A stretch of 64,000 nucleotides of DNA from a virus: the IMG/VR virus record IMGVR_UViG_3300030085_003750, positions 32,001 through 96,000 of that record. The stretch is one strand, 5' to 3'. Below the pieces are notes generated by a model. It made no database searches and had not been told where the DNA came from. It saw only the letters and a list, made by a program, of their open reading frames with translations. Both the position numbers and the translations under genes were made by a program. Every line of letters begins with the position of its first letter. Within the stretch, counting starts at the first letter, position 1. Shown here one piece after another: positions 1 to 64,000 of this stretch.

Positions 1-2
1 TG

Positions 3-3000
3 GTGATGCATTGGGACTTCTCGGAAGTTTCAACTACTGATATAAGTGGAGAGTTTATTGTTGACGATTTATCTCAGTCTCTTGAAATTCAAACAGAGAC
101 AACCTCATCAGTTGCTACAAACCAGAATTCAATAGTTTTTGACGGTTCAGATGACCATATTATTGTTAGTGACCAAGACGAATTCAGTCCCACGGATGGA
201 GTAAATGATACACCTTTTTCAATATCTGCATGGGTTTATGTCGAAGACGTAGCGACTGCTAACGGACCTTTTGTTACTAAATCTAATAACTCAGGTTCAC
301 AGAAAAACGAGTATATTTTTAAACAACAAAATGGTGAGATACAATTTTTTCTATACGACAGTGACCTGAATGCTCAAGGAAACGCTATCCGAGCACAGGC
401 GACTGTTGTATCTTTAAGTAATGCAACATGGCACCATGTTGTGGCGACTTATGATGGCAGTGCAGACGCATCTGGAATTAAACTTTATACAGATGGGGCA
501 CTAACAGCATCAGCAAACACTGAGGCAGGTACATATGTGAGATTGAGAAATACAGTAACTCCTCTAACTTTTGGTGCTACTACGGAACTTGGTAATAATA
601 ATAGAATATTTGAAGATAGATTAGCAGACATTTGTATTTTTGACAAAGAATTAAGCGCCGCAGAGGTGACGGAAATTTTTAACGGAAACTCAGTAAAGAA
701 TATGGATGAATTTTCTGATACTGCTTCTATTATCTCTTGGTGGAAGATGGGCGACCACTTGGATAACCTTTCAACTGATGGAATTAAAGATTATGTTGGC
801 GGGTTTCATGGAACACTACAAAATGGAGCAGCAATAGCAGTAGAACCAGGATTATCTTCCGACACAGAAACTTCTGTTGTTTCATCGCTTATTCCGATAA
901 ATAAGAATTCGATTGCCTTCGATGGTACAGCAGCATCTATTGCTGACACGGATATTGTTATATCTTCTGATGATAATGCTTTTACCTTTTCGGATTCAAC
1001 AGATGTTAGCAACGGAACGGTTCACAAACCTTTTACAATTTCTGCTTGGATTAATCCTAGTAGTCTCGCAGACCGAGGAGCAATTATAACGAAATTTTCT
1101 TCAATGTCTGTTGGAGACCCAACAAAAAGAGATACAGAGTTTGTATTCTGGCATAGAGACAATGGAGAACTTCAGTTTATACTTTACGATTGCAGTGCTC
1201 ACTCCACTGTCAACAACATCACAATTACTTCCAATACTTCTGTTTTGACTGCAAGTCAGTGGCAACAAGTAGCAGTAACTTTCGATGGTAACCCAGACCT
1301 CGCATCTACTTCCTTGGGTATGAAATTGTACGTCGATGGTCAAGAAGTTCCAAGCACTCAGGTCAAAGCAGGGACATATCAAATTGTAAGAAACACAGAA
1401 TCGCCTGTGACCATCGGCGCAGCGCATTACGACCACACAAATGTACCAGATGCATTTCTTACGTTGTTTGAGGGAAACATTGCAGATACAGCAGTCTATA
1501 GCAAAGAACTTAACTCGTTTGAGATACAAGAAATATACAACGGTGGTAAAGTAAAGGACTTGAATGATTCTTCTACTTACGACAATATTATTTCCTGGTG
1601 GAAAATGGGAGATGATATTGACTCGGCAACTCCAAATGGAATTAGAGATTATGTTGGCGGGTTTCACGGAACAATGCATGGTCAATGCTCCATCCAACCC
1701 GTATTTGGGTTAGAATCAGATTCTACTAACAGTTTACTTAGCAATTCGAGATTTGGTTGGTTCACTGACCTTGTAGGTCGTGAGATAACTGGTCGAGGTA
1801 AATATTTCACAGCAGATGATAAACAGGTTGTTAATAGAGAATACATATATTCTGCAAAACATAGAACACCAGAGGTTATTAATTCTGAAGACTTAGTTGA
1901 GATTAGAACACAAGACGATTTGACTTTTACAAAAGATGCACAAGTTGTGACTCACTTCTTTGCAGCAGAAAAGAGTATGTATCAGGTCATCTCTGACGAT
2001 ATGATAAATCTTTTTGCTACTATCGTAGAGTTCAACGATTTGATTGGGCAACCAGTCAACAGATACAGACTACAGTATAAAGCGTTGGAAAAGTTCAGAG
2101 CACGGTATTTTGAGAAAGTTAATAATGTACCAAGTTTAGAAAAGTATATTGAGTTATACAAATGGATTGATTCTTCCATTGGTTTGATGTTACAAGAACT
2201 TATTCCAGTGTCTAGTAATTTCTCTGCTGATTTAAGAAATATGGTCGAGTCGCACGTTCTTGAGAGAAATAAATATTGGACAAAATTTCCAACATTAGAG
2301 ATGGCAGGCGAACCACCTCTCGGTATTGTAAAAGGTATTAATGAACTTACATATAACTGGAAAGACGGTCACCCAGATTATCAAATTTCAGAAGCAACGG
2401 TAGAATTTTTTAATGATTCCGCTTCTGATTATGACAACAGGTCGTGGATGATTACAGACAGCGCTGGATTCATATCGCTAGTGGCATTTGATGACGACAA
2501 TGTTTTTCCAACAGGGCATGTTGTTTTATCAAACCCAACGCAAATAATGGTGCAGGCGCAAATATTTGGTTTGACCACTAAGGAACAAATTGCAGAACAG
2601 TTCGCATTGGCATTTTCATCAATACCAAATCTATCAGCAACATTAAGTGATAGTACTGTGATTATTACAGGTTCAACTCCTCTACACGCAGGAGGAGTTC
2701 CTTTTATTTCTTTTTCCAGTTCAGCATCGAAAACTTCCTTCACTGAAGTTGAATCTTCTCTATGGTATGACCAGAGAGTTCAAGGTACCGATGCGCTTGT
2801 CACGACTGGTGACACCGATGTTGATGAAAATCGAGAAATACTTCGTAGAGTATCTACAAGGAAGACAGGTGCGAATACTCAAGTCACAAAACGTGGGTCT
2901 GATTTCGTAGAAGAAGATAGACCAATTCTGAGAGAATCTCCCGCAGGACTAGGTATTCCAGGAGCAGTTTACTCGGGGCAAGCATATGTCATCAGAGCAC

Positions 3001-6000
3001 TTGCTAAACCCTATAAGTTAAACCTAGACATTGCTCCTACAATTCATGGCGGTGCGAACTATTCTCCAACAACAAAAGACCCGAATAGTTTTGTTCGAGC
3101 GTCAACTAAAGTTTCTAATTCTTCTGGTATTGCAGTCACTTTTGGTACAAACCCAGTAATCTATCAGGGATTTTCTTACGATGACCAATCTGTTAAAAGA
3201 ACAATCAACATCGTTGTGGAGGATTCAACTGTAGATTTTGGCGCAGACGGGGACTTTATTTATCCTTACTATGAGACAGAGGCAGACCCAACACCAGAAA
3301 TTACAAACCTCCAGAATGATTCTTATGGTGAAGATGCAGAGATTCCAGTTCAGGGTCCGTTTACTGAGACTTGGGTAGGTGGTAATCAGCATAGGCACAT
3401 ACACTATGCAACTCAAACAGATAGACCAGAGTTATTTGTTGACGACTCTGGAACTTTAAAACATCCATTCGAATTAGGTCAACCTGCTGCTCGCTATACA
3501 AGAGACGAACTTGCAAAGAGACCTGTGAATGTCGAGAACATAAAGAATAAAAATGTTACAGAAGAAGACCTCGATGCAGGTACAGAAACAAAGGTATATG
3601 GAAACTATACGAGAGATTACGAAATAGTACAGACTTCTGGTAGAAGTAAAAACAACAGATGGTTTATCAAGAATGAAGGCGTCGCAGACGTTTTAACAGT
3701 TGCACCAATTGATGGCGCACAGGACTTTGCCCTACCCGATAGAACAACAGACATTAACGGTGATGTTTTTGGAAAATCAAAGCACGTTATCGTGGAAAGA
3801 TTCTCAGCACCAGGAGACCCACTTACTTTGTCACGAGGTTATTTGGACAGAGTGGCAGAAGAATTCAGTGTTTATAATTCTATGAATTTTAGAAATCTTG
3901 ACGAAAGGGACGAACACAGAGAAGACCTGACAGCACATAGTGCCATATATGAGGGTTCGCAGGGATACGTTCCTGATACAAATGGTTTGCCAAATATTCA
4001 CAAAGTAAACAGAAACACGATTCACACCCCTACGGGTAAAAATCATGATAACGCTTACATATCTCATCAAATCCCAAGAAGTGATTTTCAATATAATGTG
4101 GAAATGATTTCAGACGAGGCATTTACAATACCTGATTTTTCCACTACAGGTGCTGCTTTACCAGCGGGTTCTGTTGAAGACCCAATTCCAGGAGCAGCAT
4201 ATAACTTTATAGTAGAAGAATATGCAGACCCAATTAGAGGAAAGTTCACAATAAGTTTTGACGCAGAAGAAATAACTTCAGTCGTGGGTGAGAATTTGTA
4301 TTTTCAATATAAACTCGACAGCACCTGGACAACATTACGTGTATTCGCATTCGGTACAACACTACATCAAGAGGAAGTAGATTTGGGTCAAAATTTTCAT
4401 AACCCAATTTACATTAGATGGATAGCAAGAAAGAGAATCACTGGCGGTGACGGAAGGTGGAATGTCTCAAACATATCTGTAAATCCAACAAGTTTTCAAA
4501 ATTATCTTGACGAGATTGAGATTGTTAACGGTATAAATGATTACGCAGATTATCAAGGAGCGGGATATCGTTTTATTAGAAACTCAGAGAACTCTCAAAT
4601 TATCAGTCAAAGAAAGGCAAACATCTATACACAACTCAATAGAACTGCTAAGATAGGATTAGAGGATAGAAGTGTTAGTACTTTTGTTGAACCAGCAGTT
4701 GTTTGGAATAAACCAAACACTCACTATATCTTGAACGAGGAGTATGACGAGAAGGTAAGAAATGCTGAAGCAGGAAGTCTTATAAATATAAATATAGACA
4801 AAGGTTCTTTACCAATAACCTATTCTTATTCAAACAACTTAGAAATGTTCTCTAATGAAGAGTTAACAACTGCGGTCGATATCGACAAGACCAGTGGAGC
4901 AGAATTCTCAAATACTCTGATGAATATTTTTAGAAAAGCAGAACTTCTTTTCTCACGTTCAATCGCAAGACAAATTGTTTTTCCTAAACATAAAAATGTA
5001 GGTCTGAAGAAGACGAGAGTAAGAAGCAAATTTGATACTTATAAGTTTTTCTGGAAAGACAGTATGTTCGACAGAATTAAGTGCTCGAATACTACGAAAC
5101 TCGGATACGAAATGACACCAGAGTTTAAGAGACTTTTTAGACAAAAGTTTTCTGTAGACGTGATGGATAATTTCCACTTGGTGCAGTCTGGTTCTCTCTC
5201 TGGTCCCCATGAAGAAGAATTTTATAAAGTAATCGGTGATTTGACTTACATGGGTGAGGAACGAATGCGACACATGATTACGAAAAAGGGCGCATCACCT
5301 TTACATACGAGTTCGTCCGTATCGTTTGAGGGTCTTGAGGAGATATGTGAAGAAGAGACGCCAGTAACAGGTATTGTTCCAAATTATTCTTCTGTAGATT
5401 TGGAAGCGCAAAAAACTGCTCCAATCCCGTCGCCACAACTTTATCATAATCCGTACAATGAAGACTATAGAGAGTCAGAAGGGTGGATAAATAGAAAAGT
5501 TATATCAAAGAAAACGCCAAACTATAATGATTACGACTCTTATTCTGAGGAGATAAAACTTGCAGCACAAAATTATGGACTTGTGTCCGAGTTTAGAATA
5601 TCAGAACACATGGACAAGTATATTCTCGAAAACGGCGGCAACTTTAGGGCAAAGAATTATGATTTCTTGACTCTTGATGGAGCAAGTTATGATGGAGAAT
5701 TTCATACCTTGTCCAGCGGTACATCCACGAAAGAGACCACCTCATTTTATTCTTTGAGAAAAGAGGATGAGTCTCTTAAAATAACTTCTTATCCAACAAC
5801 TCACAGTGAAGAAACATTAATAAAAAACAATGCAAATGGTTATCTTAACTTTAACCCAATAGCATCTTTGAGTAATAGCACTTTTGCGCTGGAAAATAGC
5901 GTAAATTCTTATTTTGAGATAAATCAATCTAACCAGACAAACTACATCTCATTAGTGCCTCATCAAGATGGTATTAATGCATCTGGTAAATTTAACTTGT

Positions 6001-9000
6001 TTGACTCCGATGAAGATTATTTGGTAATCGACGTAGATAACGTTCAGTCACGCCTCGGCGGTGTGAATTTATACGATTCGGACCTCCTGTATATGAGGGA
6101 GACTGCTTCAAGACTTCCTACACCAATTACTATTTCCGCATGGGTTCAACCAGAGGATAAGCAAGATGCACCAGCAGACCCTTCTACATATTCAAATGGA
6201 TTATTTTGCTTCGGCGGCACAGGCGGTGTAGATTCAGCAAACTTATTCTCAACATTTCGTTATGCTAGTGGAGAGTCCGCACAGAGTCCAGAAGACTATC
6301 GTAACCTTGGATTGACGTTCACTATTTCTACTGATGGAACAAATAATTTACCAGGTGGAACTTTAGACTCTTCTTCTACGACATATACATTTTTTAAGAA
6401 AAATGGAACGATAGCATTCTTGGAACAAGGAAAAATGAACAGTGTTATTTTTCAACTTATACCGCCCGAAGACGAATCAAACTCTGCTTCTGGTTATCAG
6501 AATAACTTTCTTATAAAGTTGTGGTTAAACGGAGAGGAATTATATGGTGTTCACATCAGAGAACTTGACAATGCCAATTATTCGACCAGGGTTTCAAACG
6601 CTGCTGCAATACACGGTTATTCTCCCTGTCCAATCGGTTCTTGGCAGCACGCTGGTAATTATCCTTGGACTACCGACGCAGACACTTCATTCGACTCTTC
6701 ACAGCAACTTCGAGGCGAACAATCATCACCAGCAGCAGGTATTCAGAGGTTAGATAAGTTTGTTTTAGGCAACTGTCATTACATTAATTCCGAAAGAAAC
6801 CTCGCAGGAACAAAAGATTTTAAGTTCAGAGGTTTATGGGATGAGTTCGCTATTTTTAGAGGTATCTTGCCAAGAGCATCAATTTCTGCAATATACAATG
6901 ACGGTTTACCTAATAATATTAACGAACTTGTGGCAAATGGTCAGATAATTGGAAACTGTCTCTACGATACAACAGTATCAGTTCCCATATTTATAAATGG
7001 TCAATTTATTTCTGGTCCACCAATTCTAGCATCAAGCGACAGCGGTGAATTTGACGTACTCGGAGGGTCTAGTGCAACCTCAGTCTGGAGTTTCGATACA
7101 CCTTCGTGGGATGGCACCTTACCGACTGGTTGGTTAAACAATGAGTCAGACGAGGTAGCAAATGATGGTCCAGTGGTCATCAGTCATCATAATAATGGCA
7201 ATCAAATTCTTGCCTTAAAGGGCAATTATGACGAACAGGCAGATGTTGAAGACCCACCGCACGGAGGCGGCACTTACAGGTGGCGCTGGGTCGAGCGTAA
7301 TACAGATTTTACTGGTACTGTTGTTGTTACTTTCCAGGCATATGAGGGTCAGGGAGACCCGAATGAATATAATTTAGATGCTCCAGAACCTGGAAACAAT
7401 GAAGATTTATTTTTGCAATACGAGAGAAACAACTCTGGAACATGGACAACTGTTGTTCAACTAGAGGCAGGATTTGGATATGACCTAAGTCAAACTATTG
7501 TTGGTAAAATTGAAAATACTGCTGGAGATTCGATAAGATTAAGGTGGATTGCCAGAGTCGGTTCTGGTGCTAGTCCTGTTCAAGACCATTGGGGTATTGA
7601 CACTGTAAATTTTTATGAATATGCAAATGACCATCATGCCATTCCAGTTTTGGGTGGCGATACACTTCCCATATTCCCGCAAACCTTTACGAACAACTAC
7701 AGCATTTCAGAGCAATTGGAAATTTCAGCAACTTTACCAGTGTGGCACCGTATCGGTGTACCGTCATACGATGTTTCCACAAGAGACGGCGCTTGGGATG
7801 AAGAATTTTTCAATTCATATGTTCACACTGATGACCTTAACTTTATTGAAAAGGCAGATAAGAAGCACGATGAATTAGGTGTTGAAACTACGGAAAGAGT
7901 TAGATTGAAAGTAAATGCAATTAAGAAACTTCTTCCTTATGAAGGTTTTTATCCACAAGACAGAACTGTTCAGTTAGCAAACTTATTCGTAGAAAAGGTT
8001 ACACCAGATATTACTTATGATAAGAATGTTTATAAAGAGCAAGCAGTCCAGGCAGCATTGCAGCACTTCTTTGCTCCTGGTATTCTCTATAATTCAATCA
8101 AAGCAGGAGTCGCTTGTGACTGGGCGTCTTATACAAATGAAAATGGTCTAGAACCAGCGCACTTTGGGCAACCTATACTTGCATATAGCGCATCCACTGA
8201 AGCACCTTATACGATGTACTCTTCAAGAGTCGCTCCCTCGTGGTACTCTGATGTATCTGAGTATACTGGAGAATATTCGCTTCTTTCAGATAAACCAAAC
8301 TCTATCGAAGATGCTACTTATTGGGATGCCACAGATACCTTTGTGGAGCATTCAGAAACCTTCAACTATGATTACAATACTAATATTGATAACAATACGT
8401 ATGATATATCAGGAAGTATACTGCTTGCTATAACATCTTCGATAGATGGTATGGCGATTACTAATGAACCTAATGTGAGACTACCGTTCGAGTCTCTGTT
8501 GAATCCTTATGCGTATCTTAAAAACGAAGAAAAGAGATACAAGTTTGATGGTACTCTCTGGGCAGAAGGAGATACTGAGGATTACATCATTGGAAAACCA
8601 AATCAGTACTTTTTAGTTCAACCTTCATATTTGAAGAATTTTGTCACATTGAGCAGACCTGGAGTCGGTTCTGGACCTAGAGACGAAGAATCAGGCGACT
8701 ATAAAAAATATAACTTTCCTTATTTCGAAATAAACAATTCCACACAAAATAGGGATTACAGATATGAACTAGCGATGAATAATTTCTTGGCACAGGCAAC
8801 AAGATTTTTTATAAAAGATGAGTCCTTATCATCCTTTGCATCAACTACACCTCAATCTGATGGGTATCACATGGAGAGTGGTAAAACTTATTACATGGAT
8901 GTGGTGCTTTCAAAGAGTGACTCTTTTAAGAACACTTATACTGGCGGTAGAAGTTATGGACCTCCGCACAAGTGGATAGACGAAAGTTACTATGATACTG

Positions 9001-10475
9001 TCGAAGCGGTCGAAGACCCTTCTTATGCTCCGTACACTCCTGCATATTTTTACGGAGAAAGCACTGCGAGAATTTCATTTACTCCGAGCACCACAAAGAA
9101 ATATACTCTTGACGATATTTTTGATGGTTCAACTGTCGAGGATGTTTCTCCTTTTGTGGATGAATATTTCAGGAGTTCAGCACTTTCCAGAACTCATAAA
9201 GGTTTTTTCACGGGAAATATAGAGGCACCTGACGATGGAGGATTCAAGAATTCCTCTGCATATAATTCAAAGATGCACTTATCCGCAAGTATTGAATTAT
9301 TTGGTAAAACAAAATTAAGTAGACAGCAGTATGATGCAAGTGGAAACCCAGTTTCGATTTCCACCCCTAACAACGAAGAACTCGACACATGGGTTATTTA
9401 TTCTAAATTTGAGTGTCCATTATTTGACTTTTCTGGAGAAGTAAATTCATCTGACGAGGGAACCTTATCTAATATTGGAATTACGTCAACTGCGGTAGAG
9501 AACAAAAAGACAGAAAATTTTGACTATACGACATCTTATCTTGACTCAAGAAACTCAGAAAGTTATAACGTAGACACAAGAACTGGTTCTGGAATCTGGT
9601 CAGGATATGGTCGCCAGCAAGATGGCAGCGGTGTTACAATATCAATTAGAGAGAGTTTTCCTCAAGGTATCTCTGAGACAACTGGTTCTCTCATTGAAGT
9701 TTGCGGTTTTACACCAGAGACGAAACAACTCGGTCGTGTAGCGGATTCAAAGGAAATCTCAGAAGCAGTTGTTATGATTCCATTCGTTGATAGACCAATT
9801 ACTTCTGTAGAAACTAGAGGACCGATTCGAACCATAAATTATGAAACAGTGCAGGTCGATGATAGAAACTTTATTAAAGTTGACGAGCAGGAATATGAAG
9901 AGCAGGTGAGAAAGTTCGTTAGAGGAGAACCAATTTACATCACTGAGAGTGGTGATGAGATTATGCAAACTTCTATAACAAGAATGCTAGAAGGAATGAA
10001 GAAATATAATGTACCACCTTTATATGATTTTAATCAGTATAGCGAAGCGCCTTTTGCAATGTATTTCTTTGAGTTTAAGCACACTTTAGATAGAGAAGAT
10101 TTGTCAAATATTTGGCAGGGACTTCAACCACAGGTTGCTAGAGAGGCATCCCTAGACTCTGTTGAAATTTCACATGAAATTAATGAGCATGAACTGTTTG
10201 GAAACTTAGGAGAGATTCCAAAGGGTGTTCGATGGATGGTCTTTAAGGTCAAGAAGAAAGCAGAAAAAAGTTATTATAAACTTACGGAAGATTCTAGAGA
10301 TGATAGTAGATTTAAGTTTGATTTCGAGGTTGGAACGAAAGAACCTGAATACGGATATAATTATCCATATGACTACTTCACTATGTTGGAGATGATTGAG
10401 GTTGAAACGAACTCCGAAAAAGAGATTCAACCATTAGACCAACTAAATAGAGCACGCACGAGGGACGAAGATTAA
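3..10475 (+). CDS. Giant virion structural protein with LamG/concanavalin-A-like domains (probably 5'-truncated by the window)
   Basis: 3490-aa ORF. It has two tandem LamG-like repeats (FSISAWV...WHHVVATYDG...KLYTDG...SWWKMGD and FTISAWI...WQQVAVTFDG...KLYVDG...SWWKMGD), a third LamG-like unit near nt 6125-6920, and sits upstream of baseplate-like genes. Confidence 0.75.
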   Translation: MMHWDFSEVSTTDISGEFIVDDLSQSLEIQTETTSSVATNQNSIVFDGSDDHIIVSDQDEFSPTDGVNDTPFSISAWVYVEDVATANGPFVTKSNNSGSQKNEYIFKQQNGEIQFFLYDSDLNAQGNAIRAQATVVSLSNATWHHVVATYDGSADASGIKLYTDGALTASANTEAGTYVRLRNTVTPLTFGATTELGNNNRIFEDRLADICIFDKELSAAEVTEIFNGNSVKNMDEFSDTASIISWWKMGDHLDNLSTDGIKDYVGGFHGTLQNGAAIAVEPGLSSDTETSVVSSLIPINKNSIAFDGTAASIADTDIVISSDDNAFTFSDSTDVSNGTVHKPFTISAWINPSSLADRGAIITKFSSMSVGDPTKRDTEFVFWHRDNGELQFILYDCSAHSTVNNITITSNTSVLTASQWQQVAVTFDGNPDLASTSLGMKLYVDGQEVPSTQVKAGTYQIVRNTESPVTIGAAHYDHTNVPDAFLTLFEGNIADTAVYSKELNSFEIQEIYNGGKVKDLNDSSTYDNIISWWKMGDDIDSATPNGIRDYVGGFHGTMHGQCSIQPVFGLESDSTNSLLSNSRFGWFTDLVGREITGRGKYFTADDKQVVNREYIYSAKHRTPEVINSEDLVEIRTQDDLTFTKDAQVVTHFFAAEKSMYQVISDDMINLFATIVEFNDLIGQPVNRYRLQYKALEKFRARYFEKVNNVPSLEKYIELYKWIDSSIGLMLQELIPVSSNFSADLRNMVESHVLERNKYWTKFPTLEMAGEPPLGIVKGINELTYNWKDGHPDYQISEATVEFFNDSASDYDNRSWMITDSAGFISLVAFDDDNVFPTGHVVLSNPTQIMVQAQIFGLTTKEQIAEQFALAFSSIPNLSATLSDSTVIITGSTPLHAGGVPFISFSSSASKTSFTEVESSLWYDQRVQGTDALVTTGDTDVDENREILRRVSTRKTGANTQVTKRGSDFVEEDRPILRESPAGLGIPGAVYSGQAYVIRALAKPYKLNLDIAPTIHGGANYSPTTKDPNSFVRASTKVSNSSGIAVTFGTNPVIYQGFSYDDQSVKRTINIVVEDSTVDFGADGDFIYPYYETEADPTPEITNLQNDSYGEDAEIPVQGPFTETWVGGNQHRHIHYATQTDRPELFVDDSGTLKHPFELGQPAARYTRDELAKRPVNVENIKNKNVTEEDLDAGTETKVYGNYTRDYEIVQTSGRSKNNRWFIKNEGVADVLTVAPIDGAQDFALPDRTTDINGDVFGKSKHVIVERFSAPGDPLTLSRGYLDRVAEEFSVYNSMNFRNLDERDEHREDLTAHSAIYEGSQGYVPDTNGLPNIHKVNRNTIHTPTGKNHDNAYISHQIPRSDFQYNVEMISDEAFTIPDFSTTGAALPAGSVEDPIPGAAYNFIVEEYADPIRGKFTISFDAEEITSVVGENLYFQYKLDSTWTTLRVFAFGTTLHQEEVDLGQNFHNPIYIRWIARKRITGGDGRWNVSNISVNPTSFQNYLDEIEIVNGINDYADYQGAGYRFIRNSENSQIISQRKANIYTQLNRTAKIGLEDRSVSTFVEPAVVWNKPNTHYILNEEYDEKVRNAEAGSLININIDKGSLPITYSYSNNLEMFSNEELTTAVDIDKTSGAEFSNTLMNIFRKAELLFSRSIARQIVFPKHKNVGLKKTRVRSKFDTYKFFWKDSMFDRIKCSNTTKLGYEMTPEFKRLFRQKFSVDVMDNFHLVQSGSLSGPHEEEFYKVIGDLTYMGEERMRHMITKKGASPLHTSSSVSFEGLEEICEEETPVTGIVPNYSSVDLEAQKTAPIPSPQLYHNPYNEDYRESEGWINRKVISKKTPNYNDYDSYSEEIKLAAQNYGLVSEFRISEHMDKYILENGGNFRAKNYDFLTLDGASYDGEFHTLSSGTSTKETTSFYSLRKEDESLKITSYPTTHSEETLIKNNANGYLNFNPIASLSNSTFALENSVNSYFEINQSNQTNYISLVPHQDGINASGKFNLFDSDEDYLVIDVDNVQSRLGGVNLYDSDLLYMRETASRLPTPITISAWVQPEDKQDAPADPSTYSNGLFCFGGTGGVDSANLFSTFRYASGESAQSPEDYRNLGLTFTISTDGTNNLPGGTLDSSSTTYTFFKKNGTIAFLEQGKMNSVIFQLIPPEDESNSASGYQNNFLIKLWLNGEELYGVHIRELDNANYSTRVSNAAAIHGYSPCPIGSWQHAGNYPWTTDADTSFDSSQQLRGEQSSPAAGIQRLDKFVLGNCHYINSERNLAGTKDFKFRGLWDEFAIFRGILPRASISAIYNDGLPNNINELVANGQIIGNCLYDTTVSVPIFINGQFISGPPILASSDSGEFDVLGGSSATSVWSFDTPSWDGTLPTGWLNNESDEVANDGPVVISHHNNGNQILALKGNYDEQADVEDPPHGGGTYRWRWVERNTDFTGTVVVTFQAYEGQGDPNEYNLDAPEPGNNEDLFLQYERNNSGTWTTVVQLEAGFGYDLSQTIVGKIENTAGDSIRLRWIARVGSGASPVQDHWGIDTVNFYEYANDHHAIPVLGGDTLPIFPQTFTNNYSISEQLEISATLPVWHRIGVPSYDVSTRDGAWDEEFFNSYVHTDDLNFIEKADKKHDELGVETTERVRLKVNAIKKLLPYEGFYPQDRTVQLANLFVEKVTPDITYDKNVYKEQAVQAALQHFFAPGILYNSIKAGVACDWASYTNENGLEPAHFGQPILAYSASTEAPYTMYSSRVAPSWYSDVSEYTGEYSLLSDKPNSIEDATYWDATDTFVEHSETFNYDYNTNIDNNTYDISGSILLAITSSIDGMAITNEPNVRLPFESLLNPYAYLKNEEKRYKFDGTLWAEGDTEDYIIGKPNQYFLVQPSYLKNFVTLSRPGVGSGPRDEESGDYKKYNFPYFEINNSTQNRDYRYELAMNNFLAQATRFFIKDESLSSFASTTPQSDGYHMESGKTYYMDVVLSKSDSFKNTYTGGRSYGPPHKWIDESYYDTVEAVEDPSYAPYTPAYFYGESTARISFTPSTTKKYTLDDIFDGSTVEDVSPFVDEYFRSSALSRTHKGFFTGNIEAPDDGGFKNSSAYNSKMHLSASIELFGKTKLSRQQYDASGNPVSISTPNNEELDTWVIYSKFECPLFDFSGEVNSSDEGTLSNIGITSTAVENKKTENFDYTTSYLDSRNSESYNVDTRTGSGIWSGYGRQQDGSGVTISIRESFPQGISETTGSLIEVCGFTPETKQLGRVADSKEISEAVVMIPFVDRPITSVETRGPIRTINYETVQVDDRNFIKVDEQEYEEQVRKFVRGEPIYITESGDEIMQTSITRMLEGMKKYNVPPLYDFNQYSEAPFAMYFFEFKHTLDREDLSNIWQGLQPQVAREASLDSVEISHEINEHELFGNLGEIPKGVRWMVFKVKKKAEKSYYKLTEDSRDDSRFKFDFEVGTKEPEYGYNYPYDYFTMLEMIEVETNSEKEIQPLDQLNRARTRDED

Positions 10476-11503
10476 TGACTTTTAAAAATCAAAAAGAAGA
10501 AGTTATTGAAATAGAGTTAACTTCCTACGGTAAACACCTTTTATCAAAAGGAAAGTTTCGTCCAACCTTCTATGCTTTCTTTGACGATGATGTTCTTTAC
10601 GATGCAGAATATGCTGGAACAGCAGAAGAGCAGAACTATGCTCAAACGAGAGTTCTAGAAGAGACGCCGAGATTAAGGGTGCAAACAACTTTTACAGGTC
10701 TTGAGACAGAGATTGAAAGACAGATAGAGCAAGCGAGGACACAAGAGAAAAAGTTGAAAGATTCATTTCAGTCAACAAAGGAAAGGCACTACGCTCTTTC
10801 CGCACCTCTTGGCAGGAGTACAGTGACTTCTGACTTTGCGCCTTCTTGGGATGTGACTCTACACGGAGCAAACTTTCAACAACAACTTATTGTCAGTACA
10901 CTCACTGGAAGTTCTGAAAAAGAAATTGTTTTGCCTATCCCTCAAATGAATTTGGAATCTTTAGACTATAAGGTAAAGGTTATTTCTGAAGAAGACAATG
11001 GAGATAATCCTTTTGGACATCCACAAACAGCAACTACAAACGGTATTACTCAGGAAGAATTTTTCGATAATGGTAATGCAATCTTGATAACTCATAAGGA
11101 TATTGTTATTGAAGTAGATGAGATGCACACAGATTCCTTATCGGAGAATTATGACATAGAAATTTTTATTGTTGAGGAGAACGAAACAACAGACGAAGAA
11201 ATTCTTGTACCGCTATCTTTTATTAGAGAATCTGAGGGTAATGTTGTAAACGGTTTTTACGTAGAAAGAAGTTCAGATGCTCTTGAACTCGAAATGGATG
11301 AATCTTATGTTGAAAATTATTTAAACATTATGGTTGACAAAGAAATTGATATAGATGATTTGTGTCGTCTTGGTTATAGAACAGATTATAGTAAGCGAGG
11401 TCATATTCCAGTTGATTGCGGTAAGACACCAGGAGATAGTGAAATGCCAAAGATTTACGAAAATATCGACTCAGGTATTGCACCATTTGGAGATGATTGC
11501 TGA
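10475..11503 (+). CDS. Putative baseplate/tail structural protein
   Basis: 342-aa ORF coupled to the upstream stop (TAATG). Its N-terminus IELTSYGKHLLSKG..F..FFDDDVLYD resembles that of the 16931 ORF. Confidence 0.55.
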   Translation: MTFKNQKEEVIEIELTSYGKHLLSKGKFRPTFYAFFDDDVLYDAEYAGTAEEQNYAQTRVLEETPRLRVQTTFTGLETEIERQIEQARTQEKKLKDSFQSTKERHYALSAPLGRSTVTSDFAPSWDVTLHGANFQQQLIVSTLTGSSEKEIVLPIPQMNLESLDYKVKVISEEDNGDNPFGHPQTATTNGITQEEFFDNGNAILITHKDIVIEVDEMHTDSLSENYDIEIFIVEENETTDEEILVPLSFIRESEGNVVNGFYVERSSDALELEMDESYVENYLNIMVDKEIDIDDLCRLGYRTDYSKRGHIPVDCGKTPGDSEMPKIYENIDSGIAPFGDDC

Positions 11504-14500
11504 TGGCGTTAACAGAAAAACAAATTCTAGAATCTCTTATACCAGAAGCAGAGGTTGAAAGCATAACCTTTGAAACGAACAAGAGTGGCGACGAAGAAGG
11601 AATTTTTGTTAGAATTGTATATTCTATTTCGGATGTCGTTGAACAGGATGTCATTGGTCAATGGTTTGACCAACAGGAATATGAAAAATACTTTTTACTA
11701 ACAACTCTGATGAAAGTAGATAATAATATTCCTATTATGTCAATAGAAAAATCAGCACTTTCGAATTCTACTGCGGGACAATTACTGGAAAGTACAGATG
11801 ATTCTAGAATTAAAAAATTTACTTTCGAAAAGACTTACCTTTTAAGTGAGCAACCAAAAGACTTGAAGTTCACAATTGAGACTAAATTTGATATTCGTCA
11901 AATGGAGACAGATTTTGGCATCGACCTTTTTGATTTGACTAAGATAAGTCTCATTAAGAGAAAAGAAATTGACATCTATAAAAATGAACAACTTCAATAT
12001 CCAATTCAAGACTTTAGATTAAGAGAAGAAATAAAAAAGTTTGAACTGTCAGAAGAACGTATTCAGACTTTTGAGTTTCTTAAAAGAGAAGTTACCAGCA
12101 AAGCAGAACTGAGTAGGCAAAGTGCAAAGGATTTCTTTTCAGACTTTTGGTTGACAAGAAATGCACAAGGCGAAGCAAAGTTTGTTTTTATATTTGATGC
12201 TGCTTCATTTTTCTTGAAGAAGAGCAGGTATAGAGAAATTTTTGAAAGACTTAATGCTCTGGAAAGATACGAAATTATTAGAAGAGTTCAGATTCCTTCT
12301 CTTAAAATTTTGAGAAAAAGAGTCAGAGTGGTACAAGATAAGAATGGTCGTAGCGTTATTGATTTTAAGGATGAGTACTCGTTAAAAGAAATTGTAGAAA
12401 CCAGAAAGGTTGCGAACCGTGGTGGATTTGATAAGGTGGTAACTGACGACGGTTCAATTATGCAAATAAATATAACTGGCGTGAGCGCAAATGCCTTAGA
12501 GGACAATAATCTTTTATTTGTGACAGGAACGGACTATGACATAGCAGGTGTAACCGACGGCGTTTATTCGTATGGAGTATCAATCGAGGTTCTTGACACC
12601 ACTCGACAAATTCTACTTGACAAATTGAAGGTCTTGAAAGATAGAATAAACTTGGTAGAAAATATTTTAAGTTCATCTCTTTTGCCAAAGTTTTATGATG
12701 CACAAACCGACATGTATAAAATGCCTTTGGACGAAATCGTTGCTGACGAGAATAAGATAAATAAGTTTAGGTCAACAAAGAGCAGGGTAAGAAATGTCTA
12801 CAGAGTTTTTATTGGTGGAAACAAATCTTCTAATAATTTAAGGGTTGACAATTTTTTTAGAATGGATATGATAAAGTCTCCCAAGGAGTTGGAATTAATT
12901 ATTGATGTTATGAAAAGTTTACTCAATAATGCTGCTTCAATCATTGGTGAATCAAATGATTATTTCACAGGTAAAAAAGATGCATCAGCATCGGACTTGA
13001 GAATCATAGAAGAGAAATTCTATTCAGAACCTAATAATATATTTGATTCTAACATTCCAAAAATGGAGGGTATGGAATATCTTTCTAATTTTGGAACAGA
13101 TAATCCAGATGCTGCAATGAGAGAAATAATGTCTCTCGCAAAAGACAACGGCGACGTTGGATTGAGGGTCATCGACGGCGGCGAGTATGAGAGTAGAGTC
13201 TCTGACGAAATAAGTAGATTCTTTGACCCAGGTACAACACAGGTAACTGTGCCCATGTTAAATACGCAGACAACAGGAACAAACGCTATCTCCTTGACTG
13301 GAACAGGTTCAGAGTTTTTTACTGTTTCCGCAGTCACGAGTCCAATCACTCAACCTTCAATTTTTTCAGGAAGAAGAGATGTGAGTGTAAGCAATGTAAT
13401 TGTTCAAGAAGATATCATTAGAAACATGGAAAGATACATTCCAGGTGTTCCAATTTACGCTTCAATTGACGAGAGCAAGGGAGCAGCGTATTTAGCAAGA
13501 AGTGGTGCAAATTTTGGTGACTCTTCAAAACAAGAAACACTTATAGACGAAGATTCAGGTAGAAGTTTTTCAACCTCTAGAACACGTCGCTTACCAGATA
13601 GAATTATCGAAAGACTCGAACAAGAGACAAGAAGAAGAGATTCAGAAGATTATGTAGCACGAAAAGCGTTTGAAGATTTTATCTTCAGTAAAGTATCCAA
13701 AGAGGTTAAAAGGTCTATAGGAGCACCAAGAATTGCTTCAGCAGCAAACTTACCATCAGGCGCACCTGGTTCTGTTTTTGAAGGCATGACGACTGTCAAG
13801 AAAAGGGAAACCATTGAAGGCGCACCGAATCAGGTTGTTGCTTATTCACTATTACCTCAAGAAGAAGTAAATGAATCATCATTTGTTGTAAGTTCAGAAT
13901 TTCTTACTAAAATTTCTTATTTATCAGGATTTGAGCAGGACGGTTCGAAAGAGAATGTTCGTCTTCCAAAGTGGGAAAGTCTCACTTTGGATGCCTATAG
14001 AAATAATTCCAACAAGAATTTACTTTGTAAAATAAACCCCTATCATGCACAGAAACTAGGTATAATAGCAACGCAATCAAAGACTCCAATTTATGACGCT
14101 TTCTTTATAGTAAAACCAGTAGGTACTTTTGTCTATGAGTATGAAGAGCAGCAACGCACTACTTCGGATTTACTCACTGCTGGCATGGAATTGGTACGTG
14201 AGACGGTTGAGATAGAAAATCAAATAAGTGATGTTAGGGAGCAGATAGAGCACCAAAGAGCACTTATTGACGCACAGCAAATGAGAGCAGATGAATTATC
14301 AGAAGAAATGGCAGAATTAAATGCTCGACTGAACCATCTTAGGGAAAACGAAGTACGGAGTTCTTTTGGTATCTTCGGAGCATCGGACGATTTTAGTGGC
14401 ATATATGATACTTTGGACACTTTGATGTCCGAATACTTAGGTATAACAGAGGTGACTATACCGAGAATAAGGGAAAGAATAGAATCATTCGAAGATTTTA

Positions 14501-14535
14501 TTACAGAACTCCAAGAGAGACTAAATAATTTATAA
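11503..14535 (+). CDS. Large hypothetical protein, probably virion structural, with C-terminal coiled coil
   Basis: ~1010-aa ORF. The ATG at 11503 overlaps the upstream TGA. No family recognised. Confidence 0.5.
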   Translation: MALTEKQILESLIPEAEVESITFETNKSGDEEGIFVRIVYSISDVVEQDVIGQWFDQQEYEKYFLLTTLMKVDNNIPIMSIEKSALSNSTAGQLLESTDDSRIKKFTFEKTYLLSEQPKDLKFTIETKFDIRQMETDFGIDLFDLTKISLIKRKEIDIYKNEQLQYPIQDFRLREEIKKFELSEERIQTFEFLKREVTSKAELSRQSAKDFFSDFWLTRNAQGEAKFVFIFDAASFFLKKSRYREIFERLNALERYEIIRRVQIPSLKILRKRVRVVQDKNGRSVIDFKDEYSLKEIVETRKVANRGGFDKVVTDDGSIMQINITGVSANALEDNNLLFVTGTDYDIAGVTDGVYSYGVSIEVLDTTRQILLDKLKVLKDRINLVENILSSSLLPKFYDAQTDMYKMPLDEIVADENKINKFRSTKSRVRNVYRVFIGGNKSSNNLRVDNFFRMDMIKSPKELELIIDVMKSLLNNAASIIGESNDYFTGKKDASASDLRIIEEKFYSEPNNIFDSNIPKMEGMEYLSNFGTDNPDAAMREIMSLAKDNGDVGLRVIDGGEYESRVSDEISRFFDPGTTQVTVPMLNTQTTGTNAISLTGTGSEFFTVSAVTSPITQPSIFSGRRDVSVSNVIVQEDIIRNMERYIPGVPIYASIDESKGAAYLARSGANFGDSSKQETLIDEDSGRSFSTSRTRRLPDRIIERLEQETRRRDSEDYVARKAFEDFIFSKVSKEVKRSIGAPRIASAANLPSGAPGSVFEGMTTVKKRETIEGAPNQVVAYSLLPQEEVNESSFVVSSEFLTKISYLSGFEQDGSKENVRLPKWESLTLDAYRNNSNKNLLCKINPYHAQKLGIIATQSKTPIYDAFFIVKPVGTFVYEYEEQQRTTSDLLTAGMELVRETVEIENQISDVREQIEHQRALIDAQQMRADELSEEMAELNARLNHLRENEVRSSFGIFGASDDFSGIYDTLDTLMSEYLGITEVTIPRIRERIESFEDFITELQERLNNL

Positions 14536-14552
14536 GATAAAGAGAGTTTATA

Positions 14553-16868
14553 ATGTCTGGAAATAAAGCAAATGAAAGCAAAAAAGTTGGAGATGAATTA
14601 TTCATCGTCGAGTCTAATCTTGCTTCCGTAGAGGAAGAGAGGATGAACTACATATTTCATTCAAGCACAGAGATAGACGACATTATTAGAAAAAAGTTTG
14701 GCGCTTTCTGGGTTAAACCCCCTGTTGGTAAGCAAGCATTTATGAGAACTAAGTCTCCGAACACTCCGATTAAAAGAGTTAGAGTGATAAGCGAAGAGAC
14801 ATTTCCAGAGTCTGGAATCACACATCAAGAGATGGAACTGACTTTTGACAATCTTTTCACTGCTGCACAAAACTATGAGCAAATAAGAGATTTTCTTCGA
14901 GAAGACAGAGAATATTATGACCATGCAACAACGATAAATATTTACGAAGAAGGAAACAACCTTGCTGAACAAGCGGCAGGAATCTTAAACCTTTATGCAG
15001 AGGTAAAGTCAGATTATAACTTTTTGGAAAGAACTTATGAAGAGTTCTTATCATCTGAAAGCGAGAGTATAAGAGAATTAGATTTACCTAATTTTTATAA
15101 CTTCTTAATGAGGGACAGTGGGGATATATCTGAAAAAATAGACAGGTCTGTCATTTTGACCCAAGGCGGTAGAATTAAACTGGGAGACCCTAACAAACTT
15201 GTGGGTGACGTAGTAAAACCAGTTAGTGATTACTTTTCAAAATGGGCAAATAACTTTTTAGAATATAAGAACGACACGTCTGCTTTTATGAAAAGTTACA
15301 AGATGCATAAAGTCTTTTTTACAAATAAAGAAACCGCAAGGTTAGAAGAACTTTATAGATATAAAGAAATATTCCCAATGATGAACACGATTGAATTTAA
15401 CATTGAGAATGATGCTAGACTTGGAACTACACTTGAAGAGACAAACTTTTCTTCTCAACTTAGAGGAATGATGACACCCTCTGCTGCAATCAATTTTAAC
15501 ACAGCGGAAGTTAGAAGTAATATGTCCGAGCGTTTAGTCTCTGATGATGGAGAGCAAAAGTTTGAGGAAGGAGCAATAACATCGACTGCTAGTAGACAAA
15601 CCAGGGTTCTTTACGATGTAGACACTTTCTTTGATAACTACGAACCTTTTCAGAGCGAAGAATTATTTTTAAATGATGACATTCTTGATGGTTCTAGTTA
15701 TCGTGCATTCTATAACCTGATGTCGATTATCACGAGGGGAAGAATCGAAAAGATAAAGAAGGAAGTCTTCAGAGATTATAAAGAATTGCTAGAAGGAAAG
15801 ACTGCTTACAGTGAACCAGTTTTCTACAAGGTAAGCAAGTTCGACGAAGAGAATAATTTGCTACAAACTTTTAATTTTACAAACACGGACAAGTTAGAGG
15901 TTATTAAGTTTGTCGATACTCAGGTTAAATTTGATAAAAGGTATCGTTATGAAATAACCTCTGCAAACCTTGTTATCGGTACAAAGTATCGCTTTGATTT
16001 TATACAACTCGGTCGTGACTCTCGTGGTCGTCCAACAAAAATAAAATTTAAATCAACATCAGAACCATCAGTAAAAATTATTGAAGTTCCTGTTTTTGAA
16101 AAGTCAGTAATCATTCACGATAATCCTCCGATTGCACCCGAGATAACTCCAATATTTTTCAGAGGTGTAAATAATAAAGTTAACTTCTTTTTCAACTCGG
16201 CAGTCGGTCGATATAAAGCGGAACCTGTTTTGTTTAGAGCAGGAGAGGAAGCACTGATAAACAAATATAAAATAGCACAAGATATTTCCGAGGAAGAAAA
16301 GGAGATAATGTTCGAAACCGACGATAGTGTGAATAGGTTTACATTATACAAGATGAGCAGCAAACCTACCTCTTATCAAGATTTTGAAAACAAGGGAGAG
16401 AGTGTTGAGATAAATACGGAAAAGGCATCTTCTGCTTCTTACCTAGACACCATATCTCCAAATAAGAAATATTACTATTGTTTAAGGTCGAGAGACTATC
16501 ACAACAACCTTTCTTATCCAAGCGTTATCTACGAGATAGAAGTGGTGGACGATGCGGGTTCCATTTATCCTATTAGTAGAATATGTGAGTTTGATAAACC
16601 AGTAACTAAGCAGAGTAAGAAAGGCGTGAAAAGATTTATTCACATCAAACCATCATTTAGAAATCTGCTCTCGAATCAAGAGGAAATGGGAACAGAAGAT
16701 TCAGATGGTCCAGAGTTGGGACAGCAGGTTGTCCTTGGAGAAGGAAGAGATATTACTTGGGGAAAGCGATTTAAATTAAGATTGACTTCCAAGTCAACGG
16801 GAAAGAAAATTGACTTTAATTTTACTTTCAACACAAAACAGGATAGAGAAGTTTCAGAACAAACATAA
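14553..16868 (+). CDS. Hypothetical structural protein with beta-rich (FN3-like) C-terminal half
   Basis: 771-aa ORF with FVDTQVKFDKRYRYEI and YLDTISPNKKYYYCLRS motifs, reminiscent of FN3-like strands. Confidence 0.45.
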   Translation: MSGNKANESKKVGDELFIVESNLASVEEERMNYIFHSSTEIDDIIRKKFGAFWVKPPVGKQAFMRTKSPNTPIKRVRVISEETFPESGITHQEMELTFDNLFTAAQNYEQIRDFLREDREYYDHATTINIYEEGNNLAEQAAGILNLYAEVKSDYNFLERTYEEFLSSESESIRELDLPNFYNFLMRDSGDISEKIDRSVILTQGGRIKLGDPNKLVGDVVKPVSDYFSKWANNFLEYKNDTSAFMKSYKMHKVFFTNKETARLEELYRYKEIFPMMNTIEFNIENDARLGTTLEETNFSSQLRGMMTPSAAINFNTAEVRSNMSERLVSDDGEQKFEEGAITSTASRQTRVLYDVDTFFDNYEPFQSEELFLNDDILDGSSYRAFYNLMSIITRGRIEKIKKEVFRDYKELLEGKTAYSEPVFYKVSKFDEENNLLQTFNFTNTDKLEVIKFVDTQVKFDKRYRYEITSANLVIGTKYRFDFIQLGRDSRGRPTKIKFKSTSEPSVKIIEVPVFEKSVIIHDNPPIAPEITPIFFRGVNNKVNFFFNSAVGRYKAEPVLFRAGEEALINKYKIAQDISEEEKEIMFETDDSVNRFTLYKMSSKPTSYQDFENKGESVEINTEKASSASYLDTISPNKKYYYCLRSRDYHNNLSYPSVIYEIEVVDDAGSIYPISRICEFDKPVTKQSKKGVKRFIHIKPSFRNLLSNQEEMGTEDSDGPELGQQVVLGEGRDITWGKRFKLRLTSKSTGKKIDFNFTFNTKQDREVSEQT

Positions 16869-16930
16869 TTATTTACGAATCAAGCATTATTTATATAATA
16901 AACTAATTATAATGCGGAGGATAGAACAAA

Positions 16931-17908
16931 ATGGCATTTTTAGATAACTCAGGCGACATCATTCTTGACGCAGTTTTAACTGACACAGGTAGAATGAGAT
17001 TAGCAAAAGGCGACGGCACTTTCAAGATTGTAAAGTTTGCCCTTGGTGACGACGAGATTGATTACGGTCTCTTTGATAAGAACCATGCAAGTGGTTCAGC
17101 GTACTATGATTTGGCAATCATGCAAACCCCAGTATTGGAAGCATTTACAAATAACACTTCTTTGCTAAAGCACAAACTTATTTCTATGCCACAAACAAAT
17201 CTACTCTATCTTCCAGTTGTCAAGTTAGATGACCAGGCAGACGGCAATGCGGCAGTGAAGGTTCCTTCTAGCACCATTAGTGCTCATGCAACTCAGATGA
17301 CTTCAACAGTCGGCGACCCAGGTACTGGTCTTTACCTTCTTCCTGCTGATGACGAAACCCTCGCATATCTGAAGGGATATTCAATCACTGGCGTTTTGGA
17401 TTCCAGTAAGGCGTTTTTGAAGGCAATGCAAGGTTTGGATACTAGCGATATTTCATACACTAGAGCAATCAGCAGTGATTTAAGAGAGACTCAGTATATC
17501 GTTCAAGTTGACAATAGATTAGCACAAGTAGTCAAGAGCGACAACAATGACAGAACTGCAACAGTTTCTTACATTGACGACGACCAGATTGCTTCCTACT
17601 ATTTCTCGACACAGGATTCTGAATATGTTCGCACGCTAGAGGTTCCGAGTACACAACCAGATATCATCAGAGGTCCACAAGGTTCTGAGGTCATGTTTAA
17701 TCTTTATCGTTCGGAAGAGATTGAGACAAGTACTTCTTTGTTTGCTGAACTCGGCGGTGGCGCAGGCAGTGTAATGACTATTGACAACATTTCAAGTGGT
17801 GACGATGAGTTCTACTACATTGATACAAATGTTAGAATCTCAGGTGCTACGACTGGTAGCAGCATCGACATTCCAGTCAGAGTAATGAAATATTACCGAA
17901 CAGTTTAA
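16931..17908 (+). CDS. Putative baseplate/tail-fibre junction protein
   Basis: SD GCGGAGG upstream. The N-terminus VLTDTGRMRLAKG...IVKFALGDD resembles the N-terminal motif of tail-collar fibre (DUF3751-like) proteins. Confidence 0.55.
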   Translation: MAFLDNSGDIILDAVLTDTGRMRLAKGDGTFKIVKFALGDDEIDYGLFDKNHASGSAYYDLAIMQTPVLEAFTNNTSLLKHKLISMPQTNLLYLPVVKLDDQADGNAAVKVPSSTISAHATQMTSTVGDPGTGLYLLPADDETLAYLKGYSITGVLDSSKAFLKAMQGLDTSDISYTRAISSDLRETQYIVQVDNRLAQVVKSDNNDRTATVSYIDDDQIASYYFSTQDSEYVRTLEVPSTQPDIIRGPQGSEVMFNLYRSEEIETSTSLFAELGGGAGSVMTIDNISSGDDEFYYIDTNVRISGATTGSSIDIPVRVMKYYRTV

Positions 17909-17927
17909 TAAAAGAGGATAACAAAAA

Positions 17928-19049
17928 ATGGCATCAACATTTAAAACATTCGTAAGCGACGACATTGCAAACACAAGAACACTTCTTCATGAAGCAATTC
18001 CAATTACAGGTTCTATTGTCAATAGTGTAACATACACCTCGGACGAGAACATCAAATCTTACGGACATGGAATGTTTCAGTCTGTTTATGATTATCCCTA
18101 TACCTCTTCTTCTGCGAATCACATTTTTGATATGACTTATGGTAGTCACTCTACGGACGGCGAGAGCAATCCATTAAATGATTACACGACGAAGAGAAAT
18201 AATATTTACAATCAAATGGCACAAGTTCTTGTCGGACATGATGTTAGCGGAAACATAAGAAAATTCGATGTAGACGGTGACTTAACTGGTGGCACGACTT
18301 ACGATGACTTGTTGTTTTTCAACTTTGCACGACTCCTTGGCAAAGACGAAATTAAAAAAGGTACATTTCTATTAACGCTTGGAGTCACAACATCGCATTC
18401 CGCAACGGTGACCAATATGCATTCCATCCATGCGGCAATAACTGACACTGGTGCAGAGTCTGATTACAGAGTAAACTCACCAGCAGGAGAATACGCTGTC
18501 TTGAGAATAAATGAGGCAACAACAGACGGCGGCGGGTCAGCAGTAGATGCAAATGCAGAGAATGCGCCATGTGGATTAATTTACTATCAGGCAGGAATCG
18601 TGGCACTTGACGCAAAGATTTTAAATCAAAACTCTTCAGCGACACCACAAAATGATGGATATCTTGACAGTGTTACATCTTTGAATGGCACCACAGAGAA
18701 TGAGGCAGAAGAAATCATTGCCTCTGCAACGACCAGTACAGATTCTTTTCTTGGCGATGTTCGCAAAAGAATTGTAAACATTCAGTTCAGCAATACAACT
18801 GAGTTGAATTCAACCATTTACTTTTGCAGAGTTGGGCACAATGACTTCAACTACAGTTCTAACCCAACTTACTTGGAGAACAGCAAGATTCGAGTAAAGA
18901 ACAAGACAACGGATGCCCCTGTTTCTTACATCACGACAGTAGGTTTATACTCAGCAGATAACGAGATGCTTGCAGTTGCAAAATTATCAGAACCACTTCG
19001 TAAAGACCCAACGAACGACATTACTCTCAGAGTCCGTCTTGACTACTAA
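17928..19049 (+). CDS. Putative baseplate/tail-fibre junction protein, paralog of 19068
   Basis: C-terminal NYSSNPTY...YITTVGLYSADNEMLAVAKLSEPLRK. It shares IKKG, G.I.Y..G.VAL and NYS.NPT motifs with the next ORF. Confidence 0.55.
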   Translation: MASTFKTFVSDDIANTRTLLHEAIPITGSIVNSVTYTSDENIKSYGHGMFQSVYDYPYTSSSANHIFDMTYGSHSTDGESNPLNDYTTKRNNIYNQMAQVLVGHDVSGNIRKFDVDGDLTGGTTYDDLLFFNFARLLGKDEIKKGTFLLTLGVTTSHSATVTNMHSIHAAITDTGAESDYRVNSPAGEYAVLRINEATTDGGGSAVDANAENAPCGLIYYQAGIVALDAKILNQNSSATPQNDGYLDSVTSLNGTTENEAEEIIASATTSTDSFLGDVRKRIVNIQFSNTTELNSTIYFCRVGHNDFNYSSNPTYLENSKIRVKNKTTDAPVSYITTVGLYSADNEMLAVAKLSEPLRKDPTNDITLRVRLDY

Positions 19050-19067
19050 AAGTTAGGAGGACTAAAA

Positions 19068-20624
19068 GTGTCTTACTATAAGTTTGAACAGAATGACATT
19101 TTCACAAACAGAATCAAGGCACACCCTCGCTCTTATTTCCTTGTTAATGATAGTAAAACTTATTACAACAATGATATCCTGCCAATCCGTTCGGGAACGG
19201 AGACTATTCTCGGTGGCGCACAGGGTGAAATAAGTTTATATGAGATGAACATAAACAGAGACCCAGCAGATGGTCTTATTTATCCCTATGTAACAAAAGA
19301 GGGAACATTGGGGAACTTTAAATCAATCTCAACTGAATCTTTTCAGTCTTTTGATTATGGTACTCAGATTTCAGGTTCCTATCCTTTGAAATCAACTATT
19401 TCAACAGATTACTATACATCTTCTGACAGGGACAGAATCTACGCACTTAAAAATGCTTTTAATTACCACAAGACTCTTAGTAACCATTATGCGTTTGAAA
19501 CAACAGACTGGAACAAGGCAACTCAGGATATAAGACTTATTTCTATTCCATCTATCTTTTATGGTTCATCAATTAAAAAGGGAAGCGTGAAAATGAACCT
19601 TTACATATCTGGTTCTCTTGTGGCAACTGTTGAAGATACTGCGAGAAACGGTGAACTTATTCAGACCTATGAGGCGACTTATATCACTGCACCTGCAACC
19701 GAAGCAGTCGGCAACGTACAGTTCACAAGCGCCAATGCTGCTGACTATGACAATAAAAGGGTGATATTAGAGGATGCAGCGGGCACGGAGGTGACATTTA
19801 TTTTTGATTCAACTGGTACAGAGGGACCAACGGGAACAGTAGATGGTTCAGGGTTTATAGTGGTACAGGTAAGTGGGTTCGTAGCAGTATCTTTGTATCT
19901 ATTGGAGTTTAATACGGCAATTAATTCCAGTTCACTTCAAATAACGCCAAATATTGTACTTCCGTTCGGCATTGTAGGTTTGACTCAGGATTTAAGTGGA
20001 GAATCTGGAAACACAACGATTCAAGACCCTGATTCGATTGCTGGATTTAATATAACACAGTTTGTTGGAGGCAGCGACGCAGTGTCAACAACAGGGCAAG
20101 AAAATAAAGGCAAAGTAGCAGGAGTTGTTCTTTATGATGAGGGGTTTGTTGCGCTTACTGGTTCTTGGGACTTGAATTCCAACACTGAAGACTATGATGG
20201 CGCACCGCTTGCAACACCGAAATGGAAACTTTGGGGCGCTGATGCAGCACCAAGTTCCTCTTGGGATATTGACTTCCTTGGAACAAACTATATTCCAACT
20301 ATGACAATGCTCGCACACGCAAAGCAAGGCGACTTGAACTATTCAAACAATCCAACATTTATTGACTTTGAAGACAGGAACGATGGAGTCGAGGAAGCAC
20401 CACTTTCTCCCAATAAATTCGTCGAAGACAAAGAACTTCACATTGCTAATGTAGTTCAATCTCCTTATCCAAACACTTCTGGTTCATTTGAAAAGACAAC
20501 TTATATCTCTAAGATTGGTATTTACGACGAGAACAAGAATCTTATCGGTATTGCTAAACTTGCTACACCAGTTAAGAAAACAGAGAGCAGACAATACACA
20601 TTCAAAATGAAAGTAGACTTTTAG
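19068..20624 (+). CDS. Putative baseplate/tail-fibre junction protein with an inserted domain
   Basis: GTG start after AGGAGG. C-terminal NYSNNPTF...YISKIGIYDENKNLIGIAKLATPVKK. Confidence 0.55.
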   Translation: MSYYKFEQNDIFTNRIKAHPRSYFLVNDSKTYYNNDILPIRSGTETILGGAQGEISLYEMNINRDPADGLIYPYVTKEGTLGNFKSISTESFQSFDYGTQISGSYPLKSTISTDYYTSSDRDRIYALKNAFNYHKTLSNHYAFETTDWNKATQDIRLISIPSIFYGSSIKKGSVKMNLYISGSLVATVEDTARNGELIQTYEATYITAPATEAVGNVQFTSANAADYDNKRVILEDAAGTEVTFIFDSTGTEGPTGTVDGSGFIVVQVSGFVAVSLYLLEFNTAINSSSLQITPNIVLPFGIVGLTQDLSGESGNTTIQDPDSIAGFNITQFVGGSDAVSTTGQENKGKVAGVVLYDEGFVALTGSWDLNSNTEDYDGAPLATPKWKLWGADAAPSSSWDIDFLGTNYIPTMTMLAHAKQGDLNYSNNPTFIDFEDRNDGVEEAPLSPNKFVEDKELHIANVVQSPYPNTSGSFEKTTYISKIGIYDENKNLIGIAKLATPVKKTESRQYTFKMKVDF

Positions 20625-21139
20625 TGATATTAGGTTTAGACATTTCAACTTCCATTACAGGCGCAACTTTAATAGACATCAACGGAAACGTTGTTGTGAT
20701 GGAATCAATCGACACACGCAAATACAAGAACTTTTTCGAGAAAGCAGAAAAAGTAAAATTATTCTTGACAAACTTATCAAAAGAGCATAAAGTAGAAGAA
20801 GTATATATTGAGCAATCTCTACAATCTTTTCGTTCGGGATTCTCATCAGCAAAGACACTTTCAACACTTTCACGATTTAACGGAGTTGTAAGTTGGATGT
20901 GCTATTCTATTTGGAATATCGAACCAGAATACCTTGCAGCAACCTCTGCGAGAAAATTGTGTGGGATTAAAGTTCCGAAAGGGCAAAAAGCAAAACCAGT
21001 TGTTTTAGACTTCGTTCTTAACAATGAACCTACCTTTGTGATAGAATATACAAAACAAGGTAATCCCAAACCTGACTCTTTTGATAGAGCAGATAGTTGG
21101 GTTATTGCCCGAGCAGGATTTATGAAAAAAACCACTTGA
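20624..21139 (+). CDS. RuvC-like Holliday junction resolvase
   Basis: ILGLDISTSITG, YIEQ and DRADS give the RNase H/RuvC catalytic acidic residues. Confidence 0.8.
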   Translation: MILGLDISTSITGATLIDINGNVVVMESIDTRKYKNFFEKAEKVKLFLTNLSKEHKVEEVYIEQSLQSFRSGFSSAKTLSTLSRFNGVVSWMCYSIWNIEPEYLAATSARKLCGIKVPKGQKAKPVVLDFVLNNEPTFVIEYTKQGNPKPDSFDRADSWVIARAGFMKKTT

Positions 21140-21164
21140 CTTATCATTTTATTTTTGTTATCTT
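21136..21164 (+). promoter_or_regulatory. Sigma70-type (early/middle) promoter upstream of primase
   Basis: TTGACT (21136-21141), a 17-bp spacer ending in TGn, then TATCTT (21159-21164). Confidence 0.6.
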
Positions 21165-21192
21165 ATAAGAAAATAATAATGAGGTTTTATAG

Positions 21193-22128
21193 TTGTCGTC
21201 TAAAATAAGTATTCTAAAAAAAGTAATGGGAAGTTGCTATCACTCTGGTGATGAGGTTTTATTCTTCTGCCCAAAGTGCAAGCACCATAAAAAGAAATTA
21301 TCCGTTAACTTAGACAAAAACAAATTTAAGTGCTGGGTTTGCGAGTTCCGTGGAAACAATGTTCGCCGCTTGATACGTCGCTTTGGTTCGTTTAAGCAGC
21401 AGCAAGAGTGGGCAAAGATTGACGACACCATTGAGATTGCTTCATTTGAAGATGTGTTTTCGACAGAGCAGGAGATTGAAGAAAAGGTAGAACAAGTAAT
21501 TGACTTACCAGAAAACTTTAAAACCTTGTGTTCATCTAACTTGTCTCTTGCAACAAGACCTATCTTTAGATTTTTGCATGAACGTGGTGTAAGTAAACAA
21601 GACATTCTCAAGTGGAAGATGGGATACTGTTCATCAGGAGACTATAAAGAAAGAGTTGTGATTCCGTCATTTAACGAGGACGGAAATATAAACTACTTTA
21701 TTGCCAGAACTTACGGCAATGATTGGATGAAATACAAGAATCCACCAGCAAGTCGAGACATTGTATTCAACGAACTTTATGTTGATTTTGATGATGACTT
21801 AGTGATTGTCGAAGGTGTTTTTGATGCGATTGTTGCAGGCAATGCAGTCCCTATACTTGGTTCTTCTCTGAGAGAAGATTCAAAATTATTGAAGAAAGTA
21901 GTAGAACATGACACGCCAGTTTACATTGCGCTTGACCCTGATGTCGAAGCAAAAGCAATGAGATTAATAAAAAAAATGTTGACATTAGATATAGAAGTCT
22001 ATAAGATAGATATAACTCCATACGCAGATGTAGGGGAGATGACTAAAAAACAATTTAACATAAGAAAGCAGAGCGCTGAACTTATGACTAATGACTCGTT
22101 TTTAGAGCGAGCAATTTTTAGTATTTAG
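21193..22128 (+). CDS. DNA primase (Zn finger plus TOPRIM, DnaG/gp61-like)
   Basis: CPKC...KCWVC zinc finger, RVVIP...YFIAR, and TOPRIM motifs IVEGVFDA and ALDPD. Confidence 0.88.
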   Translation: MSSKISILKKVMGSCYHSGDEVLFFCPKCKHHKKKLSVNLDKNKFKCWVCEFRGNNVRRLIRRFGSFKQQQEWAKIDDTIEIASFEDVFSTEQEIEEKVEQVIDLPENFKTLCSSNLSLATRPIFRFLHERGVSKQDILKWKMGYCSSGDYKERVVIPSFNEDGNINYFIARTYGNDWMKYKNPPASRDIVFNELYVDFDDDLVIVEGVFDAIVAGNAVPILGSSLREDSKLLKKVVEHDTPVYIALDPDVEAKAMRLIKKMLTLDIEVYKIDITPYADVGEMTKKQFNIRKQSAELMTNDSFLERAIFSI

Positions 22129-22139
22129 GAGAGTAACAC

Positions 22140-25100
22140 ATGCCAAAGAAGAAAAAGAGTTTTAAACTCGCACACATTTCAGATACGCATATTCGCAACT
22201 TAAAATATCACGATGATTATCGTGTATGTTTTGAGCAGATGTATAATATTCTTCGTGAGGAGAAACCAGATTATATTGTTCACTGTGGAGATGTTGCACA
22301 TACGAAGACTCAACTGTCACCAGAGTTTTTCGAGATGGCAGCAGACTTTTTTGATAGTTTATCAGACATCGCTCCGCTTGTTCTTATTGCTGGTAATCAC
22401 GATGGGAACCTTAAAAATTCAAGTCGTCAAGACGCACTTACGCCAGTCGTTAAGGCACTCGACAAAGACACAATTCACTATCTTAAAAACTCTGGGGAGT
22501 TTTCTCCCTGCAAGGGATTGACTTTCAACGTCCTCTCTGTATTCGACAGAGATAACTGGGTGGAACCTTCTAGTGAAAAATCTATTAATATCGCTCTTTA
22601 TCATGGTGCCATTGCTGGCGTCGAAACGGATATTGGATGGGTAATGGACCACGGAGAGGACGATGTTTCAATCTTTGCTGGACATGACTTTGCTTTCCTT
22701 GGAGACATTCACAAAACAAATCAGATTTTGGATACTGAGGGAAGAGTTCGTTATTGCGGTTCGACAGTTCAGCAAAACTTCGGAGAGACAAACGACAAAG
22801 GTTTTCTTATTTGGGACATCAAGGACAAGGATACTTTTGATGTTCGACATTTTGTTTTAGATAATCCACGTCCCTTTATTACAATTGAACTTACAAAGAC
22901 TGGACGCTTGCCCAAGGCAGCAAACCCACCTGAAGGCGCTCGTCTTCGCATTGTTACTAATCATTCACTTCCTATCGAGAAAGTTCGTAAGGCAATCGAC
23001 GTTACTAAGACTAAGTTTAAACCAGAGTCAGTAACTTTCTTGAATCGAGCAACTGGTTCTCGCTCCAAGGTAAATCTTGATGAAGACTTTGAAAAGTATA
23101 ATTTAAGAGATATTGCTGTTCAAGAACAATTGATTACGGAGTATTTGCAGGACTACCTCTCTGACACTGAAGAGGATAAAGAGATTCTCAAGGAAGTGAT
23201 GGAGATTAATCGAAGGGTAAATGCACAGGCAGAAAGTCAAGAGCGAGCATCCTATCGAAACGTAAATTGGAGCATCAAGACCCTCGAATGGAATAACCTC
23301 TTCAACTATGGAGAAGGGAATAAGATTGACTTTGACAATCTTGGAGGTATCGTTGGTATTTTTGGAAAGAACTTTTCAGGAAAGTCTTCAATCATTGATA
23401 GTCTACTTTGGGTATTGTTCAATACGACAAGTAAGAAGAACAAAAAGTCTATCGACATTGTAAACCAAAATCGTCCTTCTGCTTGGGGCAGGGTTGTCAT
23501 CGAAATGGATAACCGACATTATACTATCGAGAGAACTGCTGATAAATATATCAAGAGGTTGAAAGGTGAAGAAACGGAAGAGGTAAAGACAAATGTAGAA
23601 TTTTCTGTTTATGACTTGGCGACAGAAGAGTCACAACCACTAAATGGTGAAACACGTTCACAGACAGACGATAACATCAGGAAGTTTTTTAGTTCTATTG
23701 ATGATTTTTTGATGACTTCCTTGTCTTCTCAATTGGATTCTCTTGCATTTATCTCCAAGGGTTCAACGGATAGAAAGGCAATTCTCGGAAAGTTTCTTGA
23801 TTTGGAACTCTTTGATACGAAGTATACAATCGCAAAGGGAGAGTCTTCTATTTTAGATGGGAAGATTAAGCACCTTTTGGAACTCCCAGGTGAAGAGGGA
23901 TATGAAGAAGCAATAAAGAGCGCAGAGTCGAAAGTCTTTGTCTGCGAAGAACAGGTAATTAATCAGCAGAAACTGTGCGCTACTCTCACGGAAGAAATTA
24001 ACGAGATGACAATGAGAGTCATGAAAATTGAGACCCGTCTTGATTCGACTCCTATTCAAAAGATTATTGATGTCGGTGAAGTGAAGCAAAATATTTCTAA
24101 GCAGAGAGAAGATATCGACTTGCTGAATAAGGCAAATGAAGAATTAGAAGGAAAGATAAAGAATAACGATTTGGTTCTGAAAAAGATTGATGATTTTATC
24201 GAGACTTTCGACTATCAATCGTGGAAAAACAAAAAGCAGGACATGGAAGACCTTCGTGCAGAATTAAAACAAGCAGAGAGAAATCTTTCCTCTTTCGAAC
24301 GAGAACAGAGGAGTATTTTTGAGAAGAGAAATCTTTTACAACAAGTACCTTGTGGTCCAGAATATTCACACTGTAGATTCATTCACTCTGCATATGAGAA
24401 GTTGAAGGAAGAGAAAGAAATTGACACCAAAGTATCAGACTGCAAAAACACAATTAGTAATCGACTGATACGGATAGAGGAGTTAGAACCAGACACGATT
24501 GATAAGTATTTGACTCAGTATGAAGAAGTAATTAAAAAGAGGCACTCTCAAAGAGAAGAGGTTTCCAATTTAGAACTCGAAGTTGCAAAGAATAAGACAA
24601 CTCTTGTTCGCCTTCGAACTACACTCAACTCTCTTCTTGAAGACGTTAGACTTTACGAGGAGAATGAAAAAGTTCTTAAAGAGTTTGCGATTCTTACTAA
24701 AGAGAGAGATGGGTTGGTTATTAAAAAAGAAAAGATGGAACGAGAACTGAATGAGTGTAAGAAAGAAACTGCCGAACTGAGCAAGAAGCAAGGTATCATT
24801 GAAGGAACTGTTTCTAACTTGACAGATAGTTACGCAGCATTGCAATTAGCAAGAAAAGAATATTCTGCTTACGACTTGTATCGTAAGGCAATGGGTTCTA
24901 ACGGCGTGTCTCTTGATATTATCAAAAAGGAACTTCCCATCATCAATGACGAGATTGCTAAGATTCTTGCCAACGTTGTAAACTTTGAAGTTTTCTTGGA
25001 GAACGAAGAAAAGCAACTTAAAGTTCTTATTAAACATCCAAGTTTTGAACCTCGTCCCTTGGAGATGGGGTCGGGTGCCGAGAAGACGATAGCAGCGATG

Positions 25101-25340
25101 GCAATACGACTTGCATTCATTAATGTATCTTCTCTTCCCATCGGTGACATCTTTATTCTTGATGAACCAGGCACGGCACTTGATGAGGAAAACATGGAAG
25201 GTTTTATTAGAATCTTAGATTTAGTAAAATCTCACTTTAAGAATGTTATTCTTATCTCTCACCTTGATTCTCTCAAAGATGCTGTGGACTTACAAATCTC
25301 TATTGAGAAGAAAGACAAGTTCGCTTTTGTTAATCAGTAA
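22140..25340 (+). CDS. Fused Mre11/SbcD nuclease and Rad50/SbcC ATPase (gp47-gp46-like fusion)
   Basis: Phosphoesterase motifs SDTH, GD, GNHD and LGDIH. Then Walker A GKNFSGKS, a long coiled coil, signature GSGAEK, Walker B ILDEP and H-loop ISH. Confidence 0.9.
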   Translation: MPKKKKSFKLAHISDTHIRNLKYHDDYRVCFEQMYNILREEKPDYIVHCGDVAHTKTQLSPEFFEMAADFFDSLSDIAPLVLIAGNHDGNLKNSSRQDALTPVVKALDKDTIHYLKNSGEFSPCKGLTFNVLSVFDRDNWVEPSSEKSINIALYHGAIAGVETDIGWVMDHGEDDVSIFAGHDFAFLGDIHKTNQILDTEGRVRYCGSTVQQNFGETNDKGFLIWDIKDKDTFDVRHFVLDNPRPFITIELTKTGRLPKAANPPEGARLRIVTNHSLPIEKVRKAIDVTKTKFKPESVTFLNRATGSRSKVNLDEDFEKYNLRDIAVQEQLITEYLQDYLSDTEEDKEILKEVMEINRRVNAQAESQERASYRNVNWSIKTLEWNNLFNYGEGNKIDFDNLGGIVGIFGKNFSGKSSIIDSLLWVLFNTTSKKNKKSIDIVNQNRPSAWGRVVIEMDNRHYTIERTADKYIKRLKGEETEEVKTNVEFSVYDLATEESQPLNGETRSQTDDNIRKFFSSIDDFLMTSLSSQLDSLAFISKGSTDRKAILGKFLDLELFDTKYTIAKGESSILDGKIKHLLELPGEEGYEEAIKSAESKVFVCEEQVINQQKLCATLTEEINEMTMRVMKIETRLDSTPIQKIIDVGEVKQNISKQREDIDLLNKANEELEGKIKNNDLVLKKIDDFIETFDYQSWKNKKQDMEDLRAELKQAERNLSSFEREQRSIFEKRNLLQQVPCGPEYSHCRFIHSAYEKLKEEKEIDTKVSDCKNTISNRLIRIEELEPDTIDKYLTQYEEVIKKRHSQREEVSNLELEVAKNKTTLVRLRTTLNSLLEDVRLYEENEKVLKEFAILTKERDGLVIKKEKMERELNECKKETAELSKKQGIIEGTVSNLTDSYAALQLARKEYSAYDLYRKAMGSNGVSLDIIKKELPIINDEIAKILANVVNFEVFLENEEKQLKVLIKHPSFEPRPLEMGSGAEKTIAAMAIRLAFINVSSLPIGDIFILDEPGTALDEENMEGFIRILDLVKSHFKNVILISHLDSLKDAVDLQISIEKKDKFAFVNQ

Positions 25341-25349
25341 ACTATTTAT
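25341..25349 (+). promoter_or_regulatory. Putative phage late promoter (ACTATTTAT)
   Basis: Recurrent intergenic motif. It is followed by hairpin TGAGGGC-ATC-GCCCTCA (25355-25371) and an SD. Confidence 0.55.
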
Positions 25350-25384
25350 CCTTATGAGGGCATCGCCCTCAATAGGAGGATAAT

Positions 25385-25579
25385 ATGATGACAGAACAAG
25401 TAAAGGCATTCGCAGACAAATACGTTGAGAGGTTTATCTCTCGTAAGTTCCTTGCATGGATTGCAGCATCAACACTAGCATTATACGGGGTTCTTTCTTC
25501 TTCGGACTGGACTCAACTTACAATGGTTTATATTGGTTCACAGGCAGCAGTTGACTTAGTTAAGAGTTTGAAGGGATAA
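25385..25579 (+). CDS. Small two-TM membrane protein, holin-like
   Basis: 64 aa with an SRKFL motif, two hydrophobic segments and an AGGAGG SD. Confidence 0.5.
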   Translation: MMTEQVKAFADKYVERFISRKFLAWIAASTLALYGVLSSSDWTQLTMVYIGSQAAVDLVKSLKG

Positions 25580-25944
25580 TGCAGAAGTTCTGGATTTGGT
25601 TAAAAACAAACTGGGTTGTTCCTTTTGCTGCTGCTCTTGTTGTGATTAGTTATTTCGCAGGCAATCAGGGAAAGACAAGTCTGAAAGAAATGATGAAGGC
25701 GCAAAAAGAAGACTACGAGACTCAACTTAGAGTTTTAGAAGAGAAGCGAGAGAAAGAAAAGAAAATCATGGAAGATTATAAAAAGTCCTTGCAACTTCTC
25801 CAAGAAAAGCATAAAGTAAAAGAAGAAGAAATTAAGTTTGAGAACCGAGCAAAACTAATGGAAACCATAAAAAAGAACGAAGAAAAACCAATAGAAGATA
25901 TCGCCGACGACTTTGCAAAAAGATTTAACCTTGAAAGGGTGTGA
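25579..25944 (+). CDS. N-terminal TM plus coiled-coil protein (possible inner spanin-like)
   Basis: Hydrophobic residues ~11-27 followed by a charged helical region. Confidence 0.4.
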   Translation: MQKFWIWLKTNWVVPFAAALVVISYFAGNQGKTSLKEMMKAQKEDYETQLRVLEEKREKEKKIMEDYKKSLQLLQEKHKVKEEEIKFENRAKLMETIKKNEEKPIEDIADDFAKRFNLERV

Positions 25945-26370
25945 ATGAAACTACTAAACATTTTTATAAGTTTATGCTTGACTTTCCTGCCCAGTTATGC
26001 TATAAGTCAAGAATTAAAGATAACAGGCATCAATAAGGGGCAGAAAGCACCCTTCACGGGCATTTTGCTAACCCAAGGTGCGCTTTCCAAGATTGAAGCA
26101 GACTTGCGCTTAGAAGTCGAATTATGCGCCAATAAATGCAAGTTAGAAAAAGGAGAATTAGAACTTCTATTTCAAAAAGATATTAAGATACTCAATGCTG
26201 AGATTAGTGGACTAAAACAATTTGTTGAGGTTAAGAATAGGCGAATCGCTAAACTTGAAGAAGTGGTAGAAGAACACAACAATTCTTGGTTTACTCCCAT
26301 CGTTGCTATTGCTTCTTTCGCTCTCGGTGTTGCTACAACTATTGGAATAACTTATGCGGTGAACAAATGA
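25945..26370 (+). CDS. Signal-peptide, coiled-coil and C-terminal TM protein
   Basis: Signal-like MKLLNIFISLCLTFLPSYAIS and C-terminal hydrophobic WFTPIVAIASFALGVATTIGITYAV. Confidence 0.45.
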   Translation: MKLLNIFISLCLTFLPSYAISQELKITGINKGQKAPFTGILLTQGALSKIEADLRLEVELCANKCKLEKGELELLFQKDIKILNAEISGLKQFVEVKNRRIAKLEEVVEEHNNSWFTPIVAIASFALGVATTIGITYAVNK

Positions 26371-26768
26371 CTGAAAAGAAAAACTGGGACTTAATTGCTC
26401 AAATTGAAAAACAAATAAAAGAAAAGTACGGTGAAGAGACAATCAAGTCTCCTGCTCAAGGTTGGACAGATGAACAAGAAGAAGAACATTTAGAAAAACT
26501 TCGTGCTGCTGCTTTAAAACAAAGACGAGCAGAAAGCAAGTTGGATAAAGTAGAAGTAGCAGAAGGTGTTTTTATCACTAAGAAACTACTTATGAAGGAG
26601 AGTAATAGGACTTGTCCCGTTTGTTCTGCTTATTCGTTCGACAAGCAGGATGACTTATATATGAATAAGTTCGAGTGCTGTTTCAAATGCTATATAGATT
26701 ATGTTGAGGGTCGTGAGGACAGATGGAAGTCTGGTTGGCGTCCAAACAAGGAGAACAAAGATGGCTGA
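26367..26768 (+). CDS. Hypothetical Zn-binding protein
   Basis: Likely start is the ATG at 26367 overlapping the upstream TGA (MTEKKNW...). Contains CPVC and CCFKC motifs. Confidence 0.55.
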   Translation: MTEKKNWDLIAQIEKQIKEKYGEETIKSPAQGWTDEQEEEHLEKLRAAALKQRRAESKLDKVEVAEGVFITKKLLMKESNRTCPVCSAYSFDKQDDLYMNKFECCFKCYIDYVEGREDRWKSGWRPNKENKDG

Positions 26769-27294
26769 TGTATTAGAAATCGTAAGAGGCATTTCGCAGG
26801 TTATGGCAAACGCCTATGACGGTGCCTTAGACGAAAACGGAGAACCACTCAAGATTGGTTTAAAGAGAGAAGAAGAGGTCGAAATTACTGATAAGCGAGT
26901 AATGGACGGATTCAAAGTTCAAATGTCAGGCGACAAACTCATGATTAAGTATCATGCGGAAGTCACAATGAAAGAGGCAAAAGATAAGGGATTCGAAACA
27001 GAGTTAGAGCAGATGATGTCCGACATTTCTTCATTCCTTAAAAAAGAGTATAAGAAGGTCACAGGTTCAGCGCTTACGCTTTCTTCCGATGCTGACGTAG
27101 ATGCTATCGTCCAGACTGTAGGCGGTCATCGTTGTTGGGTTCAGGCAGTTAAACCTTACAAGATTGGCGGTTTCGGTGAAGCAGTAGTCAGCACCAAACA
27201 ACCTTCCGAGGACAATGTTAACGACGCAATCAAGAAATGGTTGGAACTCGGCAGAAAAGGCAAAGCACCTAACGACAAAAGGAAGGACGGATAA
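26761..27294 (+). CDS. Hypothetical protein
   Basis: Likely start is the ATG at 26761 after AGGAG (MADVLEIVRG...). Confidence 0.55.
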   Translation: MADVLEIVRGISQVMANAYDGALDENGEPLKIGLKREEEVEITDKRVMDGFKVQMSGDKLMIKYHAEVTMKEAKDKGFETELEQMMSDISSFLKKEYKKVTGSALTLSSDADVDAIVQTVGGHRCWVQAVKPYKIGGFGEAVVSTKQPSEDNVNDAIKKWLELGRKGKAPNDKRKDG

Positions 27295-27515
27295 TGAAGA
27301 TTTCAAAAGCAAGATTAAAAGAAATCATTCAAGAAGAAGTTCAACTCTATCGGAATGAAAATCGAGTTGAGTCCCTTCTGGAATACGCTGAAGTTAAAAT
27401 CGAAGATTTGATGAATGAACTTCACGACAGTGGTGTCCCTAACGAGGAACTTAAATCATTGTTGCTCAAAGTCGTCGAAAACATCGACGCAGGTTTCGTA
27501 GGCGAACCATCATAA
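27294..27515 (+). CDS. Small putative internal head protein
   Basis: N-terminal MKISKARLKEIIQEE; immediately upstream of terminase. Confidence 0.45.
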   Translation: MKISKARLKEIIQEEVQLYRNENRVESLLEYAEVKIEDLMNELHDSGVPNEELKSLLLKVVENIDAGFVGEPS

Positions 27516-27532
27516 AGAAAGCAGAGTCTTAG

Positions 27533-29110
27533 ATGACCTACCAACTCACCAAGAAAAAGATTTTATCAGAAATCGTCCAATGCGGCAAAGACCCAGTTTA
27601 TTTTCTAAATAACTATGCAAAGATTTCTCACCCAATGCACGGGTCTATTCCATTTAGGACTTACGACTTTCAGGACGACCTTTTAAGAGACTTTAACGAC
27701 CATCGCTTCAACATTATTCTAAAGGCACGTCAGTTAGGCATCTCAACTGTAACAGCAGGTTATGTTGTTTGGATGATGCTTTTTCACAAAGATAAAAATG
27801 TTCTTGTTATGGCAACCAAGTTCGGCACAGCGGCAAACTTGGTAAAGAAGGTAAAGAACATAATGAGGAATGTCCCAGACTGGATGCGAATCGCAAGCAT
27901 CTCTGTGGACAATAGAACTTCATTTGAGTTATCTAACGGTTCACAAATCAAAGCAACCTCTACTTCATCAGACGCTGGTCGTTCAGAAGCATTATCCCTT
28001 CTGGTTATTGACGAGGCAGCGCACGTTGAAGGTCTTGACGAGTTGTGGACTGGTCTTTATCCCACACTATCAACTGGTGGTCGTTGTATTGCTCTTTCGA
28101 CTCCAAACGGTGTCGGCAACTGGTTTCACCAAACCTATGTCGATGCAGACGAGGAAAATAATGACTTCAAACCAACATGTCTACCTTGGCAGGTACACCC
28201 AGATAGAGATGATGCTTGGTTCGACAAAGAGACAAGAAATATGTCTCGAAGACAAATTGCTCAGGAGTTGGAATGTAACTTTAACATGTCGGGTGAAACA
28301 GTTATTCATACCGAGGACATAGAGAAGATTTCCAAAACTATTTGTGACCCAAATCACAAAGCAGGATTTGACAGAAACTATTATATCTGGGAAGACTTCG
28401 ACCCAACACAATCTTACTTGCTTGTAGCAGACGTTGCCCGAGGAGACGGCAAGGACTTTTCAGCATTTCAAGTTATAAACGTAACACAAATGACCCAGGC
28501 AGCAGAATACCAAGGCAAGGTAGATTTGGACACTTATGCTATGTTCCTTGCGGATGCAGGAAAGACCTACGGTGGTTGCCTCCTCGTAGTGGAAAACAAT
28601 AACGTTGGTTATGCAGTTCTTACCAAATTGGAAGAAGCAGGATATCCAAATCTTTATTATTCAGTAAAATCAACACACGAGTATGTAGATTCGGCAGCAG
28701 CACGTTCGAATAGTAGGTCAGTACTTGGGTTCACTACTTCAATGAAGACAAGACCCTTGATTATTGCCAAGTTAGAGGAATTTATAAGAAATGACCTAAT
28801 TACTATCACGTCGAACCGATTGTTTAACGAATTGAAAACATTTGTCTGGAACAATGGTAAACCAGAGGCAATGCGAGGATATAACGACGACCTTGTAATG
28901 TCTATGGCGATTGCTTGTTGGGTAAGAGATACTGCTTTGGTTTCAAACCAGAGAGATGCGGAGTATAAGAAGGCACTGCTGAATGCGATGTCAACTTCTA
29001 AAACTCAACTTAACACAGCAGTACCAGGTATGGTAAACTATGGTAAACCAGACGGTGTTCGACAGATGAAAGAAATAATGACCAACTTCCCTGGTCTTTT
29101 TAAGGGGTAA
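27533..29110 (+). CDS. gp17: Terminase large subunit (T4 gp17-like)
   Basis: KARQLGIST Walker A variant, LVIDEAAH Walker B, STPNG coupling motif, and nuclease motifs ADVARGDGKDFS and DDLVMS. Confidence 0.95.
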   Translation: MTYQLTKKKILSEIVQCGKDPVYFLNNYAKISHPMHGSIPFRTYDFQDDLLRDFNDHRFNIILKARQLGISTVTAGYVVWMMLFHKDKNVLVMATKFGTAANLVKKVKNIMRNVPDWMRIASISVDNRTSFELSNGSQIKATSTSSDAGRSEALSLLVIDEAAHVEGLDELWTGLYPTLSTGGRCIALSTPNGVGNWFHQTYVDADEENNDFKPTCLPWQVHPDRDDAWFDKETRNMSRRQIAQELECNFNMSGETVIHTEDIEKISKTICDPNHKAGFDRNYYIWEDFDPTQSYLLVADVARGDGKDFSAFQVINVTQMTQAAEYQGKVDLDTYAMFLADAGKTYGGCLLVVENNNVGYAVLTKLEEAGYPNLYYSVKSTHEYVDSAAARSNSRSVLGFTTSMKTRPLIIAKLEEFIRNDLITITSNRLFNELKTFVWNNGKPEAMRGYNDDLVMSMAIACWVRDTALVSNQRDAEYKKALLNAMSTSKTQLNTAVPGMVNYGKPDGVRQMKEIMTNFPGLFKG

Positions 29111-29115
29111 AATAG

Positions 29116-31029
29116 ATGGCAGATAACCAAAACATAAAAAATGAAGAGTCAGTTCTCTTCAAAAGACTAACCAGACTTTTTTCTGGTCCTATCGTAAACA
29201 GAAGACAGCAAAATAGAAGAAAGTTCAAAAGACAAGCACTAGACAATTATGCGACTCGTTTCACTTCTGCTTCTGGAAAGCAGTTTCAAAAGAATCAATA
29301 TAATCCTTTTGAGCATATTCACAATGATGCCATGTCTAATCGCATCCGCAACGAGAGATATGTGGACTTTGACCAAATGGAGTTTGAACCTATTATTGCC
29401 TCTTCTCTCGATATCTATGCAGATGAGATGACATATCATAATGAACTTAACAAAATGCTTAGTATTGAATGCCCTAACCAGGAGATTAAATCAACACTTG
29501 ACGCACTTTATTATAATGTTTTAAATGTTGAGTTCAACCTTTACGGTTGGTGCCGTACTATGTGCAAGTATGGTGACTATTTTCTTTATGTTGATATTGA
29601 CGACAAGATTGGTGTAAAGTCTTTTATTCCACTTCCTCCTTCCGAGGTTGAAAGAATGGAGGGCGAAGACCCAACGAATCCGAACTACATTCAGTACCAG
29701 TGGAACTCTGCTGGACTTACATTTGAGAACTGGCAGGTTGCTCACTTCCGTATTCTTGGAAACGACAAGTACGCTCCTTATGGAACTTCTATATTGGAAC
29801 CTGCTCGACGTATCTGGCGACAACTTCACCTTATTGAAGACGCTATGATGTCCTATCGTATTACTCGCTCACCAGAACGAAGAGTATTTTATGTTGATGT
29901 AGGCAACATCGCTCCACAGGACGTTGAGCAATATATGCAAAAAGTTGTCACAACAATGAAAAAGAATCAGGTTGTTGATGCGAGCACTGGAAGAGTTGAC
30001 CTACGATACAACCCACTTTCTATTGACGAGGACTACTTTGTTCCTGTTCGAGGCGGCGAGAACACAAGAATTGAAACTTTGCCAGGTGGTTCTTACACTG
30101 GTGATATAGACGATGTAAAATATCTAAGAGATAAATTGTTTTCAGCACTCAAAGTTCCTCAGTCCTATCTTTCACGAGGCGATGGGGCAGATGAGGACAA
30201 AGCAACACTCGCACAAAAAGACATTCGTTTCGCAAGGACTATCCAGAGACTTCAAAGGTCTGTTGTAGCAGAGTTGGAGAAGGTTGGTATCATTCATCTT
30301 TACACTCTCGGATATAGAGGAGAAGACTTAACAAAGTTTAAACTTCGATTAAATAACCCTTCTCAGATTGCTTCTATGCAGGAATTAGAGCACCTTCGTG
30401 CAAAGTTTGAAATAGCAGACTCAGCAACTGAGGGATACTTTTCGAAGGCATGGATTTATAGAAACATCTTCCGTCTTACAGAGGAAGAGGTCATTAGAAT
30501 TGAAAGAGAAATGTTTCACGATTCTAAATTTACGGCAGCAATCGAGGCAGCAGGCGAGTTACCTGAACCAGGTGAAGGCGGCGGCGGTGGTGGTGATTTC
30601 GACGATGACCTTGGAGGAGGAGATGATTTGGGTGGCGACGACCTCGGCAGCGATGAAGGTGGGGATGAACCAGATTCAGCACTTCTTGCGGCACCAGGTA
30701 AGCGTGATGGTTATTTAACTCCAGGTGCAAAGGGTAAAGTGTATCACCCTGAAAAGGTGGACTCCCGACCACAAGGTGCAAAGAAGCGTTCTACGAAATC
30801 TAAATGGTCTGATGAGACTGCTTCATTTACTCCACGAAACACAATGCCTGGATTATCCGACTTGAAGACACTTTCTCGTGGCATTTACGAAGGTGATGAA
30901 ACTACTTACACAGACAAAGAAGAAAAATTGCTTCTTGAGGTGAACCAAGAGTTAACTGACTGGCAAGTCAAGGCACTTGTGAAGAACCTTGAAAAGAAGA
31001 ATAATAAGCAATTAAAGGAAAACAAGTAA
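29116..31029 (+). CDS. gp20: Portal protein (T4 gp20-like) with Gly/acidic then basic C-terminal extension
   Basis: IEDAMMSYRITRSPERRVFYVDVGN, EDYFVPVRGG, IETLPGG and DVKYLRDKLFSALKVP. Confidence 0.95.
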   Translation: MADNQNIKNEESVLFKRLTRLFSGPIVNRRQQNRRKFKRQALDNYATRFTSASGKQFQKNQYNPFEHIHNDAMSNRIRNERYVDFDQMEFEPIIASSLDIYADEMTYHNELNKMLSIECPNQEIKSTLDALYYNVLNVEFNLYGWCRTMCKYGDYFLYVDIDDKIGVKSFIPLPPSEVERMEGEDPTNPNYIQYQWNSAGLTFENWQVAHFRILGNDKYAPYGTSILEPARRIWRQLHLIEDAMMSYRITRSPERRVFYVDVGNIAPQDVEQYMQKVVTTMKKNQVVDASTGRVDLRYNPLSIDEDYFVPVRGGENTRIETLPGGSYTGDIDDVKYLRDKLFSALKVPQSYLSRGDGADEDKATLAQKDIRFARTIQRLQRSVVAELEKVGIIHLYTLGYRGEDLTKFKLRLNNPSQIASMQELEHLRAKFEIADSATEGYFSKAWIYRNIFRLTEEEVIRIEREMFHDSKFTAAIEAAGELPEPGEGGGGGGDFDDDLGGGDDLGGDDLGSDEGGDEPDSALLAAPGKRDGYLTPGAKGKVYHPEKVDSRPQGAKKRSTKSKWSDETASFTPRNTMPGLSDLKTLSRGIYEGDETTYTDKEEKLLLEVNQELTDWQVKALVKNLEKKNNKQLKENK

Positions 31030-31859
31030 TGAAGTTCAAGCACAATAAAAAAAGAAATACAGCGTTTCTTTTCGAGGCGCTAATCAAGGAAATGGCAAAG
31101 TCAGTCGTGAACAACGATGAAGAGCGACAAAGTAAAATTGCAAGAATTATTAAAAGACATTTTCAGAAAAGAGGTGTTCTTTATAAAGACTTGCAAACTT
31201 ACAAAACCATAATGAATCTCAGAGAAGCAGAAGAGACATTTGCAAAAAGAATTTTGTCTGAAGTTCGAAGAGACAGAGATAAGTTGAATACTCAAAGAAT
31301 ATTTTCAGAACAATCAAAGTTGATTAAAAAAATTAATGTTGAGTTGGGACAAGATGTTTATGCCAACTTTGTACCAAACTATAAGACGATGGCGACCATT
31401 GGACAGTTATTTTCAGACAGCACTGCGACTGAGGAAAAGATTATCCTTGAAGATAGAATCCTTGAAGAGGTGACAAAGGCAGAAACTAAAACTGAAAAAG
31501 AAATCATGGAGCATATTGACTCGATTGCCTATAAAACTTTTACGAATAAGTTCAACAAAACCTACGCTGGTAAACTACATGAAGAACAACAAAAAGTTGT
31601 ATCTCGATATATATTCTCTGTTTCTGACAATGGAACTTCTTTGAAGACGTATCTTAACGAAGAGATTGAGAGATTGAGGACAGAAGTCAGTCAGTCTTTA
31701 GAGTCGGAAGAAATTAAATCTGACGAATTAATGCTTGAGAAAGCAGGAAAGGTTCTTCAATTTTTAGATTCTCTGAAAGAAACTCCACTGGATGAAAGAA
31801 CGATTAAGAAAATTATGCAGGTTCAGGAACTCGTAAGAGAGGTGAACTCACATGAATGA
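31029..31859 (+). CDS. Hypothetical head-morphogenesis protein
   Basis: 276-aa helical ORF (MKFKHNKKRNTAFLFE) coupled to the portal stop. Confidence 0.5.
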   Translation: MKFKHNKKRNTAFLFEALIKEMAKSVVNNDEERQSKIARIIKRHFQKRGVLYKDLQTYKTIMNLREAEETFAKRILSEVRRDRDKLNTQRIFSEQSKLIKKINVELGQDVYANFVPNYKTMATIGQLFSDSTATEEKIILEDRILEEVTKAETKTEKEIMEHIDSIAYKTFTNKFNKTYAGKLHEEQQKVVSRYIFSVSDNGTSLKTYLNEEIERLRTEVSQSLESEEIKSDELMLEKAGKVLQFLDSLKETPLDERTIKKIMQVQELVREVNSHE

Positions 31860-32394
31860 AGAAATTAAAGTACAAGTAGGAGAACCTGAAGACGACAAAA
31901 ATGTTGTATACAACCCAAAGATGAAGATGATACTTCGTAAGACGTTGGGTGGGGATTATGCGATTTACGACCACTACGATATGGATATTGTTATTCAACC
32001 AGAGAAGAAGCAGGTACTTGCGTTTGCCAAGAATGAAATGTCGGATGATGTTTATGCAGCGCAAGATAGGTTGTTTGTCTTCTTACAGAAAAAGGGAGTG
32101 ATACTCCCAGAGACTGTTCAAGGTGGGAATGTTTACGGTTCAATGCAGGGTTCATATCCTGAATCTAAAGTTGGAGCAGATGCTACCGAAGTTGCGCTCT
32201 ATACTATTGGCAAGTTCATCGAAGAAGAAAAACCTTATTATGCCCATGATGATGCTCTTGAAAGCATGATTGCTCAAAAAGAGTTGAATCCAAGTGAAGA
32301 GGACTCAACTAAACTTGGTGAGGTTCCACAAGAAAAGAGCAAAGGAACAGTACCAAAGTATCCAGCAATTAAATCTTATTATAGAATATACTGA
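31852..32394 (+). CDS. Hypothetical protein
   Basis: 180-aa ORF with a GAGGTG SD. Confidence 0.5.
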   Translation: MNEEIKVQVGEPEDDKNVVYNPKMKMILRKTLGGDYAIYDHYDMDIVIQPEKKQVLAFAKNEMSDDVYAAQDRLFVFLQKKGVILPETVQGGNVYGSMQGSYPESKVGADATEVALYTIGKFIEEEKPYYAHDDALESMIAQKELNPSEEDSTKLGEVPQEKSKGTVPKYPAIKSYYRIY

Positions 32395-32405
32395 AAAGAG
32401 GATAT

Positions 32406-32705
32406 GTGCTAGAACTTACCTATTTCACTCTTTCAGCGTTCGGTCTCACCCAAATTCTCGTTTATGGTAAAATTTTTGATAAAATTCGACCCACCCAGGG
32501 TTGGATGGGGGAACTTCTATCCTGCCCTATGTGTACTGGATTTTGGGTAGGTTTATTTTTATGGAGCATAAACCCCTACACTCAACTATTTAGTTTTGAC
32601 AAAAGTCCTGTTACGGCATTCCTGCTTGGATGTTTAAGTTCTGCAACTTCATACGTCCTTGCTATGGTGTTCGATGATGATGGGATAAAAGTGAAGACAA
32701 AGTGA
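32406..32705 (+). CDS. Membrane protein with CPxC motif (DUF1360-like)
   Basis: GELLSCPMCTGFWVG flanked by hydrophobic helices. Confidence 0.55.
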   Translation: MLELTYFTLSAFGLTQILVYGKIFDKIRPTQGWMGELLSCPMCTGFWVGLFLWSINPYTQLFSFDKSPVTAFLLGCLSSATSYVLAMVFDDDGIKVKTK

Positions 32706-32720
32706 AAGTGAGGTGTTGTG

Positions 32721-32777
32721 ATGCCTGTGAAGAAGTGGATGATTCAACCAGTTCGTCTCTGCAAGAACGGTTGTTAA
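32721..32777 (+). CDS. Unannotated 18-aa Cys-containing micropeptide MPVKKWMIQPVRLCKNGC
   Basis: SD GAGGTG at 32710-32715, ATG at 32721, TAA at 32775-32777, then a terminator hairpin. Confidence 0.5.
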   Translation: MPVKKWMIQPVRLCKNGC

Positions 32778-32782
32778 CTCGT

Positions 32783-32808
32783 GCGGGTAACGCCCGCTTT
32801 TTGTTTTT
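32783..32808 (+). terminator. Rho-independent terminator
   Basis: GCGGGT-AAC-GCCCGC followed by TTTTTGTTTTT. Confidence 0.65.
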
Positions 32809-32831
32809 GTAAAACTTACTGGAGAGTGTAG

Positions 32832-33443
32832 ATGAATAACAAATATCTGTTGAGAGAATATTATGAACTTTGTGAAGGAGGTCTTTGTCAAGATTTTCTA
32901 ACAGAGTCAGAAAAAAGAGAAATTAAAGAAGATGGCGTCATGTATCTTACAGGTGTCATCCAAAGGGCGAAAGCGAAGAATCAAAACGGTAGAATCTACC
33001 CAAGAAGTGTTCTTGAGAGAGAAATTGAGAACTACCAGAAAATCGTAAGAGACCAGAGAGCACTTGGTGAGTTAGACCATCCAGAAGATTCCGTTGTAAA
33101 CTTGAAGAATGTCTCGCATCTTATGACTCAGGTTTGGTGGGAAGGCGACAATGTGATGGGTAAGTGCAAAGTCCTTAATACACCTTCTGGACAAATTCTT
33201 CAATCTCTCGTCCACTCTGGCGTGAAACTTGGTATTTCTTCACGAGGAATGGGTTCGGTACATGAAGACAGGATGGGCAATACTGTAGTAGAAGATGATT
33301 TTAATTTAATTTGTTTTGATTTTGTATCTGACCCTTCGACCATCGGCGCATTCATGAATCTTCAAGAGAGCAAGAGTGTGAAAAGTATTTATACCAAGGC
33401 AGATAGAATCAACAGGTTATTGAACGATATTGTAAGGGACTAA
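32832..33443 (+). CDS. gp21: Prohead core protease (T4 gp21-like)
   Basis: NQNGRIYP, ALGELDHP, VSH, LGISSRGMGS and DFVSDPS. Confidence 0.95.
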   Translation: MNNKYLLREYYELCEGGLCQDFLTESEKREIKEDGVMYLTGVIQRAKAKNQNGRIYPRSVLEREIENYQKIVRDQRALGELDHPEDSVVNLKNVSHLMTQVWWEGDNVMGKCKVLNTPSGQILQSLVHSGVKLGISSRGMGSVHEDRMGNTVVEDDFNLICFDFVSDPSTIGAFMNLQESKSVKSIYTKADRINRLLNDIVRD

Positions 33444-33445
33444 GG

Positions 33446-33880
33446 ATGAAAAAGTCAGAATTAAAACAACTTATTAAACCCATTGTTGAAGAGTGTGTGA
33501 AAGACGCACTTCTTACAAGTGGTCTTTTAACGTCAGTTATATCTGAGGTTGTGGCAGGTGTTCAGAAGGGACTCGTTACAGAGCAGGTGGAAACTAAGGA
33601 ACCTGCTGTTCAAGAACAAAATACTATTTCCGAGGAAGAAAAAAGAAAAATTTTGGAAAACAAAAAGAAATTATTAGATGCTATCGGAACTTCTTCTTAT
33701 AATGGAGTTGATGTTTTCGAAGGCACGAAACCTCTTAAAAAGGGCGGTAATGCTAATAAAGGAAAAGGTGGATACAGTCCTTTTGAGGGAGTAGACCCCA
33801 ACAATCCAGGGGTAAACATAGACAAACTTACAAGCAATCTTGGCGGGATTTGGAAGAAACTTGCCGAGGGTAAAAAATAA
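33446..33880 (+). CDS. Hypothetical prohead core/internal protein
   Basis: N-terminus MKKSELKQLIKPIVEE is similar to that of the 27294 ORF. Confidence 0.45.
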   Translation: MKKSELKQLIKPIVEECVKDALLTSGLLTSVISEVVAGVQKGLVTEQVETKEPAVQEQNTISEEEKRKILENKKKLLDAIGTSSYNGVDVFEGTKPLKKGGNANKGKGGYSPFEGVDPNNPGVNIDKLTSNLGGIWKKLAEGKK

Positions 33881-33895
33881 GAAAGGAAAATAAAA

Positions 33896-34153
33896 GTGAG
33901 AGACAAAGGTCTATTCGAAGAGAGAATTAGAAAGGGCGAATCTACGGAAGCATTCGTAAGACGAGCACTTCGCAAGTTAAAGAAAGAAGGAGTTATGAAT
34001 GACATTCGTGACCCTTCACGAGGTCATCATCTTTGCAGAGATATTTCAAAGAAATCGCTCCGCAAAAAACACAAAGAGATTCAAGCCGAGCGTCGTCGTT
34101 TCGCAGAGGCAGCGAGAAGAAGAAAACGACAACGACAAAAGCAAAATAGATAA
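33896..34153 (+). CDS. rpsU: Divergent ribosomal protein bS21-like protein
   Basis: 85 aa and very basic. IRKGESTEAFVRRALRKLKKEGVMNDIRD...KKSLRKKHK aligns by eye to the bS21 pattern VR.GES...ALRRFKR...K.G...E.R....KPS..RK.K. Its position after the prohead protease matches described phage bS21 loci. Confidence 0.65.
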   Translation: MRDKGLFEERIRKGESTEAFVRRALRKLKKEGVMNDIRDPSRGHHLCRDISKKSLRKKHKEIQAERRRFAEAARRRKRQRQKQNR

Positions 34154-34161
34154 CTATTTAG
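34153..34161 (+). promoter_or_regulatory. Putative late promoter (ACTATTTAG)
   Basis: Recurrent motif at the head of the fibre cassette. Confidence 0.5.
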
Positions 34162-34189
34162 TATAGTTTTATAACAGAGGACTTTTACA

Positions 34190-34954
34190 ATGGCAAGAAA
34201 TTATATCCTTGGCGGTTCGGCAGGTACCCAACTCCAAGCAGGAAAACCTTACTTCAAGAGAATCGTCAGAATTGATGGTACAGGAGGCGTCAACAGAAAT
34301 GCTGTTAACACCCTAAAACACCCAGATAGTGTTGGGTTCACTTGTGATATAACAGCAGGTGGGGAAATCACTTTTGACACGAGTTCATCTCCTTGGGTTG
34401 CCAGCGGCAACAGAAATAGTGGTGAATTACTCATGATTGAATTTCCAACAACTATGAGAAGTGTAGAGATTAATCTCGAAGAGTCTTGGGTGGCAGGTGT
34501 AAAGCAGGACGCAGGCGATGGAACTGTTAGATTGAAAGTTATGTTGACAGCACAAAGGTCAACAAATGGTCAGAAAACACATTTTTTTGATTCAGATGGA
34601 AATCCAGATGCTAACTCTCCCATCGCTCTACCAGTCGCCAATGCAAATTACATCGAAGTAATGCAGGGTGAGACGGCAACCATTTCTTCTAGAACAAAAG
34701 TTATCTTTATTCTTATTCAAAAGTTTGCAGGAGATAATATTCTCGCTCCTGCCTCTGGATTTGTCAACGGTCAAACCGCTTCGGGACATGCCGAAGATGC
34801 AGTATCTATCCTTATTACGGGTGTCCTTGACCATGAACCTACTTCAGGTGGTTCTCAGGCAGAGAATGAACCCAATTCAAAGGTTATTGAAGACGGCGGT
34901 GCCGATACACGAACACTTCGCAAGATTTGGGGTGCTGCTGACGGCATCGGTTGA
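34190..34954 (+). CDS. Hypothetical beta-rich structural/decoration protein
   Basis: 254-aa ORF downstream of the late motif; first gene of the fibre cassette. Confidence 0.5.
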   Translation: MARNYILGGSAGTQLQAGKPYFKRIVRIDGTGGVNRNAVNTLKHPDSVGFTCDITAGGEITFDTSSSPWVASGNRNSGELLMIEFPTTMRSVEINLEESWVAGVKQDAGDGTVRLKVMLTAQRSTNGQKTHFFDSDGNPDANSPIALPVANANYIEVMQGETATISSRTKVIFILIQKFAGDNILAPASGFVNGQTASGHAEDAVSILITGVLDHEPTSGGSQAENEPNSKVIEDGGADTRTLRKIWGAADGIG

Positions 34955-34964
34955 GGCATAAATC

Positions 34965-37304
34965 ATGTCTGGAAAATCGTTTAATCGTGCCAGAAGAACT
35001 GGAAAATCTTCCAACTCACTTGCAGTCGTTACAGACGAATTAATACAAGAAGTAGCAATAGCAATAGGACCAGGAGTTCAAGGACCAGCAGGTACGAATG
35101 GACACTCTGCTTATGAAATTGCAGTTATCGAGGGATTCGTTGGCACTCAACAGGAATGGTTAGCATCCTTGGTCGGCGATGACGGAGATACTGCTTTCGA
35201 AATAGCAGTTTCGAACGGGTTCCAGGGCACAGAGGCAGAATGGTTAGCGTCACTCATCGGCGCAGACGGTCCACAGGGCATTCAAGGTCCACAAGGAATT
35301 CAAGGTGACCAAGGTCCAGAAGGTCCAGAAGGTCCACAAGGTATTCAAGGTGACAAAGGAGATACTGGTGACCAAGGTCCACAAGGTATTCAGGGAATTG
35401 AAGGTCCACAAGGTGCTACTGGACCTCAAGGTATTCAAGGCGACAAAGGAGACACAGGTGACCAAGGTCCACAAGGACCACAAGGTATTCAAGGCGATAA
35501 AGGGGACCAAGGCGACACAGGCGACACGGGTGCTACAGGTCCACAAGGAATTGAAGGTCCACAAGGTGCTACTGGACCTCAAGGTCCACAGGGTGATAAA
35601 GGTGATACTGGCGACACAGGTGCCCAAGGACCAGTAGGTCCACAGGGACCGCAAGGCATTCAGGGCATTCAAGGCGATAAGGGCGACACTGGCGACACAG
35701 GTCCACAAGGACCGCAAGGGATTCAAGGTCCAGCAGGAGCAGATGGCGCTACTGGCGCTGACGGAGCGCAAGGAATTCAGGGTCCAACTGGTCCACAAGG
35801 ACCACAAGGTCCACAGGGATTGAAAGGTGACACTGGAGATACAGGTCCACAAGGACCAGAAGGACCAGAAGGTGCTCAAGGTCCACAAGGACCACAAGGT
35901 ATTCAAGGCGACAAAGGAGACACAGGAGACCAAGGTCCACAAGGTCCAGCAGGCGCAGACGGTGACGACGGTGTTGATGGTACTCAAGGTCCAGCAGGTC
36001 CGACAGGTCCAACGGGACCACAAGGACCACAAGGTGTTGCTGGTTCTGGTATAACCATGCAAGGTTCAGTTGCTACAATTAACGACTTACCTACTAATGG
36101 AAATTCACAAGGTGATGCTTATATTGTACAGGCAGATGATTCATTGCATATTTGGAATGGTAGTCAGTGGATTTCTGGCGGTTCAATTCAGGGTCCAGCA
36201 GGACCACAGGGTGCTCAAGGACCACAAGGTTTGACAGGACCACAAGGTCCACAGGGACTCAAGGGCGATACAGGTGACACTGGACCAGCGGGTGCCGACG
36301 GTGCTCAAGGTCCAACTGGTCCACAAGGACCACAAGGACCACAAGGTATTCAAGGCGATAAGGGTGACACTGGAGATACTGGTGCTCAAGGACCACAAGG
36401 TATTCAAGGTCCAGCGGGAAATGATGGAGCAGAAGGTCCAGAAGGTCCACAAGGACCAGCGGGTCCAACTGGCGCTCAAGGTCCAACTGGTGCCCAAGGT
36501 CCAGAGGGACCACAAGGTCCAGCAGGTCAAGACGGTGCTACTGGTGCAGATGGTGCCCAAGGAATCCAGGGTCCAGCAGGTCCACAAGGTCCAGCGGGTG
36601 ATGAAGGCGCACAGGGACCACAAGGAATCCAAGGTCCAGCAGGCGCTGATGGTGCAGAGGGACCACAAGGTCCACCAGGTCAAGACGGCGCTGACGGTGA
36701 TTCTGCTTACGAAATTGCAGTATCTAATGGTTTTTCAGGAACAGAACAGGAATGGTTAGATTCTTTGGAAGGACCAGCAGGACCAGCAACAGTAGCAGAC
36801 GTTCAATCTTATACTGTTACCGCCAACGCAGGGTCGAATGTCTCTGTAACTCTTACTCACAACAAAGGAGATTCAGATTATCTTGTGCAGATTATCGACC
36901 CGAACGGAGACAATCTCGTAGTTCCTTTCACCAGAACAGCAAACACGGTTGTGTTTTACTTTGGAACTGTCTCGAACACAATAGACTATACAGTATTAAT
37001 ATCTGGTGCAAATGGAACAACGATTTCGAATGCTGTTACCGCAGCAACAATAGAAGCAATTGCTGCCGCTTCTGCTTCACTACCAGAAATAAAGTCTTAT
37101 AACTTGACAGTAAATACGGGAACTGGAGTTTTTGCAACTCTTACTCATAACCTTGCAGTTACCAACTCTGACTATGTTGTTCAGATAATTGATTCAAGTA
37201 GAAACAATCTCGTGGTTCCGTTCACGAGAAATCAAAATGACGTAGTGTTTTACTTTGGAAATGTTACAACTCAACAAACTTACAAAGTTGTCATTATTCA
37301 TTAA
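34965..37304 (+). CDS. Collagen-like fibre protein
   Basis: Two long G-X-Y tracts ([12 protein letters not shown]), three SAYEIAV..GF.GT..EWL.SL-type repeats, a central GDAYIV...HIWNGSQW knuckle, and a duplicated C-terminal beta domain (THN...DY.VQIID...LVVPFTR). Confidence 0.9.
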
Positions 37305-37311
37305 AAAATTA

Positions 37312-37488
37312 TTTTTTGCCCCTCTAAATCCTCAAACAACAATCTATTAAAAAACCTTTTCTTTAACCTGATTTTTAGTCTAAGTAGACACAGGTGGGAG
37401 AGGTGTATCCTCTTGTCCATCTTGCTCAAACTTTTATAATGTAGGGTCAAAAATACTCACATGAAAAAACAAATAGGAGGATAAAATT
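37312..37488 (+). promoter_or_regulatory. Structured leader, copy 1 (promoter-like CTAAGTA, two hairpins, SD)
   Basis: Near-duplicate of 40912-41090 at a 3600-bp offset. Hairpins at 37392-37422 and 37439-37462, with compensatory changes between the copies. Confidence 0.75.
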
Positions 37489-40400
37489 TTGAGTAATAGA
37501 ATACAAATTTTAAACGCCACTGCTGACGATTTTGCGATGGAGGTAGTTTCTACCGTTCCTGTGAATGGTTCAGTTGGCGACCATGCAAACGGTCGCTTAG
37601 TAAAGTATGGCACGCACATGTACGTTTGGTGTAATCACCAGGGTATTTGGGCAAAGTTTGCAAACGTAAGCGACTTTACATCACTTGAAACGAGACTTTC
37701 ACAACAAGAAGATGCAAATGATGCTGACGTTTTGTCGCTTGAGGGAATTGATTCTTCACTAGAGACAAGAATATCCGAGGAAGAGTCTGCAATGCTTTCC
37801 GCAATTGCCTCAGAGGAAGCGAGAGCATCATCGCAAGAAGATTCTATTGAAACTAGAATTTCTTCAATGATTTCGGCAAGAGTAGAGGACGTATCTTCCG
37901 AAGCATCTTTGCAAGAAAGTTTAGTTACAAGCGTAAATATTGAAATATCCACAATTATCGCTGCAAGAATTTCAGCAGTTGATTCGCTCGAAGCAAGAGC
38001 AACTGCTGCCGAAACATCTTTGGAATCTAGATTGTCTAATGAGGAAGATGCAAAGGATGCGGGAGATTTGTCTCTTACACAAAGACTTTCTTCCGAAGAA
38101 GCACAAAGACTTGCAAGTGATTCATCTTTGTCTTCCGCTATCGCTGCGGAATCAGGAAGTAGAACATCTGCTGATTCTTCACTTGAAACTGCTATCTCAA
38201 CAGAAGAAGCGAGAATCAGTGCGATTCTTCATGCATCGACAGCAGACAAGGATTCATTTGCGGAGATTGTTACTCACATCAACGCAATTGATTTAGCGCA
38301 TGACACGCAGACTTCGACAGAGATTGCTTCACTTGCAGCGGATATCGCTTCAATGGAATCATCTTTGGAAGGCATTGACAATTCTGTTGAGACAAGATTA
38401 TCTAACGAAGAGGATGAAATGTCTTCAAAGGATTCTTCTCTTGAAGTTAGAATTGCAACAGAAGAGGGCGCTACAGTAACAAGTGATACTTCATTAGCAA
38501 CAAGGTTATCTTCAGAGGAATCGACAAGACTTGCTACTGATAACTCTATTGGAGGTAGACTCGGAACTGATGAATTGGCAAGAGCAAACGCAGATACCTC
38601 ACTTGATACGAGACTATCAAATGAAGAGGACACAATGTCGGCAGGTGACTTGTCACTTGAAACTTTACTTTCGGGAGATAGTGCGGATAAAACATCCGCA
38701 GATTCATCAATCGAAACAAGAATAGCAGATGAAGAGTCAGCAATGCTTTCAGCAGTTGCTTCGGAACAAGCAGAGAGAGTTACCGCTGACAGTTCAGTGG
38801 AATCTCTTGTTTCAACAGAGGAAGTTGCCAGAGAAGATGGCGATGTCTCACTAGAAACTAATATGCAGACAAACGAGACTATTAGAGCACTTGCAGATTC
38901 TTCTTTGGAGTCAAGACTTTCAAACGAAGAAGATAACTTTTCTACGGACAAGAGTTCAATTGAAACACGCCTTTCAATTGAGGAAGATGCAATGTCAGCA
39001 GAAGACTCTTCAGTCGAGACAAGATTCTCAAATGAAATCTCAACAGAGAAATCAAGAATTGACGAAATTCTCGACAGCGCAGACGCTGATAAAGACACTT
39101 TTGTTGAACTTGTCTCTTTCATTACAGAGTTCGATGTAGACGCAGACGACGCTTTGTCATCGTATCAATTGGTTATTGATTCAAGAATTTCAGCAGAAGA
39201 GTCAAACATGTCAGCGGGTGATTCATCGCTTGCAACGGAACTTGCTGCAAAGATTGTTGAAAGACAATCTGCTGTGACTTCACTAGAGAATAAGCACTCA
39301 GGTGAAATTTCGACACTTGGTTCTTCAGTTGATTCACTGGAGACAAGAGAGGAAGCAAGACACCTTAGAGTTGATTTCTCAAACAAGACAAGTTTTACGG
39401 TACTGCAAACTGATTTACCTTCAGGGTTTACTCCTGGCAACGGTTTGGTTCAGATATATCAAGAAGTAAGTTCTAATACTTATAGAAGACTTGTTTCGCC
39501 AATGAATTTTGACCCAACGACGGGCGAAATGACGTTTGATTTGGGTGTATCTGCTAAATCAGGTTTTGCTGTATTCTACTCCTTTGCAGGAGACGAGACA
39601 GACATGTCTTCTTCCAGTGGTCAACAAGCATCACCACCACCTCCAAGTTCTGGTTCAAGTTCTTATCCACAGTTCAAGATTACGGGTGCCAGCGCTTCTT
39701 GGGGTGCAAACGCAGGTGACAGTTCTTCCGTTACAGTTAATGTTACTGGGGTTACAGCGTCTAATGTTGACTCGTTTTTGAATTACACTGGAGATACGTT
39801 CTACTTGTCTGTTTATGGACAAACAACTTATTCATATTATGATATTGCAATTAGTCGCCGAGGAGTATCCTTTGTTTGGGCTTCTGATTATTCTTCATTC
39901 ACGATTAATTATGAGAATTTAAGTAACCAAACTTCGTATAGAACAACTACGACAGCGCCTTCAGGTTCTGCGTATCAAACGTCTCTCCTTTTCGGCACGT
40001 CTGCTGATAGCGCATACTTTAGAGCAACATTATATTTTGACTCAGTGTCGGGCGCACTTGTGCCTTATCCTTCCTCGGCAGGAGAGGTGCTTGATAGTGG
40101 AGACGATATCATTTTATCACCTCCATACATGTCTGGAACTGGAACTGCAACATATACAGCGACCGTTAATCAGGGTTACTATGTCTACCGAGGGGGCAAT
40201 AACTATAAAACCAGAACACTTCGAGGTCCAGAATGGGGATTCGATTTAACCGACTTGACTGGCGACACTGGTGGAAACAGACCAGTAAGAAACTGGTCGT
40301 ACAAGATAGGAGCACACACTACTACAGCAGGTCAGATTCGCTGGGAAGCACAAAATATATTTGACTCTACCACTGACGGCGCTTGGGCAGTTCACGTTAC

Positions 40401-40851
40401 TTCTGGTGGAACAGATTATTATTCAACAGGTTCTGCGATTAGTTCGAGTCATCACTTGTGGTCAGAGATTACTACAAACAGAACTCAATCTAATGTTATT
40501 AACAGATTTAGTGCGAACGTACATGACTCAATTTCGGCTACTGAGACATTGAAGTTAGGATGGTCAGATAGAACAAGTAGTACTCAGGTAAATCCTGATG
40601 CAGATACAATCGTTACAATGTATCTTGCTTCTCACGGTGCAACTGGTCAGCACCTTATTAATGACACGCACTATGCTTCCCCTCATACAACATATAACTG
40701 GGGTGCTAATACAAGTTATGCAACAGATATTAAGATTGTTATTGATACTTCAGACCAGTCTTATGAAATCTACAGGAATTCAAATGTCGGCGGTTCGCCA
40801 ACTTGGGTAGCAGTAGATAGAGCATATTTGTCTAATCAGGAAGTTAATTAA
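37489..40851 (+). CDS. Coiled-coil fibre paralog 1 with long Ser/Thr/Tyr-rich tip domain
   Basis: TTG start after AGGAGG. 18-residue-type repeats (DSSLETRLSNEE), two ADKD(S/T)F.E(I/L)V knuckles, a shared beta domain and a unique ~410-aa C-terminus. Confidence 0.8.
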   Translation: MSNRIQILNATADDFAMEVVSTVPVNGSVGDHANGRLVKYGTHMYVWCNHQGIWAKFANVSDFTSLETRLSQQEDANDADVLSLEGIDSSLETRISEEESAMLSAIASEEARASSQEDSIETRISSMISARVEDVSSEASLQESLVTSVNIEISTIIAARISAVDSLEARATAAETSLESRLSNEEDAKDAGDLSLTQRLSSEEAQRLASDSSLSSAIAAESGSRTSADSSLETAISTEEARISAILHASTADKDSFAEIVTHINAIDLAHDTQTSTEIASLAADIASMESSLEGIDNSVETRLSNEEDEMSSKDSSLEVRIATEEGATVTSDTSLATRLSSEESTRLATDNSIGGRLGTDELARANADTSLDTRLSNEEDTMSAGDLSLETLLSGDSADKTSADSSIETRIADEESAMLSAVASEQAERVTADSSVESLVSTEEVAREDGDVSLETNMQTNETIRALADSSLESRLSNEEDNFSTDKSSIETRLSIEEDAMSAEDSSVETRFSNEISTEKSRIDEILDSADADKDTFVELVSFITEFDVDADDALSSYQLVIDSRISAEESNMSAGDSSLATELAAKIVERQSAVTSLENKHSGEISTLGSSVDSLETREEARHLRVDFSNKTSFTVLQTDLPSGFTPGNGLVQIYQEVSSNTYRRLVSPMNFDPTTGEMTFDLGVSAKSGFAVFYSFAGDETDMSSSSGQQASPPPPSSGSSSYPQFKITGASASWGANAGDSSSVTVNVTGVTASNVDSFLNYTGDTFYLSVYGQTTYSYYDIAISRRGVSFVWASDYSSFTINYENLSNQTSYRTTTTAPSGSAYQTSLLFGTSADSAYFRATLYFDSVSGALVPYPSSAGEVLDSGDDIILSPPYMSGTGTATYTATVNQGYYVYRGGNNYKTRTLRGPEWGFDLTDLTGDTGGNRPVRNWSYKIGAHTTTAGQIRWEAQNIFDSTTDGAWAVHVTSGGTDYYSTGSAISSSHHLWSEITTNRTQSNVINRFSANVHDSISATETLKLGWSDRTSSTQVNPDADTIVTMYLASHGATGQHLINDTHYASPHTTYNWGANTSYATDIKIVIDTSDQSYEIYRNSNVGGSPTWVAVDRAYLSNQEVN

Positions 40852-40874
40852 TCTTACGATTTATTGCCTTTTTC

Positions 40875-40902
40875 GGGGTGCCTTCGGGCACCCCTTTTCT
40901 TT
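40875..40902 (+). terminator. Rho-independent terminator with UUCG loop
   Basis: GGGGTGCC-TTCG-GGCACCCC followed by TTTTCTTT. Confidence 0.85.
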
Positions 40903-40911
40903 AATTAATTT

Positions 40912-41090
40912 TTTTTTGCCCCTCTAAATCTTTAAACAACAATCTCAAAAAAAACCTATTCTTTATCTTTATTTCGAACCTAAATAAAGGCAGGTGGGAG
41001 AGGTTTATTCTCTTGTCCATCTTACTCAAGATTTTATAGTGGAGAGTCAAAAATACTCCCACATTTAACATATTTTAGGAGGATAAAACT
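40912..41090 (+). promoter_or_regulatory. Structured leader, copy 2 (promoter-like CTAAATA, two hairpins, SD)
   Basis: Hairpins at 40992-41022 and 41039-41062; homologous to copy 1. Confidence 0.75.
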
Positions 41091-44039
41091 TTGAGTAGAA
41101 TTAGTATTTTAAACGCTAGTGCAGAAGATTTTGCATTGGAAATTGTTTCATCAGCACCAGTTAATGGTTCTGTTGGAGATAACGAAAACGGTCGTCTTGT
41201 AAAGTACGGCACACACATTTATGTCTGGTGTGACCACCAGGGCATTTGGGCAAAGTTTGCAAATGTAAGTGATTTTACATCACTTGAGACAAGACTTTCC
41301 CAGCAGGAAGACGCAAACGACGCAGACGTTTTGTCACTTGAGGGAATTGATTCTTCATTGGAGTCAAGAATCTCATCAGAAGAAGTTGCTAGAGCATCTG
41401 CTATTACATCAGCAAATGCTAGAGCAGTTGCTATTGAAGGTTCACTTGAGTCTCGCCTCTCAACAGAGGAAGTTGCAAGAGAGGCAGATGTAGACGCAGA
41501 AGAGTCAAGAGCACTTATCGCAGAAGCATCAGTTGACGCAAAACTTTCAACAGCAAAATCTGACAGAATCGCAGCAGTTGATTCACTTCAGACAAGAGCA
41601 GAGGCAGCAGAGACTTCACTTGAGACTAGATTGTCAGTAGAAGAGTTTGCAAACTGGTCTGCTACTTTATATGATGGAACTGTACCTATTTCAGACGAAG
41701 AGTACCTTCGTGGTGCAATGGATTCTGCTATAGCGGCAGATATCGCTTCAGCAACTGCGGATAGAATAGCAGGGGATGCTTCACTTGAAACTGCCATCTC
41801 AACAGAAGAGGCAAGAATCAGTGCAATCCTTCACGCTTCTACAGCAGACAAGGACTCATTCGCAGAGATTGTTACTCACATCAACGCAATTGACTTGGCA
41901 CACGATACACAGACTTCAACAGAGATTGCTTCACTTGCAGCAGACATTGTTTCAATGGAATCATCTTTGGAAGGTATTGACGATTCATTGGAACTTCGAC
42001 TTTCGAACGAAGAAGACGCAATGGCATCAGGCGATGCTTCATTGACAACAAGATTGGCAACTGAAGAGGGTGCAATGGCATCAGGCGATGCTTCATTGAC
42101 AACAAGATTGGCATCAGAAGAATCAGCAAGACTTGCTGCTGATAATTCTCTTGGTGGAAGAATGGGCGTTGAAGAGGTTGCTATGGCATCAGATGATGCA
42201 TCAATCGAATCAAGACTTTCAACAGAGGAAGATGCAATGGCAGCAGGTGACTTGTCACTTGAAACATTGTTGTCTGGCGACGCTTCAGACAGAGCATCTG
42301 ACGATTCATCAATCGAGACAAGAATGTCCGAAGAAGAGTCAGCAATGCTTTCAGCAGTTGCTTCAGAAGAAGCAGAAAGAATTGCTGGAGATGCTTCAAT
42401 TGAGTTATTGATTTCAGCAGAAGAAGTTGCTAGAGCAGCAGCAGACGTTTCGTTGACAACAAGAATGTCAAACGAAGAGGACGCTATGGTTGCAGCAGAT
42501 GCTTCACTCGATTTGAGACTTTCAAGCGAAGAAGCAAACGAAGTAGCAGACAAGGGTTCCCTTGAGACACGTCTTTCAAACGAGGAAGATGCAATGTCAG
42601 CAGGCGACTCTTCAGTCGAGACAAGATTTTCAAATGAGGTCTCAACAGAAAAGTCAAGAATTGATGCAATTCTCGATTCAGCAGACGCTGACAAGGATAC
42701 ATTTGTAGAACTTGTTTCCTTTATTACAGAATTTGACGTAGACGCTGATGACCAGTTGGCATCTTATCAGGTGGTTATTGATTCAAGAATTTCAGCGGAA
42801 GAGTCGAACATGGCAGCAGGTGATGCTTCACTTGAAGCAGAACTTTCTTCAAAGATTGTTGAAAGACAGTCTGCGATTACTTCATTGGAAACAAAGCACT
42901 CTAATGAGATTTCTACACTCGCAGCATCAATTGATTCTGTCGAGGTTAGAGAAGAAAACAGACACCTTAGAGTTGACTTCGGTGGAACAACACCAGTTAC
43001 TTCATTCACAGTATCTGGTTCACAGTTCCCAGCAGGATTTAAGATGGATGAGCATGGTATGGTTCAGGTTTTCCAGGACATGGGAAGCAGTAAGTTCCGT
43101 CACTTGGTTGCACCAGTTGAGATTGACATGTCGTCTGGTAATGTTACAGTTCAACTTGGTTCGACAGCAAAGTCAGGTTTCGCAGTATTCTATATGTTTG
43201 CTGACGATGAAGGCGAGGTGAGTTCACCGAGCACAGCATCTGCTTTCCAACTTGGTGGATACGACGCATCAGAAGTCTATAGTCAGACTTCGCCTACTAC
43301 AGACCAAATTGGTTATACAATTTACATGAAGGATTATGTTAATCTTGACCAGTCTGGATATCCAACGTCAATTCACTCTATGGGTTATGACTTGGGCGCA
43401 GGCGCAGAGACTAAGTGGTATTACAAGCCTGATGGCAACAGCACTTACAGCAGTTACACATACACCTTTCAAGGATATGAAAGTGGATACGGCGGTGATG
43501 ATTTCAGCGCTAGTTCTATGACTGGATTGTCAGAGGGGGCAGAAGTTGCACTTTATGCCGAACTCTACGATGCAAGTGGCAACCTTGTTGCTACTGCTGG
43601 TTCAGCATCTGCTCCATTTTATGTAAATGCTCCAGCGGCATGGACAATGAGTTCGTATGCTTCAGGTATTACAGTATCACCAGGAACAGCAGACCACGGT
43701 CAGACAGTTGACGTAACTGTTACAGTTGACCTTGCAACAGCAAACGTATACAGCAGTTACTTGGAACTTAGTGGAAATAACGATTCTTACAACTACGGTT
43801 GGAATGGATATGACACGATGTGGGTGGCACAGGCATCAAGCGGTTCACCTAGTTCTTACGAGCAGGATTTGATTAATGGTTTCAACAATAATCTTTATAA
43901 TCCAAACAGTTATGCAAGTGCATCGTTCCCGAACAGCACTTTGCCTGCTGCTGGTACTTATAACTTTAATGTTGTCGCTACTAACGGTACTGCTCCGTCG
44001 TCACCGACAACGTTCCAGATTACAATTATTGTAGCATAA
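41091..44039 (+). CDS. Coiled-coil fibre paralog 2 with a different Ig-like, Tyr-rich tip
   Basis: TTG start. Same architecture as paralog 1 with an unrelated ~270-aa C-terminus. Confidence 0.8.
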   Translation: MSRISILNASAEDFALEIVSSAPVNGSVGDNENGRLVKYGTHIYVWCDHQGIWAKFANVSDFTSLETRLSQQEDANDADVLSLEGIDSSLESRISSEEVARASAITSANARAVAIEGSLESRLSTEEVAREADVDAEESRALIAEASVDAKLSTAKSDRIAAVDSLQTRAEAAETSLETRLSVEEFANWSATLYDGTVPISDEEYLRGAMDSAIAADIASATADRIAGDASLETAISTEEARISAILHASTADKDSFAEIVTHINAIDLAHDTQTSTEIASLAADIVSMESSLEGIDDSLELRLSNEEDAMASGDASLTTRLATEEGAMASGDASLTTRLASEESARLAADNSLGGRMGVEEVAMASDDASIESRLSTEEDAMAAGDLSLETLLSGDASDRASDDSSIETRMSEEESAMLSAVASEEAERIAGDASIELLISAEEVARAAADVSLTTRMSNEEDAMVAADASLDLRLSSEEANEVADKGSLETRLSNEEDAMSAGDSSVETRFSNEVSTEKSRIDAILDSADADKDTFVELVSFITEFDVDADDQLASYQVVIDSRISAEESNMAAGDASLEAELSSKIVERQSAITSLETKHSNEISTLAASIDSVEVREENRHLRVDFGGTTPVTSFTVSGSQFPAGFKMDEHGMVQVFQDMGSSKFRHLVAPVEIDMSSGNVTVQLGSTAKSGFAVFYMFADDEGEVSSPSTASAFQLGGYDASEVYSQTSPTTDQIGYTIYMKDYVNLDQSGYPTSIHSMGYDLGAGAETKWYYKPDGNSTYSSYTYTFQGYESGYGGDDFSASSMTGLSEGAEVALYAELYDASGNLVATAGSASAPFYVNAPAAWTMSSYASGITVSPGTADHGQTVDVTVTVDLATANVYSSYLELSGNNDSYNYGWNGYDTMWVAQASSGSPSSYEQDLINGFNNNLYNPNSYASASFPNSTLPAAGTYNFNVVATNGTAPSSPTTFQITIIVA

Positions 44040-44069
44040 AAAATTCAGTTTTTTAACTGATATATTTTA

Positions 44070-44101
44070 GGGGTGGTACCTTCGGGTACCCCCCGCTTTT
44101 T
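44070..44101 (+). terminator. Terminator-like hairpin with UUCG loop
   Basis: GGGG-T-GGTACC-TTCG-GGTACC-CCCC followed by GCTTTTT. Confidence 0.65.
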
Positions 44102-44154
44102 AGCGATTTTTATAATCGCAGTGTTTTTTACATTTAATAGGAGGATAAAAACAC

Positions 44155-46284
44155 ATGAGTAGAATTAGTATTTTAAACGCAAGCGCAAAGGATTTTGCAG
44201 TAGAAGTTGTAAGTTCTTTGCCATCAGGCACATCTCACGAAGATGGTCGCATTGTAAAGGCGATGAATGCACAGAACGAACCAGTACTTTACGTCTGGGA
44301 CGCATCATCACTTTCATGGATTGAATTCGGTAATGCTGCCGACCTTACATCACTTGAAACAAGACTTTCAAGCGAAGAAGTAAGTCAGGATGCTGACGTT
44401 GCTTCACTTGAAGGCATTGATTCATCACTTGAAACAAGAATCTCATCAGAGGAAGATGCTCGTGAAGCAGCAGTTTCAACTGAGAAGGCAAGAGCGGAAG
44501 GCGTAGAGTCTTCACTCGAAACAAGACTTTCAGAAGAAGAAGCGGCAAGAGCAGTTGATGTTGACGCTGAAGAGACAAGAGCAATCGCAGCAGAAGGTTC
44601 ACTTGATACAAAGATTTCTCAGGAAATTGTTGATAGAGAAGCAGACGTTTCATCAGAGGCATCAAGAGCAGAAGCAGCAGAAGACTCAATTGAACTTCGT
44701 CTTTCAAACGAGGAAGTTACAAGAGCAGCGGGCGATGCATCACTTACAACACGCCTTAGCGCAGAAGAAGTTGCAAGAGCAGCAGGCGATTCATCACTTG
44801 AGACACTTCTTTCAACAGAGGTTTCAAATAGAATTGCAGAAGACGGTTCACTTGAGACAGCAATCTCAGTAGAGATGTCGAGAGTAGACGCTATTCTTTC
44901 AGGCGCAGACGCAGACAAGGATTCATTCGCTGAAATCGTTACACTTGTTAACACAATCGACACAGATAACGACAACGCATTGGCAGCAGCAGTTGCTTCA
45001 ATCAACACACTCCGCTCTGACGCTGAGTCATCACTTGAAGCGATTGATACATCACTTGAGACTCGCCTCTCAGGAGAGGAAGTTGCTAGAGCAGCAGGCG
45101 ATTCATCACTTGAGACAAGAGTATCAAACGAGGAAGTTGCTCGTGCAGCAGCAGACGCATCACTCGATACACGTCTTTCAAACGAGGAAGACTCAAGAGC
45201 AGCAGGTGACTCTTCACTTGAGACTCGTCTTTCAAACGAAGAAGTTGCTAGAGCAGACGGTGACTCTTCTCTTACAACACGCCTCGGCGCAGAAGAAGTT
45301 GCTAGAGCAGCAGGTGACTCATCACTCGAATCTGACATCTCAACAGAGAAGGCAGCAAGAGAAGCAGCAGACTCATCACTTGAAACAAGACTTTCAACTG
45401 AAGAGGATGCTAGAGCAGCAGCAGTCTCAACAGAGAAGGCAGCAAGAGAGGCAGCAGACCTTTCACTCGAAACAAGAGTTGGTAATGAAGAGTCAGCACG
45501 TCAGGCAGGCGATGCTTCTTTGACAACAAGACTTTCAAATGAAGAAGTTGCGAGAGCAGCAGCAGATTCATCACTTGAGACAAGACTTTCAAATGAAGAA
45601 GTTGCTAGAGCATCAGACGTTTCATCACTTGAGACTCGTCTTTCAGGCGAAGAGGTTGCTAGAGCGGATGGTGATTCATCACTTGAGACAAGATTCTCAA
45701 ACGAGGTTTCAACAGAGAAGGCAAGAGTTGACGCAATTCTCGCTGGTTCATCTGCTGACAAGGATTCATTTGCAGAAATCGTTGCAGTTATCAACTCACT
45801 TGAGACAGATAACGACAGCAACTTTGCAGCACACGTTCTTTCAGTAACAACAAGAATCTCAGCAGAAGAGGTTGCAAGAGCAGCAGGCGACGCATCACTC
45901 GAAGCAGACATCTCATCAGAGGTTGTTGCTAGAGATGCTGCTATCGCTTCACTTGAGACAAACCACTCAGCGCTCATCGCAGCAGAAGATTCAGCAATCA
46001 ATTCACTTGAGGCAAGAGAGAACAACAGACACAACAAGATTGCGTTCTCAAACGTTGCATCACTTACAGTTGCTGGTTCATCATTCCCATCAGGGTTTGA
46101 CATGACTGACCACGGTATGATTCAGTTGTTCGAAGAAGATGGTTCAGGTAACCTTCACGCTTTGGTTGCTCCAATGGAAATTGACATGACAACAGGTGAT
46201 GTTACTTTCACATTTGAGTCAGCAATCTCAGGTGTTGCAGTCTTCTATTCATTCGCTGATGACGAAGGTACAGTAACAGTATAA
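44155..46284 (+). CDS. Coiled-coil fibre paralog 3, with no tip domain
   Basis: ATG start and the most regular repeats (SLETRLSNEEVARAAGDS). It ends right after the shared beta domain (VFYSFADDEGTVTV). Confidence 0.8.
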   Translation: MSRISILNASAKDFAVEVVSSLPSGTSHEDGRIVKAMNAQNEPVLYVWDASSLSWIEFGNAADLTSLETRLSSEEVSQDADVASLEGIDSSLETRISSEEDAREAAVSTEKARAEGVESSLETRLSEEEAARAVDVDAEETRAIAAEGSLDTKISQEIVDREADVSSEASRAEAAEDSIELRLSNEEVTRAAGDASLTTRLSAEEVARAAGDSSLETLLSTEVSNRIAEDGSLETAISVEMSRVDAILSGADADKDSFAEIVTLVNTIDTDNDNALAAAVASINTLRSDAESSLEAIDTSLETRLSGEEVARAAGDSSLETRVSNEEVARAAADASLDTRLSNEEDSRAAGDSSLETRLSNEEVARADGDSSLTTRLGAEEVARAAGDSSLESDISTEKAAREAADSSLETRLSTEEDARAAAVSTEKAAREAADLSLETRVGNEESARQAGDASLTTRLSNEEVARAAADSSLETRLSNEEVARASDVSSLETRLSGEEVARADGDSSLETRFSNEVSTEKARVDAILAGSSADKDSFAEIVAVINSLETDNDSNFAAHVLSVTTRISAEEVARAAGDASLEADISSEVVARDAAIASLETNHSALIAAEDSAINSLEARENNRHNKIAFSNVASLTVAGSSFPSGFDMTDHGMIQLFEEDGSGNLHALVAPMEIDMTTGDVTFTFESAISGVAVFYSFADDEGTVTV

Positions 46285-46327
46285 TTTGCCTTTAAGCAAC
46301 TATACAAATAAAAACTGAATAGTTTTT

Positions 46328-46355
46328 GGGGGGGGTTTTTACCCCCCTTTTTTTT
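46328..46355 (+). terminator. Rho-independent terminator
   Basis: G8-TTTTTA-C6-T8. Confidence 0.75.
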
Positions 46356-46389
46356 ATTCTATCAAAATTGGCGTTTCACGCTCTATAAG

Positions 46390-46398
46390 ACTATTTAT
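46390..46398 (+). promoter_or_regulatory. Putative late promoter (ACTATTTAT) for scaffold/capsid
   Basis: Recurrent motif located between a terminator and the scaffold SD. Confidence 0.6.
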
Positions 46399-46455
46399 TA
46401 AAGAAAAACCCCGACTTTTTCATAATTAACGCACTAAAGTGAGGAGAAAGACTAA

Positions 46456-47523
46456 ATGTCTAATTTACTAGAGCAAGCACTTGTTGACGCAAAGGCACTA
46501 AAAGAAGCGGCAGTCAAGAGTGCAGAAAATGAATTACTAGAGAAATATGCGGATGAAATGCGTTCAGCAGTTTCTCGTCTACTTGAGCAAGAAGAAGGAC
46601 AACTTGATGAAGAGATGGCAATGGGTACCATGTCCCCAGACATGGCATCACCTGCTTTCACTGATGGTGAAAGACTTTGCCCTTGCCCAGAAGCAGATGA
46701 ACCACAAGAGATTGACTTCGCTCAATTAAGAGCAGCAATCGAGGCAGAAGAAGAAGAAGCAGGAATGGATATGGGAATGTCTGACGAAGAACCTGCTTTA
46801 GAACCTGCTGGTGACGAAGAAGAATTAGAACTTCAGGAAGAAGAATTAGAACTTCAGGAAGAAGAAGAAATTTCACTTGGCGAAGAATTAGAAATCGTCG
46901 AAGAAGATGAAGAAATTAATCTCGAAACCCTTGAGATTGACCACCAACCAGAGCGACAAGACATTATTTCTATTCCTTTGGAAGAAGTAGAAGAGGTAGA
47001 AGAAGTTGCGTTAACTCTTGACGAAGAGGAAACAGAGCAAGTTCAGACCCCTACTCTTACCGAGGAGGAAGAAATGATTCAAACTCTCACAGCACGCAAT
47101 GCGGAGTTGGAAGAGGAAGTTGCTCAGTTGCAACGTCAAACACAGGGTTTTGATGTTCGACAGCAGAGATATCGTTCTGCTATCGACAAAATTACACAGC
47201 GACTTGCGGAGGTTAATCTCTCCAATGCTAAGTTGCTTTATACGAATCGCATTCTGAATAATGCCTCTTTGAATGAGCGACAAAGAAATGAAATTGTCGA
47301 GTCCATTACGGGTGCTGGTTCTGTTGAAGAAGCGAAAACAATTTTCGAGACACTTCAAAACACAATGTTGAGTAGCGAAACTCCTAAGAGGTCAGCACCA
47401 AATACATTGAGTGAAGCAGTAAAGAAGAGCGTTTCGCCATTTGCTTCAAGAGGAAATATCCCTCAGAAGCAGACAGATACATTCTCGAAGAGAATGCAGC
47501 AATTGGCTGGAATTAATAATTAA
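46456..47523 (+). CDS. Prohead scaffold/core protein (gp22-like)
   Basis: Very acidic coiled-coil protein directly upstream of the major capsid gene. Contains VNLSNAKLLYTN, C-terminal RMQQLAGI, and an internal 21-bp tandem duplication at 46816-46857. Confidence 0.75.
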   Translation: MSNLLEQALVDAKALKEAAVKSAENELLEKYADEMRSAVSRLLEQEEGQLDEEMAMGTMSPDMASPAFTDGERLCPCPEADEPQEIDFAQLRAAIEAEEEEAGMDMGMSDEEPALEPAGDEEELELQEEELELQEEEEISLGEELEIVEEDEEINLETLEIDHQPERQDIISIPLEEVEEVEEVALTLDEEETEQVQTPTLTEEEEMIQTLTARNAELEEEVAQLQRQTQGFDVRQQRYRSAIDKITQRLAEVNLSNAKLLYTNRILNNASLNERQRNEIVESITGAGSVEEAKTIFETLQNTMLSSETPKRSAPNTLSEAVKKSVSPFASRGNIPQKQTDTFSKRMQQLAGINN

Positions 47524-47554
47524 AGACAAAATAAATCATTCGGAGGTAATATAA

Positions 47555-49309
47555 ATGTCTATTTTACAAAATCTTACAGAAGGTGTCGTTAATCGTGACC
47601 TCTCTAAGGAAGGTGAGGCTATTCTCAACAAGTGGGAAAAGACTGGTCTTCTCGAAGGTCTCGAAGGCGATTTCCACAGAAATCAAATGGCGGTTCTCCT
47701 TGAGAACCAGGCGAAGGAACTCCTTCGTGAATCAAACACAATGGCAGGCGGCGACGTAGAAGGGTTCGCAGCAGTTGCTTTCCCAATCGTTCGTCGTGTA
47801 TTCGGCGGTCTTTTGGCACAGAAACTCGTTTCTGTTCAACCAATGAGTCTTCCATCAGGTCTCGTTTTCTTCATGGACTTCGTGAAGCAAGCACCATCAG
47901 CATCTCGTGACGGTCAGTTGGCAGCAGAAGAACCATCAGTATACGGCGGTTCCAAGGTTGCTAAGGGAATTCTCGACGGTGTTAACTTGAACCCAGATGT
48001 TCTTCCTGCTCCTCAGTTCCAGAACCTTGTTCACGGACACTCAGCAGCAAGAGGTGTTCACTCATTTGGCGAAGACACTGCAATCACAGCAGCAGATACT
48101 GTTGTTCTTAACGGCGCAGTTTCAGACGCAGACGCTCTTTTGATTGACTTCGACGCTGACTTGCTTGCAATCACAGACAGTTCACAAGTTAAAATCGTTG
48201 AGGTTGACCTTAGTGTAGCAGGCGACAATGGTTGTGCAGGTCACCCACTTAATGGCACGGGCGACTTGAGAAGACTTATCGGTAAGGACGCTCGTCACGT
48301 ATCAGCAGGTACAGTTACAGCGGCAAGCGGTGCAGTTACTCAGTTTAATGTTGTTCGTCGTTTGAGCAAGATTGAGGGTACAACTCTTACTCTTTTCCTT
48401 TTGGGCGCAGCAGGTGCTCCAGCAATCGCTAAACCAGGTGCAGGTGTTGAGCACTTCATCGAATACGCTATGGCAGACAACATCACAGAGGGCGGTGCTC
48501 TTGGTGCAGTTGTTGGTTCAGAGGCATGGGAGATGGAAGGTTCATCAGCACTTCCTGAAATCGCAATCAAGGTTGATTCATCAGCAATCACTGCTGTTAC
48601 ACGTAAGTTGAAGGCGTCTTGGACACCAGAACTTGCTCAGGACTTGAATGCATATCACAACCTCGACGCAGAGGTTGAGTTGACTGGTATTCTTTCAGAG
48701 CAGATTGCTTTGGAAATCGACCAGGAAATTCTTTCAGACCTTATCGCAGGTGCTTCAGCATCTAAGTTGTACTGGTCACGTCGTCCAGGTCTTTTCGTTA
48801 ACCGATTGACTGGTGCTGACGCAACATCATTGGCTTCACCTCCTGACTTCACAGGTTCAGTAAGCGAATGGTACGAGACTCTCATTGAGACTATCAATGA
48901 CGTTTCAGCAGACATCCACAGAAAGACTCTTCGTGGTGGTGCTAACTTCTTGGTTTGTGGACCAGAGGTTGCTAACATCCTTGAGTTCACCAGTGGTTTC
49001 CGTGCATCAGTCACTCACGACGATGCAACTGGTTCAGTTGGTGCTGTTCAAATCGGTTCAATCAACAAGAAGTGGGACTTGCACGTAGACCCTTACTTCC
49101 CAAGAAATGTTATCCTTGTCGGTCGCAAGGGTGGTTCATTCCTTGAGAGTGGTTTCGTATACGCTCCTTACGTACCGTTGCAGGTTACTCCTACAATCTT
49201 CAACCAAGACGACTTCACTCCACGTAAGGCAGTGATGACTCGTTACGGTAAGAAGATGGTACGACCTGACATGTACGGTCTTGTTATCTGTCGTGACCTT
49301 GAGGGTTAA
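47555..49309 (+). CDS. gp23: Major capsid protein (T4 gp23-like)
   Basis: VSVQPMSLPSGLVF, TRKLKASWTPELAQDLNAYH, EIDQEI, YAPYVPLQ and MTRYG. Confidence 0.96.
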   Translation: MSILQNLTEGVVNRDLSKEGEAILNKWEKTGLLEGLEGDFHRNQMAVLLENQAKELLRESNTMAGGDVEGFAAVAFPIVRRVFGGLLAQKLVSVQPMSLPSGLVFFMDFVKQAPSASRDGQLAAEEPSVYGGSKVAKGILDGVNLNPDVLPAPQFQNLVHGHSAARGVHSFGEDTAITAADTVVLNGAVSDADALLIDFDADLLAITDSSQVKIVEVDLSVAGDNGCAGHPLNGTGDLRRLIGKDARHVSAGTVTAASGAVTQFNVVRRLSKIEGTTLTLFLLGAAGAPAIAKPGAGVEHFIEYAMADNITEGGALGAVVGSEAWEMEGSSALPEIAIKVDSSAITAVTRKLKASWTPELAQDLNAYHNLDAEVELTGILSEQIALEIDQEILSDLIAGASASKLYWSRRPGLFVNRLTGADATSLASPPDFTGSVSEWYETLIETINDVSADIHRKTLRGGANFLVCGPEVANILEFTSGFRASVTHDDATGSVGAVQIGSINKKWDLHVDPYFPRNVILVGRKGGSFLESGFVYAPYVPLQVTPTIFNQDDFTPRKAVMTRYGKKMVRPDMYGLVICRDLEG

Positions 49310-49347
49310 TCAAGACAGTAACGATTAGAGTTTGACTCTAACAAAGG

Positions 49348-49381
49348 AACCCCTTCCGTTTTCTTCGGTTGGGGTTTTTTT
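49348..49381 (+). terminator. Terminator-like hairpin after the capsid gene
   Basis: AACCCC-TT-CCG...CGG-TT-GGGGTT followed by a T tract. Confidence 0.6.
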
Positions 49382-49428
49382 GTATCTCATAAACTACTTA
49401 CTATGAGAAAATGCGGAGGATGCCCTAA

Positions 49429-50778
49429 ATGGCGAAACCAACCCTTACACCAGCACAAACAACGAGTGTTATTGTCTTACCTGAAAACTATACAGTTCCA
49501 GGTGCAGGGGCAGAAAAAGACGCACTTATTAGTTCATTTCCGTTTGGCATCTACGCCAATGTAGATTATTGGTTCGATGGAAATGGAGATGCAGACGAAA
49601 CACAAGTAGATACTTTCCTTCAGGGCGCTGCTGACCAAGTTGCTTATACATATAGAAAACTCGGTGGCGATGTTCTAGATATCGAACTCACAAAAGAACA
49701 GGTCTTTGCTGCTTACGAAGAGGCAGTATTAGAATATTCTTATATCTTGAATATTCATCAAACAAAGAATACACTTTCCAATTCCTTGGGTAATTCAACT
49801 GGTTCATTTAATGAAGACGGCGCAATTACTGAGGACACTGTTGACAACACTGTTGTGAACAAGAAGACACACGTATCTCTTAAATATCCAAGATTTGACT
49901 TCGCCTACGCTAGAAGAGTAACAGAAGGTATTTCAGAAGAAGTTGGAGTTGGAGGGTCTACGACGGTATACTCGGCATCTATTGATATCACAGACGGAGT
50001 TCAGGATTATGATATCCAAGCGGCGATAACTTCTGACGCAGACTGGCAAGCAGCGCTCGGATTCACAGGAGCATCAGATGCTAACAAGATTCTTGTTAAA
50101 AAAGTATTCTATAAAACACCTAAAGCAATGTGGTCTTATTATGGTTACTATAACGGTGTAAACGTTTTAGGCAACCTTTCAACTTATGGTCAGTATGCTG
50201 ATGATTCAACTTACGAGATTGTTCCAGTGTGGCACAATAAGATGCAGGCAAAGGCATATGAGGAATCTCTCTATGTGAGAAGTTCACATTACTCGTATGA
50301 GTTGAGAAACAATAAATTAAGATTATTCCCAGTTCCAACTGGAAACGGATACCCAGAGAAGGTATGGATAGAGTTTGTTTACCCAAGAGATACTTGGTCA
50401 GACGATGCACAGGACGGTAATGTTGGTTCAGACGGCGTGAATAACATGAATACAATGCCTTTGCAAAATATTCCTTATAAGAATATTAACTCTATTGGTA
50501 AGCAGTGGATTCGTAGATTCGGTCTTGCACTTGCTAAAGAGATGCTTGGTCTTGTTCGTTCAAAATTTTCATCTATTCCGATTCCAGGAAATGATATTTC
50601 AATGAATGGTGATGCACTTGTATCAGCAGGCAAAGAAGAACAAGAGGCACTTCGAACAGAACTGAAGGAAACCCTTGATGAATTAACTTATACGAAACTT
50701 CTTGAGTCTGACGCTGAGACAGTTGAAAACTCGAATAGAATCATGACGCAGATTCCAAATGCGATTTTCACAGGATGA
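49429..50778 (+). CDS. gp13: Neck protein / head-tail adaptor (gp13-like)
   Basis: RKLGGDVLDIEL, WIRRFGLALAKEMLGLVRSKF...IPG..I.MNG; follows the major capsid gene. Confidence 0.8.
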   Translation: MAKPTLTPAQTTSVIVLPENYTVPGAGAEKDALISSFPFGIYANVDYWFDGNGDADETQVDTFLQGAADQVAYTYRKLGGDVLDIELTKEQVFAAYEEAVLEYSYILNIHQTKNTLSNSLGNSTGSFNEDGAITEDTVDNTVVNKKTHVSLKYPRFDFAYARRVTEGISEEVGVGGSTTVYSASIDITDGVQDYDIQAAITSDADWQAALGFTGASDANKILVKKVFYKTPKAMWSYYGYYNGVNVLGNLSTYGQYADDSTYEIVPVWHNKMQAKAYEESLYVRSSHYSYELRNNKLRLFPVPTGNGYPEKVWIEFVYPRDTWSDDAQDGNVGSDGVNNMNTMPLQNIPYKNINSIGKQWIRRFGLALAKEMLGLVRSKFSSIPIPGNDISMNGDALVSAGKEEQEALRTELKETLDELTYTKLLESDAETVENSNRIMTQIPNAIFTG

Positions 50779-50789
50779 GGAAATAAATA

Positions 50790-51275
50790 ATGTCTGATGA
50801 ATGGTCACAACCAGAAGCACCTCCACCACCAATGTTCACAGGTAAAAAAGAACGTGACTTGGTAAAGCAGGTAAATGACGAACTTATCGAGAGGGTAATA
50901 GGGCAAACTATTGTTTATTACGCAGTCGATATTAAAAGGTCCAACTTCCATCCTCTTTACGGCGAGGCAATAGAAAAGACTTATCTTCCACCCATCAGGG
51001 TTCATGCTCTTGTAGAAAAGGGCGAGACAGATAGAACTTTTAGCAATTATGGGGTTGACAAGATAAGTAATATTGTGGTACACTTTCACAAAAGAAGGTT
51101 GACAGAGGACCAAGACTTGTTTGTTCGTGAGGGTGACTTTATTCTTTATGACAACCAACATTATGAGATTTCAGAACTGTCTCAACCAAGATACCTCTTT
51201 GGTCAAGAGGGGCACAAGTTCGAGATAACAGCAACTTGCAGAAAGGCAAGAGAGGGTTCATTTGATGGCAGATAA
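50790..51275 (+). CDS. gp14: Head closure/neck protein (gp14-like)
   Basis: IVYY...HPLYGE...VREGDFI; follows gp13. Confidence 0.7.
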   Translation: MSDEWSQPEAPPPPMFTGKKERDLVKQVNDELIERVIGQTIVYYAVDIKRSNFHPLYGEAIEKTYLPPIRVHALVEKGETDRTFSNYGVDKISNIVVHFHKRRLTEDQDLFVREGDFILYDNQHYEISELSQPRYLFGQEGHKFEITATCRKAREGSFDGR

Positions 51276-52086
51276 GGATTTGAAAGAAATCGACATCGCA
51301 CCTAGTACTCTGGAAGATGTGGACCAGGCAACTTATAATTGGTTGAACGGTAAACTGGACGTAAAGACAACTACCAATAAAGGTTTTAAAAAGGTGCCAG
51401 TCCAATGGGTTGCTGGAGAGAAAGCATTTCAAATGAAGAGCAATTCCAACCTTAGAGATTCTTCGGGCGCTCTTATTATGCCACTGATAACACTAGAGCG
51501 CTCTTCAGTCGTCAAAGACCCTGCCAGAAAAGGCAGCGCCTACGGCAACATTCCTAATAGAAGAGATAATAAGGGCGGCGCAATAACAGTTGCTAAGAGA
51601 ATAAAACAAGATAAGACTGGAAATTTTGCTAATGCTAGTTCTAAACAGAAGAAGGGTAAGTTAAATTTTAGAACAAGAAAGCAGGAAAAGGTGGTGTATG
51701 AGACTATCACTATTCCTATGCCTGTATATGTTGAGGTCACTTACACCATTTCTTTAAGAGCAGAATATCAGCAGCAAATGAACGACATGGTTCACCCTTT
51801 TATAACAGAACCAGGCGGCACCAATTATCTTACAGTTCAAAATAATAATCATTCATATGAAGCGTTCTTAGAGAGCGACTTTGCACTGGAGAACACTGTG
51901 TCCGACATGCAAGGTGAGCGTAGTTATGAGACTAAGATTCAACTAAAAGTTCTTGCACCTCTTATTGGAGATAGTGTGAATCAAGAGAGTCCAAAGTATA
52001 TAAAGAGAGAGTCTGTTGTTGACGTAAAGATAGCAAGAGAGACAACAATCCTAGACCCAGACTTTAAACCTGAAAGATTATCTTAA
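51265..52086 (+). CDS. gp15: Tail sheath stabiliser/terminator (gp15-like)
   Basis: KVPVQW...E, MPLITLER, IPMPVYVEVTY.I and QQQMNDM; precedes the sheath gene. Confidence 0.65.
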   Translation: MADKDLKEIDIAPSTLEDVDQATYNWLNGKLDVKTTTNKGFKKVPVQWVAGEKAFQMKSNSNLRDSSGALIMPLITLERSSVVKDPARKGSAYGNIPNRRDNKGGAITVAKRIKQDKTGNFANASSKQKKGKLNFRTRKQEKVVYETITIPMPVYVEVTYTISLRAEYQQQMNDMVHPFITEPGGTNYLTVQNNNHSYEAFLESDFALENTVSDMQGERSYETKIQLKVLAPLIGDSVNQESPKYIKRESVVDVKIARETTILDPDFKPERLS

Positions 52087-52135
52087 TTCCTTATAATAAA
52101 ATAACAATCAAAAAATGAGTTTGGGACTATTAAAG

Positions 52136-52144
52136 ACTATTTAT
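52136..52144 (+). promoter_or_regulatory. Putative late promoter (ACTATTTAT) for the sheath gene
   Basis: Recurrent intergenic motif. Confidence 0.6.
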
Positions 52145-52212
52145 TAGAGAAAAGAAATGCCCTCAAAGGGTTTAATAATGTAAATTCATTTTTATTCAAG
52201 GAGAAATAAAAA

Positions 52213-55185
52213 ATGTCCGTAAAGAGTTTTAAGTTCGTTTCACCTGGCGTTTTCGTTAACGAGGTGGACAATTCGCAGTTACCAAGACTGCCAGAAGATA
52301 TGGGACCAGTTATTATTGGTCGTGCAGAAAGAGGACCAGGAATGGTTCCAGTAAAGATTGAGTCATTCTCTGAGTTCGTTGAAACATTTGGCGAACCTAT
52401 TGCGGGTGGTCAAGCAGACGATGCCTGGAGACAGGGAAACAGACTTGGACCAACTTACGGTGCATTCGCTGCTCAGGCATACTTGAAGAATGGTTCACCA
52501 ATTACCTTTGTTCGATTATTGGGCGAGGCAAATGCAGACGCTGCCGTCGGCGGCGAAGCAGGTTGGTCAATGACTAAGGCATGGGGTATCAAAGTTGACG
52601 ACGATGGTGATTCATCAGATGGTCACCTTGCTGCGATTTTTTATACAGAAGATTCATCAACTCCAGTTGTTGGTATGAGCGGTAGTGACATTCGAATTGA
52701 GATTCCTCAACCAGATGCACCTGCCACTCCAGGTACTTCAGCAACATCTGAGTTGACCTTTAACAGTCTCTTTGTTGCTGCAAACCTCAACGGCGCTGCT
52801 AACTTTAAAATCACCATCGAAAAGGCGACTGGCGCAGCAGGTGATAATATTGATGTTGTTTTTGACAACACTACTGCATCAGACGACTTCACTTCGCCTA
52901 CCTTGACCGTTGGTACGCAGGGCATCGGCGATGGAGACATTGTAGATTTGGTAGAGAAAATTAAGGGTGCTATCAATGCAAACTTGGCAGTCTCTGCTAC
53001 AAGCATCGGTAGAATTATTACTCTCGTGAAGGACGACGCTGAATTGACCACTAATTTCACAAACTTAACGGGTACAAATGCTGCCTCAATCGCAGTTGAG
53101 ACAGACACCACAGAGGGAACAAACGCAGTAGCAGGTGCTGGTGTTGATAACAAACCTTATATTGTTAATTTTGATAGAAACTCTAAGAAGTACATCAGAA
53201 GTGTTTTGAATACGAATCCAACACTCGTTAACAGCAGAATTACAGACGCTCCTGAGACTCACTTTCTCGGTGCAACTTTCGACCAGTTCATTGAAAATGA
53301 ATTAATAGGAAATGTTAACGCAGCGGAACTTGTTGCACTCGGAGCAGCATACGAATCTCACAGAGCAAGCGCATCACCTGCTTCTACTCCTTGGGTTCGT
53401 TCACAGTTCATGGGGAGTGTCGCAGACCTTACGAGTGACTTGACACCAGAAGACTTAACAAAACTTTTTAAAATTCACACATTGTACTCAGGTTCTTGGG
53501 AACAGAAGAATTTTAAAATTTCTATTACAGATGTAAAGGGTCCATCAAATGATTTCGTGAAGTATGGAACCTTCACTGTTCTTGTTCGCAAGGCAAGTGA
53601 TACAGATGCTTCACCTGTCGTTTATGAGAGATTCTCGAATGTGAATCTTGACCCAACTTCATCAAGATATATCGCCGCAGTTATTGGTGATATGAAGATG
53701 GAGTGGAGAGATAATGAAAAGCGATATGTTCATGTAGGTGAACATGCCAATCAATCACGATTTATTCGTGTTGAAATGGCGTCTGACGTTGACGCAGGGG
53801 CAGCAAACCCAGAACTTCTTCCGTTTGGTTTTGCACTTCCTAGCAGAACGGACTTGCCACAGTTTGTTTTGAGAGCAGGAACTGCTTCTGATACAAAACT
53901 TTCTTCACCAACTGATGCTTGTTTCGGTATTACGACTGATAGACCAGATGCTCTCGGGCGATTTGATGAGTCTTATCAGGACATCGTAAGACCTCTTCAC
54001 GGTACGGATACAATGGCAGAGGGTACTGCATCTTCAGATTTGTTCTCTCTGGACTTGATTGCTGCTAGTGGAGCAAATGCGACTTTCACAGCAGGGTCTC
54101 TTAACGCTAGAACATCAATCAACGGTGGAACAGGAGCAACTTACGAGTCAGTGCTCGACGCTGGATTCGACAAGTTCACCATGCCATTGTTTGGCGCTTT
54201 TGACGGATTAGATATTAAGGAGATTGAACCATTCTGTGATGATATTACAGCAGGAAATACTCCGCTTACCAACTATGCTTACAATTCAATCTCTAAGGCA
54301 ATTGATGTTGTCTCAGACCCAGAGGTTGTAGAGTGTAACTTGATGGCGATACCAGGTGTTGCTACAGCGGGACTTACTGGCAAACTTGTTTCTATCTGTG
54401 AGGCAAGAGGCGATGCTCTCGCTGTCATTGACTTAGAGAACGATTATAAACCTCGTGGTTGGGACACAAGTGCTGAGTCATCGAGACTTCCACAGGTTTC
54501 TCAGGCAGTCTCTTCCTTAAAGGCGAGAGGTTTGAGTTCTAGTTATGGTTGTGCTTTCTTCCCTTGGGTACAGGTGACTGATGACATTAATAACCGAAAA
54601 GTTTGGATGCCACCTTCTGTCGTTGCTCTTGGAACAATGGCATCATCAACGAAGAAGTCTGAACTTTGGTTTGCTCCTGCTGGTTTCACTCGTGGTGGAC
54701 TTTCAGCAGGTGCAGGTGGTCTTCCTGTTTCACAGGTTAGATTACGCCTCAACTCAAAGGAAAGAGATGCGCTTTATGAAGCAAACATTAACCCAATCGC
54801 ACAGTTCCCAGCAGAGGGTATTGTAGTATTCGGTCAGAAGACGCTTCAAGTTACTCCTTCGGCACTTGATAGAATCAACGTTCGTCGTTTGATGATTCAC
54901 GTAAAGAAAGAGATTTCTAGAATGGCAGCAACAACTTTGTTTGACCAGAATGTAAAGGCGACTTGGAACAGATTCAAGAATAAGGCAGAACCTTTCCTTG
55001 ATTCAGTTCAGACTCGCTTCGGTTTGACAGAATATAAGATTGTCCTTGATGAAACAACGACAACGCCAGAGTTGATTGACAGAAACATTATGTACGCAAA
55101 GGTTTTCTTGAAACCTGCTCGTGCAATCGAGTTCATCGCAATCGACTTTGTTATTACTAACACAGGCGCATCGTTCGAGGACTAA
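52213..55185 (+). CDS. gp18: Contractile tail sheath protein
   Basis: FVSPGVFVNEVD, WFAPAGFTRG, INPIAQFP, FGQKTLQ and DRINVRRL. Confidence 0.95.
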   Translation: MSVKSFKFVSPGVFVNEVDNSQLPRLPEDMGPVIIGRAERGPGMVPVKIESFSEFVETFGEPIAGGQADDAWRQGNRLGPTYGAFAAQAYLKNGSPITFVRLLGEANADAAVGGEAGWSMTKAWGIKVDDDGDSSDGHLAAIFYTEDSSTPVVGMSGSDIRIEIPQPDAPATPGTSATSELTFNSLFVAANLNGAANFKITIEKATGAAGDNIDVVFDNTTASDDFTSPTLTVGTQGIGDGDIVDLVEKIKGAINANLAVSATSIGRIITLVKDDAELTTNFTNLTGTNAASIAVETDTTEGTNAVAGAGVDNKPYIVNFDRNSKKYIRSVLNTNPTLVNSRITDAPETHFLGATFDQFIENELIGNVNAAELVALGAAYESHRASASPASTPWVRSQFMGSVADLTSDLTPEDLTKLFKIHTLYSGSWEQKNFKISITDVKGPSNDFVKYGTFTVLVRKASDTDASPVVYERFSNVNLDPTSSRYIAAVIGDMKMEWRDNEKRYVHVGEHANQSRFIRVEMASDVDAGAANPELLPFGFALPSRTDLPQFVLRAGTASDTKLSSPTDACFGITTDRPDALGRFDESYQDIVRPLHGTDTMAEGTASSDLFSLDLIAASGANATFTAGSLNARTSINGGTGATYESVLDAGFDKFTMPLFGAFDGLDIKEIEPFCDDITAGNTPLTNYAYNSISKAIDVVSDPEVVECNLMAIPGVATAGLTGKLVSICEARGDALAVIDLENDYKPRGWDTSAESSRLPQVSQAVSSLKARGLSSSYGCAFFPWVQVTDDINNRKVWMPPSVVALGTMASSTKKSELWFAPAGFTRGGLSAGAGGLPVSQVRLRLNSKERDALYEANINPIAQFPAEGIVVFGQKTLQVTPSALDRINVRRLMIHVKKEISRMAATTLFDQNVKATWNRFKNKAEPFLDSVQTRFGLTEYKIVLDETTTTPELIDRNIMYAKVFLKPARAIEFIAIDFVITNTGASFED

Positions 55186-55193
55186 TAAAATAA

Positions 55194-55226
55194 AACTAGG
55201 CAGGATAATAAGATTCCTGCCTAGTT
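55194..55226. repeat. Perfect 12-bp inverted repeat between sheath and tube genes
   Basis: AACTAGGCAGGA-N9-TCCTGCCTAGTT. Confidence 0.8.
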
Positions 55227-55260
55227 ATTACAACATTACTTTTTATAGGAGATTAAAATT

Positions 55261-55791
55261 ATGGCATTTTGGTCAGACGCATCAGGGTACGAACCTAAGC
55301 GAGCATATAGATGGATTTTATACATCAACGGAGAAGACTTGGACAACATTGAGGATTTGACTATCCCTGCTTATACAATCAAGAAGGTTTCGAAACCATC
55401 TTTTACTGTAACTGAATCTTCACATCAGTTTCTTAACCACACATACTACTACCCAGGAAGAGTAGAGTGGAGCACAATTTCTTTTACGCTTGTGGACCCT
55501 GTAAGTCCAGATGCTGCTGAGAAGTTGAACAAGATGATTTCAAACGCAGGATACATTCCAGGCGGTTCACCTGATGACTTCGAGACAATGAGCAAGTCTA
55601 AGTCAATGAAAGCACTTGGTAAGGTGAGAATTTCACAACTTGATGCTGATGGTATCGAGGTTGAGGAATGGACTCTTCACAATGCTTGGATTAAGGATGT
55701 TAAGTTCGGCGAACTAGATTATTCTTCTGATGACATGGTTGAGACAGAAGTAGAACTTCGTTTCGATTATGCTACTCACAGTTCAGAGTAA
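55261..55791 (+). CDS. gp19: Tail tube protein
   Basis: EPKRAYRW, YYPGRVEW, EEWTLHNAWI, FGELDYSS and LRFDYA. Confidence 0.9.
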   Translation: MAFWSDASGYEPKRAYRWILYINGEDLDNIEDLTIPAYTIKKVSKPSFTVTESSHQFLNHTYYYPGRVEWSTISFTLVDPVSPDAAEKLNKMISNAGYIPGGSPDDFETMSKSKSMKALGKVRISQLDADGIEVEEWTLHNAWIKDVKFGELDYSSDDMVETEVELRFDYATHSSE

Positions 55792-55807
55792 TCTTAATAA
55801 AAAGTTC

Positions 55808-55836
55808 TTTACATTCTAATAATTTTATTCTATAAT
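55808..55836 (+). promoter_or_regulatory. Sigma70-type promoter upstream of the gp26-like gene
   Basis: TTTACA-17 bp-TATAAT. Confidence 0.6.
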
Positions 55837-55867
55837 AAACCTACCATATTAAAGAAAGAAGGTGTTT

Positions 55868-56722
55868 ATGCGAAATAACGAAGAAAGATTGGGGGCAAAA
55901 AAGTCCCCTTCTTCTCCTGCTGCAACGCAAGCAGCAAGCACTGGTCCAGCACCATTGGACTTTACCAGACCCACAACCATTGTATCACTTCCATCAGGTG
56001 GTAAGTTTTATGGGGAAGGTCATTCACTTCACGGTCAAGATACAATCGAGATTCGCCAGATGACAACAGCAGAGGAAGAGATTCTAACTAACAGAACTCT
56101 TCTTCAAAAGGGTGTCGCACTGGATAGATTCTTGGAAAGACTAATGATTGATTCTAAGACAAAGGTTGATGACCTTTTGATTGGTGACAAGAATGCAATA
56201 TTGATTCAGGCGAGAATTGATGGTTATGGTCCAGAGTATGCAACAACTGTTGCTTGTCCTGTCTGTACTGCCACGGGAAAGCATTCATTTGATTTAAATG
56301 AAGTTGTCGGCAATACTGGCGTTGAGTTTGTTGACACAGATTCAATAACAAATACGGGAAACAATACTTTTATCACAACTCTTGACAACGGATGGGAAGT
56401 TGAGTTTCGTGCCCTAACAGGCGCTGATGAAAAGAAACTTCTTCAATCAAATGCGAACAGGAAGAAGGCAGGGTTGGAAGAAACTCCAATTCAGGACCAG
56501 TTGCGAGCGTTGATTGTTTCAATATCAGGTCACACAGATTCTGGTACTATAAACAAAGCAGTTCAACATATGACTGGTAGACAGTCAAGAGCGATTCGGG
56601 ATGCTTATGCCCAAGCAGTACCGAATATAGAAATGAAGGGCGAAATCACTTGTGGTCAGTGTGGCACGACTACTGAATTGGAGGTTCCGCTTAGTGCGGA
56701 CTTCTTTTGGTTTAAGTCCTGA
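55868..56722 (+). CDS. Baseplate hub assembly / tail chaperone protein (gp26-like)
   Basis: LPSGGKFY, IRQMTTAEEEIL, LLIGDKNAILIQARI.GYG, and two CxxC motifs. The ATG at 55868 follows GAAGGTG. Confidence 0.75.
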   Translation: MRNNEERLGAKKSPSSPAATQAASTGPAPLDFTRPTTIVSLPSGGKFYGEGHSLHGQDTIEIRQMTTAEEEILTNRTLLQKGVALDRFLERLMIDSKTKVDDLLIGDKNAILIQARIDGYGPEYATTVACPVCTATGKHSFDLNEVVGNTGVEFVDTDSITNTGNNTFITTLDNGWEVEFRALTGADEKKLLQSNANRKKAGLEETPIQDQLRALIVSISGHTDSGTINKAVQHMTGRQSRAIRDAYAQAVPNIEMKGEITCGQCGTTTELEVPLSADFFWFKS

Positions 56723-56894
56723 ATACATGGAGAAAGTCTATGAGGCGTTCTTCTTTTTGAAATATCATGGAGGGTGGAGTTTCATGGAAGCATATAATCT
56801 TCCAGTCGGACTTCGAACTTGGTTTGTCGAAAGATTAGGCAAGCAAATAAAGAAAGAGAATGAAGCAATAGAAAAATCTTCTAAAAGAAAATAA
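56706..56894 (+). CDS. gp51-like small protein, possibly a frameshift extension of the gp26-like ORF
   Basis: FGLSPEYMEKVYEAFFFLKYHGGWSFMEAYNLPVGLRTWF lies in the +1 frame overlapping the gp26-like end. The first ATG (56727) has no SD. Confidence 0.6.
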   Translation, partial: FGLSPEYMEKVYEAFFFLKYHGGWSFMEAYNLPVGLRTWFVERLGKQIKKENEAIEKSSKRK

Positions 56895-56897
56895 ATC

Positions 56898-56930
56898 AAG
56901 ACCAAGCGTAAAACCTTGGTCTTTTTTTTG
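56898..56930 (+). terminator. Rho-independent terminator
   Basis: AAGACCAAG-N9-CTTGGTCTT followed by a T tract. Confidence 0.75.
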
Positions 56931-56971
56931 GTCCTATAATTATGTTGTAAGGTTGTCGGGAGAAGAAAAAA

Positions 56972-57127
56972 ATGAGTAAAAATGAGAAAAAAAGACAAGA
57001 GTCTAAGCGAAACCTAAAACGACTAAAAAATAAATTAAATAAAATGGACGAGGCAAGAGAAGTTTCAAAACAACCTCAGTCTTGTCTCTCTGCTATCATT
57101 TCTAAGTTATTTAGAAAAACAAACTAA
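56972..57127 (+). CDS. Small basic hypothetical protein (51 aa, absent from the ORF track)
   Basis: MSKNEKKRQESKRNLKRLKNKLNKMDEAREVSKQPQSCLSAIISKLFRKTN. GGGAG SD near 56958 and TATAAT at 56935. Confidence 0.45.
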   Translation: MSKNEKKRQESKRNLKRLKNKLNKMDEAREVSKQPQSCLSAIISKLFRKTN

Positions 57128-57161
57128 TTACCAGAGAATACTTTTATTACGAGGTACTATA

Positions 57162-57497
57162 ATGAACGAAAATAACGAAATTACTCCAATTGAAATTGAT
57201 TTGACTGCTGGTAGAAATAATCAAGTAAATGAGATTTGGTTACAACTCTTTGGTTCAGCAATCCAGACAATTCTTAGAACAATGTTTGGTGGAAGTTCTA
57301 TACCAGTAAAAATTAAGGGAAATAAGGAAGAGATTGCTTCTTTCGCTAAGACTATTGGTCGAGAGAAGAAGTATATGAAATCCGTTGCAAAACACGGACT
57401 AAATGACCCAAGGGTCTATAAAGATAAGTTCAAACTAAGAAAGGCAATTGCCAAGTTTGAGAGAACGACGGGTATTAAGTATCCGTTCAAGGGATAA
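57162..57497 (+). CDS. Hypothetical protein upstream of tape measure
   Basis: 111-aa ORF with a GAGGT SD and late motif ACTAATTAC at 57123. Confidence 0.55.
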   Translation: MNENNEITPIEIDLTAGRNNQVNEIWLQLFGSAIQTILRTMFGGSSIPVKIKGNKEEIASFAKTIGREKKYMKSVAKHGLNDPRVYKDKFKLRKAIAKFERTTGIKYPFKG

Positions 57498-57507
57498 GAC
57501 TGAATAA

Positions 57508-59922
57508 ATGTCAGAAGAAAACAGAAGACTCTTAGAAGGATTAGAAATTCTGAAGCGACAGCAAAGTCTTCAGAACGATATTAATTCAACACAAGAGGAG
57601 CGCCGTGAACTACAAAAGAAAATCATTCAGGCGCAGCAAGATATAAATAAGGCAAAACTTCAGTCAAAGGATATATCTCAGGAAGAATATGACACTCTAA
57701 TCAAGAAAATCAAGTCTCAAGAAGAAGAGATTTCTAAAATTGATACGAAGAATGAGAAGATTAAGCAAGGATTAGAGGCACTCAAAGAACAAGAAAAGAT
57801 TCAAAAAAGACTTGGCGATGCCGTAGGCGGTCTTGCCAATAAATGGCGAGGTGGAATTCTTGAATCAATCCTCGACACTGGTGTAAACACAGAACACCTT
57901 GCAGAGCAGATGGCAGAACTTGCCAATCCAATAAACATTGTAGGCACAGCACTCTCGATGGTGATTCAGTCTACAATTGCAGCAGTAGTCCAAGCAAGTG
58001 ATTTACGAGCGCAATATGTCGGAGCAACAGGAGATATTGCAGGATTTCAATCCGAAATAATTGACGGCGCAGCAGGAGTATCTCAGTTCGGCGTTGGCAT
58101 GGCAGAGATGACCAAATCAACGATAGCACTTCGAGACTCGATGAGCACGTTTACAACCCTTTCCTCAGAAACTAGAAACGCAATGGCAGCAACCGCTGCC
58201 TCTTTTGAAAACCTTGGCATTTCCTCAGAAGAGACTGCCAGGAATATGCAAACGCTTCAAATGTCGTTTGGAATGACAGGTACACAAGCACTTGAAACAC
58301 AAAAAGATTTTGTGAAAATGGCAAAGGGCATCGGTGTTCCGATGAACCGCTTATCAAAAGACTTTGCATCAAATGCCTCTGCTTTCGCTGCATATGGCAA
58401 AGCAGGAACAAGAGTGTTTATAGAATTATCCAAGACAGCAAAGTCAACTGGTTTGGAGATGACCGATTTGCTGTCTATTACTCAGCAGTTTGATACTTTT
58501 GAGGGAGCAGCGGATTCAGCAGGTAAATTAAATGCTTTGTTGGGAGGTCCATTTTTAGATTCAATGCAACTTTTAACGGCAGAGTCGGAAGCACAAAGAG
58601 TTGCTATGCTTCAAAATTCTATTCAGATGTCTGGAAAATCTTTTGATTCTATGTCTAAGTTTGAAAAGATGGCAGTTGCGAATGCGGCAGGCATCAGCGA
58701 CATGGGCAAGGCAGCAGCACTTTTCAGTGAAAAAGCAAGAGCACAAGCAAAAGCAACAGACGGCATGGCGATGTCTCAGGAAGAATTAAATGAACTCCAA
58801 AGACAAGCAACCACTGTTTCTCAGGACTTTGGACTTATTATGCAACAAATGGCAGTGTTTGTTGGACCACTCGTGAGTGGATTAAAGTTTGTCACCAAAT
58901 ATCTTAGGATGATGTTCGACGGAATTAACAATCTTTTAGGTGATTTTGGACCATTTACTAATGGTATTCTCGTCGTCGCAGGAGTTCTCGGTGGATTGTA
59001 TTTGGCACTTAAACTGGCAGGAATGGGACTAAGAGCATTTTTCAGCGGAGCGGAAACACAAGGAAACGGTCTTTTAAATACTTTTAGGCAAGTAGGTACA
59101 GGTATTAGAAAAGTTGGCGAAGGTGTCGGCGGTGCCATGCGCTCGATGTTTCGAGGACTTGCATCTGGCATCAGGTCCGTGTTCTCTGCGATAACTTCCT
59201 CAATTGTGCCTATGTTGACAGCAGTAGGGTCTGGCATCGCCGCAATGGTGAGGGCAATTGGTTCAATTCCACCAAAGGCAGTAGGTATTTTTGCCTTAGT
59301 AGCGCTATCCATCGCCGCCATCGCTTACACTGCTGCAATGTTAGTCAACTCATTTACAAAACTCATGTCACTCATAATCGACAACTTGGAGAAAATTCCA
59401 GAGTTGACTATGGGACTTGTTCAAATGGGTACGGGTTTCTTTGCGCTCGCCAACGGCATGTATTTCACCGCAGGCGCATTCGGTGTACTCGCCCTCGGCG
59501 CTCTCGCCGCTATTGTTCCAACTGCTCTCGCAGCGGCGTCAATCGGGTTACTTGCTCTTTCTTTCGGAGCACTCGCAGACTCAGCAAAGACATTTGCAGA
59601 CTCTATGAAGTCGGTGAAAGAACAGGGAGGTATAACAGAGTTTATAAGTGTAGTCAATAGCATTGATGATGCGAACATAGGCAATTTAGAAGAATTAATT
59701 GACGAAGCGGATAGAATGGTGATGGTTCAAGCGAAAATTGCAGCGATGGAGACAGCAAACTCAGTTTCAAATGCGATAGATAAATTAATATCTGTTGTTG
59801 CCCCAGAGACAGCAGGTGGACAACCAAGAACCAGAGATGTTATACTTCAAATTAATGACAGGGAGTTTGGAAGAGCAGTCGTCGAAGCACTTGATGACGA
59901 TATGAAGTTAAGTTTGGCATAG
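57508..59922 (+). CDS. Tape measure protein
   Basis: 804 aa, Ala/Gly/Met-rich and helical with hydrophobic segments. Contains FDTFEGAA..AGKLNALLGG and lies between the chaperone and hub genes. Confidence 0.8.
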   Translation: MSEENRRLLEGLEILKRQQSLQNDINSTQEERRELQKKIIQAQQDINKAKLQSKDISQEEYDTLIKKIKSQEEEISKIDTKNEKIKQGLEALKEQEKIQKRLGDAVGGLANKWRGGILESILDTGVNTEHLAEQMAELANPINIVGTALSMVIQSTIAAVVQASDLRAQYVGATGDIAGFQSEIIDGAAGVSQFGVGMAEMTKSTIALRDSMSTFTTLSSETRNAMAATAASFENLGISSEETARNMQTLQMSFGMTGTQALETQKDFVKMAKGIGVPMNRLSKDFASNASAFAAYGKAGTRVFIELSKTAKSTGLEMTDLLSITQQFDTFEGAADSAGKLNALLGGPFLDSMQLLTAESEAQRVAMLQNSIQMSGKSFDSMSKFEKMAVANAAGISDMGKAAALFSEKARAQAKATDGMAMSQEELNELQRQATTVSQDFGLIMQQMAVFVGPLVSGLKFVTKYLRMMFDGINNLLGDFGPFTNGILVVAGVLGGLYLALKLAGMGLRAFFSGAETQGNGLLNTFRQVGTGIRKVGEGVGGAMRSMFRGLASGIRSVFSAITSSIVPMLTAVGSGIAAMVRAIGSIPPKAVGIFALVALSIAAIAYTAAMLVNSFTKLMSLIIDNLEKIPELTMGLVQMGTGFFALANGMYFTAGAFGVLALGALAAIVPTALAAASIGLLALSFGALADSAKTFADSMKSVKEQGGITEFISVVNSIDDANIGNLEELIDEADRMVMVQAKIAAMETANSVSNAIDKLISVVAPETAGGQPRTRDVILQINDREFGRAVVEALDDDMKLSLA

Positions 59923-59925
59923 TAG

Positions 59926-59934
59926 ACTATTTAT
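59926..59934 (+). promoter_or_regulatory. Putative late promoter (ACTATTTAT)
   Basis: Recurrent motif directly after the tape measure stop. Confidence 0.55.
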
Positions 59935-59956
59935 TTTGTAGCAATTTGGAGATAAC

Positions 59957-60715
59957 ATGGCAAATTTCAAAAACAGTGCAGATGACTCGGGCGCTCAGGC
60001 AAACGCTGGATACGTTCTTAGATTTTATCATCTTGCTTCTAAGAAAGAATTAAGTTTTAAGGGGTTTGTCTCGGCGTTTTCCGACCAATATCAAAGTAAT
60101 TGGGATAAAGAAGAAATTTACGGTCGAATGGACCCTATTCAGACTTTTAAGTCAACTCAGAGAACTATAAATATTTCTTGGGATGTCGTAGCGGGTTCAT
60201 TGGAAGAGGCAAAAGAGAATTTAGAAAATCTTACAACTTTATTTGGAATGTTATATCCTGCTTACGACTCAGGTGCCAGTGGGACGACTGCGATGAGTCA
60301 TGCTCCACTTCTGAGAATGAAATATTTAAATTTTGTGACAAGACCAGGCGCAGAAGCAAAAGCAACTGCCAGAGAAGGTGGACTACTAGGTTCATCTGCT
60401 GGGTTCTCTTTTGAACCTGCAATGGATGACGCTATGTTTGGAGATAATGATGGTAATTTATATCCAAAGGTTGTAAAGTTATCTTGCACCTTCTCGGTGA
60501 TTCATGAATCTGCTCTTGGATGGTCAGGAAGTTCTCAAAGAACTAAGGGTTTTCCTTATGGAAGAGGGCAGTCGCAACCAGAGACACCTGCACCAACAAC
60601 TGCAAGAGCAGCAGATTCTAACGCTCCAAATCAGAGCGTTGCAGAGGAGCAAATAATCCAATCAAGTGAAGATGCAATAATGTCTCTTCCAGACGGAACA
60701 GTAGGTTATGAGTAG
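59957..60715 (+). CDS. Tail tube initiator/baseplate hub protein (gp48/gp54-like)
   Basis: FSDQY.SNW....YGRMDPIQTF..T.R.I.ISW, APLLRMK and YPK...LSC.F.VIH; position after tape measure. Confidence 0.65.
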   Translation: MANFKNSADDSGAQANAGYVLRFYHLASKKELSFKGFVSAFSDQYQSNWDKEEIYGRMDPIQTFKSTQRTINISWDVVAGSLEEAKENLENLTTLFGMLYPAYDSGASGTTAMSHAPLLRMKYLNFVTRPGAEAKATAREGGLLGSSAGFSFEPAMDDAMFGDNDGNLYPKVVKLSCTFSVIHESALGWSGSSQRTKGFPYGRGQSQPETPAPTTARAADSNAPNQSVAEEQIIQSSEDAIMSLPDGTVGYE

Positions 60716-61049
60716 TAGATATAAAAACAGAGAAGTTTACGAAAACACAGAAGACGTTTATGAAGAGTTGCGTGAAAAGAGAGGGGTAAAGAAAATTAAT
60801 CATCTCGCTTCACCACACTTTAAATCATTGACAAGAGAGGAGAACGCTCAGTTAGCAACAGTGACCCATACTTGGTCCGTTGGTGATAGATTCTATAAAC
60901 TTTCTTACAAGCATTATGGCACTACAAAGTATTGGTGGTTAATTGCTAAGTACAACGGCAAACCAACAGAATCTCACGTAAATATAGGAGATAAGATAAA
61001 TATCCCATTGCCTCTAAACAAGGCGATTGCTTTATTGGAGGAACAGTAA
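60708..61049 (+). CDS. LysM/tail-X-like baseplate wedge protein (gp53-like)
   Basis: HTWSVGDRFYKLSYKHYG...WWLIAKYN...GDKINIP. Confidence 0.75.
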   Translation: MSSRYKNREVYENTEDVYEELREKRGVKKINHLASPHFKSLTREENAQLATVTHTWSVGDRFYKLSYKHYGTTKYWWLIAKYNGKPTESHVNIGDKINIPLPLNKAIALLEEQ

Positions 61050-61050
61050 A

Positions 61051-63159
61051 ATGTCTGATGATAAAGAAAAGGCAAAAGAGCGTCAAGAAAAGAAAGACCA
61101 GCGTGCAAAAGAAATAAACTCCAACGAGCAGTACGTGATTGCACAATCTATGGATATGTACATAGACTATTACAATTCTACCCACAAGGGCACATATCCA
61201 CCAAAAAACTACACCAGCATAGTTGGCAAAAATGTTCAAAAAACTAGGTCACATCTCTTTGGAATGCAGGGTATGGAGAAATTCATGAACATGAATGCTG
61301 CAAAGTTATCCTCTCTTATTCCCAGGGTAAGGTTACTTCAAGAGAGGAGAAGTGCATCTGGAAAAATCGAAGCAGAGGCAGAAATTGTATTTGACGATTT
61401 TCAAAGAAACCCAGAACAAATCACTTCAAGCAGAGGAATGAGAGGTTCGGGCGCTGGTCTCAAAAGTGTTTCAATCGACATGGAAGGTGATAACATTGCG
61501 ACTTCCGACAGAATGTACAAGGTTAAATTAGACCTTTACTTTTCTTCGCTGGAAGAATTGTTCAGAAGAAGACCTACCTTAACAGGCAGCGGTGAGTATC
61601 AATATGTCGATATGTTTAAATTACCGAAGGGACCAGATGACGCAGAACTTCCAGATGCAGCAAAAATTAGGTTGTTAAGATTAGAGTACGGATATTATCC
61701 ACCTTCTGACTCTACCCTATCTTGGACTGAATCAGAGAAAACAGCAATAAGAGAGGCAAAGAGAGTTCTAACACTGAACTTATATAAGCATAGTTTGGAT
61801 TATAATGAGAATGGTTCTATAAATGTTTCTTTGGAATATCATGGATACACAGAACGAAGAGCAATGAAGATTGACGTATTTGACTTAGGACTTTCAGACT
61901 CAGATAGAAAATCTCTTATTGCTGCGAGGGATAAAGTAAAGAAAATAAAGAAGGGAAGTAAAGGTCCATTGGGAGAGAAAGATACAAAACTGGTGGAAAA
62001 AGAAGATAAGAAAGCGTCCGAACTCAGAAAAAAAGGTTATCAATCTTTTATGAACTCTGTGATGAAAAATCAGAAAATGTATGTTGTAAGTCATCAAGCA
62101 GCGGGCACAGGAAGTATGCCTATATTATATCCTTGGTTTGGAGCAGGTAGTGGGAGAGGTTTTCCGAAAACACTGGACCAGTGCTTTGTGCAGTCGCCAA
62201 ACATTGCTAAGTGGTACAAGCAAAAGAAACCAGATGATGAAGCGGAAAAATCTCTTATACAATTTTTTTACCTTGGAGATTTGCTCGATAACGTGATAGG
62301 GATTGCAAAGCAAGACCCTGGAATGATTAATGGTTTCGAGTTTAGTTTTGGTTCTTTTTTGTACGGCAGTCTTGCCGCTGATGGTTCGGGTAGAACAACA
62401 TCACAGGGTGCAAAGGAAGTACCGATTAGTGGAATCCCCATATCTCAGGCAGCATTCGCTGATTGGTTTAAAGAAAATGTGCTTGAAAAGGGAGAAAGAA
62501 TTGCATATAGTCTTTTGGATTTCTTGACAGATATGGTCAAGTTGGCGATGGTATCTTTTTCACTAGAAGCAAGAGCAAATACGCAAGGTCAGGCACCTTC
62601 ATCGCCAGGACTTCGTGCCCAATCATTTAATACGTCATCTGCTATTCCAAAAGGTGAGGTAGCGAACGTATGGACAACGGTTGGTGCTTCTCAATTAAAG
62701 AACGGACTTGAAACAAGAGGACTGACTGAGAACTATTTTTTCTATGGTGTCAACCTTTTGGCAGAAGAAGGGTATTCTTCAAATCAAAATACTGACGCAG
62801 ATAACGGAATTTATTGGTTGGTCGCCGCATCTGAACATGGAGTGACCAAAAAGATTAAGTATACCAAGAATGACACAAAGTTCTTAACAGAAGCAAGAAT
62901 GACATCGGGCGGGTTTAGTGAAAAGAAAAGAATTTTGTGGTCTCTATATAAGGCAAATGTAGACATGGTTGGAAACGCCATCTTCAAACCAGGCATGGTA
63001 GTGTTTATCACTTCGAATGCCTTTAATCAAGATGAGGCAGAAGACCTCGGACTTGCAGGTTATTTCATGGTCATAAAAGTTAGAAATACTATTGAAGGTG
63101 GAAGGTTCAAAACAGAGTTAGAAACGATTTGGACAAAACCTTCCAAACAGAGGACGTAA
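61051..63159 (+). CDS. Baseplate hub protein (gp27/late-control-D-like)
   Basis: LEYGY motif and C-terminal VDMVGNAIFKPG...GYFMVIKVRNTI..G.FKTELE. The ATG at 61051 follows GGAGG. Confidence 0.6.
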   Translation: MSDDKEKAKERQEKKDQRAKEINSNEQYVIAQSMDMYIDYYNSTHKGTYPPKNYTSIVGKNVQKTRSHLFGMQGMEKFMNMNAAKLSSLIPRVRLLQERRSASGKIEAEAEIVFDDFQRNPEQITSSRGMRGSGAGLKSVSIDMEGDNIATSDRMYKVKLDLYFSSLEELFRRRPTLTGSGEYQYVDMFKLPKGPDDAELPDAAKIRLLRLEYGYYPPSDSTLSWTESEKTAIREAKRVLTLNLYKHSLDYNENGSINVSLEYHGYTERRAMKIDVFDLGLSDSDRKSLIAARDKVKKIKKGSKGPLGEKDTKLVEKEDKKASELRKKGYQSFMNSVMKNQKMYVVSHQAAGTGSMPILYPWFGAGSGRGFPKTLDQCFVQSPNIAKWYKQKKPDDEAEKSLIQFFYLGDLLDNVIGIAKQDPGMINGFEFSFGSFLYGSLAADGSGRTTSQGAKEVPISGIPISQAAFADWFKENVLEKGERIAYSLLDFLTDMVKLAMVSFSLEARANTQGQAPSSPGLRAQSFNTSSAIPKGEVANVWTTVGASQLKNGLETRGLTENYFFYGVNLLAEEGYSSNQNTDADNGIYWLVAASEHGVTKKIKYTKNDTKFLTEARMTSGGFSEKKRILWSLYKANVDMVGNAIFKPGMVVFITSNAFNQDEAEDLGLAGYFMVIKVRNTIEGGRFKTELETIWTKPSKQRT

Positions 63160-63162
63160 GCG

Positions 63163-64000
63163 ATGAGATATTTATTTGAACAGAAGGGAGACTCACCATC
63201 AGGAACTAACGATGCAGGACCATTAGAGTCTTATGAACAATCTGGATACTATGATGTAAAATTCCCTCAGAGGTTCAATGAGGCGAAACCGATTGTACTG
63301 AGGGCAAATATTCGAGGATTGTACGGCAAGGTGGACACATATGGTTTCGCAGTAGTGCCAAAAATGGAATATATATCAGAGATAAATACTACGACAGAAG
63401 AGACACATGAAGCACTTCTTGTTGTAAGAGAGTCATTCGAAGAGATGGCAGATTATTATAAGCAACTGGACTTACGAGGTAAATTAAGTCTCGACTCCAA
63501 GACCTTAAAAGAACTTGTTCCAAAAAAGTCTTGGAAAAATCCCATGATTTCGTATGCCTCTCACCAGTCTGCAATAATGGATAAATTTATTTCTTTAAAA
63601 GATACGGACTCGCCAGAGATTGTTGACTACAAAACCTTTGAAAAATCGTTTATGGAATATGCTACATCTATGAATGAACCTTTTACGATGTCTGGGTATT
63701 CTACCTCTAAGTTGGCAGATTCTAGACAAACAGGTTTGGTGATAGACTTGGCAGTCGAAGATTATTCCGAAGATAAATTAAAATATGAAGGATACATTCA
63801 AGACCCTAACTTTCAGGTATTTAGAAAAGTTATAAACCGATATGGATTTAGAATTGATAAGCATATTCCTTGGAGAATTTATTTCGATGTCATGCATCCG
63901 CATTCTAGAAGAAAACTTGCGAAATATGGCGTTGGCAGTCTTGAACAATTTTTTCAAAAGTATTATGATAGAATAGCGAACTTAGAAATAGAAGGTGTTG
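63163..64000 (+). CDS. Hypothetical baseplate-region protein, 3'-truncated; possible degenerate M15B/VanY-like fold
   Basis: Manually translated and open to the window end (MRYLFEQKGDSPSG...). Contains SFEEMADYY, SRQTGLVIDL and RYGFRIDKHIPWR. Confidence 0.6.
   Translation, partial: MRYLFEQKGDSPSGTNDAGPLESYEQSGYYDVKFPQRFNEAKPIVLRANIRGLYGKVDTYGFAVVPKMEYISEINTTTEETHEALLVVRESFEEMADYYKQLDLRGKLSLDSKTLKELVPKKSWKNPMISYASHQSAIMDKFISLKDTDSPEIVDYKTFEKSFMEYATSMNEPFTMSGYSTSKLADSRQTGLVIDLAVEDYSEDKLKYEGYIQDPNFQVFRKVINRYGFRIDKHIPWRIYFDVMHPHSRRKLAKYGVGSLEQFFQKYYDRIANLEIEGV

Follow-up and report, generated by a model that had tools for sequence, protein, structure and literature searches.

A Two-Hairpin Leader RNA Preceding Related Fibre Genes of Uncultured Marine T4-Like Phages

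In uncultured marine T4-like phages, the members of a fibre-gene family are preceded by a non-coding leader of about 180 bases with two evolutionarily supported RNA hairpins. We analyzed this leader in a 64,000-nucleotide stretch (the window; positions 32,001 to 96,000 of IMG/VR record IMGVR_UViG_3300030085_003750) and in its homologues. The two-hairpin leader is a genuine and new RNA motif, though its kind is familiar. As to its role, we prefer, tentatively (probability about 0.4), post-transcriptional cis control of an invariant strong Shine-Dalgarno (SD) sequence coupled to a weak TTG start.

Organization and Conservation of the Leaders

The following features of the window are relevant:

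34965–37304, plus strand: collagen-repeat fibre gene upstream of leader copy 1 (Pfam Collagen, 2.5e-66; PHROG tail fibre families)
37305–37488, plus strand: leader copy 1, of the long type (type A) (nhmmer 2.1e-44 to the leader profile; alignments)
37475–37491, plus strand: invariant SD AGGAGG, spacer AUAAAAU and TTG start of paralogue 1
37489–40851, plus strand: fibre paralogue 1, 1120 aa, with a coiled-coil N-terminal part of 710 aa and a divergent C-terminal tip
40875–40894, plus strand: intrinsic terminator 3' of paralogue 1, GGGGTGCC-TTCG-GGCACCCC followed by a T run
40911–41090, plus strand: leader copy 2, type A (nhmmer 6.3e-52 to the leader profile)
41077–41093, plus strand: SD AGGAGG, spacer and TTG start of paralogue 2
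41091–44039, plus strand: fibre paralogue 2, 982 aa; its first 712 aa share 68% identity with paralogue 1

Leader copy 1 begins straight after the stop codon of the collagen-repeat gene, a layout shared by other phages, and no terminator was found between the two in the sequence read. The same terminator as that at 40875–40894 also precedes the second-copy leaders in loci L028 and L037. The 145-kb record contains two leader copies, each ahead of a late fibre gene. The preliminary description of this DNA had regarded them as homologous and had noted that both genes start with TTG (37489 and 41091) preceded by AGGAGGATAAAA; the start regions are as it described them, and BLAST aligns the leaders with 80% identity over 190 bases. 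Identity between paralogues 1 and 2 at fourfold-degenerate sites is 56% overall and 43% across the first 60 codons.

In a survey of 23 metagenome loci, 8 IMG/VR loci and 14 loci reached via protein look-ups, the leader was present ahead of every homologous fibre gene having enough upstream DNA. Identity between copies is 75–89% in the leader versus 47–74% at the fourfold-degenerate sites of the adjacent coding sequences (527 pairs), and leader conservation exceeds that of silent sites even where the fibre N-termini are only about 50% identical. The whole leader is thus under purifying selection and is strictly linked to this fibre-gene family. Conservation extends over its first 90 bases, for which no structure is supported, and the block formed by the SD, spacer and TTG has a mean identity of 97%, with TTG in 33/33 copies.

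It should be mentioned that there are signs of recombination inside the leader, which had escaped earlier notice. Copy 1 is a mosaic: its 3' half is 88–100% identical to the leaders of L018, L019 and L045a, whereas the best matches of its 5' part are copy 2 and L052 (86%), its identity to those three dropping to 57–64%. The leader of L048 is likewise a hybrid.

Two Hairpins of the Sense-Strand RNA

The hairpins are located as follows:

37392–37422, plus strand: hairpin 1 of copy 1, 6 + 6 bp with a GU bulge on the 3' side, -14.5 kcal/mol (AGGTGG 37392–37397, GAGAGG 37398–37403, loop TGTAT, CCTCTT 37409–37414, bulge GT, CCATCT 37417–37422)
37439–37462, plus strand: hairpin 2 of copy 1, ATGT-A-GGGT-CAAAAAT-ACTC-ACAT, 4 + 4 bp, -4.1 kcal/mol
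40992–41022, plus strand: hairpin 1 of copy 2, -12.7 kcal/mol
41039–41062, plus strand: hairpin 2 of copy 2, GTGG-A-GAGT-CAAAAAT-ACTC-CCAC, -9.3 kcal/mol, z -4.2

These positions, already given in the preliminary description, are exact in both copies, and one G-C pair of hairpin 1 in copy 1 is, as it had stated, a G-U pair in copy 2. It had further read the differences in hairpin 2 as compensatory changes. MAFFT run on the two copies alone favours a 2-base indel within hairpin 2, which would undo that reading; an alignment of 33 sequences upholds the ungapped register and with it the compensatory changes.

The covariation sample comprised 33 distinct leader copies from marine metagenomes. Standard pairs occupy 99.8% of the hairpin positions, with six pairs changed on both sides, while only 44–67% of positions are paired in slid controls. 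All 12 pairs of hairpin 1 are kept throughout (100% paired); two of them show both-side changes, and wobble-preserving single changes occur in addition. Hairpin 2, which has a one-base bulge and a loop of 6–9 bases, is 99.6% paired, with four of its eight pairs changed on both sides and 13 stem haplotypes. The number of both-side-changed cells is 37 as against 9.8 +/- 2.5 in shuffles, and none of 500 shuffles reaches 37. Across the hairpins there are 89 G-U cells and not a single A-C cell, so the fold belongs to the sense-strand RNA. When all column pairs were scanned exhaustively, hairpins 1 and 2 proved to be the sole helices with at least two both-side-changed pairs; folding energies of the whole leader are unremarkable (z about -0.8). 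Covariation in these further homologues, strand-specific G-U pairing and evolution slower than that of silent sites together strongly support the earlier proposal of a selected RNA structure.

Two details of that proposal did not survive the larger sample, namely the invariance of the CAAAAAU loop and of the bulged A in hairpin 2. The loop reads C-N(1-4)-AAU in the family (variants are CACGAAU, CAGGAAU, CAAAAU, CCAAAU, CCUAAU, CAAUAAU and AAAAUAAU), and conservation is limited to the closing U-A pair, the AAU on the 3' side and, in most copies, the first C. At the bulge, 28/33 copies have A, 4/33 have C and 1/33 has U, and in L006 and L053b the bulge A pairs with an extra U. It is hairpin 1 that is nearly invariant in sequence among the 33 leaders, which also corrects the first account.

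The same data bear on the idea that the region has no RNA function, the similarity of the copies being due to recent duplication, gene conversion or fibre-cassette recombination and the hairpins to chance; in a variant of this idea the region encodes a small antisense protein. Signs of recombination within the leader do exist, and an antisense frame beginning MDKRINLSHLP... is open in most copies and is called as a gene in two metagenome contigs. Against this stand the covariation, with its 13 stem haplotypes and lack of A-C pairs, and conservation far above that of silent sites. The antisense frame has no codon periodicity (entropy 0.61, 0.43 and 0.53 at codon positions 1–3), and in 6/33 copies the frame opened by MDK does not continue into NLSHL. 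An upstream reading frame that begins at the AUG/GUG conserved in hairpin 2 is short and varies in length from 1 to 15 codons. We consider this explanation largely refuted and scarcely tenable.

Comparison With Known RNA Classes

No Rfam 15 family matched the window at or above its gathering threshold. A permissive scan of 37250–37520 gave only noise: L20_leader on the opposite strand, with 21.5 bits versus a cut-off of 58.7, and two small-RNA families with E above 3. The earlier statement that the leader is not a known riboswitch is borne out by this result and by the presence of only two simple hairpins with evolutionary support, which leaves no aptamer-like multi-helix core. The hairpins are not terminators either, because both lack a U tract directly behind them: the bases after hairpin 1 are UGCUCAAAC, those after hairpin 2 are GAAAAAAC or AUUUAAC, and the terminator scan lists neither of them.

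A protein-binding translational operator had been suggested from an invariant loop and an invariant bulged A, and this premise fails, since neither is invariant. Phage translational operators include those of T4 genes 43 and 32 and the MS2 and PP7 coat-protein hairpins with a bulged A. The leader resembles them in having, near the translation start of a phage gene, a small hairpin in which one purine is bulged and the loop is partly conserved, and in being conserved in sequence as well as structure. Unlike them, its hairpin 2 neither abuts nor overlaps the SD or the start codon, ending 12 (copy 1) and 14 (copy 2) bases before AGGAGG (10–16 bases across the family); the loop and bulge vary, no candidate repressor was identified, and a larger, nearly invariant second hairpin and 90 conserved bases are added. 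The RegA family (PF01818) was unmatched in the 80%-complete record and equally in control genomes, so that the search is uninformative on its absence. Judged from the C..AAU loop and the almost invariant hairpin 1, an operator role of the leader is possible.

The SD and Its Possible Pairing With Hairpin 1

Hairpin 1 contains a sequence complementary to the SD, a feature not noted before. Its 5' arm (GGGAGAGG) resembles a ribosome-binding site and its 3' arm (CCUCUU) is complementary to one; any strand that complements an SD-like arm will necessarily complement the SD as well. The loop and 3' arm of hairpin 1 are able to pair with the SD in 97.7% of cells versus 51–72% in slid controls, and the predicted minimum-free-energy fold of copy 1 contains exactly this pairing. 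In some copies the hairpin 1 fold and the SD-paired fold are predicted to be close in energy, and the conserved wobble G100-U116 of hairpin 1 would turn into an A-U pair in the alternative fold. Covariation cannot back either SD pairing because the SD is invariant, and the predicted partners of the SD vary from sequence to sequence. Pairing of the upstream pyrimidine tract with the 5' arm of hairpin 1, which is needed to free the 3' arm, is compatible in only 79.8%, and its central pair is mismatched in 30/33 copies.

From these features the following scheme can be proposed. The leader, transcribed in the sense direction as part of the fibre mRNA, would fold into the two hairpins and act in cis; copy 1 would be an intercistronic region of a long structural-gene transcript, and copy 2 would be reached past a leaky terminator. 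It would most likely set the amount of fibre protein through access to the SD with its weak TTG. With hairpin 1 closed, the SD-complementary strand CCUCUU would be locked away by the GGGAGAGG arm and the real SD would be free. Opening of hairpin 1, by a bound factor or by competing upstream pyrimidine tracts, would allow its loop and 3' arm to pair with the SD over 9 bases. Hairpin 2, lying 10–16 bases 5' of the SD and bearing the semi-conserved C..AAU loop, is a candidate protein-binding or 5'-protecting element. The translational effect, and the existence of any trans-acting factor, we infer.

Switches that sequester the SD, such as riboswitch expression platforms and RNA thermometers, offer a parallel, in that CCUCUU has two possible partners, the real SD and the SD-like decoy in hairpin 1. 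They differ from the leader, which has no ligand-binding core and no covariation for an alternative fold, and in which the helix that would open hairpin 1 is poorly conserved.

The third fibre gene of the window has a leader of another kind:

44070–44154, plus strand: short leader ("type B"), one of 11 distinct type B leaders, window included
about 44070–44094, plus strand: terminator-like hairpin of the type B leader
44103–44119, plus strand: small variable hairpin of the type B leader
44121–44128 and 44147–44154, plus strand: type B stem GUGUUUUU/AAAAACAC, with the SD (44139–44144) in its loop, just before the ATG
44155–46284, plus strand: third fibre paralogue, 709 aa, ATG start, with the same SD as paralogues 1 and 2

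Hairpins 1 and 2 are absent ahead of this gene, and the occurrence of the same SD without them counts against the translational reading. In T4, start regions of the gene 38 and gene 25 type have a stem that presents the SD beside the start codon. The type B stem is similar in holding the SD in its loop and ending at the ATG; this likeness concerns the short leader of the third paralogue and not the two-hairpin leader.

Possible Processing or Antitermination Roles

The arrangement of the hairpins also suggests an intercistronic processing or stability element. A host endonuclease would cut the invariant AU-rich linker UUUUAUA between the hairpins, leaving hairpin 1 to shield the upstream message at its 3' end and hairpin 2 to shield the fibre message at its 5' end, which would uncouple the amounts of neighbouring cistrons. 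AU-rich single strands beside stem-loops are typical RNase E-type sites, and here two supported hairpins flank the invariant single-stranded UUUUAUA. Copy 1 lies between two cistrons without a terminator, and hairpin 2 is purely structural and freely covarying, as a protective hairpin should be. Yet this explanation, to which we give a small chance, does not account for the conservation of the first 90 bases or for the near-invariant arms of hairpin 1, and some copies of hairpin 2 are weak (-4.1 kcal/mol).

RNA-only antiterminators that permit long operons with internal terminators are documented (PMC11658703), and a processive antitermination RNA of the HK022 put or EAR type would consist of nascent hairpins that bind their own RNA polymerase and carry it past the fibre-gene terminators. 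In the window two sense-strand hairpins do stand upstream of genes with a strong terminator behind each, and three intrinsic terminators lie downstream of leaders in the terminator scan:

40875–40894, plus strand: terminator 3' of paralogue 1
about 44070–44094, plus strand: terminator-like hairpin of the type B leader
46328–46349: further intrinsic terminator

Like HK022 put and the Bacillus EAR element (PMC11658703), the leader is a structured nascent RNA upstream of intrinsic terminators of the same unit. No canonical promoter motif precedes the second or the third paralogue, and high sequence conservation would suit binding to a conserved polymerase surface. The leader nevertheless resembles no known antiterminator in sequence or by model comparison and has no Rfam match, and the logic of the arrangement is weaker in its case: an unconditional antiterminator would make the terminators pointless, because the leader has by then been transcribed by every polymerase that arrives at them. 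In put the two stems follow each other almost without a gap, while hairpins 1 and 2 sit 16 bases apart. We regard antitermination as very unlikely.

A Promoter-Like Match Overlapping Both Hairpins

A further feature missed by the preliminary description is a promoter-like sequence, TTGTCC-16-TATA(A/G)T, that overlaps both hairpins:

37413–37440, plus strand: sigma-70-like match TTGTCC-16-TATAAT, overlapping the 3' arm of hairpin 1 and the 5' arm of hairpin 2

Of the two boxes, the -35-like one falls within the first hairpin's 3' arm, and the -10-like one takes in the start of the second hairpin's 5' arm. In the promoter scan the version with TATAAT matches the consensus at 10/12 positions and that with TATAGT at 9/12. 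TATA(A/G)T is invariant in 33/33 leaders, and the -35-like TTG is changed to TCG (TCGTCC) in 3/33 copies; the spacer is 15 in 3/33.

Such an organization recalls the PeSL (promoter-early stem-loop) cassettes of T4-type phages. These have an AT-rich part upstream, a strong sigma-70-like promoter (spacing 16–18) whose -35 or -10 box is overlapped by stem-loops, and an SD with the start codon at the end, and they mediate recombination (PMC2839356, PMC4122927). The leader is similarly a repeated intergenic module of roughly 100–200 bp in a T4-like genome, AT-rich upstream, with a sigma-70-like -35/-10 match, overlapping stem-loops whose arms are G-rich and C-rich (G-T pairs included), and an SD and start at its end. 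It also adjoins the most plastic genes and bears internal signs of recombination. It could accordingly be read as a composite promoter/stem-loop cassette: TTGTCC-16-TATA(A/G)T would be a real sigma-70-type promoter providing each fibre gene with its own transcript, which would start near the hairpin 2 loop, so that the hairpins would act only on RNA coming from upstream, and the conserved cassette would double as a homology patch for the swapping of fibre modules.

We give this reading a modest chance of being right. Besides the scan scores and the mosaic structure of the leader, it is favoured by the agreement of the -10 box with the TTATAGT/TTATAAT of the clear early promoters of this phage (73977, 80564, 90202 and 105621), by the fact that the sole variable base of TATA(A/G)T sits where a -10 box is least constrained, and by the location of copy 2 just past a strong terminator and without the canonical phage promoter motif. 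Two observations that fit a promoter count at the same time against the preferred translational reading: TATA(A/G)T is invariant within a covarying stem, and the G of the -35-like TTG falls on the GU bulge of hairpin 1, which is unpaired and invariant. Against that reading stand also the conserved unstructured first 90 bases, which look more like DNA-level signals.

The covariation and G-U pairs show, on the other side, that RNA across both hairpins is made and selected, and therefore a transcript must start upstream of the putative promoter. The -35 box is weak and not strictly kept, its change from TTG to TCG in three lineages being in the direction that improves hairpin 1 pairing, and the spacer is of 16 bases, or 15 in three copies. 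Type B leaders need a promoter just as much, yet they lack a conserved -10 box. Moreover, the leader has no sequence homology to PeSLs; its stem-loops, unlike theirs, have no U tract behind them and are not terminators; and it is tied to one late structural gene family with just two copies per genome, not to many early orphan genes of hyperplastic regions.

Neither TTGTCC nor GTCCATCT together with a -10 box was found before other genes of the 145-kb record: other TTGTCC matches are on the minus strand only, and GTCCATCT occurs elsewhere without a -10 box. The phage's own promoter motif, (A)CTA[T/A/C]TTA(T), is about 16-fold enriched upstream of genes. The leaders do not have it as an exact heptamer 24–76 bases before the start codon with A before and T after it; in its place they carry CTA-R-R-TA, which never has the canonical T at position 5 and is flanked by C or T before and by A, G or T after.

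Two leader copies in the fibre locus

Reading of the window sequence confirmed all coordinates of the preliminary description, which had placed homologous non-coding leaders of about 180 bases upstream of fibre paralogues 1 (37489–40851) and 2 (41091–44039). Each of these long (type A) leaders contains two hairpins:

37392–37422, plus strand: hairpin 1 of leader copy 1
37439–37462, plus strand: hairpin 2 of leader copy 1
40992–41022, plus strand: hairpin 1 of leader copy 2
41039–41062, plus strand: hairpin 2 of leader copy 2

Both fibre genes indeed begin with TTG (37489 and 41091), and each start is preceded by AGGAGGATAAAA. Leader copy 1 is located directly after the stop codon of the collagen-repeat fibre gene with no intervening terminator, and copy 2 lies downstream of a strong terminator (40875–40894).

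The two copies are 80% identical over 190 bases, and the proteins of paralogues 1 and 2 are 68% identical in their first 712 residues. Identity at the fourfold-degenerate sites of the two genes is 56% overall and falls to 43% over the initial 60 codons; thus, the non-coding leader is conserved above the adjacent neutral sites. It should be mentioned that a MAFFT alignment of the two copies put a 2-base indel inside hairpin 2, so that compensatory changes read from these copies alone depend on the alignment.

Distribution of the leader

The parent of the window is a 145-kb IMG/VR virus record with a G+C content of about 40%. The DNA pattern of hairpin 1 revealed eight IMG/VR contigs, the fibre N-terminal protein as sole guide revealed 23 metagenome loci, and eight protein look-ups added 14 further loci. 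A leader sequence profile matched at every locus with sufficient upstream DNA, and twice in phages having two long-leader fibre genes. In total, 34 distinct leaders were obtained, 33 of which were aligned (alignment A4). Looser DNA patterns searched against IMG/VR returned only the eight known contigs and chance matches, and no new locus fitted the leader profile.

The related loci carry a T4-type head module (portal, gp21 protease, gp23 and gp13 families). The closest cultured capsid proteins are those of Flavobacterium phage immuto and Microcystis phage Mel-JY01 (about 47% identity), and the identity to the capsid protein of Rhodothermus phage RM378 is 41%. Known phage records contained no DNA match to the leader or the surrounding 20 kb, the fibre family was not found in any cultured-phage record, and bacterial and archaeal genomes revealed no relative of the fibre N-terminus. 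All leaders known so far come from a single clade of uncultured marine T4-like phages. Four metagenome or IMG/VR contigs (L004, L020, L032 and L036) terminate within the leader; its repetition and the conservation of the fibre N-terminus probably disrupt assembly at this point.

Two conserved hairpins in the mRNA

In A4, 99.8% of the 644 cells of hairpins 1 and 2 are paired, and pairing falls to 44–67% when the partner is slid by 1–3 columns. Six pairs change on both sides. Altogether 37 cells are changed in this way, as compared to 9.8 ± 2.5 in column shuffles, none of which (0 of 500) reached 37. The selected RNA structure proposed from the two window copies is therefore upheld by covariation in additional homologues. 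Moreover, the hairpins contain 89 G-U cells and no A-C cell, which places the fold on the sense strand, i.e., in the mRNA. The leader is thus a sense-strand RNA with two conserved hairpins.

Hairpin 2 occurs as 13 stem haplotypes, and at its pair 144/163 CG, GC, UA, AU and GU are all found. The G-U to A-U change singled out in the preliminary description does occur, as one among many. Two other features of this hairpin turned out to be less constant than was thought: the supposedly invariant loop reads C-N(1-4)-AAU across the copies, and the bulged A is replaced by C in four copies and by U in one (A in 28). The sequence of hairpin 1 is near-invariant, and pairing is kept at its variable positions (A-U to G-C in contig L040, G-C to A-U in contig L041, G-U to G-C in three lineages, and several changes of G-C to G-U).

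An exhaustive scan of all column pairs revealed no other helix with at least two both-side-changing pairs. RNAalifold made one addition only, a long-range pairing between a pyrimidine tract and the ribosome-binding site (SD), which shows no covariation. The thermodynamic stability of the whole leader is not unusual (z about -0.8). A third small hairpin at CTAAATA, just 5' of hairpin 1, was rejected, as it does not keep a constant register among the sequences and some of them lack it.

No Rfam family matches the leader. This result and the lack of a multi-helix core agree with the earlier opinion that it is no known riboswitch; lacking such a core, the element is not a riboswitch, nor is it a terminator. 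It is a new RNA motif supported by covariation and belongs to a familiar category, the structured leaders of phage mRNAs. New leader motifs are not rare; what this one contributes to RNA biology is a motif backed by covariation, from a clade of uncultured marine phages.

The third paralogue and the organization of the locus

The third fibre paralogue (44155–46284) has an ATG start, the same SD as paralogues 1 and 2, and a different, short leader (type B) that is conserved across phages. Type B leaders were found in the window and in the following related phage contigs:

44070–44154: leader of the third paralogue in the window
L005:11408–11559: type B leader
L006:7804–7955, minus strand: type B leader
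L009:10448–10599: type B leader
L041, L043, L045, L050, L052 and L053: further contigs with type B leaders

The layout conserved across phages begins with a strong terminator, continues with a small hairpin and is completed by a stem of 8 bp, GUGUUUUU/AAAAACAC. The stem of the small hairpin varies by phage (GCGAT/ATCGC, AGTGCT/AGCACT or GGTGCT/AGCAC), while the 8-bp stem carries the SD in its loop and extends as far as the ATG.

The region 34965–46284 comprises the collagen-repeat fibre gene and the three coiled-coil fibre paralogues, located between gp21 protease/scaffold-like genes and the gp23 capsid gene. This is an unusual placement of fibre genes in a T4-type head module, and the products may be head or neck fibres. 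None of the three paralogues matched Pfam; paralogues 1 and 2 matched no PHROG family, and the third gave one weak match, to a family of unknown function. An 85-residue ORF (33896–34153) between the protease and the scaffold-like gene keeps its position in all related loci; it gave no Pfam hit with E values of up to 0.01.

Selection and recombination

Among 527 sequence pairs, the leader copies are 75–89% identical, as compared to 47–74% at fourfold-degenerate sites of the first 100 downstream codons. Conservation extends to the first 90 bases of the leader, where no structure is supported. The whole leader is under strong purifying selection.

Gene callers place an antisense ORF of 56–75 residues within the leader (40901–41071, minus strand; L051:2536–2763 and L052:2665–2835 in public metagenome contigs). 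Codon periodicity is absent from this ORF, and in 6 of the 33 copies its MDK-start frame does not continue into NLSHL; therefore, it is probably a false gene call. A short upstream frame beginning at the conserved AUG/GUG of hairpin 2 was likewise rejected, having 1–15 codons, an unconserved peptide and no preceding SD. That the leader has no RNA function, or reflects an antisense gene, is scarcely credible: this reading is largely refuted by the covariation, the absence of codon periodicity in the antisense frame, the conservation of the leader relative to silent sites and the variable upstream frame.

The leader is also a mosaic. In its linker, hairpin 2 and 3' flank, copy 1 is 88–100% identical to the related leaders L018, L019 and L045a, whereas its 5' part is only 57–64% identical to them and most resembles L052 and the genome's own copy 2 (86%). 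A hybrid was found at L048:4658–4878, with a long-type 5' half and a short-type 3' end preceding an ATG-start paralogue. It contains a diverged hairpin 1 region (AGGCGGGAAAGG...) followed by other GC-rich hairpins. Read by eye only, the outer U-A pair of this copy has apparently become C-G, with pairing possibly kept; an energy fold of the stretch did not return hairpin 1. The conserved leader module looks like a ready-made junction for the exchange of fibre cassettes among phages.

Possible control of fibre translation

The leader is strictly linked to one gene family, in which the strong SD and the weak TTG start are both invariant. We infer, tentatively and with a probability of about 0.4, that it exerts post-transcriptional control in cis over this SD/TTG start site. 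In hairpin 1, an SD-like strand (GGGAGAGG) is paired with the complementary strand CCUCUU, which together with the hairpin loop could pair with the real SD instead, over 9 bases. The loop and 3' strand are able to pair with the SD in 97.7% of cells (51–72% in slid controls), and minimum-energy folding of copy 1 yields this alternative. Covariation with the SD is impossible since the SD is invariant, and the predicted SD partners are inconsistent from sequence to sequence.

Two further observations count against control of the start site by these hairpins. The helix needed to open hairpin 1 is poorly conserved, which is a weakness of the switch model, and the third paralogue works without hairpins 1 and 2. 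Pairing of the pyrimidine tract with the 5' arm of hairpin 1 was rejected as a trigger of the switch, being just 79.8% compatible. A search for a RegA-like repressor gave no match, and the same search gave nothing in control genomes either.

Tail or head fibres determine the hosts to which a phage can attach, and these phages have two or three fibre genes with differing tips. A dedicated and strongly conserved fibre leader suggests that the amount of each fibre is controlled at a level not studied so far. It seems very unlikely that the leader determines in what proportion alternative receptor-binding fibres are produced for one virion. This might be achieved by a switch, hairpin 1 mimicking the duplex of the SD with the ribosomal anti-SD and being read by the ribosome or a phage protein, or in a put-like manner, the two hairpins making the polymerase resistant to terminators between fibre genes. 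If true, either form would mean that late genes of T4-like phages are subject to RNA control of a new class. Antitermination RNAs of the put or EAR type have been described (PMC11658703), and we consider it highly improbable that the leader is simply one of them. The invariant UUUUAUA linker might alternatively contain a processing and stability site, which we regard as quite unlikely.

Promoter motifs in the leader and in the genome

In the leaders, TTGTCC-16-TATA(A/G)T overlaps the 3' arm of hairpin 1 and the 5' arm of hairpin 2. A promoter would agree with the invariance of TATA(A/G)T, which holds even though the motif is partly within a covarying stem, and with that of the unpaired GU bulge of hairpin 1; however, TTG is changed to TCG in three lineages, in the direction of better RNA pairing, and three copies have a 15-base spacer. 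The leader might then be a promoter/stem-loop cassette similar to the promoter-early stem-loops (PeSLs) of T4-type phages, some of whose features it has while lacking others. The architecture and the recombination signal match (PMC2839356, PMC4122927), but copy number, gene class and terminator function do not, and a cassette of this type leaves unexplained why RNA starting upstream of the promoter is under selection; we regard this reading as rather unlikely. A conserved -10 box shared with the type B leader was rejected, TATAAT being present in 3 of 11 type B leaders (window, L041 and L045) and not conserved in the others, as was a promoter class with an activator box (GTCCATCTT) and a -10 box, no other instance of which was found in the genome.

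The motif (A)CTA[T/A/C]TTA(T) occurs in sense orientation 24–76 bases before gene starts, with an enrichment of about 16-fold in these upstream regions, and is probably the phage's own promoter. This canonical motif is absent from the fibre leaders. Clear sigma-70-type promoters are also present elsewhere in the genome, and the fibre leaders do not have their canonical form. The sites are as follows (window numbering):

25342, 34154, 46391, 52137, 59927, 83109, 94989 and 103359: examples of CTA[T/A/C]TTA, usually (A)ACTATTTAT
73977, 80564, 90202 and 105621 (the last is record position 137621, beyond the window): textbook sigma-70 promoters, TTGACA, about 17 bases, TATAGT/TATAAT, some with an upstream TG

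The four sigma-70 promoters are clustered in an apparent early region. Together with the widespread ribosome-binding sites, such promoters argue against a Bacteroidota host, despite the nearest capsid being that of a Flavobacterium phage.

One copy of CTA[T/A/C]TTA is located 9 bases before an apparent tRNA gene, recognized by eye, at about position 144871 of the record, beyond the end of the window. Hairpins at the 5' end following the motif were rejected as a general feature, being present at just 2–3 of 21 sites. At 25342–25387, a strong 5' hairpin (UGAGGGCAUCGCCCUCA; leader -16.8 kcal/mol) lies downstream of CTATTTA, together with an extended ribosome-binding site, AGGAGGATAA, identical to that of the fibre genes.

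What the first reader, a model, noticed from the sequence alone, without database searches (positions are those of the whole stretch)
37489..46284. Three in-register coiled-coil fibre paralogs with different tips: candidate heterotrimeric, mix-and-match fibre system
Seen: three tandem paralogs share an N-terminal domain, an 18-residue-type repeat shaft and a C-terminal beta domain. Counting codons from the first Ser of SLETRL, the landmarks are co-linear. The first D of knuckle 1 (ADKD) is at +188/+189/+188, knuckle 2 at +469/+470/+469, and the His opening the beta domain at +560/+561/+560. This holds despite heavy divergence, a tandem-repeat structure that should expand and contract easily, and a non-repeat replacement in paralog 2 (FANWSATLYDGTVPISDEEYLRGAM) that changes length by only one residue. 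After the shared domain, paralog 1 has a ~410-aa tip, paralog 2 an unrelated ~270-aa tip, and paralog 3 none. Inference: shaft length is under selection, as expected if the chains co-assemble into one ~80-nm trimer (560 residues at ~0.15 nm). A tipless chain could dilute or mix two adhesin tips and give heterogeneous virions. The cassette sits inside the head module, so these may be head fibres.
Basis: partly seen in the sequence, partly recalled or inferred. Interest (0 to 1): 0.85.

Follow-up and report, generated by a model that had tools for sequence, protein, structure and literature searches.

The report
Length-matched phage fibre gene set
A marine T4-like phage carries three related genes for long coiled-coil fibres, two with sticky tips and one without; their shafts are kept at the same length in most related phages, probably because separate three-chain fibres share one docking site, not because the chains mix.

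Summary
The three proteins (1120, 982 and 709 aa) are co-linear: landmarks lie at +188/189/188, +469/470/469 and +560/561/560.

They belong to an undescribed fibre family with no Pfam or PHROG name. The phage is an uncultured far-T4 myovirus.

Ten related cassettes extend the pattern:
- A tipless gene is always last and always starts with ATG. The 17 tipped genes all start with TTG.
- Shaft segment lengths differ between genomes (171/225, 171/236, 182/236, 211/250 aa). Seven of ten genomes match within the genome and an eighth nearly does, with indels at the same positions.
- Two genomes break the rule: one has a tipless chain 36 aa shorter, the other a tipped chain about 119 aa shorter than its neighbour.
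- Trees show a mosaic. The N, knuckle and C domains split by type (tipless clade 100/100). The shafts group by genome, which indicates concerted evolution.

A homotrimer model of the tipless C-part scores 0.81 against 0.00 for controls.

Length coupling is therefore real.

My best reading is separate homotrimers that share one anchor, with shafts homogenised by recombination. Where they sit on the virion is unresolved.

The parts
34190..34954 (+). p254, a 254-aa beta-rich protein that always accompanies the fibre cassette (possible adaptor or assembly factor)
   Evidence: Homologues lie upstream of the fibres in L005, L165, L168, L170, L172 and L173. An HMM built from them finds none in the other ~75 MCP-related loci. 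No Pfam or PHROG hit. The AF2 model is poor, pLDDT 48. Codon bias is weak, ENC 48.8.
34965..37304 (+). Gene X: a collagen-like fibre (779 aa) with an MSGKS N-peptide and two small C-terminal beta domains
   Evidence: Pfam Collagen 2.5e-66. Orthologues keep the N-peptide and the beta domain, but the collagen stalk ranges from none (99-110 aa proteins in L005, L170, L173) to ~600 aa.
37305..37488 (+). Leader of fibre gene 1; a related ~180-nt leader precedes gene 2 (40905-41090)
   Evidence: Shared blocks TTTTTTGCCCCTCTAAATC... and GGTGGGAGAGGT..TCTCTTGTCCATCTT are read directly. Not analysed further.
37489..40851 (+). Fibre paralog 1 (tip type A), 1120 aa, TTG start. N-domain 37489-37680; shaft-1 37681-38193; knuckle 1 38194-38358; shaft-2 38359-39033; knuckle 2 39034-39183; shaft-3 39184-39348; C beta domain 39349-39612; Ser/Pro linker plus tip 39613-40848
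   Evidence: The tip model (pLDDT 74) is a string of beta-sandwiches with only generic Ig-like matches. Tip A is shared by 20 family members. P0011 has a 97% identical core, a 58% identical tip and an identical last 45 aa.
40875..40899 (+). GC-rich hairpin plus T-run after gene 1 (terminator-like)
   Evidence: GGGGTGCCTTCGGGCACCCC followed by TTTTC, read.
41091..44039 (+). Fibre paralog 2 (tip type B), 982 aa, TTG start. Non-repeat insert FANWSATLYDGTVPISDEEYLRGAM at 41646-41723
   Evidence: The same insert occurs in P0013, which carries a type A tip.
44070..44101 (+). GC-rich hairpin plus T-run after gene 2 (terminator-like)
   Evidence: GGGGTGGTACCTTCGGGTACCCCCC followed by GCTTTTT, read.
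44155..46284 (+). Fibre paralog 3 (tipless), 709 aa, ATG start. It ends 1 residue after the C beta domain
   Evidence: Orthologues are present as the last fibre gene in every complete cassette. ENC is 29.1, lower than the MCP's 33.3. Homotrimer model of residues 495-709: ipSAE 0.81, best control 0.00.
46456..47523 (+). Acidic scaffold-like protein (context; downstream border of the variable slot)
   Evidence: The sequence is Glu-rich and helical. It is conserved next to the MCP in ~70 relatives.
47555..49309 (+). gp23-type major capsid protein (context)
   Evidence: Pfam Gp23 1.7e-69; PHROG 138.

Best explanation
The region is an accessory fibre module of an uncultured marine far-T4 myovirus. 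The module comprises p254, a collagen-like MSGKS protein, one or two adhesin-tipped fibres, and one tipless fibre.

Each fibre gene most likely makes its own parallel homotrimer. Each has a ~65-residue N-terminal anchor and a ~560-residue alpha-helical coiled coil with an 18-residue (18/5) repeat. Two conserved non-repeat 'knuckles' interrupt the coil, and an ~88-residue trimeric beta cap ends it. In the tipped forms a flexible Ser/Pro linker carries a string of beta-sandwich adhesin domains.

The first ~20 residues are shared by all types, so the fibres probably dock at the same kind of site on the virion. The mixture on a particle would then be set by expression. Tipless genes have an ATG start and strong codon bias, so they should be abundant. 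Tipped genes have a TTG start, so they should be rarer.

Shaft lengths are kept alike because shaft segments are exchanged between the co-resident genes (concerted evolution), probably with selection for equal reach. The anchor, knuckle and cap sequences stay type-specific. Tips are swapped between phages as cassettes.

Shown: the anatomy, the family, the length pattern, the mosaic phylogeny and the start-codon rule. Modelled only: the trimer. Inferred: the shared docking site, the expression ratio, the adhesin role and the selection for equal reach.
For: - Anatomy and co-linearity.
- Trimer: ipSAE 0.81 against a best control of 0.00 (3 controls). The mark was reached by 20 of 30 solved pairs and 1 of 23 single chains. 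The runs agree in at least 90% of contacts and pLDDT is at least 88. Contacts recur every 3-4 residues (34 steps over 122 residues, 3.59 per step), and the C-domain makes inter-chain strand contacts.
- Ten cassettes: the tipless gene is always present and always last. Tips fall into families A, B and C, in the order A-B-tipless.
- Segment lengths: matched within WIN, L174, L175, L176, L170, L168 and L165, although 171/225, 171/236, 182/236 and 211/250 occur between genomes. Indels sit at the same alignment positions in both types.
- Trees: on the N+K1+K2+C columns the tipless proteins form one clade (100/100, in 100% of bootstrap trees). On the shaft columns the same label needs 6 changes (no better than shuffled) and rows group by genome: L165 trio 98/99, L170 pair 86/91.
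- Region identities agree: within-genome tipped vs tipless shafts are 0.44-0.47 identical, against 0.28-0.34 for tipped orthologues.
- Start codons: 17 of 17 tipped genes use TTG and 11 of 11 tipless genes use ATG, each with its own conserved spacer. The tipless gene has the lowest ENC in 5 of 5 genomes.
- Tip exchange: P0011 has a 97% identical core, a 58% identical tip and a 100% identical last 45 aa. P0012 has a 36% identical core and a 58% identical tip.
- Unmatched lengths are tolerated in L005 and L172. This fits independent trimers.
Against: - No experiment or homology shows the oligomeric state, the composition or the docking site.
- The single complex job tested only the homotrimer, so hetero- and homotrimers were not compared.
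- The always-present tipless partner, the matched indels and the conserved start-codon asymmetry are also what a heterotrimer with fixed stoichiometry would predict.
- Type-specific residues at the modelled C-domain interface are conservative changes (K/R, L/F, F/M, I/V), so they do not exclude mixing.
- Shaft grouping by genome could be inflated by shared amino-acid composition; IQ-TREE flagged four rows.
- Why separate fibres would need equal length is not explained by any data here.
Confidence: 0.5

Rival explanations
1. Heterotrimer. Tipped and tipless chains co-assemble in register into one fibre. The number of adhesin tips per fibre is set by the TTG/ATG expression ratio.
For: Length and indel positions are matched between two ancient paralog types in seven of ten genomes and nearly matched in an eighth (L173), across four length classes. 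Shafts co-vary within genomes. A tipless gene is present in every cassette. The start-codon asymmetry is conserved. Interface differences between the types are conservative.
Against: In L005 the tipless shaft-2 is 36 aa shorter than its partner's. In L172 one tipped shaft-2 is 106 aa while its neighbour's is at least 143 aa. Paralog 2 and P0013 carry a Pro/Gly/Trp insert where their partners are helical. The N-domains of the two types differ by a 3-residue and a 5-residue indel. The N, knuckle and C domains do not co-vary within genomes, although they would be in contact. The same length is conserved across phages whose proteins cannot meet. From my own knowledge, the characterised phage fibres I know of are homotrimers.
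Confidence: 0.22
2. Geometric ruler. The fibres are homotrimers fixed to the virion at both ends or packed side by side, for example folded along the tail or capsid. Particle geometry then sets the shaft length and the knuckle positions, and all paralogs must follow it.
For: Two dominant length classes (545/546 and 614 residues from N-domain to C-domain) occur across many 50%-identity clusters. Shaft-3 is 55 residues in every sequence, and the knuckle positions move together in all co-resident paralogs. Indels come in coiled-coil quanta: 11, 25, 36 and 40 residues.
Against: There is no evidence that the C-domain binds the virion. The tipped forms carry their adhesin beyond the C-domain on a flexible linker, which suggests a free distal end. 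The unmatched L005 and L172 cases argue against a strict ruler. Tail or capsid dimensions of the longer-shaft phages could not be obtained.
Confidence: 0.13
3. Neutral by-product. Equal lengths reflect only gene conversion between tandem paralogs plus a low indel rate in this fold, with no selection on relative length.
For: Shaft trees group by genome. Matched indels share their position and part of their sequence. Unmatched deletions exist.
Against: There are no recent conversion tracts: the longest exact nucleotide matches between the window's paralogs are 17-32 nt. Co-resident shafts have diverged to ~45% identity with almost no net indels, while comparably diverged shafts in different genomes differ by one or two large indels. 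Conversion would also have had to skip N, K1, K2 and C repeatedly.
Confidence: 0.15

Closest known systems
T4 fibritin (Wac) collar/whisker fibre (comparison from my own knowledge and the abstract of PMC3797505, listed)
   Same: It is a parallel trimeric coiled-coil fibre with a short N-terminal virion anchor, a segmented shaft with non-helical interruptions and a small C-terminal trimerisation domain. The C-terminal domains are swapped as modules among T4-like phages. Like the tipless form, fibritin has no receptor-binding tip. The host phage here has T4-type portal, protease, MCP and gp13 genes.
   Different: There is no sequence relation: Pfam, which includes Fibritin_C, gives zero hits. 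The C-domain is an ~88-residue beta domain, not a ~30-residue foldon. The shaft has an 18-residue repeat. The genes lie between the protease and scaffold genes, not beside gp12/gp13. They come as 2-3 length-matched paralogs with adhesin tips.
phi29 gp8.5 head fibres and other head fibres, e.g. phage 7-7-1 (from my own knowledge; papers listed, not read)
   Same: They are dispensable trimeric fibres on the capsid. The head-module location and the capsid-like codon bias of the tipless gene would fit a many-copy head fibre.
   Different: There is no Pfam hit to the phi29 head-fibre family. The proteins here are far longer. No capsid-binding domain was identified, so the location is untested.
Multi-receptor-binding-protein phages whose spikes or fibres share an N-terminal anchor module, e.g. 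CBA120, G7C, K1-5/SP6 (from my own knowledge)
   Same: Several homotrimeric binding proteins with related N-termini and different distal domains are encoded side by side. The distal modules are exchanged horizontally (compare).
   Different: Those systems have no long length-matched shafts, no conserved tipless member, and no TTG/ATG start-codon rule.
18-residue (7+11) coiled-coil stalks and the 'ADKD' knuckle module of other phage fibres
   Same: The knuckle pattern ADKDSFA finds 359 relatives in IMG/VR, with 1-8 knuckles per protein. A phmmer search of 1.84 billion representatives finds 2567 proteins at E<=0.001. Weak tblastn hits fall on annotated tail fibre genes. Earlier scan notes describe 54-nt-repeat stalks in other phage fibres.
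   Different: Only this sub-family has the N-domain plus the C beta domain (13-14 ORFs among 164 loci) and the paralog set. The knuckle resembles beta-layer motifs such as IENKADKAD and MATKDD (PMC4786415), but the model runs a continuous helix through it.

Membership tests
T4 fibritin (Wac) | C-terminal foldon (Pfam Fibritin_C) and Wac-type N-terminal domain | tested here: not met
   The Pfam-A scan of all three proteins gave 0 families at E<=0.01. The PDB sequence search gave only a chance hit to mandelate dehydrogenase.
T4 fibritin (Wac) | Parallel trimeric coiled coil | tested here: met
   In silico only. Homotrimer of residues 495-709: ipSAE 0.81 against a best control of 0.00; contacts every 3-4 residues.
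phi29-type head fibre (gp8.5) | Sequence membership in the Pfam/PHROG head-fibre family | tested here: not met
   No Pfam family. The only PHROG hit is phrog_18671, of unknown function, for paralog 3.
phi29-type head fibre (gp8.5) | Attachment to the capsid shell | not testable with these tools
   Needs virion proteomics or cryo-EM. Gene position and codon bias are only hints.
Generic trimeric phage fibre with modular receptor-binding tip | N-terminal anchor, fibrous shaft, exchangeable distal domain | tested here: met
   Domain map. Three tip families on one core. Cassette exchange (97% core, 58% tip). The binding function itself was not tested.
alpha/beta coiled coil (beta-layer) element | A nonad/hexad insert that breaks the helices into a triangular beta-layer | tested here: inconclusive
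   The motif A-D-K-D-S/T-F resembles IENKADKAD and MATKDD. Shaft hydrophobicity peaks at periods 4.5, 6 and 9 rather than 3.6. However, the trimer model keeps regular 3-4 spacing through residues 532-542.
   Seven of ten cassettes match and L173 nearly does (a few small unmatched insertions). L005 (tipless 36 aa shorter) and L172 (106 vs at least 143 aa) do not match.
Paralogs at 50% identity would be expected to pass by likeness, so the comparison would not have been decisive.

The most novel reading that the evidence does not exclude
Tipped and tipless chains form mixed, in-register heterotrimers. Composition, and so the number and kind of adhesin tips per fibre, is tuned by a conserved TTG-versus-ATG start-codon rule. 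Shaft register is maintained by selection, through exchange of shaft segments between the genes. To my knowledge this would be the first heterotrimeric phage fibre, and a new way of generating virions that are heterogeneous in binding valency.
Probability: 0.2. Interest if true: 0.85.

Novelty: new variant of a known kind. Interest (0 to 1): 0.6.

Why it matters
The family is common in marine metagenomes but has no name in Pfam or PHROGs.

It shows an unusual evolutionary pattern in a structural protein. Ancient paralogs keep type-specific end and knuckle domains while their long shafts evolve in concert, and indels are copied between genes.

A strictly conserved weak-start/strong-start rule implies a controlled ratio of adhesin-bearing to bare fibres. 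If the ratio or the co-assembly is real, it is a simple genetic device for making mixed-valency virions.

The module also marks a hypervariable cargo slot in the head-gene block of far-T4 phages. That slot could be used to predict host-interaction genes in uncultured phages.

Tried and rejected
- Pfam and PHROG scans of the three fibres and of p254 gave nothing useful.
- PDB sequence searches with P0003 and with a knuckle profile gave only chance hits.
- Megablast of 16 kb against 50,697 phage records found no match. tblastn gave only weak coiled-coil hits to tail fibre genes.
- Tip A fold searches in PDB and BFVD gave only generic Ig-like matches with TM 0.12-0.18.
- The p254 structure model was too poor to search (pLDDT 48). 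The Atlas feature search scored below 0.85, so it gives leads only.
- I suspected homology between the fibre C-domain and the small beta domain of gene X. hhalign gave E = 0.087 and probability 0.7%, so I rejected it.
- Beta-layer reading of the knuckle: the model does not support it and I left it open.
- Recent gene conversion: the longest exact nucleotide matches are 17-32 nt, so none is recent.
- Type-specific interface residues as a bar to mixing: only conservative differences, so not discriminating.
- Test of shaft length against tail length: the records behind L165 and L170 are not held.
- A T4 late-promoter motif (TATAAATA) is absent from the fibre intergenic regions.
- A word-indexed search with the tipless C-part returned only tipped proteins, so tipless lengths could not be sampled that way.


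Full report
**1. What is there**

The window is part of a 145-kb IMG/VR virus record, about 80% complete. It encodes a T4-type large terminase, gp20 portal, S77 prohead protease, gp23 major capsid protein, gp13-like neck protein, sheath and tube. The nearest cultured capsid proteins are Flavobacterium phage immuto (47%), Microcystis phage Mel-JY01 and Rhodothermus phage RM378. No phage record matches the DNA.

The three ORFs of the finding exist as described. They are 37489-40851 (TTG, 1120 aa), 41091-44039 (TTG, 982 aa) and 44155-46284 (ATG, 709 aa), each behind AGGAGGA. The alignment has a single 1-residue shaft indel, at the non-repeat insert of paralog 2. After the shared C-domain, tips of 412, 270 and 0 residues follow.

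**2. Anatomy**

I divided the shared part into seven segments:
- an N-domain (~64 aa)
- shaft-1 (171 aa)
- knuckle 1 (55 aa)
- shaft-2 (225 aa)
- knuckle 2 (50 aa)
- shaft-3 (55 aa)
- a C beta domain (88 aa)

A three-copy model of residues 495-709 of the tipless protein passed the controlled test. ipSAE was 0.81 against a best control of 0.00. The mark was reached by 20 of 30 solved pairs and 1 of 23 single chains in the tool's calibration. The runs agree in at least 90% of contacts, and pLDDT is at least 88.

Contacts recur every 3 or 4 residues, 34 steps over 122 residues or 3.59 per step. This is the 18/5 periodicity of a nearly straight coiled coil. The contacts continue through ADKD. The C-domain makes inter-chain strand contacts. 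This is a model, not a measurement.

Only two of the five core layers per repeat are hydrophobic (the two Leu of SLETRL). That explains why the hydrophobicity spectrum peaks at 4.5, 6 and 9 rather than 3.6.

The ADKD motif resembles published beta-layer motifs (PMC4786415), but the model gives no support for a break there.

Tip A is joined by a Ser/Pro-rich linker. It models as several beta-sandwich domains with only generic Ig-like matches. This fits independently folding adhesin modules.

**3. The family and its module**

Neither Pfam nor PHROGs names these proteins. The knuckle is a widespread module: 359 relatives in IMG/VR with 1 to 8 copies per protein.

The combination of this N-domain and this C-domain defines a narrow sub-family. 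I recovered ten cassettes: the window, L005, L085 (partial), L165, L167 (two genes with broken frames), L168, L170, L172 (partial), L173, and L174-L176.

All lie between the protease/p144 genes and the acidic scaffold/MCP genes. In about 80 MCP relatives this interval ranges from 2.2 kb (empty) to 14 kb. Elsewhere it holds unrelated large proteins, some rich in LamG lectin domains. It is therefore a hypervariable cargo slot.

Within the sub-family the module is constant:
- **p254.** This protein is found only here.
- **Gene X.** It has an MSGKS N-peptide and one or two small beta domains. Its collagen stalk ranges from 0 to about 600 residues.
- **One or two tipped fibres.**
- **A tipless fibre**, always last.

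Tips fall into three families: A (20 members), B (8) and C (2). Three-gene cassettes have the order A, B, tipless.

**4. Length coupling**

Shaft-1 and shaft-2 lengths by cassette:

| Cassette | Shaft-1 / shaft-2 (aa) | Matched within genome? |
|---|---|---|
| WIN, L174, L175, L176 | 171/225 in all paralogs | yes |
| L170 | 171/236 in both | yes |
| L168 | 182/237 and 182/236 | yes |
| L165 | 211/250 in all three | yes |

Shaft-3 is 55 residues everywhere. The insertions (+11, +11, +25, +40, and a shared -4 in L173) sit at the same alignment positions in the tipped and tipless genes of a genome.

The N-domain indel signature and the domain tree show that tipped and tipless types separated before these phages did. 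The matched indels are therefore not inherited from one duplication per genome.

There are exceptions:
- In L005 the tipless shaft-2 is 189 residues, exactly two repeats short.
- In L172 the type A paralog has a 106-residue shaft-2. Its neighbour shows at least 143 residues before the contig ends.
- L173 has small unmatched insertions beside the knuckles.

Also, about 21 of 30 representatives from different phages share the same N-to-C span of 545/546 residues.

**5. Mosaic evolution**

A tree of the N, K1, K2 and C columns puts all seven tipless proteins in one clade (100/100, in 100% of bootstrap trees).

A tree of the shaft columns needs six changes for the same label, no better than shuffled labels. 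It groups rows by genome: the L165 trio at 98/99, the L170 pair at 86/91, and the L168/L170/L165 set at 97/100.

Region identities agree. Co-resident tipped and tipless shafts are 44-47% identical. Orthologous tipped shafts in other genomes are 28-34% identical. In the globular parts, orthologues are the closer pairs.

The shafts therefore evolve in concert within a genome while the end and knuckle domains keep their type. No exchange is recent: the longest exact nucleotide matches are 17-32 nt. Shared composition may inflate the shaft signal, but the shared indels are independent of it.

**6. Expression asymmetry**

All 17 tipped genes start with TTG behind TAGGAGGATAAAA(C/T)T. All 11 tipless genes start with ATG behind TAGGAGGATAAAAACAC.

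The tipless gene has the strongest codon bias in five of five genomes. In the window its ENC is 29.1, against 41.6 and 34.6 for its partners and 33.3 for the MCP. Internal DNA repeats may contribute to this low value.

Terminator-like hairpins follow genes 1 and 2. I infer that the tipless protein is made in excess.

**7. Tips are exchanged**

P0011 has a core 97% identical to paralog 1, a tip 58% identical, and a last 45 residues 100% identical. P0012 has a 36% identical core with a 58% identical tip. The non-repeat insert of paralog 2 recurs in P0013, which carries a type A tip. This is the usual behaviour of receptor-binding modules.

**8. Interpretation**

The data establish a length-coupled paralog set. 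They do not show co-assembly.

Four points weigh against an obligatory in-register heterotrimer:
- the two unmatched cassettes
- the helix-breaking insert that only paralog 2 carries
- the type-specific N-domains, which differ by indels
- the absence of within-genome co-variation in the very domains that would be in tightest contact

Three points favour it: the invariable presence of the tipless partner, the matched indels and the start-codon rule.

I rate the readings as follows:
- separate homotrimers sharing a docking site: 0.5
- a heterotrimer: about 0.2
- a geometric-ruler variant: 0.13
- a purely neutral by-product: 0.15

Where the fibres sit is open. The head-module slot and capsid-like codon bias hint at the head or neck. 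The phage has separate tail-fibre and baseplate genes elsewhere in the window. No homology decides the matter.

**9. Novelty**

Trimeric coiled-coil fibres with swappable tips are well known. To my knowledge three features have not been described. These are the tipless/tipped paralog set with matched shafts, the mosaic of concerted and type-specific segments, and the conserved start-codon rule. I class the finding as a new variant of a known kind, of moderate to good interest.

The scan had noted 18-residue coiled-coil stalks in fibres of other phages before, but not this paralog pattern.

Noticed in passing
window 33880-46456; loci L084-L163: The interval between the prohead protease/p144 genes and the scaffold/MCP genes is a hypervariable slot in this far-T4 family. 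It ranges from 2.2 kb (empty) to 14 kb and holds unrelated large proteins in different phages, some with 3-4 LamG lectin domains.
   Followed up: partly
window 37486-37491, 41088-41093, 44152-44157, and 25 genes in related loci: All 17 tipped fibre genes start with TTG and all 11 tipless genes start with ATG. Each group has its own conserved spacer after AGGAGG, across lineages whose proteins are only 30-55% identical.
   Followed up: yes
window 34965-37304; L005:9511-9810; L170:9486-9818; L173:5401-5724; L172:1304-1930: Gene X keeps an MSGKS N-peptide and a ~75-aa beta domain ending in ...YxVxI(V/I)H. Its collagen stalk varies from absent (99-110 aa proteins) to about 600 residues. This contrasts with the fixed-length coiled-coil fibres next to it.
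   Followed up: partly
window 34190-34954: p254 has an invariant N-terminus (MARNYILGG.A.TQLQAGKP.FKR) and was found only beside this fibre cassette. It has no known family and models poorly. It may be an adaptor or an assembly factor.
   Followed up: partly
window 37305-37488 and 40905-41090: Genes 1 and 2 share a ~180-nt leader with conserved blocks. Gene 3 has a different, shorter leader. Terminator-like hairpins lie at 40875-40899 and 44070-44101.
   Followed up: no
L167:9456-16328: In this close relative the first two fibre genes are each split over two frames: the N-part and the rest lie in different ORFs. This could be frameshifts, assembly errors or decaying genes. The tipless gene is intact.
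   Followed up: no
window 33896-34153 and the 85-87-aa genes of L165-L176: The small basic 85-aa gene that another note reads as bS21-like is conserved at the same position, just before p254, in nearly all relatives that carry the cassette.
   Followed up: no
L039:7643-14761: A 2372-aa protein on a 249-kb viral contig carries eight copies of the ADKD-type knuckle module at irregular spacing. The knuckle is therefore a general building block of long phage fibres.
   Followed up: no
L174:18333-19108 and L175:18340-19120: In two close relatives the gene after the 161-aa protein downstream of gp13 is a giant ORF (2615 and 1998 aa, weak Calx-beta hit). In the same position the window has a 274-aa gene.
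   Followed up: no
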